A stretch of DNA of 63,974 nucleotides, the filler included, from Octopus bimaculoides (lineage: Eukaryota), in the NCBI RefSeq assembly GCF_001194135.2. It is 10 parts of 8 records of this genome, joined end to end, with 100 filler letters (N's around TTAATTAATTAA, not from the genome) between each part and the next. Parts side by side here need not be neighbours in the genome. Positions count along the whole stretch, not along the records: positions 14,688 to 25,338 come from NC_068983.1; 9 more parts are not named here. One strand, 5' to 3'. This document shows positions 1-63,974 of this stretch, in pieces. The position numbers and the translations under genes were made by a program. The first letter of the stretch is position 1; each line of letters starts with the position of its first letter. Under the pieces are notes generated by a model. It searched no databases, was not told the DNA's origin, and saw nothing but the letters and a program-made list of their open reading frames with translations.

Positions 1-363
1 GTATAGGGATTTGATGTCCAGGGTGATGAGGAGGTGTGAGGGGCCGGGAGGGAAAGAAAAGGAATTGAAGAGGCGAAGGGCGTGGTTGGTGTCGTGTATG
101 TGGGATGGGAGGGCAGCAACTAACGGGGATAGGATATGGTCGAGGTATTTTGAAATGAGTTCGGTGGGGCAATTGAAAGCAGAGACAATGGGGCGGCAAG
201 GGTTGTTAGATTTGTGGATCTAGGGAAGGAAGTAGATGGAGGAGGTGCGGGGTGTGCGGACGATGAGGTTGGTGGCGGTAGCGGGGAGAGCAGAGGAGGA
301 GATGAGGTCATGGATTGTGGGGGACACAAGCCGTTGGTAGGAGGGGGTGGGGTCGGAGGGGAG
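1..363 (-). mobile_element. Penelope-like element (PLE) reverse transcriptase fragment, pseudogenised
   Basis: The minus strand translates IYFLP*IHKSNNPCRPIVSAFNCPTELISKYLDHILSPLVAALPSHIHDTNHAL, then after a frameshift LLITLDIKSLY. This matches the PLE RT motifs LPKIHK..RPIVS and T(L/M)DxxSLY. It runs off the window edge and into a gap. Confidence 0.85.
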
Positions 364-1227
364 NNNNNNNNNNNNNNNNNNNNNNNNNNNNNNNNNNNNN
401 NNNNNNNNNNNNNNNNNNNNNNNNNNNNNNNNNNNNNNNNNNNNNNNNNNNNNNNNNNNNNNNNNNNNNNNNNNNNNNNNNNNNNNNNNNNNNNNNNNNN
501 NNNNNNNNNNNNNNNNNNNNNNNNNNNNNNNNNNNNNNNNNNNNNNNNNNNNNNNNNNNNNNNNNNNNNNNNNNNNNNNNNNNNNNNNNNNNNNNNNNNN
601 NNNNNNNNNNNNNNNNNNNNNNNNNNNNNNNNNNNNNNNNNNNNNNNNNNNNNNNNNNNNNNNNNNNNNNNNNNNNNNNNNNNNNNNNNNNNNNNNNNNN
701 NNNNNNNNNNNNNNNNNNNNNNNNNNNNNNNNNNNNNNNNNNNNNNNNNNNNNNNNNNNNNNNNNNNNNNNNNNNNNNNNNNNNNNNNNNNNNNNNNNNN
801 NNNNNNNNNNNNNNNNNNNNNNNNNNNNNNNNNNNNNNNNNNNNNNNNNNNNNNNNNNNNNNNNNNNNNNNNNNNNNNNNNNNNNNNNNNNNNNNNNNNN
901 NNNNNNNNNNNNNNNNNNNNNNNNNNNNNNNNNNNNNNNNNNNNNNNNNNNNNNNNNNNNNNNNNNNNNNNNNNNNNNNNNNNNNNNNNNNNNNNNNNNN
1001 NNNNNNNNNNNNNNNNNNNNNNNNNNNNNNNNNNNNNNNNNNNNNNNNNNNNNNNNNNNNNNNNNNNNNNNNNNNNNNNNNNNNNNNNNNNNNNNNNNNN
1101 NNNNNNNNNNNNNNNNNNNNNNNNNNNNNNNNNNNNNNNNNNNNNNNNNNNNNNNNNNNNNNNNNNNNNNNNNNNNNNNNNNNNNNNNNNNNNNNNNNNN
1201 NNNNNNNNNNNNNNNNNNNNNNNNNNN

Positions 1228-3540
<2,313 letters not shown>

Positions 3541-6500
3541 AATATTGTTGAATAATAATTAGAATACTAATAAGGATAAATAAATTTTCATGCAAAGAAT
3601 ATTTTACTTTTTTTTAATATCTAAAGATAAACATTAAGCCAAAATATGGAAATTAACCAGGCAAACACACAAAAGAACAGTACAAGTAACACATAAAAGT
3701 GAATACACACACATACACGCTGACACGCACAGACACACTCACAAATTAATGTATCCAATAACATGCAAACTGTTGCATGCAGTGCATGATATAGCAGGCA
3801 AATATGAAACACAATGATAACAATATGTAAAAAACATAATAGACAAAAGAGTAGAGGTGAGTGTAATGGTGAAAAATGGCAGTGGCAGCGGTGGTGAGGC
3901 TGAGAAACACAGCAGCAGTGTCAAGGTATAAACCATTTAAAAGACGAACAACTGTTGGTGGAAATAGTGAGACGTGTGCCAAGAGTTTGTGAGAAAGAGA
4001 GAGATAGAGAAAGAGAGAGTAGCTATCCATTTGTGCGAGAGAAATGTACGTCAAGCAGTAAGTTTAATAGCAGGATTGTTTTGTCTTTTATACCATCCTC
4101 GTCTTGGACCAGTCCAGGTGGCGCTATGAAGTCAGAAGGGCCAGTTTGAAATATTTGCCATAAAAATAACTATCGATATATAAAATCTATACTAAAACCA
4201 AAATAAATTCACTCAAATACTTTAAAAAGCAACATGATTAATATAATAATACCTATTTGATTAATACAAGTTACTATAAATGAGGATTAGGATTTATGTA
4301 ACTAACAAAAAAAATGTATTACATTGATGTTATGATTCTAACTTTTTAAAGATGAAACATTAATGTAATTAAATATATTAATTATATAAAAATAAAATAA
4401 AATCTAGAGTTAATATGAAAGATTGGTAATACATTAAAGTAAATACAAACAATTTTACTTTTGTAATATAGTTATCAAGTTAAATACTCAATATACATTC
4501 TATAAAAGATGACTTCAAAAATGAAACTTTTCTGGATTTAATTACAATTAATATAATCTTGTAGATAATACATGCATAAACATTTCTTGCATATTTTGAA
4601 GGTTCTATCCTAATAGATCATCAATACAAGAAAAAATAATCAAACAGTTAAAAATGAAATAAAATTAATTCACTAATCTATAATTCAAATAATTGCATTC
4701 ATAAACCATTCTATAAGATAATAAAATAAAATAAAATAACACAAACTGGTAATAAGATGCAAATTTTTAATTATGAAAATTAGGTTTTTAGAAAATATTT
4801 TGTAACTGAAATGAAAATCTAAAATATCCTTATCTTAAAATAAAAATAAATAGTATAAGAACAAAATACATCAAACTTATATCATGAAACGAAATAATTG
4901 GTTGAAATATTGAATACAGAACATGAAGTATATGGATGTTGAAAATTTAAGAATATATATATATATATATATATATATATGACATTTCATAAGATACCTT
5001 AATTAAAGTGTAGGCTATAATATCGAGAGAATTATATAAATTGCTTATTGATTTTTTTTTAAAGAACTATAGCTGCATAAGAATGAGCAGCAGTATCAAT
5101 TGTAGAAGATAGGTAGCACGAAAGGTATTAAAGAACTGAAGAAGAGCAGAGACATTTGGAAGTAAATTCAACTGAGAAGGCATATATATGAAATTGTGTC
5201 TTTATAATATTTCCACCACATCTATTGAAGATAATGAAATGAAAATAATTCAAAGAACAGAAGAAGACTACACTCAGATTTTGAAAAGAATTCAAAATAT
5301 AGACAGGAAAAGAACTAAGTAGATGTCTTAAGAATATAAAGATGTTTTATTCAGAGAATGGAAGATGAAACTAGGAGAAAAGATAGGATGGAATAGAATA
5401 AAAGATTTCAGATTCGAATGAAGATATGCTTTCTTACAAATGCCCAAGTACCTTTCTAAATTATTTAAATTCATTTGATATCATGATTTATATGACATAT
5501 TTATTTGATTAAATATTTAAAAGACATTCTAAATAACATTTTTTAAATTTCTTAATGTATGGAAAAAAAGTTCTTGCATATAAACTAAACTGATGTAAAT
5601 TTTAAACTTTATTTTAGTATATTTATATTTCAATGAAAGCTGTTATTTGTCTGAAAATTCATATACCTCTGGATTAAAGTTGAGCAAATAAACACATATA
5701 AAATGAACTAACACTAAATACAGCTCGTAAAAGCTTTATCTCAGATTAAAGAAAAAGTTCTATATATTTCCTCTAACAGCTTGTATAGATCAAATCTAAA
5801 CACGATACAAGATTGATAATTGCCAAATTACCACTTGCAGCTATACTATGATTACAGTACAAACTAATCAAATTTAAAATTCCATTTTAAAGAATAACTT
5901 AATCTCAAATCTTAAAATGAAAGACAAAACTCATTTTGCATTTTCTTGAATACTTCCTTAATTGAATTTAAGAAATTTAAAATTATTTTGCTAATTAGAA
6001 AATTGTAAATTAAAGAAGGGTAATGTTATTTCTAGCAAGGTAAAGATATTTCAAGATTATTTGTGTCTGAGGAAATCCTTGTTAAGAAAGGTATAAAACC
6101 AGCTTAGAATATTGTTTATGTGTAATCCTTATAAACAATTTTATACTACATGATTTAAAAATCTAATTCTTTCTTTGCTACTTTTCAAAAGATCATTCAC
6201 AATACACATATGCATATATATACATATATAAAAAAATATATATATACATGAAAATATGTAGATTTATATATATAGATAGATAGAGACATACACGCACAAA
6301 TGATCTTGCAGTTTGCAAACAAGACCAAATGATGAATATAAAGTTGAATTTTCATTCAGTTATTTCAAAAAGAGCAAGCAATTCTCAGTTCGACAGCAGT
6401 TCATATTATTGCCATGGAAATAATGTTCCTGCAATCATTGACAGTTTTATGCAGAAATAACCAATTTGTGGATATTCATGCAATCATACAAATAGCTACA

Positions 6501-6771
6501 AGATGCACATATAATCATACATACTATCCAATCTTAGAAAGCCAAACAATAATAATGTATTTTAAGATTACAATTCCTAAGGCAGACCAAGCTATTTTAA
6601 AGGGAAAATGCAGAAGTTGGAAGAGATAGGCAGAAGAAACAATATGAGAGATGGAGAAACAATATTCATAGATATTAGAAGAGGAATAGATAATATAGGA
6701 GGAATATTATCACTAGTTTTACTACTGTTCCCAAACTCCTGGGCCCTTGTAGGCAATAAAATCAAATCATC

Positions 6772-6791
6772 ATCATCGTTATTATTATTAC

Positions 6792-6845
<54 letters not shown>

Positions 6846-6848
6846 TAC
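6772..6848. repeat. (TTA)n microsatellite
   Basis: Long run of tta/att units, giving the poly-Leu stretch of ORF 6608-6922. Confidence 0.95.
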
Positions 6849-7485
6849 ATTGTTATTACTTTTATAACTCCTTTACATTTAGATTAAAGTTATGTCGTAT
6901 AATTACTTTTATTTTTATTTAAATTAAACAAGGCTCTTTATTTTATATCAATGATGCATGTTTGTGTGTGTGTGCACATATATATATATATATATACATA
7001 TATATATAAATATATATATGCATACACACATACACACACAATCATGAGTTCTATTATATTCTTTTAGACTAAATCCTTACTTTGCATTTAAAGTACTGAA
7101 TTACAGTAAATGAGAAAGCTAGGTGTTTTGCCAATATTTTTTTTTTCAAAATTAATTTAGTCCCAAAATTTCACTTCATTTAATAATTGATAAAAGAAAT
7201 TTTATGGAGAGCAGTTGGAATAAGAAATCAATAATCATATTAAAGTGAATTTCTTTTACTCTTTATGAAATATATTCATATATTTGGTTTAATCATTTGT
7301 ATTACAGAATTTTATATCTTTAAAGAACAGTTAACAGCATATGAGGGATATGATAATTTATATGGGCATATATCATGTCAATATATATACATAGGATATA
7401 CATATACAAATATATACATTTGTATATATATATGTTTGTATACAGAAATAAAAGTATTATATATGTGCGTGTATGTGTGTGTGCA

Positions 7486-7549
<64 letters not shown>

Positions 7550-10500
7550 CACACAAACACACACATATACCCACACTCATATGTTTTCTTATATATATAT
7601 ATATATATATATACTGCCCAAGGAAATTTAGTAATCAACTTTCAGTCAACATATAACTTATTAGTTTTGCATTGCATTTCTGAGCACTATTTGCTTTTCA
7701 ACCAACTGAGCCTAGATGACTTGCAGCACATGTCTTATATTACATCACTGAAGCTGTAAAATTCGCTTTGGCACCAAAACAGCCTACAATCTATGTATTA
7801 CGGAGGCACATACTATTGTCTATCTGGTCAGAACCAAGCAGAAATGAAAATTCAATCATAGATACCTTAATAACAGATAGATAATTTATTGTAGCAGGAA
7901 GTCACCAAATGTAAGCTTGATACAGGCAAATTTTGTGAATTACACAGAAAAGATGACGCAATGGTCCTAATAAATATGTTTAAACTATTACAATAAACGA
8001 TGAAGAGAAAGTAATCCTCCTGAATGTTTCTCTGATTATGATGAGCAATCGATGTTGGCAATAAAACAAAATTCAAGATCATTATAATGATATTTTATTC
8101 AGTGGCATTGTGCCCCAAAATTGATGAAATCATTGAAATGGAAATGACTTGAAGGGAGGCATTTTGTTAGACTGTGAAGAGTTGAAGATATTTTTCTACA
8201 TCTTCATGGTGTACTACTGTAATTCACTCTATACAGGAAAATTCTGACACAGATAACCACTACTTTACATGAATTTTAATGATTATATTGGAAGTAACCA
8301 TGTTAGCCTTCATAGGTTTCAAAAAACAAGTATTGAAAATTAAACACTGAAATTTTAAATCTAATGCACAAGATGAAATTTACAGAACAGTCAAATGTTA
8401 TAATGAACATTTACATTGTTTCAAAATGACTCAGAATACACTACGTAACTCTATGTTAGTTAATGGACAATAAACTCTCAGAGATCATTAATTGAAGATA
8501 ATTAATACAATAATACTTTTGACCAAATATATAACGTCTTCCTCAGTTCTAAAATCCACAAACCTGTCAAATGTACTACGTAAATAAATAGAAAGTGTAA
8601 TGTATATTCATTGTCTGATATCAAAACCAAGTAGATTACTCTTATAAAAGAAATAGAAAATGATACATATGTAAATATGAATGAATATATATCTATATGA
8701 ATATATATATACAAGCAAAGACATACACACAAGTATGTGAGTGAGCCAGTAACTAATAAAATGACAAAGATTTTTTGTTGTTATGTATGTGGAAAGAGGT
8801 TGTAGATTGAATTAGATAACTTTTGAAATGTTTATTAGATTGTAATTGTACCAATGATTGCTTGAAAATGTATGTTTTGTAAGGGTATGTTTTTCCATTT
8901 TTTAGCACACACATAACTAAGGGCATGAATGAGATACTATGAACACTAGTAAATTATATTTATATTTATTGCAGAATTTCATCTTCTCTGCAACATTAGA
9001 GGATGCAAACTTAGTTTATATTAACTGTAAAATCTATGAGTGTACAAGGAAGGCATTAGGGTCTTGGATAGACTCTAGAAACTATTATAGGTCTTCAATA
9101 TGACAGATCTTTGGATAAAAGTAAATCAGGTTAGTTACTTATCTCATGTGGCCACATTTGGTGTCAAAACTATTAACAGTGCAATAAAAACCGATCATGA
9201 TGCAGACAACGTTGTATGCTGTACATATCTGAGCAGTATATATATTATTATATGTTATATCATATTTTGTGAACAACAATGTCATTTGGTTACAGGTTTC
9301 TAATAGGTTAATCATTGATCTCCAGCATTTATGATGGTGAGACTGACAGATTGTCAGGTGGAGCAATAACACATGGGATTCTTGTTCAAAAGCACCAGTT
9401 TATTGGTTTTCTCACCAATATTTACAGGTTTTATTGATGCACACTGGCAAAAGATGTACACACACACACAGAGACAGATAAGCCAAGAAGCTGAGAAAGC
9501 TCCTGGGTATTACAAATGTTGCAAGACGTTGACCCTGTTGAAATAGCTCTATGAGAAGATAACACCTGTATATGTGCTATGATGTGAATATATGCTATGG
9601 TGTTGAAAAGGAAATGTAGTTGTAGTAAAATGTACTCAGACCATTGCAGAGTTGAGAAAAATAGCAATAATTTGTAAAGTTTTGCTAAACTTAGATATGA
9701 AATACAGAACTAAATGAAATCAAATTGATCTGTAAACCTATTGAATTGATGTCAGTTATGGAAAACATAAATACAAAGATAATAACACACACACATACAC
9801 AGATTAAGACATGACTTGCTTGGTAAAAGTGATGTATTGAAATCTAAAAGTATTCCTTAGACAGAACATATGAATAAATATATAAGAGTATGTTGGGTGA
9901 ACCATAAGCTAATACCTTCAAAAAAGACAGAACTCAATACATTGACATAATGAACAATGTTTTTGAGAATAAGAAGGTTCAATACCTCAAAGTGGACAGT
10001 GGTTTCATTCCATACTGAGCAAGAATATTCAGACATGTCACTAGTCATTATGTGGCTTTGAAAATTCCAATTCTTACAACATCAATACAACACACACACA
10101 CACACATACAAATGTATGTGTGTGTGTGAGTACAAATTTGTGCACAAAGAATGCAGACAAACATACATGCATGTATGTATGCATGCATGTATATATGTAT
10201 GCATGTATACACACACACATATCTTTTGCTTGTTTCAATCAATGGACAACTGCTATGCTGGGGAACTACATTGAAGATTTCTTTTTAGTTGAACAAATTC
10301 ATGCCAGAACTTATTTATAATTCTAGTATTTATTCTATCAGACTCTTATGTCAAACTGTTAAGTTATAGGGACGTAAAAAGACCAACACCAATTTTCAAG
10401 TGGTGCTGGGACTAATATTGGCACAAACACACACACATATCTACACACACATGCAAACATACACACACATCTACTGGATTTCCACACAGTTTCATCTCAC

Positions 10501-11039
10501 AGATTCACCCACAAAGCCTATAGCAGAAGACATATGCATAATGTACCATGCAGTAGAGTTAAATCCAAAGATATATAGTTGAAAAGTGAGATTCTTGACC
10601 ATACAGCTATGCAGTGTGTGTGTGTGTGTGTGTGTATGAAATAAATGTAGTAGAGTATGCAGTTGTAGAGTATGCTGATCATTAACTCATGGAATTAACA
10701 ACTAAGAAGCCGAATGTTCTACCAACATAGAAAACTTTCATGTAATTTTCAGGTAGAATCAGTATGAAACAGCATGGGAGTGTGACAAACTTGGACCTTT
10801 GGATTACAATTTAAATTCATTTGATGGGCTTCTGCACAATTTCTATTGGCTCAATTCACTCACAAGCCTGAGGGCAACTTTATGATACAATACTCTCAAG
10901 ATCTCGTACTGTGACATCAAACATCAGTCCTTATGATAGTGAAGCAAGCTTCTGAACCATTTAAACATGGTGTACCTAAATATAATATATATCCATCCTT
11001 CCATATATATTTATACACAGACATATGCATATAGAGCCA

Positions 11040-11775
11040 GTATGCTCCGTTGGATGTGTAATGTCAATGTGAATACCCGTCAGAGTGTAAGTATCTTGAG
11101 AGAAAAGCTGAACATTAGAAGCATCAGTTGTGGTGTGCAAGAGAGACGATTGCACTGGTATGGACATGTGGTGAGAATGGATGAGGATAGCTGCGTGAAA
11201 AAGTGCCACACCCTAACAGCTGAGGGAACCCGTGGAAGAGGTAGGCCCAGGAAGACCTGGGCTGAGGTGGTGAGGCAAGACCTTCGTACATTGGGCCTCA
11301 CCGAGGCGATGACTACTGACCGAGACCTTTGGAAATGTGCTGTGCGTGAGAAGACCCGGCAAGCCAAGTAAGATCGTTGCCAGTGCCCCTGGACTNNNNN
11401 NNNNNNNNNNNNNNNNNNNNNNNNNNNNNNNNNNNNNNNNNNNNNNNNNNNNNNNNNNNNNNNNNNNNNNNNNNNNNNNNNNNNNNNNNNNNNNNNNNNN
11501 NNNNNNNNNNNNNNNNNNNNNNNNNNNNNNNNNNNNNNNNNNNNNNNNNNNNNNNGTGGCACATAAAAGACACCATTTCGAGCGTGACCGTTTTCGTGTG
11601 GGTGACACGTAAAAGCACCCACTACACTCTCTGAGTGGTTGGCGTTAGGAAGGGCATCCAAATTAGATTGGAGCCTGGTGTTGCCATCCGGTTTCACCAG
11701 TCCTCAGTCAAATCGTCCAACCCATGCTAGCATGGAAAGCGGACGTTAAACGATGATGATGATGATGATGATGAT
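11040..11775 (+). mobile_element. RTE-clade LINE 3' end (C-terminus of ORF plus 3' UTR with (GAT)n tail), interrupted by a gap
   Basis: The ORF track gives MLRWMCNV...LREKLNIRSISCGVQERRLHWYGHVVRMDEDSCVKKC...RGRGRPRKTW, the typical RTE C-terminus. It ends in catggaaagcggacgttaaacgatgatgat. Confidence 0.9.
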
Positions 11776-11810
11776 ATATATATATATATATATATATATT
11801 TTCATTTATT

Positions 11811-12178
11811 CTTTTAATTGCTTCAGTCATTTGACTGTGGCCATGCTATAGCATTCCCTTTAGTTGAAGAAATTGACATCAGGACTTATTCTTTGTAAGC
11901 CGAGTACTTATTCTATTGATTCCTTTTGCTGAATCGCTAAGTTATGGGAGTTGTAAACACACCAACATTGGTTGTCAAGCAATGGTGGGGGTAACAAACA
12001 CAGACACAAACATATACATATATATGATGGGCTTCTTTCAGTTTCCATCTACTGAATCTACGCACAAAGCTTTGATCAGCCTGAACCTATAGTAGAAGAC
12101 ACTTGCCCAAGGTGCCACACAGTGGGATTGAACCCAAAACCATGTGGTTGGGAAGCAAGCTTCTTACCACACAGCCAT
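11811..12178 (-). mobile_element. tRNA-derived SINE (family A), near full length
   Basis: The minus strand starts ggctgtgtggtaagaagcttgcttcccaaccacatggttttgggttcaatcccactg (A/B-box-like) and ends gtcaaatgactgaagc. The same family recurs at 27810, 48950, 51870, 53860, 54200 and 63218. Confidence 0.85.
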
Positions 12179-12208
12179 GCATGTGCATATATGTATATAA
12201 ATATATAT

Positions 12209-12574
12209 AAATAATCAGAAAACAAAGAAAAAACCTCAGATTAACAAACACATTGATTGGACCACATTTATAGCTTATTTTTTAATACAAAGCATGATAT
12301 AAAAATTAGGTGACGTAACAGATCTTACAGCCATTTCCACATCCATAGCCAAAAGCTGTCTATAAATAATTGCGAAAAGCCAAATGCTGTCTATAAATAA
12401 TTGTCTATAAATAATTGCGAAAATAAAAGAATTTGGTTATGAATGTGGAAATAGCTGTAAGATCTGTTACGTCACCTATTTGTTATGTCATGCTTTGTAT
12501 CAAAAATTAAGCTATAAATGTGGTCCGATTGATGTGTTTGTTAATCTGAAGTTTTCTCCATTTTCTGATTATTT
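12209..12574. repeat. Foldback element with ~145-bp inverted arms and a spacer carrying three copies of tgtctataaataattg
   Basis: 12209-12353 is the reverse complement of 12432-12574 at roughly 85-90% identity by eye. Confidence 0.9.
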
Positions 12575-12754
12575 GTATTTGTTTCCTGATAAACTCTTGT
12601 TTATCCTGTTGTTACCTGCACTCTACGTTCATAGTGTGCCTGCACACCAATGCCCAGGGATAACACGGGTAACAGATACTGATAGTACATATAGATATTT
12701 TATCCCTTAGTTGGTTATTATAACCGCTAACTCTGTTTGCACTATAAACATATA

Positions 12755-12867
12755 TATATAACAAAAATGGGAAAGGCCGGTTTATGGGATAACCTCAGGT
12801 TTCCCGTCCATAAAGGGGGAAGACTAAGGTAATCTGATAAAGCAGCCTTCCCCATTTTTTATATATA
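12755..12867. repeat. Short palindromic (hairpin) element, ~50-bp arms, ~10-nt loop
   Basis: Left arm aaaaatgggaaaggccggtttatgggataacctcaggtttccc aligns with the reverse complement of the right arm, aaaaatggggaaggctgctttatcagattaccttagtcttccc. Confidence 0.8.
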
Positions 12868-13232
12868 CTGCTCTACATCTGAGAGTGTGCTTCTTTTGTA
12901 TTTATGTTTTTTTGCAAATGATCTTTATATATATATATACATACATACACACATACACTTATATATATATATATGCATACACACATAATTTTATGTTTTA
13001 TCTTTTACTGGTTTCAGTCAAGGGCTCAGACTATGCTGAAGCACTGCCTTCCAGTGTTTGGGTTTCGTTTTTGTATTGTTTTTGGTGAAGCACCAAGTTG
13101 AATAGAGCTGCTCATCTTTGAGCCTCCTGTCATGATATGACCTCATCTTGATATTTCAGGTATTTGTGTAGATGCTCTTGGAAGACTCTACATTTACATC
13201 TTGCAAATTTCTGAGGTTGTTTGGCAGAGAGT

Positions 13233-13265
<33 letters not shown>

Positions 13266-13267
13266 CA

Positions 13268-13489
13268 TATGAGGGGATGCGGAAGAGTTCCTGGCTTTGG
13301 GTAAAGGAAAATGCAGGAGGATCAGTTTAATTATGATTTTATTCTGCATATTCTCCAGTCAGAATTACACACTTAATGCAGCAGTCATTCAGCTTTATTA
13401 AGCCCTATAAAAGATCCTGGAAGGTTGGGCCTCCAGCCAGGCCTTCTGCAATACCCTTAATGCCAAGCACTTTTCAGCACCCCCTCATA
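13268..13489. mobile_element. mariner-derived MITE with TA target duplication
   Basis: Imperfect ~28-bp TIRs: gaggggatgcggaagagttcctggcttt vs reverse complement gagggggtgctgaaaagtgcttggcatt, flanked by TA. A partial inverted copy lies at about 50940-51080. Confidence 0.75.
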
Positions 13490-16084
13490 TATATATATAT
13501 AATCAGCTTTAACTGTACTATATCAGTGCTTAGAAAAGTAATAGACCCTACAAGCTTATTCAAACCTCATATCTTTCATAATTTGAGTTATTGTATTACC
13601 AAGTCCCCTACAGAGTAACTGCTATCTATCTCTTTCTTTCTACCCCGTCTCTCTATCACTTTCTCTTTCTCTTTCTGTAATAATTTTACTGGTATGAATT
13701 GTAAATTCTATCTTGATGAATTTCACATTTGTTTTTCAAGTAATTTATCAGACACTCAGGTCCCAACTGTTTACTAGTGTCCCAGAACCCACCTTAATGT
13801 ATATTATTTTTTATATTTATGCAATTAAAATATTAGCCTGTAATTGATAAATACTCCCACATACACACGCACATTCATACACACACACACACATGCACAA
13901 TGTATGCATACGTACATACATATATATATTATTTCTCATCTAATCCTTCCTTTCAGTTTTTGTAATACCCGATCTCAGTAACATCAAAGTTGCATTTCCT
14001 CAGGAAATATATTCATGTATACTGTGGAAACAAGATGAGGTATTTGACTATTGGACATTGACCGTTTAAAACCATTGCAGTGCATTGCAATAGGAAAGTA
14101 CACTTAATTCTATGTCACAAGTTACTTAGCAGTAAACTAGAGATACATTGCTTTAGAAAATAATTGCAAATGAATATCCTTTTATTGATGGATAGCCATG
14201 GATATAAAGCATCTGTTGACTGTATTTATGACACAAGTGTTTGGTACATATGTATGGATGTACATATAATAGTAGTAAGAAGGCAAAGAATGCAGAACTA
14301 ATTTTATGTTCAATTTGTTGCCATCTAGTCATTTTTCTGCCATAGTATATGTAAAATTACATTATTCAAAACGTTGATTTATTAATAAAGTTCATATAAA
14401 GTTCATATGGCAGGGATTTAGAAAAGCACAAGGCAAATTGAATAACGTACAGAGTTTCCTTCATGGGTCTAGCATGGATTAATATATATGTGCTTGTGGA
14501 TGGGTGTGTGTATATATATATTGTTGTATTTGGGGATGGTCATGTTGCCAGTTTAACCAATATATATGTATATATATATATATATATNNNNNNNNNNNNN
14601 NNNNNNNNNNNNNNNNNNNNNNNNNNNNNNNTTAATTAATTAANNNNNNNNNNNNNNNNNNNNNNNNNNNNNNNNNNNNNNNNNNNNTATATATATATAT
14701 ATATCGTTGCTATTATGCAAAAGTGTCATTGCTTTTCAGAAAACGAAAAAATAGTTTTACCATTCCATTTCCTTTTACATTAGCAACAGTTTCAGCTTAA
14801 CAATAATATTTTGTTGGGTGCATAAAATCATAACTCCATGTATGTATGATATTTTCAGTCAGAAATATTTTTGCAAAACTGTCGTATGTGGGACTTACTA
14901 CAGTTTTGAAAAATGCTAAACCGTGTACTACACTTTGACAATTTTCATACCTTGGCATCTGAAGCAGCTAGAGATACGATAGTTTGACCAAAAGAACCGG
15001 CCACTGGAAGCAAAATTAGAAATAGTGAAAAAATGCATTTGGTCAAATTTAGACATACGACAGTTTAACATAATATCAACGATATGGATTAGAAGCGCTA
15101 AGCAGTGATGTATATAAACTTATGGATTCGAATACGATTCAGACATATTCGAACCCATAAGAAAACCATCCCTTGCATTTTGTCATGGAGAAAAATTCTC
15201 GCTGTAGACAAAAAGATGTAAACATACCAAGACAGTCGGGGCCGCCTTATACTCAGATCGATGGATGCATGCATTTCGGAGGGGAAGTTGGTGGAATAGT
15301 CGATTCCATTGAATCAATAAATGACTGGTACCATATTATTGACACCGGTGGAATGAAATGTTAAGTTGACATAGATGGAATTTGAACTCAGAAAGTAAAT
15401 AACTGGAAGAAAAATCCTATGATGGTTGTCCTACCTCAAGCAATCTTTGCCAGAAAATAAAGACGATGAATTGTTGTTCACTTATTTCATAAATAGTATT
15501 TGGACAACTGAACAATCAATTTTTTTAATGTTTACTTTTTCAGAAAATATTCTGAAAATTTTAGAAATAAAATTTACTTATTTATTGTTAATTTTGTTTT
15601 AATGGTTTGGTCTGGGTGAAAGGACTGAGTCTATGTTTTTTTAGGTCCTCTGAGACCGATGAGATCGTCGCAATTAATACCAACGACTTCTCAGATTGAC
15701 TTAGTAGTTGGGGAGAAATCAGAGAAGAAATATGACGCAAAACTGAGAAAACGTCTATAAATTTTGTTGAGAAAAGCACGCAGGTTGACTGGGAGTTAAC
15801 TCCCCAGGGATACTTGCTATTTATAAAAAAAAGAAACTGTTAAAAAACTCGATGTAGTCAAACAAGAAATTTTAAATCAATCCCTTCAAGCACAGCCAGA
15901 CTGGCATTTTGGCAGTTTTTGTTATACCACAGCACCATCTTGACGTGTTCATCTTTAAATTAAAGCGAGTCATCTCATCATAATTTACAATGAATCTTTT
16001 GCAATGTTTCAAACGCCAGAGTAAGAAATAATTCTTTCTCCTATAGGTACAAGGCCTGAAATTTTGGGGATTTCACCTTACCAG

Positions 16085-16250
16085 AATAAGATATGATTTC
16101 AAATCTTGGCACAAGGATAGCAATTTCGGAGGGAGAGGATAAGTTGATTACATCAACCCCAATGTTCAACTGTTACTTATTTCATCGATCTTGAAAGAAT
16201 AAAAGGCAAAGTCGACTTCGGCGGAATTTGAACTTAGAACGTAAAGACCA
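16085..16250 (-). mobile_element. tRNA-derived SINE (family B)
   Basis: Contains aaaggcaaagtcgacttcggcggaatttgaacttagaacgt, shared with copies at 15300-15420, 19770-19930, 19953-20070, 24302-24508 and 49860-50005. Confidence 0.8.
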
Positions 16251-18068
16251 TCAGCAACAACGATGAATCACCAAAACCCCAAAATGATCCCCTTCTGTGC
16301 TATGTTGCTCATATGTTAAGTTAGATAACTACATCAACGACAAAGAATTAAAAGGTAAATCGTGCTCAGTCTGACGATGAATAGTTACTTCATCGTATAA
16401 AACTATAAGTGAGGAGAAATGCATTATATTACAATATTAATTTCTTTATGTTCTTATATCATTACATTACTTACGTATTTGAACGTTAATTCTGCGTCTG
16501 GGTAACCGGTATTTAAACGCCAACGAGTATTTCCTGTTATGTACAGCAAAAAGAGAAACAGTAGGTCTTGTTACGGCCGTGGGTTAGCCTTGTCAGCTCT
16601 AATCCAGTAGATTTATGATCGAAGACATTTCAGTTTTTAGAGGCATTGTGTAATTTGTATTGATATTATTAAATGTACCCTTCCATCTTTAAAGCAGTAG
16701 GATGTGATTTGCAGGAGAATTGGTTGCTATTTCTAGCAGATTAAGTAACAGCGTAGAAGCTCACACATTGATTCGATTAACTTTTCCATCAGCTGTATCT
16801 CCAGGATTATGGGACCCCGGACAACAACTAACATTCGAGATGCCGTTATTCACTGAGACCTGCGTCTTAGTGACCTCCCATCCCTTTCAGACATGACGAA
16901 TGTTAGTTGGTGAGGTCAGGCTGACACGGATTAAAATTAAGTAGGTTCAACTATTTGACATGAATTATTTGTCACAGTTTGTTAATTTGAAATTACGCTG
17001 GCAGAACATAGCAAAAAGCACAAATTCTTGGTATTTCTTGTAAATATATTGTTGCTGTGTTCTACTTCCAAATACATTATTTCATTGTTCCAAAATATCA
17101 CATTTCACAATAATATATTACTTCAACATATTTGGTGTTTTATTGTTATTTGCTTATGTTGTTTTGGTAGTTATTTTAGTTATCATTTAGTTCTCTTATT
17201 TACACTTTTTGTCCCTGTAGTGTATTTCTTAGTAGCCGCAGAATTAGTGAGTTTGCAGTCACTGTTGAAAATGTCTTGTAATCAAATATTAAGAACTACC
17301 TAGGCTTATATTGAAAAGCTGTATCGCAAGGTAGTTTTAAACTGCTTTGTTATAAACCGTTGTTGGATTTCTAATTCATTTTCATATGGTTTCTTTAATA
17401 GATGTTGACAAAATTGCACCATCGGATACGTTTATGTACAACATTATCCACAGCTTGGTAAGTTCTTTATCTGGGAATTACTAGGTTAATTTTCTGGAAA
17501 ATATCTTCTCGCAGAGAAACTCCATTTAAAATGCTTGTCAATATTTGTTCTTGCTTTATAATATATTTCCATCACATTGAGACATAATAATGTTTGCAGT
17601 AAAGGTTTAAAGATCTTTGAGTGATGTATAAGTGCTTTTAGTTAGTGTTACATTTCGAAATAAAATCTGGAAAGGGTTTAGTCGATCAAAGTTTCGTAGA
17701 AAAGTAGTAATGTGCATCATTAGGAGACGGAATCTATAAGCTATTCTGAATCGATGGATCATTATACTTAACTTTTTCCAAATAAAATTATATATATTGA
17801 ACTTTATTAAAATAAATCCTGCTTGACATTGAATGATATGTTATAATATTCTAATTTATGGAATTTAACAATTTTAATAAAATATCCTTAGGTTTAACAT
17901 TTTGGTAGACACTAAAAAATTCTGTTAGAGAAATACTAGAACTTTCCATTTTAAGCCAATATAGGATTGTAGTAAATTAAGATATAGACTTTGTAATTGC
18001 ATGTTAAATAAATGGGTTAAATCTAACGATAGTTGTGTTTTTTTCATGACGACACCAAAGCATTGCAA

Positions 18069-18090
18069 TGACGTCATATAGAATTATAGC
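18069..18090 (+). promoter_or_regulatory. Full CRE palindrome TGACGTCA followed by a TATA-like tatagaattatag, ~190 bp upstream of the EB-like ATG
   Basis: TGACGTCA at 18069-18076, immediately followed by tatagaattatagcg. A promoter role is inferred from position only. Confidence 0.35.
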
Positions 18091-18264
18091 GTAAGTGGCA
18101 CAAGAATACAATGGATTCTTGGTTCGAATGAACAATCAGTACAGAATTATAGAATAGAACTAAGGCTTCTCGGGAGTATTATATTTCTTGTTTCTGGTAC
18201 TAAGATATGATTCTTTCGTAACTTTGTCGTTTAATCGTATATAATATATACAGAGAAGAGAACC

Positions 18265-19395
18265 ATGAAAGTACTGGATCCTCCGTCCGTTGCTATCGTC
18301 AGCCAAGAAAAACTCGTTGAATGGTTTCGAAAAACCGTTTCTACTCAGATTCATTCCGTTAAAGATTTAGCGAGTGGCTATGAATTTTGCAAATGTATGT
18401 TTATGCTTTTCCCAACTGCGCTCAATTTAAGCAAAATTAAATCACAAAACCTAACCATGTATGATCGACACATGAACTACAAACAACTCCAAGCGGCCTT
18501 TACATATATCAACCTGAATAAAGAAATACCGATACAGAAGTTAATGGAAGGTAACCTAGCAGAGAACTATCATTTTGGACTTTGGTTTAAAGCTTTTTAT
18601 GAAATTAACTGTCCTCTACAGACACCTAAAGAAGATCTAGTGACTGAGTGTCGAAAAATTAAGGGTGTAGGTTGTGGTGATATACTGAAAGCTCCGGCAG
18701 AACACGAACTGAAAAGTTGGCCCAAATCAGGAAATACAAAATTTATCAAACGGACAGTTAATGAGTGTAAAATCATAGAAAACGAGTGTAGACTTATAGA
18801 CGAGTGTAAAGTCGTGGACAATGAGGTTCAAACGGACTTTTATGAGTATTTGCAATTTGAAGAAATCTTTAATAAGATGAACAATCAGAACGCTATAAGT
18901 ACCGAGCTAGCTGAAGCTAACGAGTTTAACCAAATGATTATAGAAACCCTAAAAAGTGACAACATGAGCTTAATAACTGAAAATAAAGAGTTAGACATGG
19001 ACAATAAGGCACTTGCCATGGAAAAAAATAGCTTGGAATTTAGTGTCAATCTATTACTCCAGCGCAATGAAGAGCTGGAGAACGCGAATTCCACACTAAT
19101 TCAACAGATTGAAAATCTTGAAGAAGGTTATTTGAATTTGTCAGAAACAAACAAAGAAATAAATATACGTAACCGTGAATTACAAGTCCATTATGAGGAT
19201 TTAAACTTGCATTCTCAAATCTATAAAAAGGTGCTAGACTGTTCAAATATGGAAGCTAATCTTTTTTTCAATAAACTGCAAAGTATTGACAGACTTTGCC
19301 GTAATGCATCGAGCAATCGTTTGAGGAAATTAATAGTTTCTATATTGAACGAAACGAAATATCAACCAGGTTGTATGTCAGTCGCTTTACCTTAG
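18265..19395 (+). CDS. MAPRE1-like: Intronless EB1/RP (MAPRE) family microtubule end-binding-like protein, 376 aa, divergent
   Basis: Residues ~13-115 align with the EB-type CH domain: SQEKLVEWF..DLASGYEFCKCMFMLFP..LSKIK..NYKQLQAAF..KEIPIQKLMEGNLAENYHFGLWFKAFYE, vs EB1 [68 protein letters not shown]. Residues ~330-363 EANLFFNKLQSIDRLC..LIVSILNET match the EBH motif ERDFYFGKLRNIELIC..RIVDILYAT. There is an upstream in-frame TAA (18232), the start context is accATG, and the ORF has no stops or frameshifts. Confidence 0.9.
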   Translation: MKVLDPPSVAIVSQEKLVEWFRKTVSTQIHSVKDLASGYEFCKCMFMLFPTALNLSKIKSQNLTMYDRHMNYKQLQAAFTYINLNKEIPIQKLMEGNLAENYHFGLWFKAFYEINCPLQTPKEDLVTECRKIKGVGCGDILKAPAEHELKSWPKSGNTKFIKRTVNECKIIENECRLIDECKVVDNEVQTDFYEYLQFEEIFNKMNNQNAISTELAEANEFNQMIIETLKSDNMSLITENKELDMDNKALAMEKNSLEFSVNLLLQRNEELENANSTLIQQIENLEEGYLNLSETNKEINIRNRELQVHYEDLNLHSQIYKKVLDCSNMEANLFFNKLQSIDRLCRNASSNRLRKLIVSILNETKYQPGCMSVALP

Positions 19396-19468
19396 CAATA
19401 TATATAGATATATATATTCAGTTTTTTTTCCCTTTTCGTATTTGTAGAAATAACTAAGTGAAATGGGC

Positions 19469-19474
19469 AATAAA
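19469..19474 (+). promoter_or_regulatory. Candidate polyadenylation signal of the EB-like gene
   Basis: AATAAA ~75 nt after the TAG stop, followed by T-rich sequence. Confidence 0.45.
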
Positions 19475-19769
19475 ACTATTAAATTTTCCAATCATAAATC
19501 GAACTATTCTTTTAAGTTTTCTTTTAAAATGCTTACGTCCTTTTAATTATTATCTTCTAGATTTATTTTCAGTCTGTCAGGTCCTTCAATTATTAGCTGA
19601 TTTACAACTTAATTACTTTCATTTTTAGTATGTATCCTGCCAGTATATCCCTGTAATAGAAGCCCTTAGCTCTGTCATATTTATGTTTGAAACTTTTTTG
19701 TTGAATAGCGTGTTAAAATAAATTATATACATCTACGTAAAGGGCAGTTTCAGCGGTAGTAAGAGTGCG

Positions 19770-20070
19770 AAGGGCGGGCAGAGAAAATGTGATTCGGTAT
19801 TTTTCCCAGCTCTCTACGTTCTGTTTCAAATTTGCTTTTCATCCTTTCAGGGTCGATAAGATAAATGACCAATCAAGTACTGAGAACGACGTACTCGACT
19901 AACTGCAAAATTGCTGGCCTTGTGTCTAAATAAAAAAAACTATTGTTAATGTTGGCAAGCTGGCAGAATCGTTAGATCACTGGGTAAATTACTTTGCAAT
20001 ATTTATTCTAGCTCTTTGCGTCCTGAGATCAAATCACATCAGGACCAACATTGCCTTTCACTCTTTCTAG
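19770..20070 (+). mobile_element. Two adjacent decayed family B SINE copies
   Basis: ttcaaatttgcttttcatcctttcagggtcgataag... and ggcaagctggcagaatcgttag...gcctttcactctttc. Confidence 0.7.
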
Positions 20071-21467
20071 TTTGAATATTTTTGATTATAGGTGCGTTCG
20101 ATCATGATAGCCTCAGGCAGTGACGGCTTGTAGATAGAATTAGTTGGGGTGCTGCTTCAGAAAGTTTTTAGCCGTTGTTTTAATATTGTGTAAAAGGAAA
20201 CAAACATATAAAAAGAAAATTTATACATAAACTTGATCGATTCACGCTTTAGCCACTGTAGTGTGCTTAATTTGTTTACTAAACACTGCCGCGAATTCCC
20301 CCTTGCTTTTCAAAAATCCCCCCTAAATCTCAAACGGTGGGGGTGCCCTATTTTTAAAATCCTGGCAGCAGGACAATAATCTAATCATACACTTTATCAC
20401 ATTCAAGAATANNNNNNNNNNCGTTCACGCAGTGCTAGTGTCGTTCACGCAGTACTCTCTCTCTCTCTTTCTCTCGGATATGTAAGCATGCGCACAACAG
20501 CCAAACACTGCGTCGCTGCAACTGTGAAGCGCACAGTTTTATACAAGGATTTTTGCGTTTTTTTCATAAACTGATGGATGGTTACTGACATTAAGCTTAA
20601 GGATTATATAATGTACAAGTATAAAGAAAGAATTAAAGAAAAAAAGAACTCATTATATTGAATGTTATTGATAATATCGAGTGGAAATAGGGGACGCTGC
20701 AGTTCCGCGGTGCTTATACACGAGCCACCACTAACCTTGGATTTAACAAAAACAACAACAACACGCAAATTCATATGCAGCTAGCATCATATTCACAGCT
20801 ACTCAACTGTTCCAGCAACAAGAAAACCTGGCTCTATAACAACAGTTCAAAATTCCTGACAGAAATAACATACGCAAATAGTGAAATGATAGAATCCGCG
20901 TAAATAATTATTGATTGCTAATAGATATTAGATATGTTGATACTGAATTATCTATCATCTATTCTAAGCAATTTAATTTTCTTCAAGTGAACAAGTATTG
21001 TGCCTAGTACATTGATTCTTCTGTCACTCCTTGGGAGGAAACAGTAACGAGAAAAGAAAAAAAAAACGAAAATGTCCCTAATTGTCTTCCATATTTGCCG
21101 TGAAAATAAAAATATTGCTTACTGGCGCTTAATGTTTTTATGTTTTTTTCCTTAGAAGAATTTCAGGCCTTGTGCTCAATGCTAGAAACAACTACTTTTT
21201 CTGGGTTGCAGTCCATTGCGTGAAATATTTAATCCATCACTCAACTTAATACAACTACTTGGTCCATGGATGTTTTTAGCGAAACCCAGAAAGCGTTTGA
21301 ATCAGGTTTTTATATTTTTAGTTGTCTTTACACTAAATATGTGAACTAACTTATTCATTGTTTTGATGTGGATATAATTTTTTAATTATTTAATTTCTAA
21401 TTCATTTATATTTTTCTATTCCAAAAATTTCTTTAGTGTACCCCTGCAAGTATAGTGAAGGTTATGC

Positions 21468-21530
21468 TTCACTGAGGAGATTAGAATAATACTGAAACAT
21501 GAAAGGAGTTGTTTCCCGTACGTGTTTGGA
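21468..21530 (+). ncRNA. Degenerate type I hammerhead ribozyme motif (PLE/retrozyme-type)
   Basis: Elements in order: stem I ttca; core CTGAGGA (21472-21478); imperfect stem II atta/taat; GAAA (21494-21497); stem III acatg/cgtgt; GTT triplet; stem I partner tgga. Confidence 0.45.
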
Positions 21531-21956
21531 AAATCAAAATAATATTAGTCACAATTTTGTTTTATTTTTTCTTTGCATAATTATTTTGAGTACATTAATG
21601 CATAAAATAATCAACTACCTTGTAATTACAAACTTGATTAAAAAAAGTTAATTAATAGTTTTCAGAATAAGAAAATTAAAGTGTCATATTGACATATCAA
21701 ATCGTAAAATTACGTATAAAGAATTGGTAAGATTTTACTGCAAGTAAGATGAAGTAAGACGGGGAAATCACATTGATGAGACTGTGTTGATATAAAAACG
21801 GATATAGTGTGGTCATGAACATTACTCTTTGTGTCTGCATGCATAAAACAGGCGTCTGTCTGTGTCTGTCTGTCTGTATGTATATATGTATGCATGTATG
21901 TATGTATGTATGTATGTATGTAAGTGGGTATGTATGTATGTATCTATGTTTGTATG

Positions 21957-21987
<31 letters not shown>

Positions 21988-22028
21988 GTGAGTATGTATG
22001 TATGTTTGTATGTATGTATGTATACATN

Positions 22029-22385
22029 NNNNNNNNNATTCGTGGTCATAGGATCGCGGTTTCGATTCCCAGACCGGGCGTTGTGAGTGTTTAATGAGTG
22101 AAAACATCTAAAGCTCCACGAGGTTCCGGCAGGGGATGGTGTCGAACCCTGCTGTACTCTTTCACCACAACTTTCTCGCACTCTTACTTCCTGTTTCTGT
22201 TGTGCCTGTAATTCAAAGGGTCAGCCTTGTCACACAGTGTCACGCTGAATATCCCCGAGAACTACGTTAAGGGTATACGTGTCTGTGGAGTGCTCAGCCA
22301 GTTGCACGTTAATTTCAAGAGCAGGCTGTTCCGTTGATCGGATCAACTGGAACCCTCGACGTCGTAAGCGACAGAGTACCAACAT
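22029..22385 (+). mobile_element. tRNA-derived SINE (family C)
   Basis: B-box-like ggtttcgattccc, followed by the body cagccttgtcacacagtgtcacgctgaat...gatcggatcaactggaaccctcg, which is shared with 62570-62860. Confidence 0.75.
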
Positions 22386-22681
22386 TATTCAAAAGAGATT
22401 TGGCTACTATTTCTGTCAAGTCAACGACCACATAAGAGGCTCCCTTCTTGGCTCGTGCGTGTGTATGTTTATAAGAAGAGTACTATAAAATGTTCATTCA
22501 CACCACGCCACATGGACATAATTGTTTACGAAATGTTGCTTGAACAGAAGCCGGATGATAAAATATGCAGCCAAAGTAGACGCTTCCGTTGTGTTGAGTG
22601 CGACGCTTGTGTCGACATTGACAAGAAGCGGTTTTGAAATGGATTACGCATTGCTTCAATCAACAAGTTTTTATTTTATCA

Positions 22682-22772
22682 CTAGCAGAAATACCCGGCG
22701 TTGCCCAGGTTAAAGAGAATAATGAAATCTAAAAACGCCGTCTAGACTACGCATCATCTTTATATAGAGAGA
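22682..22772 (-). mobile_element. Minimal 91-bp non-autonomous Helitron
   Basis: The minus strand reads A|TCTCTCTATATAAAGATG...AACCTGGGCAACGCCGGGTATTTCTGCTAG|T: 5'-TC, subterminal GC hairpin, CTAG-3', inserted between A and T with no TSD. Confidence 0.8.
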
Positions 22773-23919
22773 TGTATATACACACACGTACCCAAACACA
22801 CGTATATATATGTATATCAAAAAAAATATATGAAAGTCAATGAAGTTTCGTAAAAGAAGGTGATCATGTACATACTTTCTTGCTGTTGTGATTATAACAC
22901 CTCGTTGTAAACAATGTTCCTTGTTTTCCCTTGTGGAGCATATACAAATAGGGTCTTTTTGCTGCCCACTCTTGAGCAGCCAACATACAGTTGTCCATGT
23001 GAGAAGCAGGGCTCTTCCANNNNNNNNNNNNNNNNNNNNNNNNNNNNNNNNNNNNNNNNNNNNNNNNNNNNNNNNNNNNNNNNNNNNNNNNNNNNNNNNN
23101 NNNNNNNNNNNNNNNNNNNNNNNNNNNNNNNNNNNNNNNNNNNNNNNNNNNNNNNNNNNNNNNNNNNNNNNNNNNNNNNNNNNNNNNNNNNNNNNNNNNN
23201 NNNNNNNNNNNNNNNNNNNNNNNNNNNNNNNNNNNNNNNNNNNNNNNNNNNNNNNNNNNNNNNNNNNNNNNNNNNNNNNNNNNNNNNNNNNNNNNNNNNN
23301 NNNNNNNNNNNNNNNNNNNNNNNNNNNNNNNNNNNNNNNNNNNNNNNNNNNNNNNNNNNNNNNNNNNNNNNNNNNNNNNNNNNNNNNNNNNNNNNNNNNN
23401 NNNNNNNNNNNNNNNNNNNNNNNNNNNNNNNNNNNNNNNNNNNNNNNNNNNNNNNNNNNNNNNNNNNNNNNNNNNNNNNNNNNNNNNNNNNNNNNNNNNN
23501 NNNNNNNNNNNNNNNNNNNNNNNNNNNNNNNNNNNNNNNNNNNNNNNNNNNNNNNNNNNNNNNNNNNNNNNNNNNNNNNNNNNNNNNNNNNNNNNNNNNN
23601 NNNNNNNNNNNNNNNNNNNNNNNNNNNNNNNNNNNNNNNNNNNNNNNNNNNNNNNNNNNNNNNNNNNNNNNNNNNNNNNNNNNNNNNNNNNNNNNNNNNN
23701 NNNNNNNNNNNNNNNNNNNNNNNNNNNNNNNNNNNNNNNNNNNNNNNNNNNNNNNNNNNNNNNNNNNNNNNNNNNNNNNNNNNNNNNNNNNNNNNNNNNN
23801 NNNNNNNNNNNNNTTTGACTAAAACACAACTGGAACCCTAAGTAAGGCATGTGTAAAATTTGAATGAAATTGGTTGCGTAGTTCTCGAGTTTTAGGGATT
23901 CACACACACAGACAGACAA

Positions 23920-23991
<72 letters not shown>

Positions 23992-24012
23992 TCTCATTTT
24001 TATATATATAGA
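22773..24012 (-). mobile_element. Internally deleted Helitron retaining the C-terminus of the Rep-helicase (PIF1) ORF
   Basis: The 5' end is A|TCTATATATATAAAAATGAGAATG at 24012. Minus-strand 22892-23018 translates EEPCFSHGQLYVGCSRVGSKKTLFVYAPQGKTRNIVYNEVL*, the conserved Helitron PIF1 terminal motif. The middle is a gap. Confidence 0.85.
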
Positions 24013-24283
24013 TTAATGATTACATCCAGCTAAACTTTTGCTCAGTCAAAGTTAAACGCCTTTCTCTGCATCCTCATTGCACAAAAAGCGCTAGAAATTG
24101 CAATTATAACGATTATAACAACATGCATAGAGACAGATTCAGCTGTTGTCGGTATCATAAATTAGGATTACGTTTAGGACTAAAATTGATGGTTAACTCT
24201 GCAAATGTCGAAAAACTTTCTTCGCGTGCAAGCAAAATTATTTATTACTGTTGTATTCAGTGCCCCAAGATCCAGTCTTTGTT

Positions 24284-24546
24284 GCGGGGTGGTGACTTGT
24301 GTTATTTCTTTACTACCCACAAGGGGCTACACACAGAGGGGACAAACAAGGACAGACAAACGGATTAAGTCGTATTTATTTAATCGACCGTGAAAGGATG
24401 AAAGGCAAAGTCGACCTCGGCGGAATTTGAACTCAGAACGTAGCGGCAGACTAAATTCCGCTAAGCATTTCGTCCGGCGTGCTAACGTTTCTGCCGGCTC
24501 ACCGCCTTAAAAGTCACCACCCCAGCTCGCGGGGTGGTGACTTGTG
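24284..24546 (-). mobile_element. Family B SINE with 18-bp target-site duplication
   Basis: gcggggtggtgacttgtg at both 24284-24301 and 24529-24546, flanking a minus-strand SINE whose 5' end (aaggcggtgagccggcagaaacg) is at ~24508. Confidence 0.85.
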
Positions 24547-25129
24547 TGTTTCAATGTTCCTCAGAGCTATGTCAGTAGAGTGAAAGCTCTTGGTAGGACC
24601 TCTCGTGCTGGACAGGTCAAAGGTTAGGGGCTAAATTAATATGGACTACCTCTTCACAGTGGGGAAAAAAATGGTTTGCGTTGGATCAACACCCCTATTA
24701 AGAAAAAAGCAAAGTTACATGAGCTTCGATGATGATTTAATGCCAACAAGCCCTGGAAGATGAAGACTTTCCCTTGGGAAAACATATGATGTGGTGCAGC
24801 AAAATTAGAGCTGAAAAGCAGGGATGCAACTGGTGAGAAGCAGAAAAGAGAACCCGGAGTCAAGAACAATGAAGGAAAGTCGTCAAAGGCCTTTGTTCCT
24901 TTGGAATTAAAGGGATTAAATGAAACGATTGTTGTATCCAGCCATTGTACATAATAGTTGAACACAGGTACAATACATCTGATAGATGGACTCCTTCAGT
25001 TTCGTTCAATTATCAAATTTTACTAATAAAGCTTGGATCGACCCGTGTTATAGTAGAAAGCGCTTGTCTATGTTGCTGTACAGTAGGATTGGGTCCGGAA
25101 CCGCGTAATTGTGAAGTCGGCTTCTTAAA

Positions 25130-25320
25130 TAGACGGTCGTGTCTACTCCACATTTCGAGGGAGTAGATGAACAGCCGACAACTGTTGAAGAGTCATTCTT
25201 TATGTTACTTGACTTGTTTTCCTTTTGTTTCTCCCGTTGTTCACATACCCATGTTTGGTTTCGTAATTCATGTTGTTTTCGTATTTCATGTTGTTTACGT
25301 TTTGTGACGTCCTGTACCCA
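25130..25320. repeat. Dispersed repeat ending ...ttttgtgacgtcctgtaccc (related inverted copies at ~50775-50900 and ~59370-59450)
   Basis: The motif gggtacaggac..aaaacg/tgtaaa..catgaaa is shared by the three loci; origin unassigned. Confidence 0.6.
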
Positions 25321-25439
25321 TATATGCATATATATATANNNNNNNNNNNNNNNNNNNNNNNNNNNNNNNNNNNNNNNNNNNNTTAATTAATTAANNNNNN
25401 NNNNNNNNNNNNNNNNNNNNNNNNNNNNNNNNNNNNNNG

Positions 25440-26596
25440 AAATAAATAGACTTTTCCACTTTGTTTTCTTTATTATTCTTAATACTAGGTATTACATGAG
25501 GTCTAGATTACACAAACATTAAAATAAAATTACAAGTAAAACAATTTTTGATTCTTGACATATTTTGGTGATAAAAATATTTAACATTTCCAATTTATTC
25601 GAAATAATTCCATGTAACTAAATAATCAACCACTGAACATTCTGTTCAGATACTGCTTGACCTATTCTGCCAATGATCATTTTTCAATTTATCCAGTGAT
25701 CCTGTAAAAAATCTTGTTCTCTCTGTGGTACTTTTTTGTCTCTACTGCAATTTCAGTTTTTAAAGGAGTTGCACTTGCAACAGGAAATGTCAAATAAATC
25801 TTTTGGTGCATTATTTTTAAACACATTACACTTTGTTTGAAATGATGGCACATTTTTTTCTACTTTTCACAAATTTTAGTAATGCTTGGTTTAGATAAAA
25901 GTTTAAGATTTTTGGTTTAACTGACTCTATCATAACACAAAAGATGGATGCCTTTTGCCAAAGAAGAATTATCTTTTCTGCTACAATCTTGACAATTTGT
26001 ATTATTGAAGGATCTTTCTTAACTACATTCTTTACTTTTTCCCATTCAAATAAAACACATTTTAGTACATCCTTGTAAGTTGGCAAAACTAACTCACTAA
26101 GATCATATAGAATACCAAATATTGGGCATTCAATATCATGACATGTTATTGGCTTATGAGTCATCACTAAATGTAAACAACACTAAATTTAACATGATCA
26201 AAGGCCTAAAGCAGAAAACTTCACACATGTACTACGTACGTCTACAGGCAACAGATGTTGCATTGGCACTGAAGAGAAGTTCACACTCCCATTCTCTTTA
26301 TAGTCAATGCAGAACCTCAAGAAATTAGTCAATTGTATTAAAACTGGGTATGCTACCCCTTAAGGATACTATATTTACTGTTTTGCATTCTGCTAAAAAG
26401 AAATATGAATTATAATCCATGAAATCCAAAATTCAACCAAAAATCACAAGTTTTAAAATTTTCAATTGAGTTGTAGAGCCTGAAAAAAATATCTAACCAT
26501 AAAGTTCTTTATACACCTTTTTTTCAACTCTAATTCACAATAAAATATTGATTCTTGGTTACCAATGGCAAAAGTTGCATTTTTTGTTCCACCCTA
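25440..26596 (-). mobile_element. Decayed DNA transposon fragment, superfamily uncertain
   Basis: The minus ORF CPIFGILYDLSELVLPTYKDVLKC..KDPSIIQIVKIVAEKIILLWQKASI resembles the LPT..DVL...IWxKASIP N-terminal region of invertebrate transposon proteins. A TIR-like end, ttttgttccaccc, is at ~26595. Confidence 0.45.
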
Positions 26597-26605
26597 ATAT
26601 ATATA

Positions 26606-27810
26606 CACAGGGGTTGGATAAAATAATGGAAACACCTAGCATCATAGCATCATAATTTTGAAATATCTATAAAACCATCAAAAGCTTGTTTATTTTTATG
26701 TTTTTTGATTTATTATTTGTGTTGCTTAATATGTTTTGCTAAAATTGCTGTTTCTTTTCAGATATCATCAGAAAAAGGTAATTAAAATTCATTAAAATGA
26801 CAGATCTATTGGACTTTCAAAGAGGTCAAATTGTTGGTGCTCGTATGGTAGATGCTAGCGTAATGAAAACAGCCAAAATGTTTGGTGTATCAAGAAGTAC
26901 TGTCTCAAAACTAATGACAGCTTTTGAGAAAGAGGGAAAAACCTCGTCAAAACAAAACACCGGAGAAAAACCAAAACTTTCAGATAGGGACTGCTGGACT
27001 CTTATCCGAATTGTTAGAAAGGATCACAAAAGTACAGCTCCTAAAATTACTACAGAACTTAATGGCCACCTCAAGAATCCAGTTTCCACAAAAACTGTTT
27101 GCCAGGAGCTGCAGAAAGCCAGATTTCACGGGAGAGCTGTAATCAGAAAACCACTACTTTCAAAAACAAACATTGTAAAGCATTTAGAATGGAGCAAAAA
27201 CCTACAGAATTGGTCCCTAGAGCAGTGGAAGAATGTTATTTTCGTGGATGAGTCATACTTTACCTTATTTCTGACCACCAGCTGCGTATTTGTGTGGAGA
27301 CAGCCAAAAGAAGCATTTGACCCAGATTGACTTCTTCCAACTGTTAAATGTGGAGGAGGATCTGTGATGATCTGGCAGAGCAACATCTTGGAAATCCACC
27401 GGCCCAATGGATTTTCTTCATGGTAGAATTAATAATCAAGACTATTTAAGCATTTTATATGATCAAATTCATCCTATTGTTGTGGAACTGTTTCCAGAGG
27501 GAAACGCAATCTTTCAGGATGATAATGCATCAATTCACACAGCTAAAGTCGTTACTGAATGGTACGAGGAACATTCTCTGGCCACCAGTCCCCAGATCTC
27601 AATGTTATTGAACATTTATGGTGCATTTTAGAAGAACAAGTAAGGAGTCGATATCCTCTAGCATCATCACTACAAGAACTGGAGACTGTTTTAGCTGAAG
27701 AATGGACAAAAATTCCTTTGGAAACAATTCAAACTTTGTACAAGTCCATACCTCTCAAGCTGTAATTACTGCCAGAGGCAGTCTTACGCCATATTGAAAT
27801 AAATTTGTTT
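26606..27810 (+). mobile_element. Tc1-like (DD34E) transposon, 5' TIR present, transposase disrupted, 3' end replaced by a SINE
   Basis: Starts TA|CACAGGGTTGGATAAAATAATGGAAACACC. The ORF has a paired-like HTH, RKPLLSK, VIFVDES, FQDDNASIH and SPDLNVIEHLW, with an internal stop and frameshifts. Confidence 0.92.
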
Positions 27811-28329
27811 GAAATAAGTACTAGGCTCACAAAGGATAAATGCTGGGGTCGATTTGCTTGACTGAAGGCAGTGTCACAGCATGGCCACAGTCAAATGACT
27901 GAAACAAGTAAAAGAATAAAAGAATAACATACATCATATACATCATACTAGCAAACATCCCCCCACATCCATTGGACAGTGTAAGTTTGTGATAGGATTG
28001 GAGTCTAAAATGGTGTAATTCTGCTTCTGTGTATGCTTAAAATTGAGGATTATTTGACGTAGTTAAGACATTAAATCAAAAATGAGCTGGTATTAAAAAA
28101 GAAACATGTTTTATTTGCAGATATCAGGCATTAAAATGTGAAAATATGGAAAATTATTGTTCAGAATGCTGTTTAATTGACTGGATGGCTAAAGAATCAG
28201 TACAAAAAGCATACACAACATTTCTATGAACATAAAGGCAATTTATAAGAAACATGTTTAATTGCAATATGAATTTATTCTTTTATATGTTTCAGCATTG
28301 AGGCTGTGGCCATGCTGGGGCGCTGCTAG

Positions 28330-29472
28330 TGCAATCACCTGTTAATTGGCCAATTCTATGGGATTGGCTTTTGGTGAAGGAGGGAGTTCAATACCACAGC
28401 CCTCTTTCGAGTTTTCTGCCTTGATATTGGTTCATCTGCAATCTTGGATAGTAAGAGGTCAAGTTGTTTCTTGAAAACATCTACTCCTACTCCATGGAGA
28501 TCTCTCAGATGTTTTGGCAAGGTGTTAAATAGCTGTGAGCCCTTGGATCCCAAGCTCTTGCAGTACATGGTCCTCACCTTAGATGAAACAGCTAGGACTT
28601 TTGGAACAGTGCAGTGATGTCTTTTTTGAAGTCTGGTATAACCCTCAATTCCAAAGTTTGGTGCCAGCCCCTCCAGTATCTTCCACACATATATCACTGC
28701 ATACTTCTCCCATCTTTGCTCCAGGGAGTAGAGTCATAGCTCTTTCAATCTCTCCCAGTAGCTCAGCTGTTCCATTGATGCAATCTTCTTCGTGTAGTAT
28801 TGCAGAACCACCTCAAGTTCTGCTATTAATCCTACAGTGTAAGGTGAACAGAGGACCAGCATAGTTTCCTGGTACGTTGTTCTGAAGGTTCTCAGAATCC
28901 ATCCAGCCATTCGCCTGCACACTACCACCATCTTGGTGATACACATGTGAAACGAGGCATTGTTGTTTACATCAATCCCAAGATCATGCACCATATGTGA
29001 TTCTAGGATTTCCGCTCCTTTTGATCAAAATATTGTTGTTGTGACTTCTGAGCACCAATTAGCTGGTTGCAGAGGGCTTGGAATTTGCATATTGTTGTCC
29101 TCAGCCCATTTATATATGGCATCTAGGTTTTTCTGTAGAAGATTAGCATCAGAAGGTTCCTTGACTGCTTGTACTACGTTTGTGTTATCAGCATAGCTAG
29201 TAATTGTGGCTATTTGTGTAACTGATGGCATGTCTGAAAGAGCCAGTTCCCTGAGGCACTCTACTTATTATTAATGTCTCTGTGGAGAGGGCTCTGTTGG
29301 CTGATATAGCTTGGCTTCTGTCTTGTAAGAAGTCATGCAACCACCCTCTGATTTTCCCAGTTATGCCGAGTCTCCATAGTTTGTGACATATCATCCCATG
29401 ATCAACCTTATCAAAGGCCTTTGCAAAGTCAAGATATATCACATCAACATTTGAGCGATTCATTATTTGTTT
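28330..29472 (-). mobile_element. CR1/L2-group LINE RT and C-terminal region, degraded
   Basis: DVIYLDFAKAFDKVDHGMICHKL..GITGKIRGWLHDFLQDRSQ..VPQG, YADNT, HDLGIDV, MAGWILRTF, LSYWERLKEL, IYVWKILEGLAPNFG. Confidence 0.88.
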
Positions 29473-30833
29473 CAACCCCCACTACTAACTTGGTCACCCA
29501 GATAGCGGAAACTATCAACTACCTCTACTTTTTCTCCCTGGAATGAGACAGAAGTTGTTTCCTGTTTGTTTACAGTGTTTATTGCACCTGAACATCTGCT
29601 ACATACAAAAACTAACTTCCTAGTTAACCTGCCTTTGATATTGCCGCACCTCTTATGTGTCCATAGCTTGCACTGTGTACATCTTATAGAGTTACTACCT
29701 ACACCTTTTCTACATATTGAGCAGAGCCATCTACCTGAAGGGGTTTGTGTTTTATCTACCTTCCTACTTATTAGGACTTTGGTTTTAGCTAGGTTGACTC
29801 TAAGGCCCTTCGATTCTAGTCCCTGCTTCCACACCTGAAACTTCTCCTCNNNNNNNNNNTCGGGGGACCCTGTCAAAGTCTTTTACTCTAAGGCCCTTCG
29901 ATTCTAGTCCCTGCTTCCACACCTGAAACTTCTCCTCTAGTTCTGATAGTGACTCAGCAATCAGTGCAAGGTCATCAGCATAGAGGAGCTCCAAGGAGCA
30001 ACCTGTCTTGAATTCCTCTGTGATCGCCTGGAGGACTATGATAAATAGGAGGGGGCTGAGGACAGAACCTTGGTGGACCCCTACCTCTACCCGGAATTCA
30101 TTAATGTTCTCATTTCCAACCCTCACCTTACTGACGGCATCTCTGTACATGGCTCGCACAGCTCTCACTAACCATTCTTCTATCCCAAGTGTCCTCATTG
30201 ACCACCAGATAAAGGATCGGGGGACCCTGTCAAAGTCTTTTACTCTAAGGCCCTTCGATTCTAGTCCTTACTTCCACATCTGTAACTTCTTCTCTAGTTC
30301 TGACAGTGACTCAGTAATTAGGGCAAGGTCATCAGCATAGAGGATCTCCCAGGGGCATCCAGTCTTGAATTTCTGTGTTATTGCTTGGAGGACTATGATA
30401 AATAGGAGGGGGTTGAGGACTGAACCTTGGTGGACCCCTATCTCTACCTGGGATTCTTCACTGTATTCGTTGCCAACCCTCACCTTACTGACAGCACCCC
30501 TGTACATGGCTCGCACAGCTCTCACTAACCACTCATCTATCCCTAGTTTCCTCATTGACCACCAGATAAGGGAGCGAGGGACCCTGTCAAAGGCTTTTTC
30601 CATGTCAACAAAAGCCAGGTACAGAGGTTTATCTTTGGCTAGGTATTTCTCCTGCAGCTGTCTTACCAGAAATATAGTATCAGTGGTGCTTTTCCCTGGC
30701 ATGAATCCAAACTGCATCTCATCTAAACTGACTCTCTCCTTAATTTGTTGGGCTATGACCCTCTCTGTGACCTTCATTACCTGGTCCAACAACTTGATAC
30801 CTCTGTAATTGTTTGTGTCTAAAGTGTCACCTT
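29473..30833 (-). mobile_element. RTE-clade LINE RT region with an internally repeated ~357-bp RT segment
   Basis: LDEMQFGFMPGKSTTDTIFLVRQLQEKY..AFVDMEKAFDRVPR..GVHQGSVL.PLLFIIVL..LLYADDLAL. The block from FDRVPR to GLRV occurs at least twice. Confidence 0.92.
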
Positions 30834-31077
30834 NNNNNNNNNNNNNNNNNNNNNNNNNNNNNNNNNNNNNNNNNNNNTTAATTAATTAANNNNNNNNNNN
30901 NNNNNNNNNNNNNNNNNNNNNNNNNNNNNNNNNTATATTTCACAACAACTATGAAACAAAAAGGTATGTAACAATTTGTCAGTATGTAACAATTTGTCAG
31001 TCACCAACCCGTTTTTCGGACCACAAAAAGGGTTTGGTAATGTTTCACATTAACACCTGCACGATTTCCACTAGGGT

Positions 31078-31180
31078 GTTACGGTTAGGGTTTTAGGGTT
31101 AGGGTTTTACAGTTAGGATTAGGGTTAGAGTTAAGGTTAGTGTTAGGATTAGGATTAGGGTTGGTGTTAGGGTTACGGTT
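31078..31180 (+). repeat. Degenerate interstitial (TTAGGG)n-like array
   Basis: ggttagggttttagggttagggttttacagttaggattagggttagagttaaggttag... Confidence 0.8.
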
Positions 31181-31404
31181 ATCAAAAACTTATTTTAGTT
31201 TAGGGAACTGGGGTTATGTTGTATTGCTATATCAGTTATTCTTTTGTTTATATTTCTAAATTCTTATACCCACTATTTTCATTTGGAGTAGCATTAATTC
31301 GCGAAATAGAAGGAATGTGAGAAAAAAAAGACAACAGCAAAGATTGGTGATTTTCTTTGTTGCTGTGTCTCAGATGAAGGACTGAAGCACTGATGCTGTG
31401 TGGA

Positions 31405-31668
31405 GTAGATCCATCCAACCCATGCCAACATAGGAAAACAGATAATGATGATGATAGATTCACAGTGCTCAATTTTCCACTAAATCGTTCAAGTAAAAAT
31501 GTGATCAATCCTCAATCATCGTTTAATGTCCACTTACCATACTGGCATGGGTTGGATGGTTTGACTAAGGACTGGCAACCAGAAGGCTGTACCACACTCC
31601 ATTCTGATCTGGCAAGGTTTCTACAGCTAGATGCCCTTCCTAATGCTAACCACTCAGAGAGTGTAGTA
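31405..31668. mobile_element. RTE 3'-UTR fragments (head-to-head pieces); a second copy lies at 33415-33650
   Basis: catcgtttaatgtccacttaccatactggcatgggttggatggtttgac...gatgcccttcctaatgctaaccactc is the reverse complement of the RTE 3' UTR at 11620-11760. Confidence 0.75.
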
Positions 31669-33376
31669 CTTAAACTTCATTAACAGAGTAAGTAATTAAA
31701 GCAAACAAAAGTAGAATGTTGTAAAATATTCTAGTAGCTTAGGAAATCATTAATACAGCTTACTTTGATTTCAGGACACCAATTGAATAGTTCTGGAGAG
31801 GCAGCTCTGTCTGTCTGTTCACCTTTTGCCTGATCTTTCATACCTGATGTCAGTACTTGAAACTGGAATTAAAAAAAAGATCTTAGATTGATAATAGTCA
31901 TCATCACGATGCAACAAAGTAAATTGTGTCTGTCTGTTTCTGTTTAAATACATTTATCTAAGTATAATAGTGAACATGTCATAAAAGTTAAAATCCTGTT
32001 AGGTACAGTGTGTGGGTAGTGTGTGTTCAGAACACGTTAACCTGTTTGCCACAGTTGACAGTTTGGTTTCATATAGTTGAAGAGATCTCATGTACTCTAT
32101 CTTACCAACCTCTATTGTCTTTAACAGAGATTGAACTCATGTGACTTGACTCCTTCCAACTTACAGCATCAATAAACCTCAGGAAAATTGTAAAAGTTCA
32201 GCCTGTGAAAATTATGAAAGTTCCATTGTCACTATTAGAATATACATCTGATAATGGAACTTGTAATTAAAAAGTTGATGTGTAAATATTTGAACGAGTA
32301 CAACAATTTAGCCTAGCAGAGATATAAAAGACCTCAAAATCAGAAGCGAGATTAAGATTTTTGGAGTGAGTAAGCATGAAAATATCAAAGTTTGTTCTAT
32401 TAACAGACTTTGCTCTTGCCCTAACACAATAAACATTACCGAACAGCAACAAGATAGACTTTAACTAAATGATTTAGGCTCAATTATGAAAAGAAAACTG
32501 ATGCATGTGTGTAGAAGTGACGTTTTTGTTAAACTTAAATGTATGCTCACACATTCAAAGAGTGTACACAATCTTTCTGATAAAGTAACCTATTTTCTGT
32601 CATAATTTTAACAATGAAAATGATAAAATATCAATATAATGATTATCTACAATAATATGACCCACTCCTATAAATTAGAATGATAAAAATTATAGTAAAA
32701 TTTCTATTGTTGATGATGCTGTTAGAAAGTAGGGAGTCAATGGACAAACAGTCACATGTCATAAGTGATCAATTTCAAAGAGTGAGAGAGAGTGGAAGAA
32801 ATTTTGAAAGAATCAATTCCATAGTGTAATTTCGCAAATGATCTTAGGAGGCAGTTCTTGCATAGGAACATATGCCACTCAGTCATGTGAGTGTAGGTTG
32901 GGTAGGTCTAATTTACAGACATTTTACTTATTTATATTGCAGACCTCATTTGTATTGCATACCATTTTAGTTTCATTTGGTAAATCATTTGATACACATG
33001 AAAGGACAATTGAAAATTTAGGCAACTCTAAACACAAAAAAGTAATTGATTTCAACAGCTGATGACAAAAGAATGGCTAATCTGTATAAACTACATAGTG
33101 TATGGTGCATAAGTCAGAACGGAGATAGGAAAATGGTGATAAAGGACCTTCAGTAACTTCAAGGTGTCTTCCGCCAGATAATGAAGAAATTGCATAACAT
33201 CAGGGTTTCAATATCATTTATTTCTGGGTGGAGATGTGCAAATATAGATTCTAATGCAATAGGATAAAGTTAACTAAATAAAAAACTTGTGGTGCAAGCT
33301 TGTTGAATTTATAACAGTTGGAAAAGAATGAGTTATGACGATCCTGGTCATGGTGGTGGAAGTGATATATAAATAT

Positions 33377-33413
<37 letters not shown>

Positions 33414-33999
33414 ATTATCATCATCATTTAATGTCCGCTTTCCATACTGGCACGGGTTGGACGGTTTGACTAAGGACTGGCAACCAGAAGGCTGTACCAC
33501 GCTCCAATCTGATCTGGCAAGGTTTCTACAGCTAGATGCCGTTCCTAATGCCAACCATTCAGAGAGTGTAGTGGGTGCTCTTTACATGCCACTGGCAGGA
33601 GGGTAAGTCAGGTGTTACTGGCATCGACCATGTTGAACGGTGCTTTTTTGTGCTACTGGCATGAGAACCAATCACATGAAAGTCAAGACTATTGAAACGG
33701 TTGCAAGACGTAACAAAAATTTTAAGAAAATAAAAATAAGGAATAAGTGGAAATTTTACTGATGAGTGTGTTAAATTATAAGGTACAAAAAGAAAATGAC
33801 TCTCCCCAGACACAACAGAATATGCTTCAACACATGAACTCACATAAAGAACCTTGCAAACCAAATACAGAAATGAAATATATATATATATATTTGAGTA
33901 ATAGAAAGTCTACTAACTTAATTGTGAAAAGAAAAATGATAAAGCATCCTACAAACCTTACATTTTAAATAATAACAGAGTTTGCTTCACTAGGAGACA

Positions 34000-34401
34000 G
34001 GATACTAAAACGAGTATGAAGCTTAGGTTAGATAAAAGAAGATGATGATGTGAAAGAAATAGTTACTCCTCCAGATATGGAATCTACTAGAAATATAAAC
34101 AAAACTATTAATCTAGGCACGATTCTAGGGAGCAGAGATAGTACAAATATATCCAGCCCCTAATTACGCCATAAATTTAAAGGTAAGAATTTCATCTGGT
34201 TCAATATCCCATACAACTGTTCATTATCCACAAACGTATACAGAAAATTTATGGCTATTTTAGAAAAAACTTCCCTACTTCTCATAGATATAAAAGAATC
34301 TTTTCACATAAGACAGTTAGAATCTCATACCCTACTCTTCCCAATATGGGTACCATCATAGCTACATTAAATAAAGAGAATGTAAAATTAGCCAGAGTTG
34401 T
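34000..34401 (+). mobile_element. Penelope-like element 1, left part (RT thumb/linker)
   Basis: Translates KNFIWFNIPYNCSLSTNVYRKFMAILEK.FPTSHRYKRIFSHKTVRISY..LPNMGTII, matching the PLE motif IWFNPPYN..K.SYSC.PNM. Confidence 0.8.
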
Positions 34402-34424
34402 TAATAATAATAATAATAACAATA

Positions 34425-37400
34425 AGAACTGAAAACAACAGATCTCAGAATGAACCACCGATTATACCTCCCAAAAATCAAAATAGACAATAAAACAACA
34501 TCAATAATATATAGCATGAACCTGGCCGTCACGGAACTAATAGCCACAGAAACAAATGTCAGTATCACTGAGCTAAATGACAAGATATATGCAGCAGCCA
34601 CTGCAGCCACAAAAGAAGCTGGATACTCCCTGAAACCCATCCAAACAGGAGTACCACCACCCAAACAAACTGCGTGAATAAATAATATTAAAAAAAAAAA
34701 CAAAAAAGAGAGAAAAGATCTGTCAATTCTTAATGAAATTAGAAGACAATCAATACTTTTAACCAACAAGAAGGCAACAAAAATACTGTGCAAATACAAC
34801 ATTACAGGAAAAGATTTACCTGAGGTAAAAGAAAAGCTAAAGCAAGATATCCTTGCCAAAGCACAAAGGATCCGCTGGTATGAGAAACGCCAACGTTTCT
34901 TTGAACAAAACAAACAATTCAACTCCAATCTCAAAAATTTTACCAAGAACTTGGCAAAAATAAAATAGACATCAATGCAGCATCAACAGCAGAAGAAGTG
35001 GAAGAATTTTGGAAAGAAATATAGTCAGCGAAGGAACAACCTCAGAAAAGGACAATTAAAACAACGAATTTAGCACCTGAACAAATCTGGACCCCTATAA
35101 CAACTGAAGAGGCACTGCAAAGACTAAGCAATTGGAAGGCNNNNNNNNNNNNNNNNNNNNNNNNNNNNNNNNNNNNNNNNNNNNNNNNNNNNNNNNNNNN
35201 NNNNNNNNNNNNNNNNNNNNNNNNNNNNNNNNNNNNNNNNNNNNNNNNNNNNNNNNNNNNNNNNNNNNNNNNNNNNNNNNNNNNNNNNNNNNNNNNNNNN
35301 NNNNNNNNNNNNNNNNNNNNNNNNNNNNNNNNNNNNNNNNNNNNNNNNNNNNNNNNNNNNNNNNNNNNNNNNNNNNNNNNNNNNNNNNNNNNNNNNNNNN
35401 NNNNNNNNNNNNNNNNNNNNNNNNTTACTGCAGTAATATCGCAAAGATTGAGCAAGCATCTGGAAGAAAACAACTTGTTTCCAGAAGAGAAGGGATGCTG
35501 CAAGGGCTCATACGGCTGTAAAGATCAACTAATGATCAATAAAGCCATAACTGAAGACAGCCGCCGAAAGAAGAAAGGCCTCAGTATGGCCTGGATCAAC
35601 TACTGAAAGGCTTTTGATAGTATTCCCCATACGTGGATCCTTGAAACACTAGCCATGAACAAGGTAGCACCAATAATTATAAAATACATAAGACACTCTA
35701 TGAATAAATGGCAGACAGTGCTACAGCTCCAAACAAAAGAGGAACTCATGAAAACCAAAGCCATCATCATTAGAAGAGGAATATTCCAGGTAAACACGCT
35801 CTCTCCACTCCTTTTCTGCTTAGCACTGACACCTTTATCTGACATGCTAAATATACTGGATGTGGATACAAATGTTATGGCAAAACAATCAGCCACCTCT
35901 TATATATATGGATGACCTAAAACTGTACGCTACAAATGATAAACAGCTGGAAACACTACTACAGACAGTACATGGATTTACCAAAGAAGTAAATATGAAA
36001 TTTGGCTTAGAAAAATGTGCTAAAGCAACCTTGAAAAGAGGAAAACTAGTTAAGAGTAGCAACATCACACTAGATAAAGCTAATGAAATAAGAGAATTAG
36101 ACCAAAGCCAGACATACAAATATTTAGGAATCAATGAACTAGCTACGATACAACACACAAATGAAAGAGAAAATAAAGAATACTATAGACGAGTTAGATC
36201 AATATTGAAAACAGAGCTCAATGCTAAAAACAAGATAATAGGTATCAACACTTTAGCCNNNNNNNNNNNNNNNNNNNNNNNNNNNNNNNNNNNNNNNNNN
36301 NNNNNNNNNNNNNNNNNNNNNNNNNNNNNNNNNNNNNNNNNNNNNNNNNNNNNNNNNNNNNNNNNNNNNNNNNNNNNNNNNNNNNNNNNNNNNNNNNNNN
36401 NNNNNNNNNNNNNNNNNNNNNNNNNNNNNNNNNNNNNNNNNNNNNNNNNNNNNNNNNNNNNNNNNNNNNNNNNNNNNNNNNNNNNNNNNNNNNNNNNNNN
36501 NNNNNNNNNNNNNNNNNNNNNNNNNNNNNNNNNNNNNNNNNNNNNNNNNNNNNAAGCTATAAGACAAATGAAATCCAAACTAAAACTAGAACAGCAACAG
36601 ACCATGATAAAACGATGGCAAGAAAAGCCCAAATACTGGGCTAAACTAAATACAAAAGAAATAGACAGAGAAAAATCCCAGCAATGGTTGAGAAGCTCAG
36701 GACTCAAAGCAAAGACTGAAGGATTTTTAATTGTAGCACAAGACCAAAACCTCCCCACCAGAAATTACCAAAAACATATAATGAAAAGAAACATAACAAG
36801 TAACTGCAGAATATGTGGAGATGGACAAGAAACAATAAATCATATTATCTTTGGCTGCTCAGTCCTGGTTAAGAAGGAATATATTCACAGACATGACAGA
36901 GTTGGGACCTACATACACTGGAAGCTATGCCAACACTATGGAATAACAATAGAAAAAAGATGGTATAAGCACATGCTAAAAAAGGTCACAGAAAATGAGA
37001 AAGCAACCATACTCTGGGATATGCCAATACACACAGAGAGAGAAATTAAGGCCAATAGGCCAGATATAGTTGTCAGAGATCATAAAGAAAAAAAATACTT
37101 TCTAATTGATGTATCAAATGCCAGCAGATGACAATGCTTCTCTAAAAGAAATGGAGAAACTTTCAAAATACAAAAACCTGGAAATAGAGGTAACTCGAAT
37201 GTGGAATCTAAAAACAGAAACAATTCCTGTCATAGTGGGCACATTAGGTATGATAAAAAAATATTCAGACAAATACATAGCAAAAACACTAGGACTTACA
37301 AATATATATAACATACAGAAAATTGCACTACTGGGCACTGCATCCTACGCAAAACACTTTCAATACAGTAACCATAAGAGCATCACAGCAAACCACAGCA

Positions 37401-37470
37401 TATACTCAAGGCACACAGGGCTGTGCTTGGTAGTGAAGTGAAAGCATGTTATAAAAATAAAACTACTGAA
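34425..37470 (+). mobile_element. R4/Dong-clade non-LTR retrotransposon (RT + CCHC + restriction-like endonuclease), 5'-truncated, degraded
   Basis: GCKDQLMINKAI..SMAWINY*KAFDSIPH..RRGIFQ...LSPLLFCLAL..YMDDLKLY..MKFGLEKC; zinc finger CRICGDGQETINHIIFGC..RHDRV; RLE motif RPDIVVRD..FLIDVS..EKLSKYKNL. (AAT)n tracts flank both sides. Confidence 0.92.
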
Positions 37471-38269
37471 TAATAATAATAATAATAATAGTAACAATAG
37501 CAATAATAATAATAATTATTATTATTATTATATTAATAATAATAATAGTACTGTCAACTATAATGTAAACCCCCAAAATGAGAATAGTAGTATTGATGAT
37601 GATGTGGAGAATAGAAGTGATAGTGGTAGTACTTCTAATATAAACATTATGGATTGTAGTTCCGGTGCCTATACGGGCATGGAAATTATTGGTATGTCTG
37701 CTGATGTAGGAGTAGTTTTAAATGATACTACGTTTGAAGTGGAGTTAGAAAATAACAGACGTGAACATAACATACATGATAATAGAAATATTAATAGCAA
37801 AATAATAATAATGATAATATGAGTCTTAATAATACTAATATTAATAGTTCTCCTAGTTGCAATTGTAGAGTTTAATCTCGCTGTCAGTTATTAGGCTGAT
37901 GTCTTACCCAGAATGTAATATATAAATGTACAATAATAACTACAACTAATAAGTTTATATACATTGGTTGTTCGATTAATATGAAACGTCTTGTCGTCCT
38001 TTAAACTTAAACATTAAGCAAATTGTACGTCATTATCCAGTAAGATTTGGGAAGTGAAGGAAAGTGGAATTGGGTTTAGCCTCAAATGGGAAATGATAAG
38101 AAGAGCACAGCCTTATAGAAATAGCAGATATGGGTGTGAGCTGTGCTCTATGGAAATATATGAAATTTTTAAGCATAAAGATAAAGGCAACCTGATTAAT
38201 AATAGATTAGACCTTAGGGTATCATGTGTACATAGTATCACCCGTACCTTTAAATATTTTCAAAAGTAG
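37471..38269 (+). mobile_element. Penelope-like element 1, right part (Asn-rich linker and GIY-YIG endonuclease), degraded
   Basis: A poly-Asn stretch, then SCNCR..CLTQNVIYKCTI..YIGC..LKWEMIRRAQPYRNSRYGCELCSMEIYEI. Confidence 0.82.
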
Positions 38270-38345
38270 CACTTCATCGACCTTGTGATTGTACTGTTTT
38301 TGATAGATACTTACTTTTAATATTTTAGTCTAAAATTAAAGTACA

Positions 38346-39480
38346 ATGTGTTCTACAGTAGATATGTAGATGACATTAATATCATAGTTAGGACCAACTC
38401 TAGTGACGGTAGTGTAGAAACTGAGAACATAATGGAGAGCATCCAGCAAATAGCTAACTCCATCCACCAAAGTATCAAAGTAACTATAGATTACCCCACT
38501 AAGTACCCCAACAATAGACTCCCTGTACTTGATACTGAACTTTGGTTAGAGACTGTGAACAACTGATTGCAGCTCCTCCACTTCTATTACATGGAACCCA
38601 TAACTTCAAAATATGTTATTCACAAGAACTCAGCTTTGCCACATAACATGAAAATTAACATACTGATAGCATATCTAGAATAATGAACAATGTGTCCCCA
38701 CTATGCGAGCCCTATGAAACAAAAAAACATATACAGAACTTCATGCACTGCATGCAATTCTCTGGATATGATCAGAAAAATAGGGTTCAAGTATACACGG
38801 GGGCTAGAAAGAAATTAGATAACATTACACGTAATGATACCAGAGGTACCTGCCTTAGATATAGAAACAAAGAATGGAATAGGATACAAAGAACTTGTGA
38901 CAAAGCAAACAGGGTGAACACGTGGTATAAAACTGACAAATATCAAGGAGTGATGTTTGTAGAGGCCACAGCCCATGGAGAACTAGCCCGTAGATTTAGG
39001 AAAGCTCTGAAGGAGACCAAACTCAACATTAAGATTGTTGAAAAGCCAGGGAACTCCGTCAGATCACAACTATGTAGGACATACCCCTTTGAGAATACCA
39101 CATGCACCAATGATAACTGCATAGTATGTAGGATTAGTCCTGGCATTAACTGTAGAACTAGAAATGTAGTTTACAGCATAAGATGCATAGAAGGTGCTTG
39201 TAAAGACATAAACATGACATACATAGGGGAGATATCTAGGAGCATTGCGGAATGACTAAATGAACATCTGAGACAATATGATGACAAAAAACAGTCCTCC
39301 ATACTCTACCAACATGCCAAAGACCAACATGGAGGCAACTTGGGTCAACTTGACATCCGCATCTTATCCAAGCACCCAAAAGACCCAACTCTAAGACAAA
39401 TACGGGAGTACGTCCTTATAAATGAAACTTCCCCAATACTGAATAGGAAATATACATAGTAGACATCATACCCCCATACC
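38346..39480 (+). mobile_element. Penelope-like element 2 (different lineage), RT C-terminal half plus GIY-YIG, degraded
   Basis: FYSRYVDDI..LPVLD..; VMFVEAT..GEL..IKIVEKPG..CIVC..NCRTRNVVYSIRC..YIGEISRS..*LNEH. Confidence 0.85.
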
Positions 39481-40523
39481 CACAGTTTAAACAGGTAGAG
39501 TAGATTAGTTAGTGGGCTGTTATGTAGATAGATGTATGTGTGTGTGTGTGGGTGGGTGTATGTATATATGTGTATATGCACATGTATGTAAGCATATGGA
39601 TATGAAAATAAACAACAACATACAGACGGATAGGTACATAGGTTATATAAACAGACAAGCACACACACATATGCAAATGGAGACTGAAACACATGACCAC
39701 ATATACACACACACACTTTACTTCACACAAGGACACATATGGAGACATGTGTCCACACATATTGAGATGTACATCCATTCATACAAACATGGAACATAGT
39801 TGCAAAACACATACACACACACACACACACACTCAGACATGCACACACAAGGAGACAGAGGTGCATACATATACAAACACACACACACACATACGTAAAA
39901 ATACACAAACACAGACATGAATGCACAAGAATATGCAGTATACATACATACAGATGCACACACATACATATATACATATGCATACACACACGCACATGCA
40001 TATATACATACATGCATACATACATGCATGCATGCATAGGCACACACACACACACACTGACCCACACACATGCACACAAACAGACAAAAAGAAACAGTGT
40101 AAATAATGGACAGAGTCAAGACTACTGAAAAGGTTGCAAGATGCAATGAAAATTTTAGGAAAATAAAAATAAGAAATAAGTGGAAATTTTACCAGTGAAT
40201 GTGTTAAATGATAAAGCACAAAAAAAAGTGACTTTCCCCAGACACAATAGAACAAAATAAAAGCTATATAGTGTGTTAAACAAAGTAGAATGGAACCATC
40301 AGCTAGGGTAGTACTGATTTTTGATGGATACTTACTTTTAATATTTTAGTCTGAAATTAAAGCACATTGCATATATTACAATAATAATAAAAGCTATATA
40401 GTATAGTTAGTGTGCTTGACAAGGTTAGTATACTATCCATAGAAGATTTTTCCTGCCTAGTTGATCAAATTTTATATGGTTTTAGTAATTATATGGTTTT
40501 AGTATATGGTTTTATTTATCCTT

Positions 40524-43500
40524 TTCTTAAAGTGTTCTACCCTGATGATCTTAGGGCCATTTTGTTAGTAGCACTTCTAGTTAAGTACCCCTTAGTAACT
40601 ACAATATCAGGTATGGATTAACACACAGAAAACTTTTAAAACCTATAATATACTACTTAGTTTAAAATTAGTATATAGTTAGCATGTCCTACAACATCAA
40701 TATTTCTTTAGTTAATACCAGGTATCAGTCTTTATAGATACAAGCTAAACAATTTTTAGTTTTAAATACTTGAATTATTATACATTTTCTATAAGTCTTC
40801 TCTATTTATGTTACTAAGTTGTATATATACTCCATCATGGTTTTTAGTGATTAAGCTATTTTATTCCTTTTCTATGGTGTTCTACCCTACCTGATCAATT
40901 TAATACTTTTTAATACTTTATAATTGCCTTTATGATATAAACCTAAATTTTTGTACCCTATAAATTCATACTTAGCTTCTATAAAACAATATGGATATCT
41001 TCACAACTTAAAAATAAACTGCTTAGATTATAATTTAATTAATATATAGTTAACTTGTTCTTTCACCTCAATGCTAAATCTTCTTGATAACCCTAAATTT
41101 TAACTTTATATAAGATGGATATATTGTTTAAAATAGCTTTAGTAATTTATTTATCGCTTTCTTAAAGTGTTCCACCCTCCTGATCTTAGCATTTATATTG
41201 GCCTTTATATAAGTAGCCCTTCTAATTAAGTACCCCTAATAAACTATAATATCATGTACGGATTAACACTAATAACTTTTAAAACCTATATTATACCTCT
41301 TAATCTAAAATTAGTATATAATTAGCATGTCCTATAACATTAATATTCTTTTAACTAATACCGAGTATTAGTCTTGATTGAAACAAGCTAAATAAGTAAA
41401 TAAACAACTTTTAGTTCATAATACTTAAATTATTATACATTTTCTATAAATCTTCTCTATTGATGTTAATAAGGTATATATACTTTATTATGGTTTTAGT
41501 GATTCGGCTATTTTTATTCCTTTTCTATGGTGTTCTACCCTATCCGATCATTTTATTATTTTATAATAAATCTAATTTTAATATATATAAATCTAATTTT
41601 TGTACCCCTATAAATTCATACTTAGCTTATATAAAACAATCCTGGTACCTCCACAACTTAAAATAAACTGATTAGATTAGAATTTAATTAGTATATAGTT
41701 AACATGTTCTTTAGCCTCAGTGTTCCTTTATTAAATACCACTAAAATCCAATTGATCAATCTTCATCTAATAAGTTAATATATAAATATATAATAATATT
41801 AATATATAATATTAAACTATTTCTATGTAATTTCTTTTCCTCCCTCTATTGTGGTAAAATCTGGTATATACTCAAAAGTATTCAAAGAAGATTTATCCTT
41901 TTGTTATATCATTCTTCTTGACAACCCTAAATTTTAACTTTATACAATAAGAAAATATTGTTTGAAATGGTCTTTAGAAATTACTTGATTTATCCCCTTC
42001 TTAAAGTGTTCTACCCTCCTGGTCTTAGTATTTATAAAGGCCTTTATATAAGTAGCCCTTCTAATTAAGTACCCCTTAGAAACTATAAATATCATGTATG
42101 GAGTAACACGTTGAATTTATCCGTAACTCCGTTTCCATGCAAGACTCGGCATGACATTCCTTGGTAAGTTGCTCTTATTATAGATATATACTTGTCTGGT
42201 ATGCCGTAGTGCTGCATAATTCTCCATAAGCCTTCCCTATCTACACTATCGAATGCTTTTTCAAAATCAATAAAATTAATATAAAGCGGTGCATTCCACT
42301 CTGCGCTTTGCTCTAAGATGATGCGAAGAGTGGCAATTTGATCTACACATTTATCTACGGATAAATTCGAAGTAAAAACAGGAGTTCAACAGGGCTGTAT
42401 ACTTTCTCCCTTTTTATTTATACTAGTTATAAATTGGATTATGAAGGAAACTACGATTGAAAGCCAAACAAGCATTGAATGGACGGACGCAGAAGCCCTA
42501 GAAGATCTCGACTTTGCAGATGATATAGCGCTACTTTCACAAACATATAGCCAAATGCAAAATAAAACGTCAAAATTAGAAGCAATAGCTGCCAAACCAG
42601 GATTGAAAGTCAACCGCAACAAATCAAAAATTATGCGCGTTAATGAAGAAAACAGTGAACGTATTAAACTAGAAACTGGTGAACTAGAGGATGTAGCCGA
42701 GTTTACGTATTTAGGTAGTAAGGTAACGTTCTCAGGCGGCACCGACAAAGATATTAAGATGAGAATAAGTAAGGCAAGGACCGCATTCCACCTGTTAAAA
42801 AAAAGTATGGAGTGCAAGTGTAATTTCAATAAAGAACAAAATAAGAATTTTTAACACTAATGTAAAAGCGGTGTTATTGTATGGGGCTGAGACATGGCGA
42901 ACAACAGTTAAATCAAATAAGCAAATACAATCATTCATCAACAGGTGCTTGCATAGTATACTTAAAATCAGATGGCCCGAACACATAAGCAATATGGAGC
43001 TATGGCAAAGAACGAATCAAGTTTCAATTAGGGAGCAGATATTTAAGAAAAAGTGGAAGTGGATTGGTAGCAAAATTAGAAAGGACACACCAAATGTAGC
43101 AAAAAGTGCTTTACAGTGGAATCTGGATGGATATAGAAAGAGGGGCAGGCCTAAGAACTCGTGGTGTAGATCAACACAAAAGGAACTAGAGAAAGGGGAC
43201 ATTTATGGCAGAGTATACGTACAGAAGCGAAAAATTATGCGACATGGAATTCAATTATAAGTGGCCTATACTCCGCGTTGGAGGGTTAAAGGCAAGAAAG
43301 AAATAGAGTAACACTAATAACTTCTAAAACCTATAATATATCTCTTAGTTTTAAAATTTGTATATAATTAGCATGTCCTATAACATCAATATTCCTTTAG
43401 CTAATACCAGGTATCAGTCTTTATTGATACTAGCTAAATAAGTAAATAAACAATTTTTAGTTTAGGATACTTAAATCATTACACATTTTCTATAAATCTT

Positions 43501-44047
43501 CTCTATTGATGTTAATAAGGTATATATTACTTTATCATGTTTTTAGTGATTAAGCTATTTTATTCCTTTTCTATGGGGTTCTGCGCTACCTGATTATTTT
43601 ATTATTTTATAATAACCTTTATTTATTTATTTATTTATAAAATAAATCTAATTTTTGTACCCCCATAAATTCATACTTAGCTTATATATAACAATACTGG
43701 TATATTCACTACTTAAAATAAACTGCTTAGATTATATAATTTAATTAATATATAGTTAGCATGTTCTTTTACCTCAGTACTCCTTTATTAAATACTAGTA
43801 AATACCAATAGATCAATCTTAACAGATACCATATAATAAGTTAGTATTTAAGTACATAATACGTATAAATATTAAATTGTTTCTAGATAATTTCTTTTCC
43901 TCCCTCTATTGTGGTAAAAGTTTGGTATATACTCAAAAGAATTCAAACAAAATTTTATACTTTTGTTATAATATTCTTCTTAATAATCTTCTGAATAACC
44001 CTAAATTTTAACTGTATACAATATGGCAATATTGTTTAAAATATTTA
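40524..44047. repeat. AT-rich tandem repeat, three diverged units of ~635, ~839 and ~845 bp (third unit split by an RTE insertion)
   Basis: The anchor ttcttaaagtgttc(t/c)accct recurs at 40524, 41159 and 41998. Internal blocks (aagtacccct, gcatgtcct, aaattcatacttagctt, ataaccctaaattttaact) recur in the same order. Confidence 0.9.
42110..43305 (+). mobile_element. 5'-truncated RTE-clade LINE with 9-bp TSD GAGTAACAC
   Basis: TSD at 42101-42109 and 43306-43314. ORFs: LEDLDFADDIALLS..GLKVNRNKSK..FTYLGS..RISKARTAF; LLYGAETW..RCLHSILKIRWP..GYRKRGRPKNSW. Confidence 0.93.
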
Positions 44048-44356
44048 ACTATAGTACCCCATGATAAAATTTGCCCGTTTCATTATCAATGATCTATTAG
44101 TGGCTTGCCCCTTTAATTGTCAGCTAACATCTTGATTTAAGATTTCCTTTACCAAATCTCATTATATTGCTGCAAATAAATCTTGATAGATTTTTATGAC
44201 TATATCCACTATGATTTCTGTTGACTCCCTCAGGCCCCTTCCTAACAGGCACTGCATCTTGTTCTTTTGGCCTTAGATATACAAAGATTTGATAAACTAG
44301 TCTACAAATTAAAATTGAAGCATAAAACAGGGACAAGTGAAATCTGTAACAAGTCT

Positions 44357-44418
44357 TTCTTATTGATACCTTAGTATTTCTTATTGATACCTTAGTATTT
44401 CTTATTGATACCTTAGTA
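44357..44418. repeat. Triplicated 21-bp unit ttcttattgataccttagtat
   Basis: Read directly: two full copies and one nearly full copy. Confidence 0.9.
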
Positions 44419-44803
44419 AGCTGAAGTGAAGACAGCATGTTCTTTGTCAATCTCTTTACCTTCTTGGAGATTTTAGGCAAAATTATACTAATGTGTCTAT
44501 CAGTTTTACTTTAATAAAATTCTATGTCTTTCTGCAGTTGAGGATTGCTCTGCATTTAAATTGATGTAATGATTACATTGATCAATTGAATGGAGTTGAT
44601 TGAAACGATCGTACAGCATTACCTATGGATATCCTTGTTGCTTACTTTGATTTATATATTCATATATATATATATATATATATNNNNNNNNNNNNNNNNN
44701 NNNNNNNNNNNNNNNNNNNNNNNNNNNTTAATTAATTAANNNNNNNNNNNNNNNNNNNNNNNNNNNNNNNNNNNNNNNNNNNNATATATATATATTTATA
44801 TAC

Positions 44804-44834
<31 letters not shown>

Positions 44835-45239
44835 ATTATATATATGGTGGTTGTCTACTCCTTATGCAAAGTTAGACCACCTTTTTTACTTACACCTTAG
44901 ATACACCATGGCGTTTGATGTGGCTTTTTAAGCCAGACAATAGATTGAAAAGGTATCCAAATACATTTCATATCCCATTTGGACTACCAAGAGCTGCAGT
45001 CAATCTGTGAAATTTGTGGATCTTACAATGTCGTTTGAAGCCTCGGTTAGATTTGTAGAGCCCATGGTATATTCAGCATTGAAATATAGGCAAAATAGTT
45101 GATGGAGGTGTGCTTTTCATTGGTCCACATATGGGATTTGAGCCGTGCAAAAGAAAGGCATGATCTGTCACAGACTGTGCACAGAAAAGGGTCACTGACA
45201 TTTACCTACTCGATCGAAACTTTCTTCTTTAAATCTCTC

Positions 45240-46215
45240 CAGAATCTTGCATATGTTATCACGGCCTCCTCAAACGCTTTCACTCCATTCCACACTTTTG
45301 TTTGCCATCTGAAACAAGCGTTTCTATTAACTTTGAATCTATTCCAAGTGATTTTACGTTAGTTCTTATGTCGTCCTTAAGCCTCTTTTTACATTTACAC
45401 CGATTGCGTTTCCCCTCTGCAACCACCATACAAAACAACTGTTTCGGTGTGCGTTCATCCGCCATACGAACAATATGGCCAGACCATCTCAATTGTTTTT
45501 TCAGAATCATTGATTTAATTGACGTGGTGCCTGCAGAAGCAAAGACATCAATGTCTGGAGTAAAAAGAAAAGCCACGCTGAATGTTTAAAATGCGGCGAA
45601 GACATTTTTGTTGCAATCGTTCTAACAATTTGAAATGTTTTTCATAACGTGTCCTTGTTTCAGAAGAATATAACAGGGATGGTAATACAACGATTTGTAA
45701 AGAGCCAAACACGTGACTCCAAACCACCAAATGCTTGTGCTGCTCTTTGAATTCGCAGATGTATGTCTGTGTCCAGAGTTCAGTCATTTTGTACAAAGCT
45801 TCCAAGGTGGATGAAAGAGTTAACAACCTCAGGCAACTAACCGTGAACGAAAATTTTAGAGAGATCACATGCAGCACCGCTTGCAGGTTGATACATTACA
45901 GCTGTTTTTTCAAGTTGATGGTTAAGCCAAAATAAATCATCAGAAGCTGTGTCAAATGCAGATACAAGAGATTGCCGGCCGTTTCAAAGAGTCTGACTGG
46001 ATCGCATTCGTCAGCGTTCTCATTATGAGTGAAATAAAAAGCTTTTTGAATTTCATTTTGGTCAGATTAAAAGAAGTCCCTGCTGTTCGGTATTTTATGT
46101 AAATATCTCCCTCGGATTTTCGAAAAGCGCGTGACAGCACAACAACAAAGGATAGTGCAAAGTGGTCTTTGGCGTATTGGTAGAGTATGGTAGACTGTTT
46201 TTTTGTTGCCATATC
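45240..46215 (-). mobile_element. RTE-clade LINE fragment (third subfamily), degraded
   Basis: DIYIKYRTAGTSFNL; VVLPSLLYSSET..LERLQQKCLRRILNI; QLRWSGHIVRMADERTPKQLF..GKRNR..KRLKD. Confidence 0.85.
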
Positions 46216-46231
46216 GTCTCAAAAATCATAT

Positions 46232-46291
<60 letters not shown>

Positions 46292-47202
46292 CATATATAT
46301 ATAAATATATATATATACATATATATATAAATATATCTATATATATACATATATATATACTTCTTGCTCAGGAGGAGAGTTACTATTTTTAATACACCAG
46401 CCTACACACTTACCAGAATATATCATATTTGCTAAAATGTATTTCAGTATGACATCGAAATCTCTATTTTACTATAGAAAATAGTTTTAATTTCGTGACA
46501 TTCAAAATATCAATATTTGAAACAAAAAAAATGTTTACAAATTTGTCCTTGAGTTATCTATAAAACCATTCAGTCATGTAATAATTCATGTTGGTATCAG
46601 CAGTTAAATATCACCGTTCATATTCTATTCATCATTTAAGTTCAATTTAATGTATTTTGCTTACACGGATTAAATTTCTTAGTCTAAGTATATTTATATC
46701 ATATAGACTAGTGCGATGGAATAATTACTATAAATGCCTAGTTACATTCTACTCTGCGTGTAGTTCAAAGCACATTCAAGTTGTCGATCAATGCTGCAAG
46801 AAGCTAATAAAGAAATTGGTTGCATAATCTAGATTAGTCTGTTTTCTACACTTAGAAACGTTTGTGAAGGGCAAGATATTTCAATGCCTGACTATAAATA
46901 TTTCAGCATATATATAGCAAATGTTCTATTTGTACACTGAAATAGACCTCAGGACTTACTTTTTAAAGCCTATTACGTATTGTATCTGTCTCTTTTGCCG
47001 ATTTGGTAGATAACTGGAACGTAAATACACACAGGCACCGTTGATGGGGGAGGGACTAACACAGACATAAAGTCACGCACACACGTATATATATATATAT
47101 ATNNNNNNNNNNNNNNNNNNNNNNNNNNNNNNNNNNNNNNNNNNNNTTAATTAATTAANNNNNNNNNNNNNNNNNNNNNNNNNNNNNNNNNNNNNNNNNN
47201 NN

Positions 47203-47715
47203 TCTACCTAAAGGGGTTTGTGTTTTATCTACCTTCCTACTTATTAGGATTTTGGTTTTAGCTAGGTTGACTCTAAGGCCCTTCAATTCTAGACCTTGCT
47301 TCCACACCTGAAACTTCTCCTCTAGTTCTGATAGTGACTCCGCAATTAGGGCAAGGTCATCAGCATAGAGGAGCTCCCAGGGGCAACCTGTCTTGAACTC
47401 CTCTGTGATTGCCTGGAGGACTATGATAAATAAGAGGGGGCTGAGGACGGAACCTTGGTGGACCCCTACCTCTACCCGGAATTCATTGCTGTACTCATTT
47501 CCAACCCTCACCTTACTGGCAGCATCTCTGTACATGGCTTGCACAGCTATATATATATATACCTGGGAGTGGCACTTCTTCACACAGCTGTCTTCATTCG
47601 TATGTAACACACGGCCATATACCAGCACATTCACCTCTCTTGCACACCACATTTAATGCTCCTTATGTCCAACTTTTCTCTCAGAACACTTAAATCATTT
47701 GTGCAGGTCGTTCAG
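47203..47715 (-). mobile_element. RTE fragments of the same subfamily as 29473-30833 and 11040, with a C-terminal piece placed 5' of an RT piece
   Basis: AMYRDAASKVRVG..LLYADDLAL..GLRVNLAKTK (47203-47548) joined through (TA)n to ..EDSCVKKCHS (47560-47715). Confidence 0.85.
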
Positions 47716-47822
47716 TAAAAAATATGGACACTCACATGTTATCTTCGACGGGAGAGCCCGTTATATGTGCGTTTTTATGTACAGACATTTGTAAACATGT
47801 CTCATTCATTGTTGTGTTTCAG

Positions 47823-48063
47823 CACCATTTGGTAGCGACAGCAAGACCACAGCGACACGGGACGACCCCATCTCACCGTCTAAAAGCACAAGCGAAGAAG
47901 ATAAAGACCATCCAGATGTGACCACCACACTGAAGAGCAAGAGAGAGAAACGAGCCGAGAGGGAAGGACGTGTTTACACTGTTGCCACGGATAAGTTTAT
48001 CAAGAATCTCATGACGGAATACAAGAAACGCAAGCAACAACATTCGATGCCAGCTTTTGTTAA
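47823..48063 (+). CDS. ARFGEF3: ARFGEF3/BIG3 penultimate coding exon (3' end lost in gap)
   Basis: Acceptor gttgtgtttcag at 47822 (phase 1). Open frame PFGSDSKTT...EGRVYTVATDKFIKNLMTEYKKRKQQHSMPAFV, vs human BIG3 NKIYTMAADKTISKLMTEYKKRKQQHNLSAF (recalled). Confidence 0.88.
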
Positions 48064-48842
48064 NNNNNNNNNNNNNNNNNNNNNNNNNNNNNNNNNNNNN
48101 NNNNNNNNNNNNNNNNNNNNNNNNNNNNNNNNNNNNNNNNNNNNNNNNNNNNNNNNNNNNNNNNNNNNNNNNNNNNNNNNNNNNNNNNNNNNNNNNNNNN
48201 NNNNNNNNNNNNNNNNNNNNNNNNNNNNNNNNNNNNNNNNNNNNNNNNNNNNNNNNNNNNNNNNNNNNNNNNNNNNNNNNNNNNNNNNNNNNNNNNNNNN
48301 NNNNNNNNNNNNNNNNNNNNNNNNNNNNNNNNNNNNNNNNNNNNNNNNNNNNNNNNNNNNNNNNNNNNNNNNNNNNNNNNNNNNNNNNNNNNNNNNNNNN
48401 NNNNNNNNNNNNNNNNNNNNNNNNNNNNNNNNNNNNNNNNNNNNNNNNNNNNNNNNNNNNNNNNNNNNNNNNNNNNNNNNNNNNNNNNNNNNNNNNNNNN
48501 NNNNNNNNNNNNNNNNNNNNNNNNNNNNNNNNNNNNNNNNNNNNNNNNNNNNNNNNNNNNNNNNNNNNNNNNNNNNNNNNNNNNNNNNNNNNNNNNNNNN
48601 NNNNNNNNNNNNNNNNNNNNNNNNNNNNNNNNNNNNNNNNNNNNNNNNNNNNNNNNNNNNNNNNNNNNNNNNNNNNNNNNNNNNNNNNNNNNNNNNNNNN
48701 NNNNNNNNNNNNNNNNNNNNNNNNNNNNNNNNNNNNNNNNNNNNNNNNNNNNNNNNNNNNNNNNNNNNNNNNNNNNNNNNNNNNNNNNNNNNNNNNNNNN
48801 NNNNNNNNNNNNNNNNNNNNNNNNNNNNNNNNNNNNNNNNNN

Positions 48843-48886
<44 letters not shown>

Positions 48887-48954
48887 TTGTATATGTATGT
48901 ATGTTTATATATGTGTGTATGTATATATATTTATGTGTGTTTCTGATGATGACT

Positions 48955-49125
48955 CATGTTGGTGTGTTTACATCCCCTGTAACTTAGCGGTTTGGCAAAA
49001 GAGACCGATACGATAATTACTAGGCTTACAAAGAGTAAGTCCTGGGGTCGATTTGCTCGACTAAAGGCGGTGCTCCAGCATGGCCACAGTCAAATGACTG
49101 AAACAAGTAAAAGAATAAAAGAATA
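48955..49125 (+). mobile_element. Family A SINE 3' half, sense orientation, in the last ARFGEF3 intron
   Basis: ggtgtgtttacatcccctgtaacttagcggtttggcaaaagagaccg...ccagcatggccacagtcaaatgactgaaac. Confidence 0.85.
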
Positions 49126-49859
49126 TTCTATGGGCTCACAAAGAATAAGGCGAAATTCTTAATGATAATCCAATATGTCATTAATCCCCAAAATGGATTG
49201 TTTACACCTTTGATGGTCACGCCAGATACTGACAAAAACAAGTTCTTAATGTGTTAACTACATGCATGAATGGTTGTCATTTGCTGATATCATGAATCAC
49301 TAACAAGATCCGGTTTGTTGTTTATTGTTATTTTCATGTCTGAACACAGTGATTTTGGGGTTCAGTTCCCAGGCAGTAAATTGGTTTTGGTTACTCTACT
49401 AATAACTCCCTTCTTACGATTTCGTTTGTTCAGTGTACTCATGTGGGAGTTTCTTTGCCGATGAATGGACAAGTACCCATTCATTTGCGTAATTTTCTCT
49501 GTAAAACATTAATTGCAATGTATAATGTATACATAATGCAGATTATAATGTAGCTATAATCCATATTGTTATCTTTTATTGACTGACATATTTTCGATAA
49601 ATAAACAAATTAGTTGATTTATGTATCAACAAATTGATAAAGAAAATATCTTCTATCACACATACACACACACACACACCTTGTGTATATATATGTATGC
49701 ATATACGAGCATTATGTGTATACATATATATATGCATACACACACCCACACACATATATATATATGCATGCATATACAAGTATGTATGTATATACATATA
49801 TACACATACGAGTATGTATGTATGTATGTCTCTTCTATTTTTTAATTATTCTATACATC

Positions 49860-50005
49860 AACCCCAGTGCGTAACTGGTACTTATTTCATCAATCCTGAA
49901 AGGATGAAAGGCAAAGTCGACCTCAGCAGAATTTGAACTCAGAACATAGATGAAATACCGCTAAGCATTTTGCCCCATGTGCTAACGATTCTGCCAGCTC
50001 CACCA
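49860..50005 (-). mobile_element. Family B SINE
   Basis: aaaggatgaaaggcaaagtcgacctcagcagaatttgaactcagaac...gctaacgattctgccagctc. Confidence 0.85.
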
Positions 50006-50006
50006 C

Positions 50007-50044
<38 letters not shown>

Positions 50045-51120
50045 CTTTTCTACAAGATGAGGACAAATATCCGTCAAATGTAAATAACGAACAGAATAGT
50101 CTGAATTGTAAAGGGTTGGATAAGCTATATCCAGCCTGGGTATTCTACCGGTTTTTATGTTCAAACCCAGCCAGATCTGACCACCCACACCAACCCTACA
50201 ATTTTATTCTAAAAAAAATCTCAAAACTTCAAGATAATTCATAATTAATTCAAAACAATTTGAATTACTTTTAACAAAATAATACAAACTGCTAAAGGGC
50301 AAAAGCACCAGAAACTTCCTTCTGAATATGCACTGTTAAATGTAGGCTGCATCCGATACGCCCATGTATGTTTTACGTCAAACATGGTAACTTAATCCAG
50401 TTTTGCTAACAGTGAATTTACATATAGCTAATCCAGTTTACTTACAAATTAGTTTATTTGTTGTACTTAGATGCCATCAAGTACCGTATAGAAAAATGTC
50501 TCACAAATCACCCCTGGGTCTTATCTTATTCAGGAAATTGTGCCTTAATGTTTAATACACCTAAAACTCTTTCTCTTGAATGTGAACAACTAAACTTGAG
50601 GGTGTGTCTAGTAAACCCACACCTTTTGTGCCATTAAAATCCACGTATATATGCATGTATGTATGTATGTGTGTGTGTGTGTGTAATATAATTAATATAT
50701 ATATATGCATATATACATGTACATACATATATACATATACATATATATATATATATGTATATACATATGCATATATGGGTACAGGACATCAAAAAATGTA
50801 AAACATGAAAAACAAGAACATGAAATACGAAAACGTGGAAAACAAACTTTTTTTTGCGAACAACGAAAGAAACAAATGGAGAAGCAAGACAGGCAACAGA
50901 AAGTACAATCCCTTTATCAGTTGGTTGGAGGCCCAGTCTTGCGAGTTCTTTTACAGAGCTTAGAAAAACTGAAGGACCCCTGCAATAAGTGTGTGAATTT
51001 GAGACGAGAATATGTTGAATAAGATCATGATTAACTGATCCTCCCGTATTTTCTTTACCCAGAGCCAAGAACTTTTCAACCAAGAACTTTACAGAGCTAA
51101 GAACCCCTCTTATATACATG

Positions 51121-51155
<35 letters not shown>

Positions 51156-51869
51156 TTGCTGCCTGTGACTATAGATTGTAATAAAACACTTGACTGAAGT
51201 GGTTTCCTAAAGGAATAATGGAATGTGATGGGCAGAACGAAATCAGAGGCAGAGATGGAGAGAGTATGACAGACTCACAGTCTGAATGGGAGTTCTATTT
51301 CCTAGAAAATGATGCAAAAATGTTTCTTGGAAATTGGCAAAAATGATTCAAGGCTTAGAATAAAAAGATAAAGCAACTTTCGTAACAGTGAAAAATAGTG
51401 TGTGTGCAAGTGAATGCGTTTATGTGTGTGTGTGTGTAAGAAACAGGCTAAAATGGAGAAGTGAGTATTATTTTCTTATCTTGTTTCTGTCATTGGACTG
51501 TGGCCATGCTGGAGCAGTGTCAAAAAAGGTTTTTAATCAAACAGATTGACCCCTGTAATTATTTTAAAATTTCATGCTCATTCTATGTAATTGCTAAGTT
51601 AATTGACAAATAATGCTGGTTTGTTTTGTTTTTTTTTTTCATATTTTTTCAACAATCCCCATTTGGGACTTTTCGAAAAATTTATCATAATTTCCAAAAT
51701 AATTCACATATGAAGAAAATTTAAATACTATATATTAGATAATATATAAGGTGTCTTGGGAGTTAAGATTAACTTCTAAGACACCTTGCAAAGCCAAAAA
51801 ATATGAATAAAAAAATTCGGCAGTTAATGCACTAAAAAACCCCCATTATTTCAGCAATTTGAACCCTGA

Positions 51870-52265
51870 ACCATATGTTTGAGAAGCAAGCTTCTTATCA
51901 CACAGCCATACTACTCTTTTACACATTTCAGTCATTTGACTGTGGCCATGCTGGAGCAACACCTTTACTTGAAGAAATCGACCCCAGCCTAGTACTTTAT
52001 TCTATCAGTCTCTTTTGACGAACTAAGTTTTGGGGACATAAACACACCAACAAACGATGGTGAGGGGACAAACAGACACAAAGACACACATAAATATATA
52101 TATATACATATATACAATGGGCTTCTTTCAGTTTCCTACCAAATTCACTCACAAGGCTTTGGTCAGCCCAAAGCTATAGTAGAAGACACTTGCCCAAGGT
52201 ACCACGCAGCAGGACTGAATCCGGAACCATGTGGTTGGGAAGCAAGCTTCTTACCACAAGGCCAC
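51870..52265 (-). mobile_element. Family A SINE, antisense, in the last ARFGEF3 intron
   Basis: tttcagtcatttgactgtggccatgctggagc...gaagacacttgcccaaggtaccacgcagcaggactgaatccggaaccatgtgg. Confidence 0.85.
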
Positions 52266-52448
52266 ACCTGTGCCTACACCACAAAGCCACACCTGCACCT
52301 ACAATATATCATATAGGTTCTCCATCACTATTTTTGTTTTTTGTCCCCATTTTTCTCAGACTGGCCTATTTGGGGTCCTGGAATTTGTTGTTACGTTGCT
52401 AAAATTTTTATGCCTTCACATCCTGATTTGTCTTTTCTTTTGTTTCAG

Positions 52449-52664
52449 GACAGTGAAGCTCATTTGAAATCCTGGACCGAATTGCTCTGTGCCATTCTTC
52501 GTCTGTTCCAAGAACTACCAGATCATAAATTCTATGCCCTGCTACCGACCGTCTTCAACTGTCTGAACCAGTTAGTGTGCCACTCTCGAGAACAACGCCT
52601 AAACGATGCCCTGGCACAGTGGCTCCACAGAGTCGGACACTTAGTCGGAATCAATCCTTTGTAA
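52449..52664 (+). CDS. ARFGEF3: ARFGEF3/BIG3 terminal coding exon
   Basis: Strong acceptor tcttttcttttgtttcag (52448, phase 0). DSEAHLKSWTELLCAILRLFQELPDHKFYALLPTVFNCLNQLVCHSREQRLNDALAQWLHRVGHLVGINPL* aligns with human BIG3 DAEAQIQAWTNMVLTVLNQIQILPDQTFTALQPAVFPCISQLTCHVTDIRVRQAVREWLGRVGRVYDIIV (recalled). Confidence 0.92.
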   Translation, partial: DSEAHLKSWTELLCAILRLFQELPDHKFYALLPTVFNCLNQLVCHSREQRLNDALAQWLHRVGHLVGINPL

Positions 52665-52876
52665 CGACTGAAACCGTTTAGGAAATAAAGAATTATTTCA
52701 GAAAACACACACACACACACAGCTACATACAAGCACACTGGCATAGATGCACACAGGTATACACTTAGGCATAGTGATACACAAGTGCACACACTCACTC
52801 ATGCACACATATACACACACACACACACACAGACAGGTAGATACATACACAGGGACACACATGCTTTTAGTATTTT

Positions 52877-53322
52877 CCTGTTGAGGAAGGACTAACGCTG
52901 AATGAATTTTGTTCCTCACACCACTAACTATATAACAAAATACAGGCACGCAGACATTAACAAGCACCTAAATACACACACACACTAATCATTGTATACA
53001 GTATTATAGATCCCTTACAGCCAATCTTACCAATCGGTTTTGCACTGAGTATTAGATAACTGCATATTATATAGCAGTATGGTTGCATAACACCACATGC
53101 TATATGTTGGTGTGTGTGCATTTATGTGTATATATATGTGCATGTGTATAGATATATATGTATTAATGTGTGTATATATATATATATATACAAACACACA
53201 TTCTCATACAAACTATGTAGTTATAAGCATGCACATGCACATATTCACGCGTGCATGTACACACACATATACACTCCCTGTTGAGGAAGGACTAACGCTG
53301 AATGAATTTTGTTCCTCACACC
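52877..53322 (+). repeat. Perfect 46-bp direct repeat pair 400 bp apart (52877-52922 and 53277-53322)
   Basis: cctgttgaggaaggactaacgctgaatgaattttgttcctcacacc occurs twice. Confidence 0.95.
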
Positions 53323-53424
53323 CCTAAGTACACACACACACACATAATGGATCAGGATCCGAGTGCATCATTAAGGCAGCGAGCTGGCAGAAACGTTAGC
53401 ACGTCAGGTGAAATGTTTGCTTGC

Positions 53425-53461
<37 letters not shown>

Positions 53462-53759
53462 ATCTATTTAATATTTCCATTATTGAATTTTAAATTATTT
53501 AAATAAATCATTTATATTCTGGAAGACTTTTACTGCTGAAATAAAAGTTAACAAGCAGATCTCCACATTGGGATTGAACCTGTGTACTGGTATTCATTAG
53601 CATGCTGTTTCTCTTTTTTTTTTTTTTCTTTCTCTTTTTGATGGGTTAAAGAATTCTTCCATTAACACAATTCTGGTATGTGTGTGTGAAGCAAACACTC
53701 AGAATGATGCGAGACGTTGTGGCACAGACTTTTTGGCACTGCCTATTCAGTGCCATTGC

Positions 53760-54550
53760 ATCTTCTACTATAGCCACAGGCCAACCAAAGCCTTGTGAGT
53801 AGATTTGGTAGACAAAAAGAATAAACATATATATATATTTCTTTTATTATTTTTCTTGTTTCAGTCATTTGGAGCACCAACTTCAGTCAAGCAAATTGAC
53901 CCCAGGACTTATTCTATTGGCCTATTTTGCCAAATCACTAAGTTACAGGGATGTAAACACACCAACATCGTTTGTCGAGTAATGCTGTGGGGACAAACAC
54001 AGACACACAAACATACATATATATGACAAGATTCTTTGAGTTTCCATCTACCAAATCCACTCACAAGGATTTGGTTGGCCCAAGGCTATAGAAGAAGACA
54101 CTTGCCCAAGGTGCCATGTAGTGGGACTGAACCCGGAACCATGTGGTTGATAAGCAAGCTACTTACCACACAGCCACTCCTGATATCTTTTATTTGTTCC
54201 AGTCATTTGATTGTGACCATGCTGGAGCACTGCCTTCGAGAATTTTAATCAAACAAGTCGACCCCAGTATGCTTATTTGTTTTAAAGCCTGGTATTTATT
54301 CTATCAGTCTCTTTTGCTGAGCCACTAGGTTATGGGAATGTAAACACACTAACACTGGCTGTCAAGCGATGGAGGACAAACACACACACACATATACAAT
54401 GGATTTCTTTTAGTTTCTGTCTAACAACCTACTCAGAAGGCTTTGGTGAGCCTGGGATTATAATAGAATACACTGCCCAAGGTGCCACACAGTGGGACTA
54501 AACCCAGAACTATGTGGTTGGTAGGCAAACTTCTTGCCACCCAATCACAC
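53760..54550 (-). mobile_element. Cluster of family A SINEs: one short sense fragment at 53761-53812 and two antisense copies at ~53860-54180 and ~54195-54545
   Basis: The same diagnostic blocks as 11811-12178. Confidence 0.85.
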
Positions 54551-54929
54551 CTGCGCTTTACTTGAAAAAACAGGTAAGAGTTGCTAACAGGTACAAAAAA
54601 CTGCAAAATCATGTCCCAAATAACACCCATTAACTGAAGGTTGCATTAAAAAAAAACATTTGTTAAATGACTGAAGAGAACGTTGAAAAAGCTGAGTGAA
54701 AATAATTAGGTACCGAAATAAATAAATGAATAGATTGATAGACAACCAACCAGCCAACCTGAGACCGCCTGTGGCTGAATGATTAAAAAAAAAAAGCTTC
54801 CTGTTTTAACCCTTTTATTACTGTATTTANNNNNNNNNNNNNNNNNNNNNNNNNNNNNNNNNNNNNNNNNNNNTTAATTAATTAANNNNNNNNNNNNNNN
54901 NNNNNNNNNNNNNNNNNNNNNNNNNNNNN

Positions 54930-55601
54930 CGGGGGGAACAACATTTATGAACTGTTCCAGGACCTTACTCTGGTCCTGGAGGCAGTCTTTCTTAATATGA
55001 CCAGGCTCCAGACACCGGTGACATTTCGGGGCACGTCCCTCGACTATGACTGGCTATCTCTGCCTGTCCATCCTTAGAAAATCTGGGAGAACCAGATCTC
55101 TGGCTAATTGGGTCCACAGGGTCACAACCGCTTTTGACCCACCCCAATCAGCTGTCAGTAATATTATTACGTTTAGCAGCTTAGTTCCGCTGCCACCCAG
55201 ACCCCGTCGGATAGTATCTTCTATCCAGTCATGTTCTATGCCGGGTGGCAGCCCACAGATCCAAGCTCTAGTTAATTTCTTTCCACAGAAAGAAGGGCTG
55301 GCTCGGCAAACTTGCGAGCCACCTCAAGGGTGTCAAATAGCAATCAAACCGTCGCGTATTGTACACCCCTTGCCATAAACTTCAAAGTTGGCATATATTC
55401 TGCTAACTCTTTTTCAATTTCAATTTTGGGAAAGAAAATAATGGTGTCCAGTGACCTAGAGTAGGTCCGTAACGCCATCGTTCTTTCTCTGAAATCATTT
55501 AACCACTTCTTGGGTGGGATAATCTCCCACTCCACAGCAGTGGCCTTATTTATCTTTATGTTTCCAGCCATGATAAAAATGTCAACATAAGAATTAAACA
55601 A
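54930..55601 (-). mobile_element. ORF1 (gag-like, zinc knuckle) of an L1/Tx1-type non-LTR element, degraded
   Basis: The minus strand gives TRAWICGLPPGIEHDWIE (RRM-like) and VEGRAPKCHRCLEPGHIKKDC, a CX2CX4HX4C knuckle at 54982-55023. Confidence 0.75.
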
Positions 55602-56472
55602 CTAAAAATTTTAAAACAGACAAAAATAGAAAGCAGTTCAAAAAAGCGGAAAAAATAAAATAAACACATCGTACTAAAAACAGTTCATAAAAGAAAGAGA
55701 AAGGAAATGCAACAGTTCAGAAAGAATAAATAAAATATAAAGTTCCAGGCAGAATAACAAATTTTCAGGCCACAACGGTACTCCGGCCCGATTTGATCCC
55801 GGCTCCGNNNNNNNNNNNNNNNNNNNNNNNNNNNNNNNNNNNNNNNNNNNNNNNNNNNNNNNNNNNNNNNNNNNNNNNNNNNNNNNNNNNNNNNNNNNNN
55901 NNNNNNNNNNNNNNNNNNNNNNNNNNNNNNNNNNNNNNNNNNNNNNNNNNNNNNNNNNNNNNNNNNNNNNNNNNNNNNNNNNNNNNNNNNNNNNNNNNNN
56001 NNNNNNNNNNNNNNNNNNNNNNNNNNNNNNNNNNNNNNNNNNNNNNNNNNNNNNNNNNNNNNNNNNNNNNNNNNNNNNNNNNNNNNNNNNNNNNNNNNNN
56101 NNNNNNNNNNNNNNNNNNNNNNNNNNNNNNNNNNNNNNNNNNNNNNNNNNNNNNNNNNNNNNNNNNNNNNNNNNNNNNNNNNNNNNNNNNNNNNNNNNNN
56201 NNNNNNNNNNNNNNNNNNNNNNNNNNNNNNNNNNNNNNNNNNNNNNNNNNNNNNNNNNNNNNNNNNNNNNNNNNNNNNNNNNNNNNNNNNNNNNNNNNNN
56301 NNNNNNNNNNNNNNNNNNNNNNNNNNNNNNNNNNNNNNNNNNNNNNNNNNNNNNNNNNNNNNNNNNNNNNNNNNNNNNNNNNNNNNNNNNNNNNNNNNNN
56401 NNNNNNNNNNNNNNNNNNNNNNNNNNNNNNNNNNNNNNNNNNNNNNNNNNNNNNNNNNNNNNNNNNNNNNNN

Positions 56473-56507
<35 letters not shown>

Positions 56508-56699
56508 TCGCTTTATTAGCTTTTCCTATGTCCCTGTAGCATGACATATTTATTTGATTTCTAATGAACATAAATGACATATACCAATACTATATTTGCA
56601 TACACATACATAAACTAAGAATATGCCAAAGAAACTAATAAATTATAGTAACTAATGAATTTATATACAAATATGAATAGTTAAGGGTGAAAAAAGTAT

Positions 56700-57419
56700 T
56701 CTGCAACCAACATGGTTTCCGGGATGGCAGGGACTGCCTGTCGCAGCTTCTGCACCATTTTGTTGACATCTTAAAAGCGTTTGGAGAAGGCCCCCAACAC
56801 TGACGTCATATATTTTGATTTAAGCAAGGCATTTGACAGAGTGGACCACATAATCCTGCTGAAGAAATTGTCCAACATTGGAGTCCGTGGAATGCTGTTA
56901 CAGTGGATAAAGTGTTTCCTGCCGAACAGAACCCAACGTATTGTGTTTGAGGGAATACGATCCAGTTCAGCCAAAGTCAGTAATGGTGTCCCACAAGGTA
57001 CTGTGTTGGGCCCACTCCTCTTTATTATTTACATCAACGACATAATACATGTCAATCAAACATTCTATGTTGAAAATCTTTGCAGATCACCCCAGAAAAC
57101 AATAAACAGCATGAGAGACCGAACAAGCCTTCAGTCAGATCTGTTTGCTATTGTCCAATGGGCGGAAAAATAGCCTGACATGCTTTAAAATGAAGATAAG
57201 TTTGATTTGATCTACTTTGGGAAAGAGGAAACTCTGAAATTACCATATGCTCTGCCCTCGGGCAACTCCTTTGTATCATCCAACGACACTAGAGATCTTG
57301 GAGCAATTGTTGATAACAATGTAAGCTGGAGTTCGCACGAAAACAGCAAGGTTGACTTGGCCCGCAAGATGTTCTCCTGGATGCTGAGAACTTTCCGGTC
57401 TAGAGATTCCTACACCATC
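56700..57419 (+). mobile_element. CR1/L2-group LINE RT fragment
   Basis: [49 protein letters not shown]. Confidence 0.9.
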
Positions 57420-58092
57420 NNNNNNNNNNNNNNNNNNNNNNNNNNNNNNNNNNNNNNNNNNNNTTAATTAATTAANNNNNNNNNNNNNNNNNNNNNNNNN
57501 NNNNNNNNNNNNNNNNNNNATACATACATACATACATACATACATACACACACATATATATATATATATAATTATATTAACTGTATCAGAAAAATGATAT
57601 GGGATCGTCACAATTCCACAACATCTGATTTGCTGCCGATTCGCCAATCCTTCACCTGGCTAACAGTAAATAAAATGGCGCCGAAGAGACCAGAAATGTA
57701 AATGGCTGGGATAATACTGACAATAATCGACAGTCGTTGAATAATAAAACGGTCTGGTGGTACTGGAATCTAAATTTTCTTCTTACAAGCATCGTTATCT
57801 CCATGTCTAAAGTGAAATTGTGTTGTTGCTGATCTTGTACTTTCACTATCGTTCTTATAGTTGTTTTCCACTTTTGTTTGTTAATGCAGCTGCTGTAGTT
57901 TTATAAATGTTGCTTATGTTGTTGCTGTTTTGTTTTGATGTTTGCTTTGTGTTTTTGTTTTTGAATTCGTCTCAATTTGTTTTGTATATAATTTTTGCTC
58001 CGTTCTAATGATTTGCTTTAGACTTGGATTGTTTCCGTGCGTCTATGTGTGTGCTTATATTCGTATGTGTGTACTGCGTGTGTGTGTTTGTA

Positions 58093-58135
<43 letters not shown>

Positions 58136-58896
58136 CTGTGTGTGCGTTTGCTAGCGCGTGCACTCTATATGTAGAATGTTATGTGATTATATACGTAGTG
58201 ACCAATGCTTGACAGTAGGACTATATGCGTGAATATGTGTGTGGTTTGTGCGTATGTGTGCGTGTCTGTGTGTACGTATATATACGCACACAAACGCACA
58301 TCACGAAACGCACATCATTCCACACACACACACACACGCTTCCATACGCATACACAGCCTCTCAAAATCTTAAGCTCGCCTACACATACATTCTCATGCG
58401 CTCACCCCCATTCACACATATATGCAATTTCACACCCCATTCTTACACACACTCACGCTCTTGCACACCCTAGTTCAGCCGATTCACCGTTATTATCTCC
58501 CTTTCACTTATCTTCTTTCTTCCGGTCATTTTATCAAGTTGAACTGTTAATCCCTACACACCTGACACCGCGTATGTATACATGTATATATGTGTGCATA
58601 TATAAAAGTGTGAGTTTGTACGATTATTTGTGCTTATGGTCATTATGCGTGAGCATGTGTAAGAGTATGCCTGCGTATGTGCGCATGTATATAGCCACAT
58701 ATATCTATGTACGTTTGACTGAGTGAATGTATTTATGTGTGCAAGAGTATGTATAGGTGTATATGTGACATTCTCATCACAACCATAGTGGCTGAGTTGT
58801 GTATACGATTATTCTCACTCGTGATTAAGTCTGTATGTCTATGTCTAGAGTATATTAGCGTACGTGTGCATTTGTGTGCTTATATATGTATGTATG

Positions 58897-58966
<70 letters not shown>

Positions 58967-59636
58967 GCTAGCTAGCTAGCTAGCTATCTATACACATACA
59001 TACATATTTAATATTTATGAACAAACCCGGAGGCTTGGTAAGTTACTGAGATAAAGTGACTGCTAAAGTCATGTGTTATGCAATAATGCGTATACAATAA
59101 CATATCATAATAATATATAATATTATGATATATTATTATATAGTTATTATTGTGTGTGTATATATATATATATATATATNNNNNNNNNNNNNNNNNNNNN
59201 NNNNNNNNNNNNNNNNNNNNNNNTTAATTAATTAANNNNNNNNNNNNNNNNNNNNNNNNNNNNNNNNNNNNNNNNNNNNATATATATATACACAAATAGT
59301 AAATGAGTATATGCATATATACGTACAGGTATGTGCATACCGACATCCACCTGTATGTATAGGTGCATATCTGGGTACAGGACATTGCAAACAAAACGTA
59401 GACGAGAAAACACACAAGCCACATAGAGAACATTCTTCTTCATCAGCTACCCCCGTTTTGTGTATATACATATACACTAAGTATGGGGGTTTAGTTCACA
59501 TGTGATCTAAATGATTAGGTACTCTAGGTAAGTGCTGTAACGGATTGCTAGGGCTCCAACGTTATAGCCGAGACGGTAGTTATGGAGCCATTGCAAATTT
59601 CCGATGCAGCGGCTATATAATAGTTAAACAGGACGT

Positions 59637-59756
59637 CAAACGTTAAGGCAAGGCAAACATCTCAAGTCATATACAATATTATTTTTGGAAACAAATTCCA
59701 ATTTTTTGCAAAAATAATGTATATAACTTGAGATGTTTACTTGGCGTTAACGTTTG
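59637..59756. repeat. ~120-bp imperfect palindrome (~55-bp arms)
   Basis: caaacgttaaggcaaggcaaacatctcaagtcatatacaatattatttttgg vs reverse complement caaacgttaacgccaagtaaacatctcaagttatatacattatttttgc. Confidence 0.85.
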
Positions 59757-59771
59757 TTGTCTTCTTTAACA

Positions 59772-59827
<56 letters not shown>

Positions 59828-61543
59828 TAACTTACGGACTGCCTCTGCACGGTTCTCGTATAGCAATTATTCTTCAAACGTCATCATTCAACGCTGTAGT
59901 AGAAAATACTTGACAAAAGCAAAAGTAGCATACAGTGGAATTGAACCCGGAATTACATTTGGGATGACAAAGGAATAAACAACTATAATATGAACTTCAT
60001 TAGCTTGCAGCTGTTTCTGCTATAAGGTGCAACGCACTCATATTTGAGTGCTTGACTATCATACCATAGCTTCATCGGAATCTCAAACATGAAGAGCAAT
60101 TTATTTGGGAATATACACTTAGGCTAATGCAGTCCATAACATAATTGTTTATTCTTTTGTCATTCCAATTTCTTATTACCGCTCTGTACCCACATATCTC
60201 CTACCCTTTATCTTTTGCTTGCTTAGGTCATTGCACTGCAGACATGCTAGGGCGCGACCTTGAAGGGTTTGGGCGAACAAATCGACTCCAGTACTTAGGG
60301 TATTTTTTTTTTTGAAAGCCCGGTACTTTATCGGTTACATTTGCCGGACCACTACGTTACGGCTGTGCCAACAAACCAGCACTGTTGTCGTCGCCGGCGC
60401 CGCTGCCGCCGCCGTCATCGGCTTCATCATCATCATCATCATCGTCATCATCATCAACAACAACAACAACAACACCACAACCACCAATAATACATCCAGC
60501 AATAACTCTTCCCCACAACATGTTACTCCCATTGCTATCTTCGTATCTTCCTTATCCTGTTGTTTCTATTATGGGAGGTGGGCAGAAGTGTGTCTCCGTG
60601 TTTCATTGGAGCAGACGACCCACTTCACATTGAGTTTCAATCAATTTTCTAATCATTACACATCCCCTTCCACAGTCTTCCATACACGCACACGTACACA
60701 CACGTACACACACGTATGACGTGTACGTAGAAGTATACATATATATACCTACCTACATACATACATATGTGTGTGAGTCTGTCTGTATGTGTGTAAAATG
60801 TCCTCTCTTCCAAATCTATCACTCCCTCCATCGCCTCCTCCTCCTCCTCCTCCCGACTTTTCTTTTACGTATTATTCTCGCCCTTCCTTAACCTACTCCA
60901 AATCCTAGAATCATTTGAAACTGTCCTTCTGACTTCCATTGACACATGTTTCTCACTAGATACATCTTGTCATCACCGTTATCATCGGCGTTGTTTATCT
61001 TTTGCAAATGATTTACAACGCAAAACGAATTCTTATTAAAGGAAAGATTTAGATTAGATGCCTAAAGAAAGGGAGAGGGGAAGAGAAGATGTATGAAGAA
61101 CAGAGAGAGAGTGTGTGTATGTGTGTGTGAGAGAGAGAGACAGATAAACAGAGAGAGAGAATCGAGTGTGAGTACTGCATGAATTGAGGTTGCGACCAGT
61201 GCGTATCTACTCTCAATCTATGGCATGTGTTACATCAATCACATTATGGCGCAGATATGAGGGTACGTTTAAGAAATCGATTTCATATCATACGGTTCCA
61301 TGTTCGATTCCATTGCATGGAACCACGGACGCCTTGTGTCGAGTTGCCCAATACCATTTTTGGGCGCTGGACACTGGGCGGAACCTCGTTGTTTGTGTGT
61401 TTGTATATGTATATGCGCATGTATGTATGTATATATATATATCCGTATGTATGTGCGTTTGTGTAGTGTGTGCGTGTGTGTTGTGTTGTGTGTGTGTGTG
61501 TGTGTGTATTCAAGTATATGTATATTCAAATAAACAAACCATT

Positions 61544-61583
<40 letters not shown>

Positions 61584-61855
61584 GAACGTGTGCACAAGAA
61601 ATATATTAGCTTGACGCTAAGTGATACTTTATACTTTGATACTTAGAGGCTTGGCAAAAGAAAACGATATAATATAAGTAACAGACTTTAAAGAAAAAAG
61701 GTAGTGGGGTCGCTTCATTCGACTAAAAGTAATGTTTCAAGGCAGTGCTGCAGCATGACCGTGGTCAAATGACTGAAACAAGTGGTGAGGTGGTGGTGAG
61801 GTGATTCTGGTCTCCAGATCCAGATGACTCAGAATCATTGTCCTCTCAGTTATAG

Positions 61856-62519
61856 TAACATCTGTGGATCTTGTTCAAAACGGGGGCACCAGTATTTTCT
61901 TAACGAAACACTTTGAGACTTGGAACACTGCTAGAATGTGTCATATAAAACATCTTTTACTCTTAGTCTTCTTAACAAAAAAACCTACATCGCAAGTTAT
62001 TTCATGTTAAAGTTGTCGTATTTCTGTAATTTCAACCGATCACTGACGTCTATTCAGCTGAATAGAGTTACTGCTGGCCGGTCATAAAAATGTTATTCCC
62101 TGTGACATATTTCATCCGGTTTAATCGTAATTTATACGCATATATTGTTTATATAATAAATTACGCTGTGCGTATCTATGTGTGTAACAATTTTAGAGTT
62201 CGGATTCTAGAGTTAGGGTTAGTTTTAGGGTTAGGGTTAGGGTTAGGGTTAACAGTCTAGTTAGGGTTAGGGGATTAATACGATATACACCGTTACAGCG
62301 CTAACTGTTTTCAACTGAATAGACGTCAGTGATTAGTAGAAATTATCGAAATAAGACAATTTTTTACATGAGATAAATTCGAATACAAAAATATTTTTCT
62401 GTTCTATAACACAAAATAGATAAGTATACGAAGTTTGAAAGTCTTTCGGTACCAAAAACACTACATAAAACATTAATGAAAACTGGTGTCCCCGTTTTGA
62501 ACAGGATCCACATCTGTTA
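61856..62519. mobile_element. TA-flanked MITE with terminal and subterminal inverted repeats and an internal (TTAGGG)n tract
   Basis: TIR acatctgtggatcttgttcaaaacgggggcaccagt vs reverse complement acagatgtggatcctgttcaaaacggggacaccagt. A second inverted block is centred on atcactgacgtctattcag, and TTAGGG repeats lie at ~62213-62272. Confidence 0.85.
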
Positions 62520-62569
62520 TGTAAGCTTATGAATATGCTTTTCTCTGGAAGTCTAATTTAATATTTCAG

Positions 62570-62860
62570 TGAAGGCGCGCGGTTTAGGGGTTAGGATATT
62601 CGCCATACAATCGATTATTAGGTAGTGCGTTCGATTCCTGGCGGCGAGTTGTGCCCTTGAACAAGACACTGTATTTCTCGTTGCACCAGCCCATTCAACT
62701 GTATTTTAAAGGGGCCAGCCTTGTCACATTCTGTGTCCCGCTGAATTTCCCTGAGAAATAAGTTAAAGATATACGTGTCTGCGGAGTGATATACGTGACT
62801 GCGGAGTGATATACGTGTCTGCGGAGGTATTCGGTTCATCGGATCAACCGGAACACTCAA
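62570..62860 (+). mobile_element. Family C SINE with an internal triplicated 20-mer (62771-62826)
   Basis: Body shared with 22029-22385; atacgtgtctgcggagtgat x ~3. Confidence 0.75.
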
Positions 62861-63217
62861 TCATTAGACTGCGGTCAGGCTAGGGCACCACCTTCGAGAG
62901 ATTTCGTCGAAAGAACCGAACCCTCTACTTTTTAAAGCAGGTACTTATTTCATAGGGCTCTTATGCTGAACTGCTAAATTACGGGACCATAAAAAAATCA
63001 AGGACCAGTTGCCAAGAGGAGAGTGGGTAGACTGTGGGGGTCAGACTCTCTCTCTCTCTCNNNNNNNNNNNNNNNNNNNNNNNNNNNNNNNNNNNNNNNN
63101 NNNNNNNNNNNNNNNNNNNNNNNNNNNNNNNNNNNNNNNNNNNNNNNNNNNNNNNNNNNNNNNNNNNNNNNNNNNNNNNNNNNNNNNNNNNNNNNNNNNN
63201 NNNNNNNNNNNNNNNNN

Positions 63218-63335
63218 NTCCGGGTTCAGTCCTACTGCGTGACACTTTGGGCAAGTGTCTTCTACAACAGCTTCGGGTCGACGAAACCCTTTTAAGTGGA
63301 TTTGGTAAACGGAAACTGAAATAAGCCCGTCGTAT
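63218..63335 (+). mobile_element. Family A SINE head, sense
   Basis: ccgggttcagtcctactgcgtgacactttgggcaagtgtcttctac...ggaaactgaaataagcccgtcg. Confidence 0.85.
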
Positions 63336-63442
63336 AATATATATATATATATATATATACGAGTGAGTGGACAAACGAAAGAAGGGCACTCAAATTTATT
63401 GGGTGTTACATGTATGAGTCAAAACAACTTCATTCAAAATCA

Positions 63443-63762
63443 TTGGTACTCCGAGTTTCAAGTGTGATGCTAGTCTTCAGCCAAGTATGTGTGTGTGCGC
63501 GTGCGCATGGTTCTTCTAAACAACCCGACCGATTTCCTGTCCACCACGCGGTCGATTTCATGTTCACCATACGGTATTTTCCAACGGTATTTCCTATGCG
63601 GTATGTTCACTGTTGTCGCTGATATATCGATATACCAACATCAAACCACGACACCACGTGACCTTCCTCGACTAATCGCAGCCCACCTTACGTTAATAAC
63701 GATCAACTTCTTTTATTCAAATTCAAAATGACTGACATCACGCTTAAAACTCGGAGTACCAA
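63443..63762. mobile_element. 320-bp MITE with 33-bp TIRs
   Basis: ttggtactccgagtttcaagtgtgatgctagtc vs reverse complement ttggtactccgagttttaagcgtgatgtcagtc; no clear TSD. Confidence 0.75.
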
Positions 63763-63788
63763 CGAAACTAAATCAAACTGTTTCGATC

Positions 63789-63823
<35 letters not shown>

Positions 63824-63939
63824 GTACTTATCATTGAAAAGAACTAACCAGCTGTGAACCCAATTTTCTTCTTTTCTCTTTCCCATCGACACACACACGC
63901 ACACACACAGACACACACACCAACACAAAAAAACACACA

Positions 63940-63974
<35 letters not shown>

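What the first reader, a model, noticed from the sequence alone, without database searches (positions are those of the whole stretch)
18265..19395. Intact, highly remodelled intronless EB1-family gene, probably a retrogene nested in an ARFGEF3 intron
Seen: an uninterrupted 376-codon ORF, the only long clean ORF in a window where every TE ORF carries stops or frameshifts, with an EB-type CH domain and an EBH-like motif. Known: canonical animal MAPRE genes are multi-exon and strongly conserved, and end in an acidic EEY/F tail that recruits CAP-Gly proteins (CLIP-170, p150glued). Seen: this protein is very divergent, lacks that tail and ends in a hydrophobic QPGCMSVALP. Inference: it is a retroposed, neofunctionalised paralogue that may bind microtubules but has lost or changed +TIP partner recruitment. 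Only the last two ARFGEF3 exons appear in 52 kb, so it most likely sits inside a huge intron of that gene on the same strand. A lineage-specific (for example sperm-tail/manchette or neural) EB variant is the best candidate here for an undescribed system.
Basis: partly seen in the sequence, partly recalled or inferred. Interest (0 to 1): 0.85.

Follow-up and report, generated by a model that had tools for sequence, protein, structure and literature searches.

The report
Divergent intronless EB1-like octopus gene
This is a real, evolutionarily constrained Octopus bimaculoides gene for an unusual relative of the microtubule end-binding protein EB1; it is one of a little-noticed family of intronless EB-like genes found so far only in cephalopods, and it is not a young retrocopy sitting in an ARFGEF3 intron.

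Summary
The 376-codon ORF at 18265-19395 (+) is real and intact. It is the only genuine long ORF within 10 kb on either side in Octopus bimaculoides chromosome CM046603.1.

The protein has an EB-type CH domain (E about 2e-18; model within 1.0 A of EB1). After it come a disordered acidic linker, a 125-170-residue heptad helix, a degenerate EBH motif, and no EEY/F tail.

Intact orthologues exist in O. vulgaris/O. sinensis (94% identical) and Argonauta hians (63%). dN/dS is about 0.2 overall and about 0.1 in the CH, coiled-coil and EBH parts. It is therefore a functional gene.

It belongs to a separate clade of divergent EB-like proteins (NJ bootstrap 80/100). Every member with a named source is a coleoid cephalopod (Octopus, Argonauta, Sepia), and all six members checked have intronless coding sequences. 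Any retroposition is therefore ancient and happened at the level of the family. No poly(A) remnant or target-site duplication is present.

The ARFGEF3 nesting claim is an artefact of joined pieces. The hydrophobic tail is not conserved outside Octopus.

About 200 bp upstream is conserved down to Argonauta. This block starts at a perfect CRE palindrome, which recurs upstream of 5 of 8 paralogue lineages.

Expression could not be tested. The closest functional precedent is Drosophila Mst27D.

The parts
18045..18264 (+). Conserved proximal promoter / 5' UTR block (-220..-1)
   Evidence: 97.3% identical between O. bimaculoides and O. vulgaris, against 93-95% farther upstream and 95.6% in the ORF. 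It is the only non-coding stretch still alignable with Argonauta (about 79%), although dS is about 1.
18069..18076 (.). Perfect CRE palindrome TGACGTCA at -196, with a TGACG half-site at 18047-18051
   Evidence: Invariant in O. bimaculoides, O. vulgaris and Argonauta; the conserved block starts here. The same 8-mer lies within 600 nt upstream of 5 of 8 paralogue lineages, against 2 sites in about 85 kb of other cephalopod DNA held.
18177..18186 (+). TATA-like TATTATATTT (-88..-79), a candidate only
   Evidence: Read from the sequence; kept as AATATAATATTT in Argonauta. The transcription start is not mapped.
18265..19395 (+). Single-exon coding sequence, 376 codons plus TAG
   Evidence: called as a gene in GCA_001194135.2. 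dN/dS 0.21 against O. vulgaris and 0.19 against Argonauta.
18298..18612 (+). EB-type calponin-homology domain (aa 12-116)
   Evidence: E 2e-18 to EB1/EB3; pLDDT about 90; Foldseek top hits are EB1/EB3 CH domains; dN/dS 0.09-0.11.
18619..18840 (+). Disordered, acidic, fast-evolving linker (aa 119-192)
   Evidence: pLDDT below 50; net charge -3 for the aa 121-205 bin; dN/dS 0.46-0.84 for that bin, with length differences from Argonauta.
18761..18825 (+). Three copies of an 18-21-nt repeat in the linker (ECKIIEN / ECRLID / ECKVVDN)
   Evidence: the repeat finder families D2 and D5. Two of the Cys are Tyr in O. vulgaris; Argonauta has a longer, different array.
18880..19302 (+). Long coiled-coil helix (aa about 206-346)
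   Evidence: AlphaFold predicts a single helix 177-346, with pLDDT above 90 for 220-330. The heptad register is unbroken from about 220 to 346. dN/dS is about 0.10. aa 255-370 are nearly identical between Octopus and Argonauta (alignment).
19249..19347 (+). Degenerate EB-homology (EBH) motif, helix-loop-helix (aa 329-361)
   Evidence: PF03271 E 0.0048, below the cut-off. The family profile hits EB1 C-terminal structures at E 2e-5. The model has a loop at 347-350 and a helix at 351-361. MEANLFFNKLQSIDRLCRN aligns to EB1 KERDFYFGKLRNIELICQE.
19348..19392 (+). C-terminal tail (aa 362-376): conserved TKYQP, then an Octopus-specific GCMSVALP; no EEY/F
   Evidence: pLDDT below 50 for 368-376.
19398..19417 (.). 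(TA)n microsatellite directly after the stop codon
   Evidence: Short here, but hundreds of bases long at the same place in O. vulgaris/O. sinensis and Argonauta. It is not a poly(A) tract.
19469..19474 (+). AATAAA, candidate polyadenylation signal 74 nt after the stop
   Evidence: Read from the sequence. The same GGGCAATAAAACTATTAAATTTT lies beyond the (TA)n in O. vulgaris. Usage is not tested.

Best explanation
The ORF is a functional single-exon gene of Octopus bimaculoides. It encodes a divergent member of the EB (MAPRE) family and belongs to a clade of intronless EB-like paralogues whose named members are all coleoid cephalopods.

Shown here: the domain order is an EB-type CH domain, a disordered acidic linker, a very long heptad helix, a degenerate EBH helix-loop-helix, and a short tail without EEY/F. 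The three structured parts are under purifying selection. Intact orthologues exist in Octopus and Argonauta. A conserved upstream block starts at a CRE.

Inferred: the protein forms a parallel coiled-coil homodimer that presents two CH domains to microtubules, as EB proteins do. Because it lacks the EEY/F tail, it cannot recruit CAP-Gly proteins (CLIP-170, p150glued). Pocket positions are changed (EB1 F216/Y217/R222/Y247 become L/F/Q/N), and a clade-specific motif ILN[EQ]TKYxP replaces ILYATDEGF. Its C-terminus therefore probably binds partners other than the canonical SxIP set. Several basic or nucleotide-sensing CH positions are also changed (EB1 K100 to N, Q102 to A, K66 to L), so binding along the lattice or bundling is at least as likely as comet-like tip tracking. 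This would resemble Drosophila Mst27D.

Transcription probably starts from the gene's own CRE-containing promoter. Tissue and partners are unknown.
For: Gene reality and constraint:
- ORF.
- Identical 376-aa orthologue in O. vulgaris and O. sinensis and a 386-codon contiguous ORF in Argonauta.
- dN/dS by NG86 is 0.21 and 0.19 overall (YN00 0.28-0.34); CH 0.09-0.11, coil about 0.10, EBH 0.13-0.14, linker 0.46-0.84.

Family membership:
- CH E 2e-18; Foldseek match to EB1/EB3 CH.
- EBH supported by the family profile.

Architecture:
- AlphaFold model with pLDDT about 90 for CH and above 90 for helix 220-330.
- Unbroken heptad register.
- CH net charge and pI like EB1 (+1.7, pI 8.4); EB1 K89 is kept as K86.

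Cephalopod clade:
- Tree and bootstrap 80/100.
- Named members only from Octopus, Argonauta and Sepia/Acanthosepion.
- Six of six checked coding sequences are intronless.

Own promoter:
-.

Precedent:
- Mst27D is a retroposed, testis-specific, diverged EB1 relative. It homodimerises, binds along microtubules, bundles them and binds Nup358 through its C-terminal part (PMC10359004).
Against: - No expression data could be obtained. Contigs that carry paralogues are genomic, not transcripts.
- Neither dimerisation nor microtubule binding is tested.
- The roles I assign to EB1 K89, K100, Q102, Y217, R222 and Y247 come from my own knowledge of the EB1 literature, not from a tool result.
- The EBH match of this protein alone is below Pfam's threshold.
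- The canonical octopus EB1 was not retrieved, so the relation to the parent gene is not shown.
- The tree is a neighbour-joining tree of one 129-column domain. Many clade members come from unnamed assemblies, so 'cephalopod-specific' rests on the named ones only.
Confidence: 0.7

Rival explanations
1. One reading: this locus is itself a retrocopy of the canonical multi-exon MAPRE gene, inserted into a huge ARFGEF3 intron and then neofunctionalised.
For: The coding sequence has no intron. Canonical animal MAPRE genes are multi-exon (established knowledge). A precedent exists in flies: Mst27D arose by retroposition.
Against: - No poly(A) remnant; a (TA)n microsatellite follows the stop in three species. 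No credible target-site duplication.
- A conserved CRE-bearing upstream block is shared in kind with paralogues, and a retrocopy would not bring its promoter along.
- All six checked clade members are intronless. In Argonauta the orthologue lies 5.5 kb downstream of a paralogue on the same strand, which looks like DNA-level tandem duplication.
- The nearest relatives are other divergent paralogues, not canonical EB1.
- The ARFGEF3 exons came from an unrelated piece of a joined window. No host gene is recorded over 10 kb on either side in three annotations.
Confidence: 0.07
2. The protein acts mainly as a regulator of canonical EB proteins. It heterodimerises with EB1 through the coiled coil and EBH to form tail-less or single-tail dimers that tune +TIP recruitment, rather than working as an independent homodimer.
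For: The EBH core (LFFNKL..I..LC) is still recognisably EB-like. EB1/EB3 heterodimers are known (established knowledge). The Mst27D paper raises the possibility that the C-terminal fragment heterodimerises with endogenous Eb1.
Against: The coiled coil is three to four times longer than in EB1 and very different in sequence, which favours self-pairing. Full-length Mst27D did not co-precipitate Eb1. No data here bear on pairing.
Confidence: 0.12
3. The CH domain has been repurposed and no longer binds microtubules. The protein would then be a coiled-coil scaffold whose CH domain binds something else, as in Hook-type CH folds.
For: Positions equivalent to EB1 K59, K66, K83/R84, K98, K100, Q102 and K113 are not basic or not Gln. 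The linker is acidic instead of basic.
Against: Net charge and pI of the CH domain equal those of EB1, and K86 (EB1 K89) is nearly invariant in the clade. The closest folds are EB1/EB3/Bim1/Mal3, far ahead of Hook or actin-binding CH domains. dN/dS of the CH domain is about 0.1. The equally diverged Mst27D CH domain still binds microtubules once dimerised.
Confidence: 0.1
4. A chance ORF or a decaying pseudogene.
For: No transcript evidence could be obtained.
Against: The chance of an ORF this long is about 1e-13. The ORF is intact in four species despite saturated synonymous divergence, and dN/dS is about 0.2.
Confidence: 0.01

Closest known systems
Canonical EB1/EB3 (MAPRE1-3; Bim1, Mal3)
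   Same: N-terminal EB-type CH domain (30-34% identity, same fold, no gaps over 105 residues); the order CH, linker, coiled coil, EBH helix-loop-helix; basic CH domain; EB1 K89 equivalent kept.
   Different: Acidic, Cys/Asn/Glu-rich linker instead of a basic Ser/Pro-rich one. Coiled coil of about 125-170 residues instead of about 40. The EBH pocket positions are changed (FYF to LFF, R222 to Q, Y247 to N). ILYATDEGF...EEY is replaced by ILNETKYQP plus a short non-acidic tail. Intronless coding sequence.
Drosophila Mst27D and the other testis-specific fly EB1 paralogues (CG15306, CG32371, CG2955)
   Same: Lineage-specific, strongly diverged EB-family paralogues with a CH domain and a coiled coil and without the EEY tail. 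Mst27D is retroposed and intronless, forms homodimers and binds the microtubule lattice (PMC10359004). This is the best model for how the octopus protein may work.
   Different: Independent origin: the insect proteins sit with canonical EB1 or elsewhere in the tree, not in the cephalopod clade. Mst27D's similarity to EB1 is restricted to the CH domain, whereas the octopus protein keeps a recognisable EBH motif. Expression and partners of the octopus protein are unknown.
Other cephalopod EB-like paralogues (O. bimaculoides P0157; O. vulgaris P0014; Argonauta P0003, P0006, P0008, P0020; Sepia pharaonis P0159; unnamed P0004)
   Same: Same clade by CH domain (bootstrap 80/100). All members checked are intronless. 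Most have an EBH-like C-terminus. Most have a CRE palindrome upstream.
   Different: 25-48% identity in the CH domain. Lengths run from 275 to 695 aa. Some have two CH domains in one chain. Only P0004 shares the ILNxTKYxP end.

Membership tests
EB / MAPRE family | N-terminal EB-type calponin-homology domain | tested here: met
   phmmer E 2e-18 to EB3/EB1, aa 12-116. The AlphaFold model's best Foldseek hits are all EB1/EB3/Bim1/Mal3 CH domains, with rmsd 1.0 A to 2qjz. The generic Pfam CH model alone is below its cut-off (18.7 against 26 bits).
EB / MAPRE family | Coiled coil that dimerises the protein | tested here: inconclusive
   A confident single helix 177-346 and an unbroken heptad register 220-346. 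Dimerisation itself cannot be tested with a single-chain prediction.
EB / MAPRE family | EB-homology (EBH) domain, Pfam PF03271 | tested here: inconclusive
   This protein alone scores E 0.0048, 17.6 bits, below the cut-off of 27. The profile of family C-termini hits EB1 C-terminal structures at E 2e-5, and 5 of 7 relatives match PF03271. It is homologous but degenerate.
EB / MAPRE family | Acidic C-terminal EEY/F tail that binds CAP-Gly domains | tested here: not met
   The protein ends ...TKYQPGCMSVALP. O. vulgaris ends SMSVALP, Argonauta CGPLG, and P0004 ...SRKDYR.
EB / MAPRE family | Autonomous tracking of growing microtubule plus ends | not testable with these tools
   Needs live imaging or in vitro reconstitution.
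Processed retrogene | Intronless copy of an intron-containing parent gene | tested here: inconclusive
   The coding sequence is intronless, but so are all six checked clade members. The canonical octopus MAPRE gene was not retrieved, so the parent's structure was not examined.
Processed retrogene | Poly(A) tract remnant at the 3' end | tested here: not met
   (TA)n follows the stop in three species; there is no A-rich tract.
Processed retrogene | Flanking target-site duplications | tested here: not met
   Only AT-rich matches of 74-78% identity flank the ORF. None would be expected to survive at this age.
Processed retrogene | No inherited promoter (recruits a new one or uses the host's) | tested here: inconclusive
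   The gene has its own conserved CRE-bearing block, and the CRE recurs upstream of paralogues. This fits DNA-level duplication after an old founding event.
Gene nested in an ARFGEF3 intron | Host-gene exons on both sides on the same scaffold | not testable with these tools
   The ARFGEF3 exons lay in an unrelated piece of the joined window. No other called gene or real ORF lies within 10 kb on either side.

The most novel reading that the evidence does not exclude
Coleoid cephalopods carry a lineage-specific radiation of at least eight to ten intronless EB-like genes. This would have been founded by one ancient retroposition and spread by DNA duplication together with a CRE-type promoter. It includes single-chain forms with two CH domains in tandem. 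The family would form a specialised microtubule toolkit for one tissue programme, for example shaping of the long sperm nucleus by the manchette, or neuronal processes. The window gene would be its long-coiled-coil member with a new C-terminal docking motif (ILNETKYxP).
Probability: 0.3. Interest if true: 0.65.

Novelty: new variant of a known kind. Interest (0 to 1): 0.5.

Why it matters
EB proteins are the hub of the microtubule plus-end network, and their architecture is almost invariant from yeast to man. Lineage-specific, tail-less EB relatives are so far documented functionally only in Drosophila testis (Mst27D).

A second, independent and larger radiation in cephalopods would matter for two reasons. 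It would show that the CH-plus-coiled-coil module is repeatedly recruited for specialised microtubule arrays. It would also give cephalopod biology a set of candidate genes for sperm-head shaping or for the large nervous system.

The gene models already sit in public annotations as 'RP/EB family' or 'uncharacterized'. I found no paper that describes them.

The shared CRE palindrome offers a directly testable regulatory hypothesis.

Tried and rejected
- Logan contigs that carry paralogues (L005/L006, L011, L013-L019) looked like possible transcripts. They are colinear with the genome or end in microsatellites, so they are taken as genomic.
I suspect, but did not test, that coiled-coil words filled the cap. 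The CH-only profile search returned nothing at all, for no clear reason.
- Cluster look-ups of 30 representatives named only cephalopods inside the clade, and insects, fish, flatworms and a nematode outside it.
- The search for target-site duplications or poly(A) was negative.
- Rfam and tRNA scans of the piece found nothing. The other ORFs in the piece have no Pfam match.
- I considered a 5' UTR intron, because an invariant GCGTAAGTG lies just after the CRE and a TATACAG lies before the ATG. I rejected it as unsupported: a first exon would have to fit in under 40 conserved bases, and the acceptor is not conserved in Argonauta.
- I considered whether the spliced Argonauta C-terminus 'SITVSI' is the true homologue of Octopus 'SMSVALP'. 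The orthologous DNA reads CGPLG-stop, and the micro-exon looks like a homology-driven prediction.
- No SxIP or LxxPTPh motif is present in the protein itself.
Full report
**Observation**

The piece 14688-25338 contains one genuine long ORF, 18265-19395 on the + strand, of 376 codons. All other ORFs of 80 aa or more are read-throughs of N runs or short ORFs without any Pfam match.

An exact look-up places the ORF in Octopus bimaculoides assembly GCA_001194135.2, chromosome CM046603.1, near 29.58 Mb, where it is already called as a gene. Within 10 kb on either side of it there is no other real ORF of 100 aa or more. With 33-36% G+C, about 7.5% of random codons are stops, so an open stretch of 376 codons is not a chance event (about 2e-13 by my arithmetic).

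**What the protein is**

- **CH domain.** Against the sequences of solved structures, aa 12-116 align without a gap to residues 15-119 of human EB3 and EB1, at E about 2e-18. Bim1 and Mal3 follow.
- **Pfam on this protein alone.** The generic CH model and the EB1 C-terminal motif PF03271 (aa 332-361) both score below their curated cut-offs, at E 0.002 and 0.0048.
- **Structure model.** An AlphaFold2 model built on a 13-sequence family alignment gives these parts:
  - a confident CH domain (pLDDT about 90);
  - a disordered segment at 119-192;
  - one very long helix at 177-346 (pLDDT above 90 for 220-330);
  - a four-residue loop;
  - a short helix at 351-361;
  - a disordered tail.
- **Fold search.** Foldseek against the PDB returns EB1/EB3 CH domains as the first twelve hits (2qjz at 1.0 A rmsd over 106 columns). 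Hook, plastin and actinin CH domains are orders of magnitude weaker.
- **Coiled coil.** The heptad register of hydrophobic residues is unbroken from about residue 220 to 346. It runs straight into the EBH-like segment, as the EB1 coiled coil does.
- **EBH homology.** This is clear at family level. Relatives carry KRYFYEKLREIEKLC...SLRSSIKTVLY and KSYFYKKLDQIENLC...SLRASLKKILYEEG. These bridge EB1's RDFYFGKLRNIELIC...LQRIVDILYATDEGF and this protein's EANLFFNKLQSIDRLC...RLRKLIVSILNETKY. A profile of seven such C-termini hits EB1 C-terminal structures at E 2e-5 to 1e-3, and five of the seven match PF03271, best 2.5e-7.
- **Tail.** There is no EEY/F tail.

The protein therefore has the full EB domain order. 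It differs in having an acidic linker (net charge -3 for aa 121-205), a coiled coil three to four times longer than in EB1, a degenerate EBH and no CAP-Gly-binding tail.

**Is it functional?**

The big protein collection holds an identical 376-aa orthologue in O. vulgaris and O. sinensis (94% identical to the window protein) and an Argonauta hians orthologue at 63%. The Argonauta DNA has a contiguous 386-codon ORF.

| Comparison or region | dN/dS (Nei-Gojobori) | Note |
|---|---|---|
| O. bimaculoides vs O. vulgaris, whole ORF | 0.21 | dS 0.13; YN00 gives 0.34 |
| O. bimaculoides vs Argonauta, whole ORF | 0.19 | dS about 1.2, saturated; YN00 gives 0.28 |
| CH domain | 0.09-0.11 | |
| Coiled coil | about 0.10 | |
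| EBH and tail | 0.13-0.14 | |
| Linker | 0.46-0.84 | |

Residues 255-370 are almost unchanged between Octopus and Argonauta. The gene is under purifying selection on exactly the parts that the fold prediction marks as structured.

**Family context**

An exhaustive HMMER search of 1.84 billion cluster representatives found 937 relatives. After the Argonauta orthologue the best ones are a set of very divergent proteins, 30-41% identical over the matched stretches.

In a neighbour-joining tree of CH domains, the window protein groups with twenty such domains, apart from the rest of the EB family. This split is recovered in 80 of 100 bootstrap replicates, and the orthologue trio in 100.

Every clade member whose source carries a name is a coleoid cephalopod:
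- Argonauta hians: P0003, P0006, P0008, P0020;
- Octopus vulgaris: P0014;
- O. bimaculoides: P0157, on chromosome CM046616;
- Acanthosepion (Sepia) pharaonis: the P0024/P0159 cluster.

Named proteins outside the clade are canonical EB1 of insects, fish, flatworms and a nematode.

Apart from its orthologues, the window protein's nearest relative is P0004. This is a 559-aa protein from unnamed sequencing runs, and it shares the C-terminal ...SLRK.I.AILNQTKYHP.

The giant-squid genome paper lists a MAPRE1-like gene among the non-Hox genes inside the Hox cluster (PMC6962438). This fits scattered copies in decapodiforms too. I found no paper that describes this family.

**Retrogene?**

The coding sequence is intronless. 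So is every other clade member I could check, where gene length equals three times (residues plus one):

| Protein | Coding length (nt) | Residues |
|---|---|---|
| P0157 | 900 | 299 |
| P0014 | 1110 | 369 |
| P0008 | 918 | 305 |
| P0006 | 2088 | 695 |
| P0159 | 942 | 313 |

In Argonauta the orthologue lies 5.5 kb downstream of the paralogue P0006 on the same strand, which looks like a DNA-level tandem duplicate. No such neighbour lies within 10 kb in Octopus.

At the window locus nothing marks a retroposition. The stop codon is followed by a (TA)n microsatellite in all three species, not an A tract, and no credible target-site duplication flanks the ORF.

The most economical reading is that intron loss, plausibly by one retroposition, happened in the founder of the clade before octopods and decapodiforms split, and that the family then grew by DNA duplication. 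This locus predates the Octopus-Argonauta split. I could not retrieve the canonical octopus MAPRE gene, so the parent's structure was not examined.

**Promoter**

Between Octopus and Argonauta, alignable non-coding DNA is confined to about 200 bp directly upstream of the ATG. It begins at a perfect CRE palindrome, TGACGTCA (window 18069-18076, position -196), with a TGACG half-site 22 bp upstream.

Between the two Octopus species this block is 97.3% identical. That is more than the ORF (95.6%) and more than the DNA farther upstream (93-95%).

The same 8-mer lies within 600 nt upstream of the ATG in 5 of 8 independent paralogue lineages:
- this gene;
- Argonauta P0006;
- P0004;
- O. vulgaris P0014;
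- S. pharaonis P0159.

There is usually a second half-site 15-27 nt away.

The gene therefore appears to have its own promoter of a type shared by the family. Which factor uses it, and in which tissue, is unknown.

**The ARFGEF3 claim and the tail**

No host gene is recorded over 10 kb on either side in the annotations of O. bimaculoides, O. vulgaris or O. sinensis.

The orthologous Argonauta DNA reads CGPLG-stop, with TTA changed to TAA, and P0004 ends quite differently. The conserved feature is ILN[EQ]TKYxP, which replaces EB1's ILYATDEGF.

**How it probably works**

*Shown:* the domain order, the constraint, the conserved promoter block and the family context.

*Inferred from established knowledge of EB proteins and from Mst27D:*
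- The long heptad helix makes a parallel homodimer that pairs two CH domains. Pairing is what EB-type CH domains need for efficient microtubule binding.
- The CH domain keeps EB1-like charge (pI 8.4, net +1.7) and the K89 equivalent (K86, nearly invariant in the clade). It has lost several basic positions and the Gln at EB1 position 102 (N97, A99, L63). I know that Gln from the literature as lying close to the nucleotide-sensing contact. I therefore expect microtubule binding, but not necessarily comet-like tip tracking.
- Without EEY/F the protein cannot recruit CAP-Gly proteins.
- The pocket substitutions are F216 to L, Y217 to F, R222 to Q and Y247 to N (alignment; the residue roles are from my own knowledge). 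With the new conserved end motif, the C-terminus probably docks a different partner.

The best working model is Drosophila Mst27D. It is a retroposed, testis-specific EB1 relative that homodimerises, decorates and bundles microtubules, and binds Nup358 with its C-terminal part to shape the sperm nucleus (PMC10359004). Octopus spermatids do have a manchette (PMC3004946), but nothing here shows testis expression.

**Verdict**

It is wrong or unsupported on three points: the recent retrocopy, the ARFGEF3 nesting, and the conserved hydrophobic tail.

The more interesting result is at family level. There is an apparently undescribed clade of intronless EB-like genes with shared CRE-type upstream elements, whose named members are all coleoids. 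I rate this a new variant of a known kind, of moderate interest. Expression and biochemistry are the missing pieces.

Noticed in passing
window 18069-18076; L003:2048 and 9807; L005:863; L008:2858; L010:2475: A perfect CRE palindrome TGACGTCA, usually with a second half-site 15-27 nt away, lies within 600 nt upstream of the ATG in 5 of 8 paralogue lineages of the cephalopod EB-like family. Only 2 sites occur in about 85 kb of other cephalopod DNA held.
   Followed up: partly
proteins P0003 and P0010 (Argonauta hians), P0005 and P0019 (unnamed assemblies): Some relatives carry two EB-type CH domains in tandem in one polypeptide. P0003 and P0005 are inside the divergent clade; the P0010 and P0019 domains form a separate group next to it. 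I do not know this architecture from canonical EB proteins, which pair CH domains by dimerisation.
   Followed up: no
L003:2443-4530: In Argonauta a 695-aa intronless EB-like paralogue (P0006) with a very long coiled coil lies 5.5 kb upstream of the orthologue on the same strand. No counterpart lies within 10 kb upstream in O. bimaculoides, O. vulgaris or O. sinensis.
   Followed up: partly
L003:10001-11784: The Argonauta gene model P0002 removes a 93-nt in-frame 'intron' from the linker and adds a 20-nt 3' micro-exon (...SITVSI). A contiguous 386-codon ORF exists (10001-11161), so the model looks homology-driven.
   Followed up: partly
window 18761-18825: An 18-21-nt tandem repeat in the linker encodes ECKIIEN/ECRLID/ECKVVDN. 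Two of the Cys are Tyr in O. vulgaris, and Argonauta has a longer, different array. This is the fastest-evolving part of the gene.
   Followed up: partly
window 19398-19417; L001 about 11140-11350; L003 about 11200-11450: A (TA)n microsatellite sits immediately after the stop codon in all three species. It is about 20 nt here and hundreds of nt in O. vulgaris/O. sinensis and Argonauta.
   Followed up: no
window about 21.9 kb and 23.05-23.80 kb; 21863-22023; 23901-23990: Assembly gaps (runs of N) flanked by (TGTA)n and (CA)n microsatellites create artefactual long 'ORFs' on both strands.
   Followed up: yes
window about 16094-16248 and about 24302-24510: Two stretches of 150-200 bp match several dispersed copies, in both orientations, within the O. 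vulgaris and O. sinensis loci at 73-87% identity. They are probably SINE-like repeats.
   Followed up: no
L002:17985-18446 (O. sinensis, about 7 kb downstream of the gene): A called 153-aa ORF has weak helicase hits (PF02689, PF13538), perhaps a Helitron- or Pif1-like fragment. The only two CRE palindromes outside EB-like upstream regions lie at or just downstream of it in L002 (18412, 19241) and at the matching places in L001.
   Followed up: no
literature, PMC6962438: The giant squid genome paper lists a MAPRE1-like gene among the non-Hox genes inside the Hox cluster. It may be another member of this scattered family.
   Followed up: no
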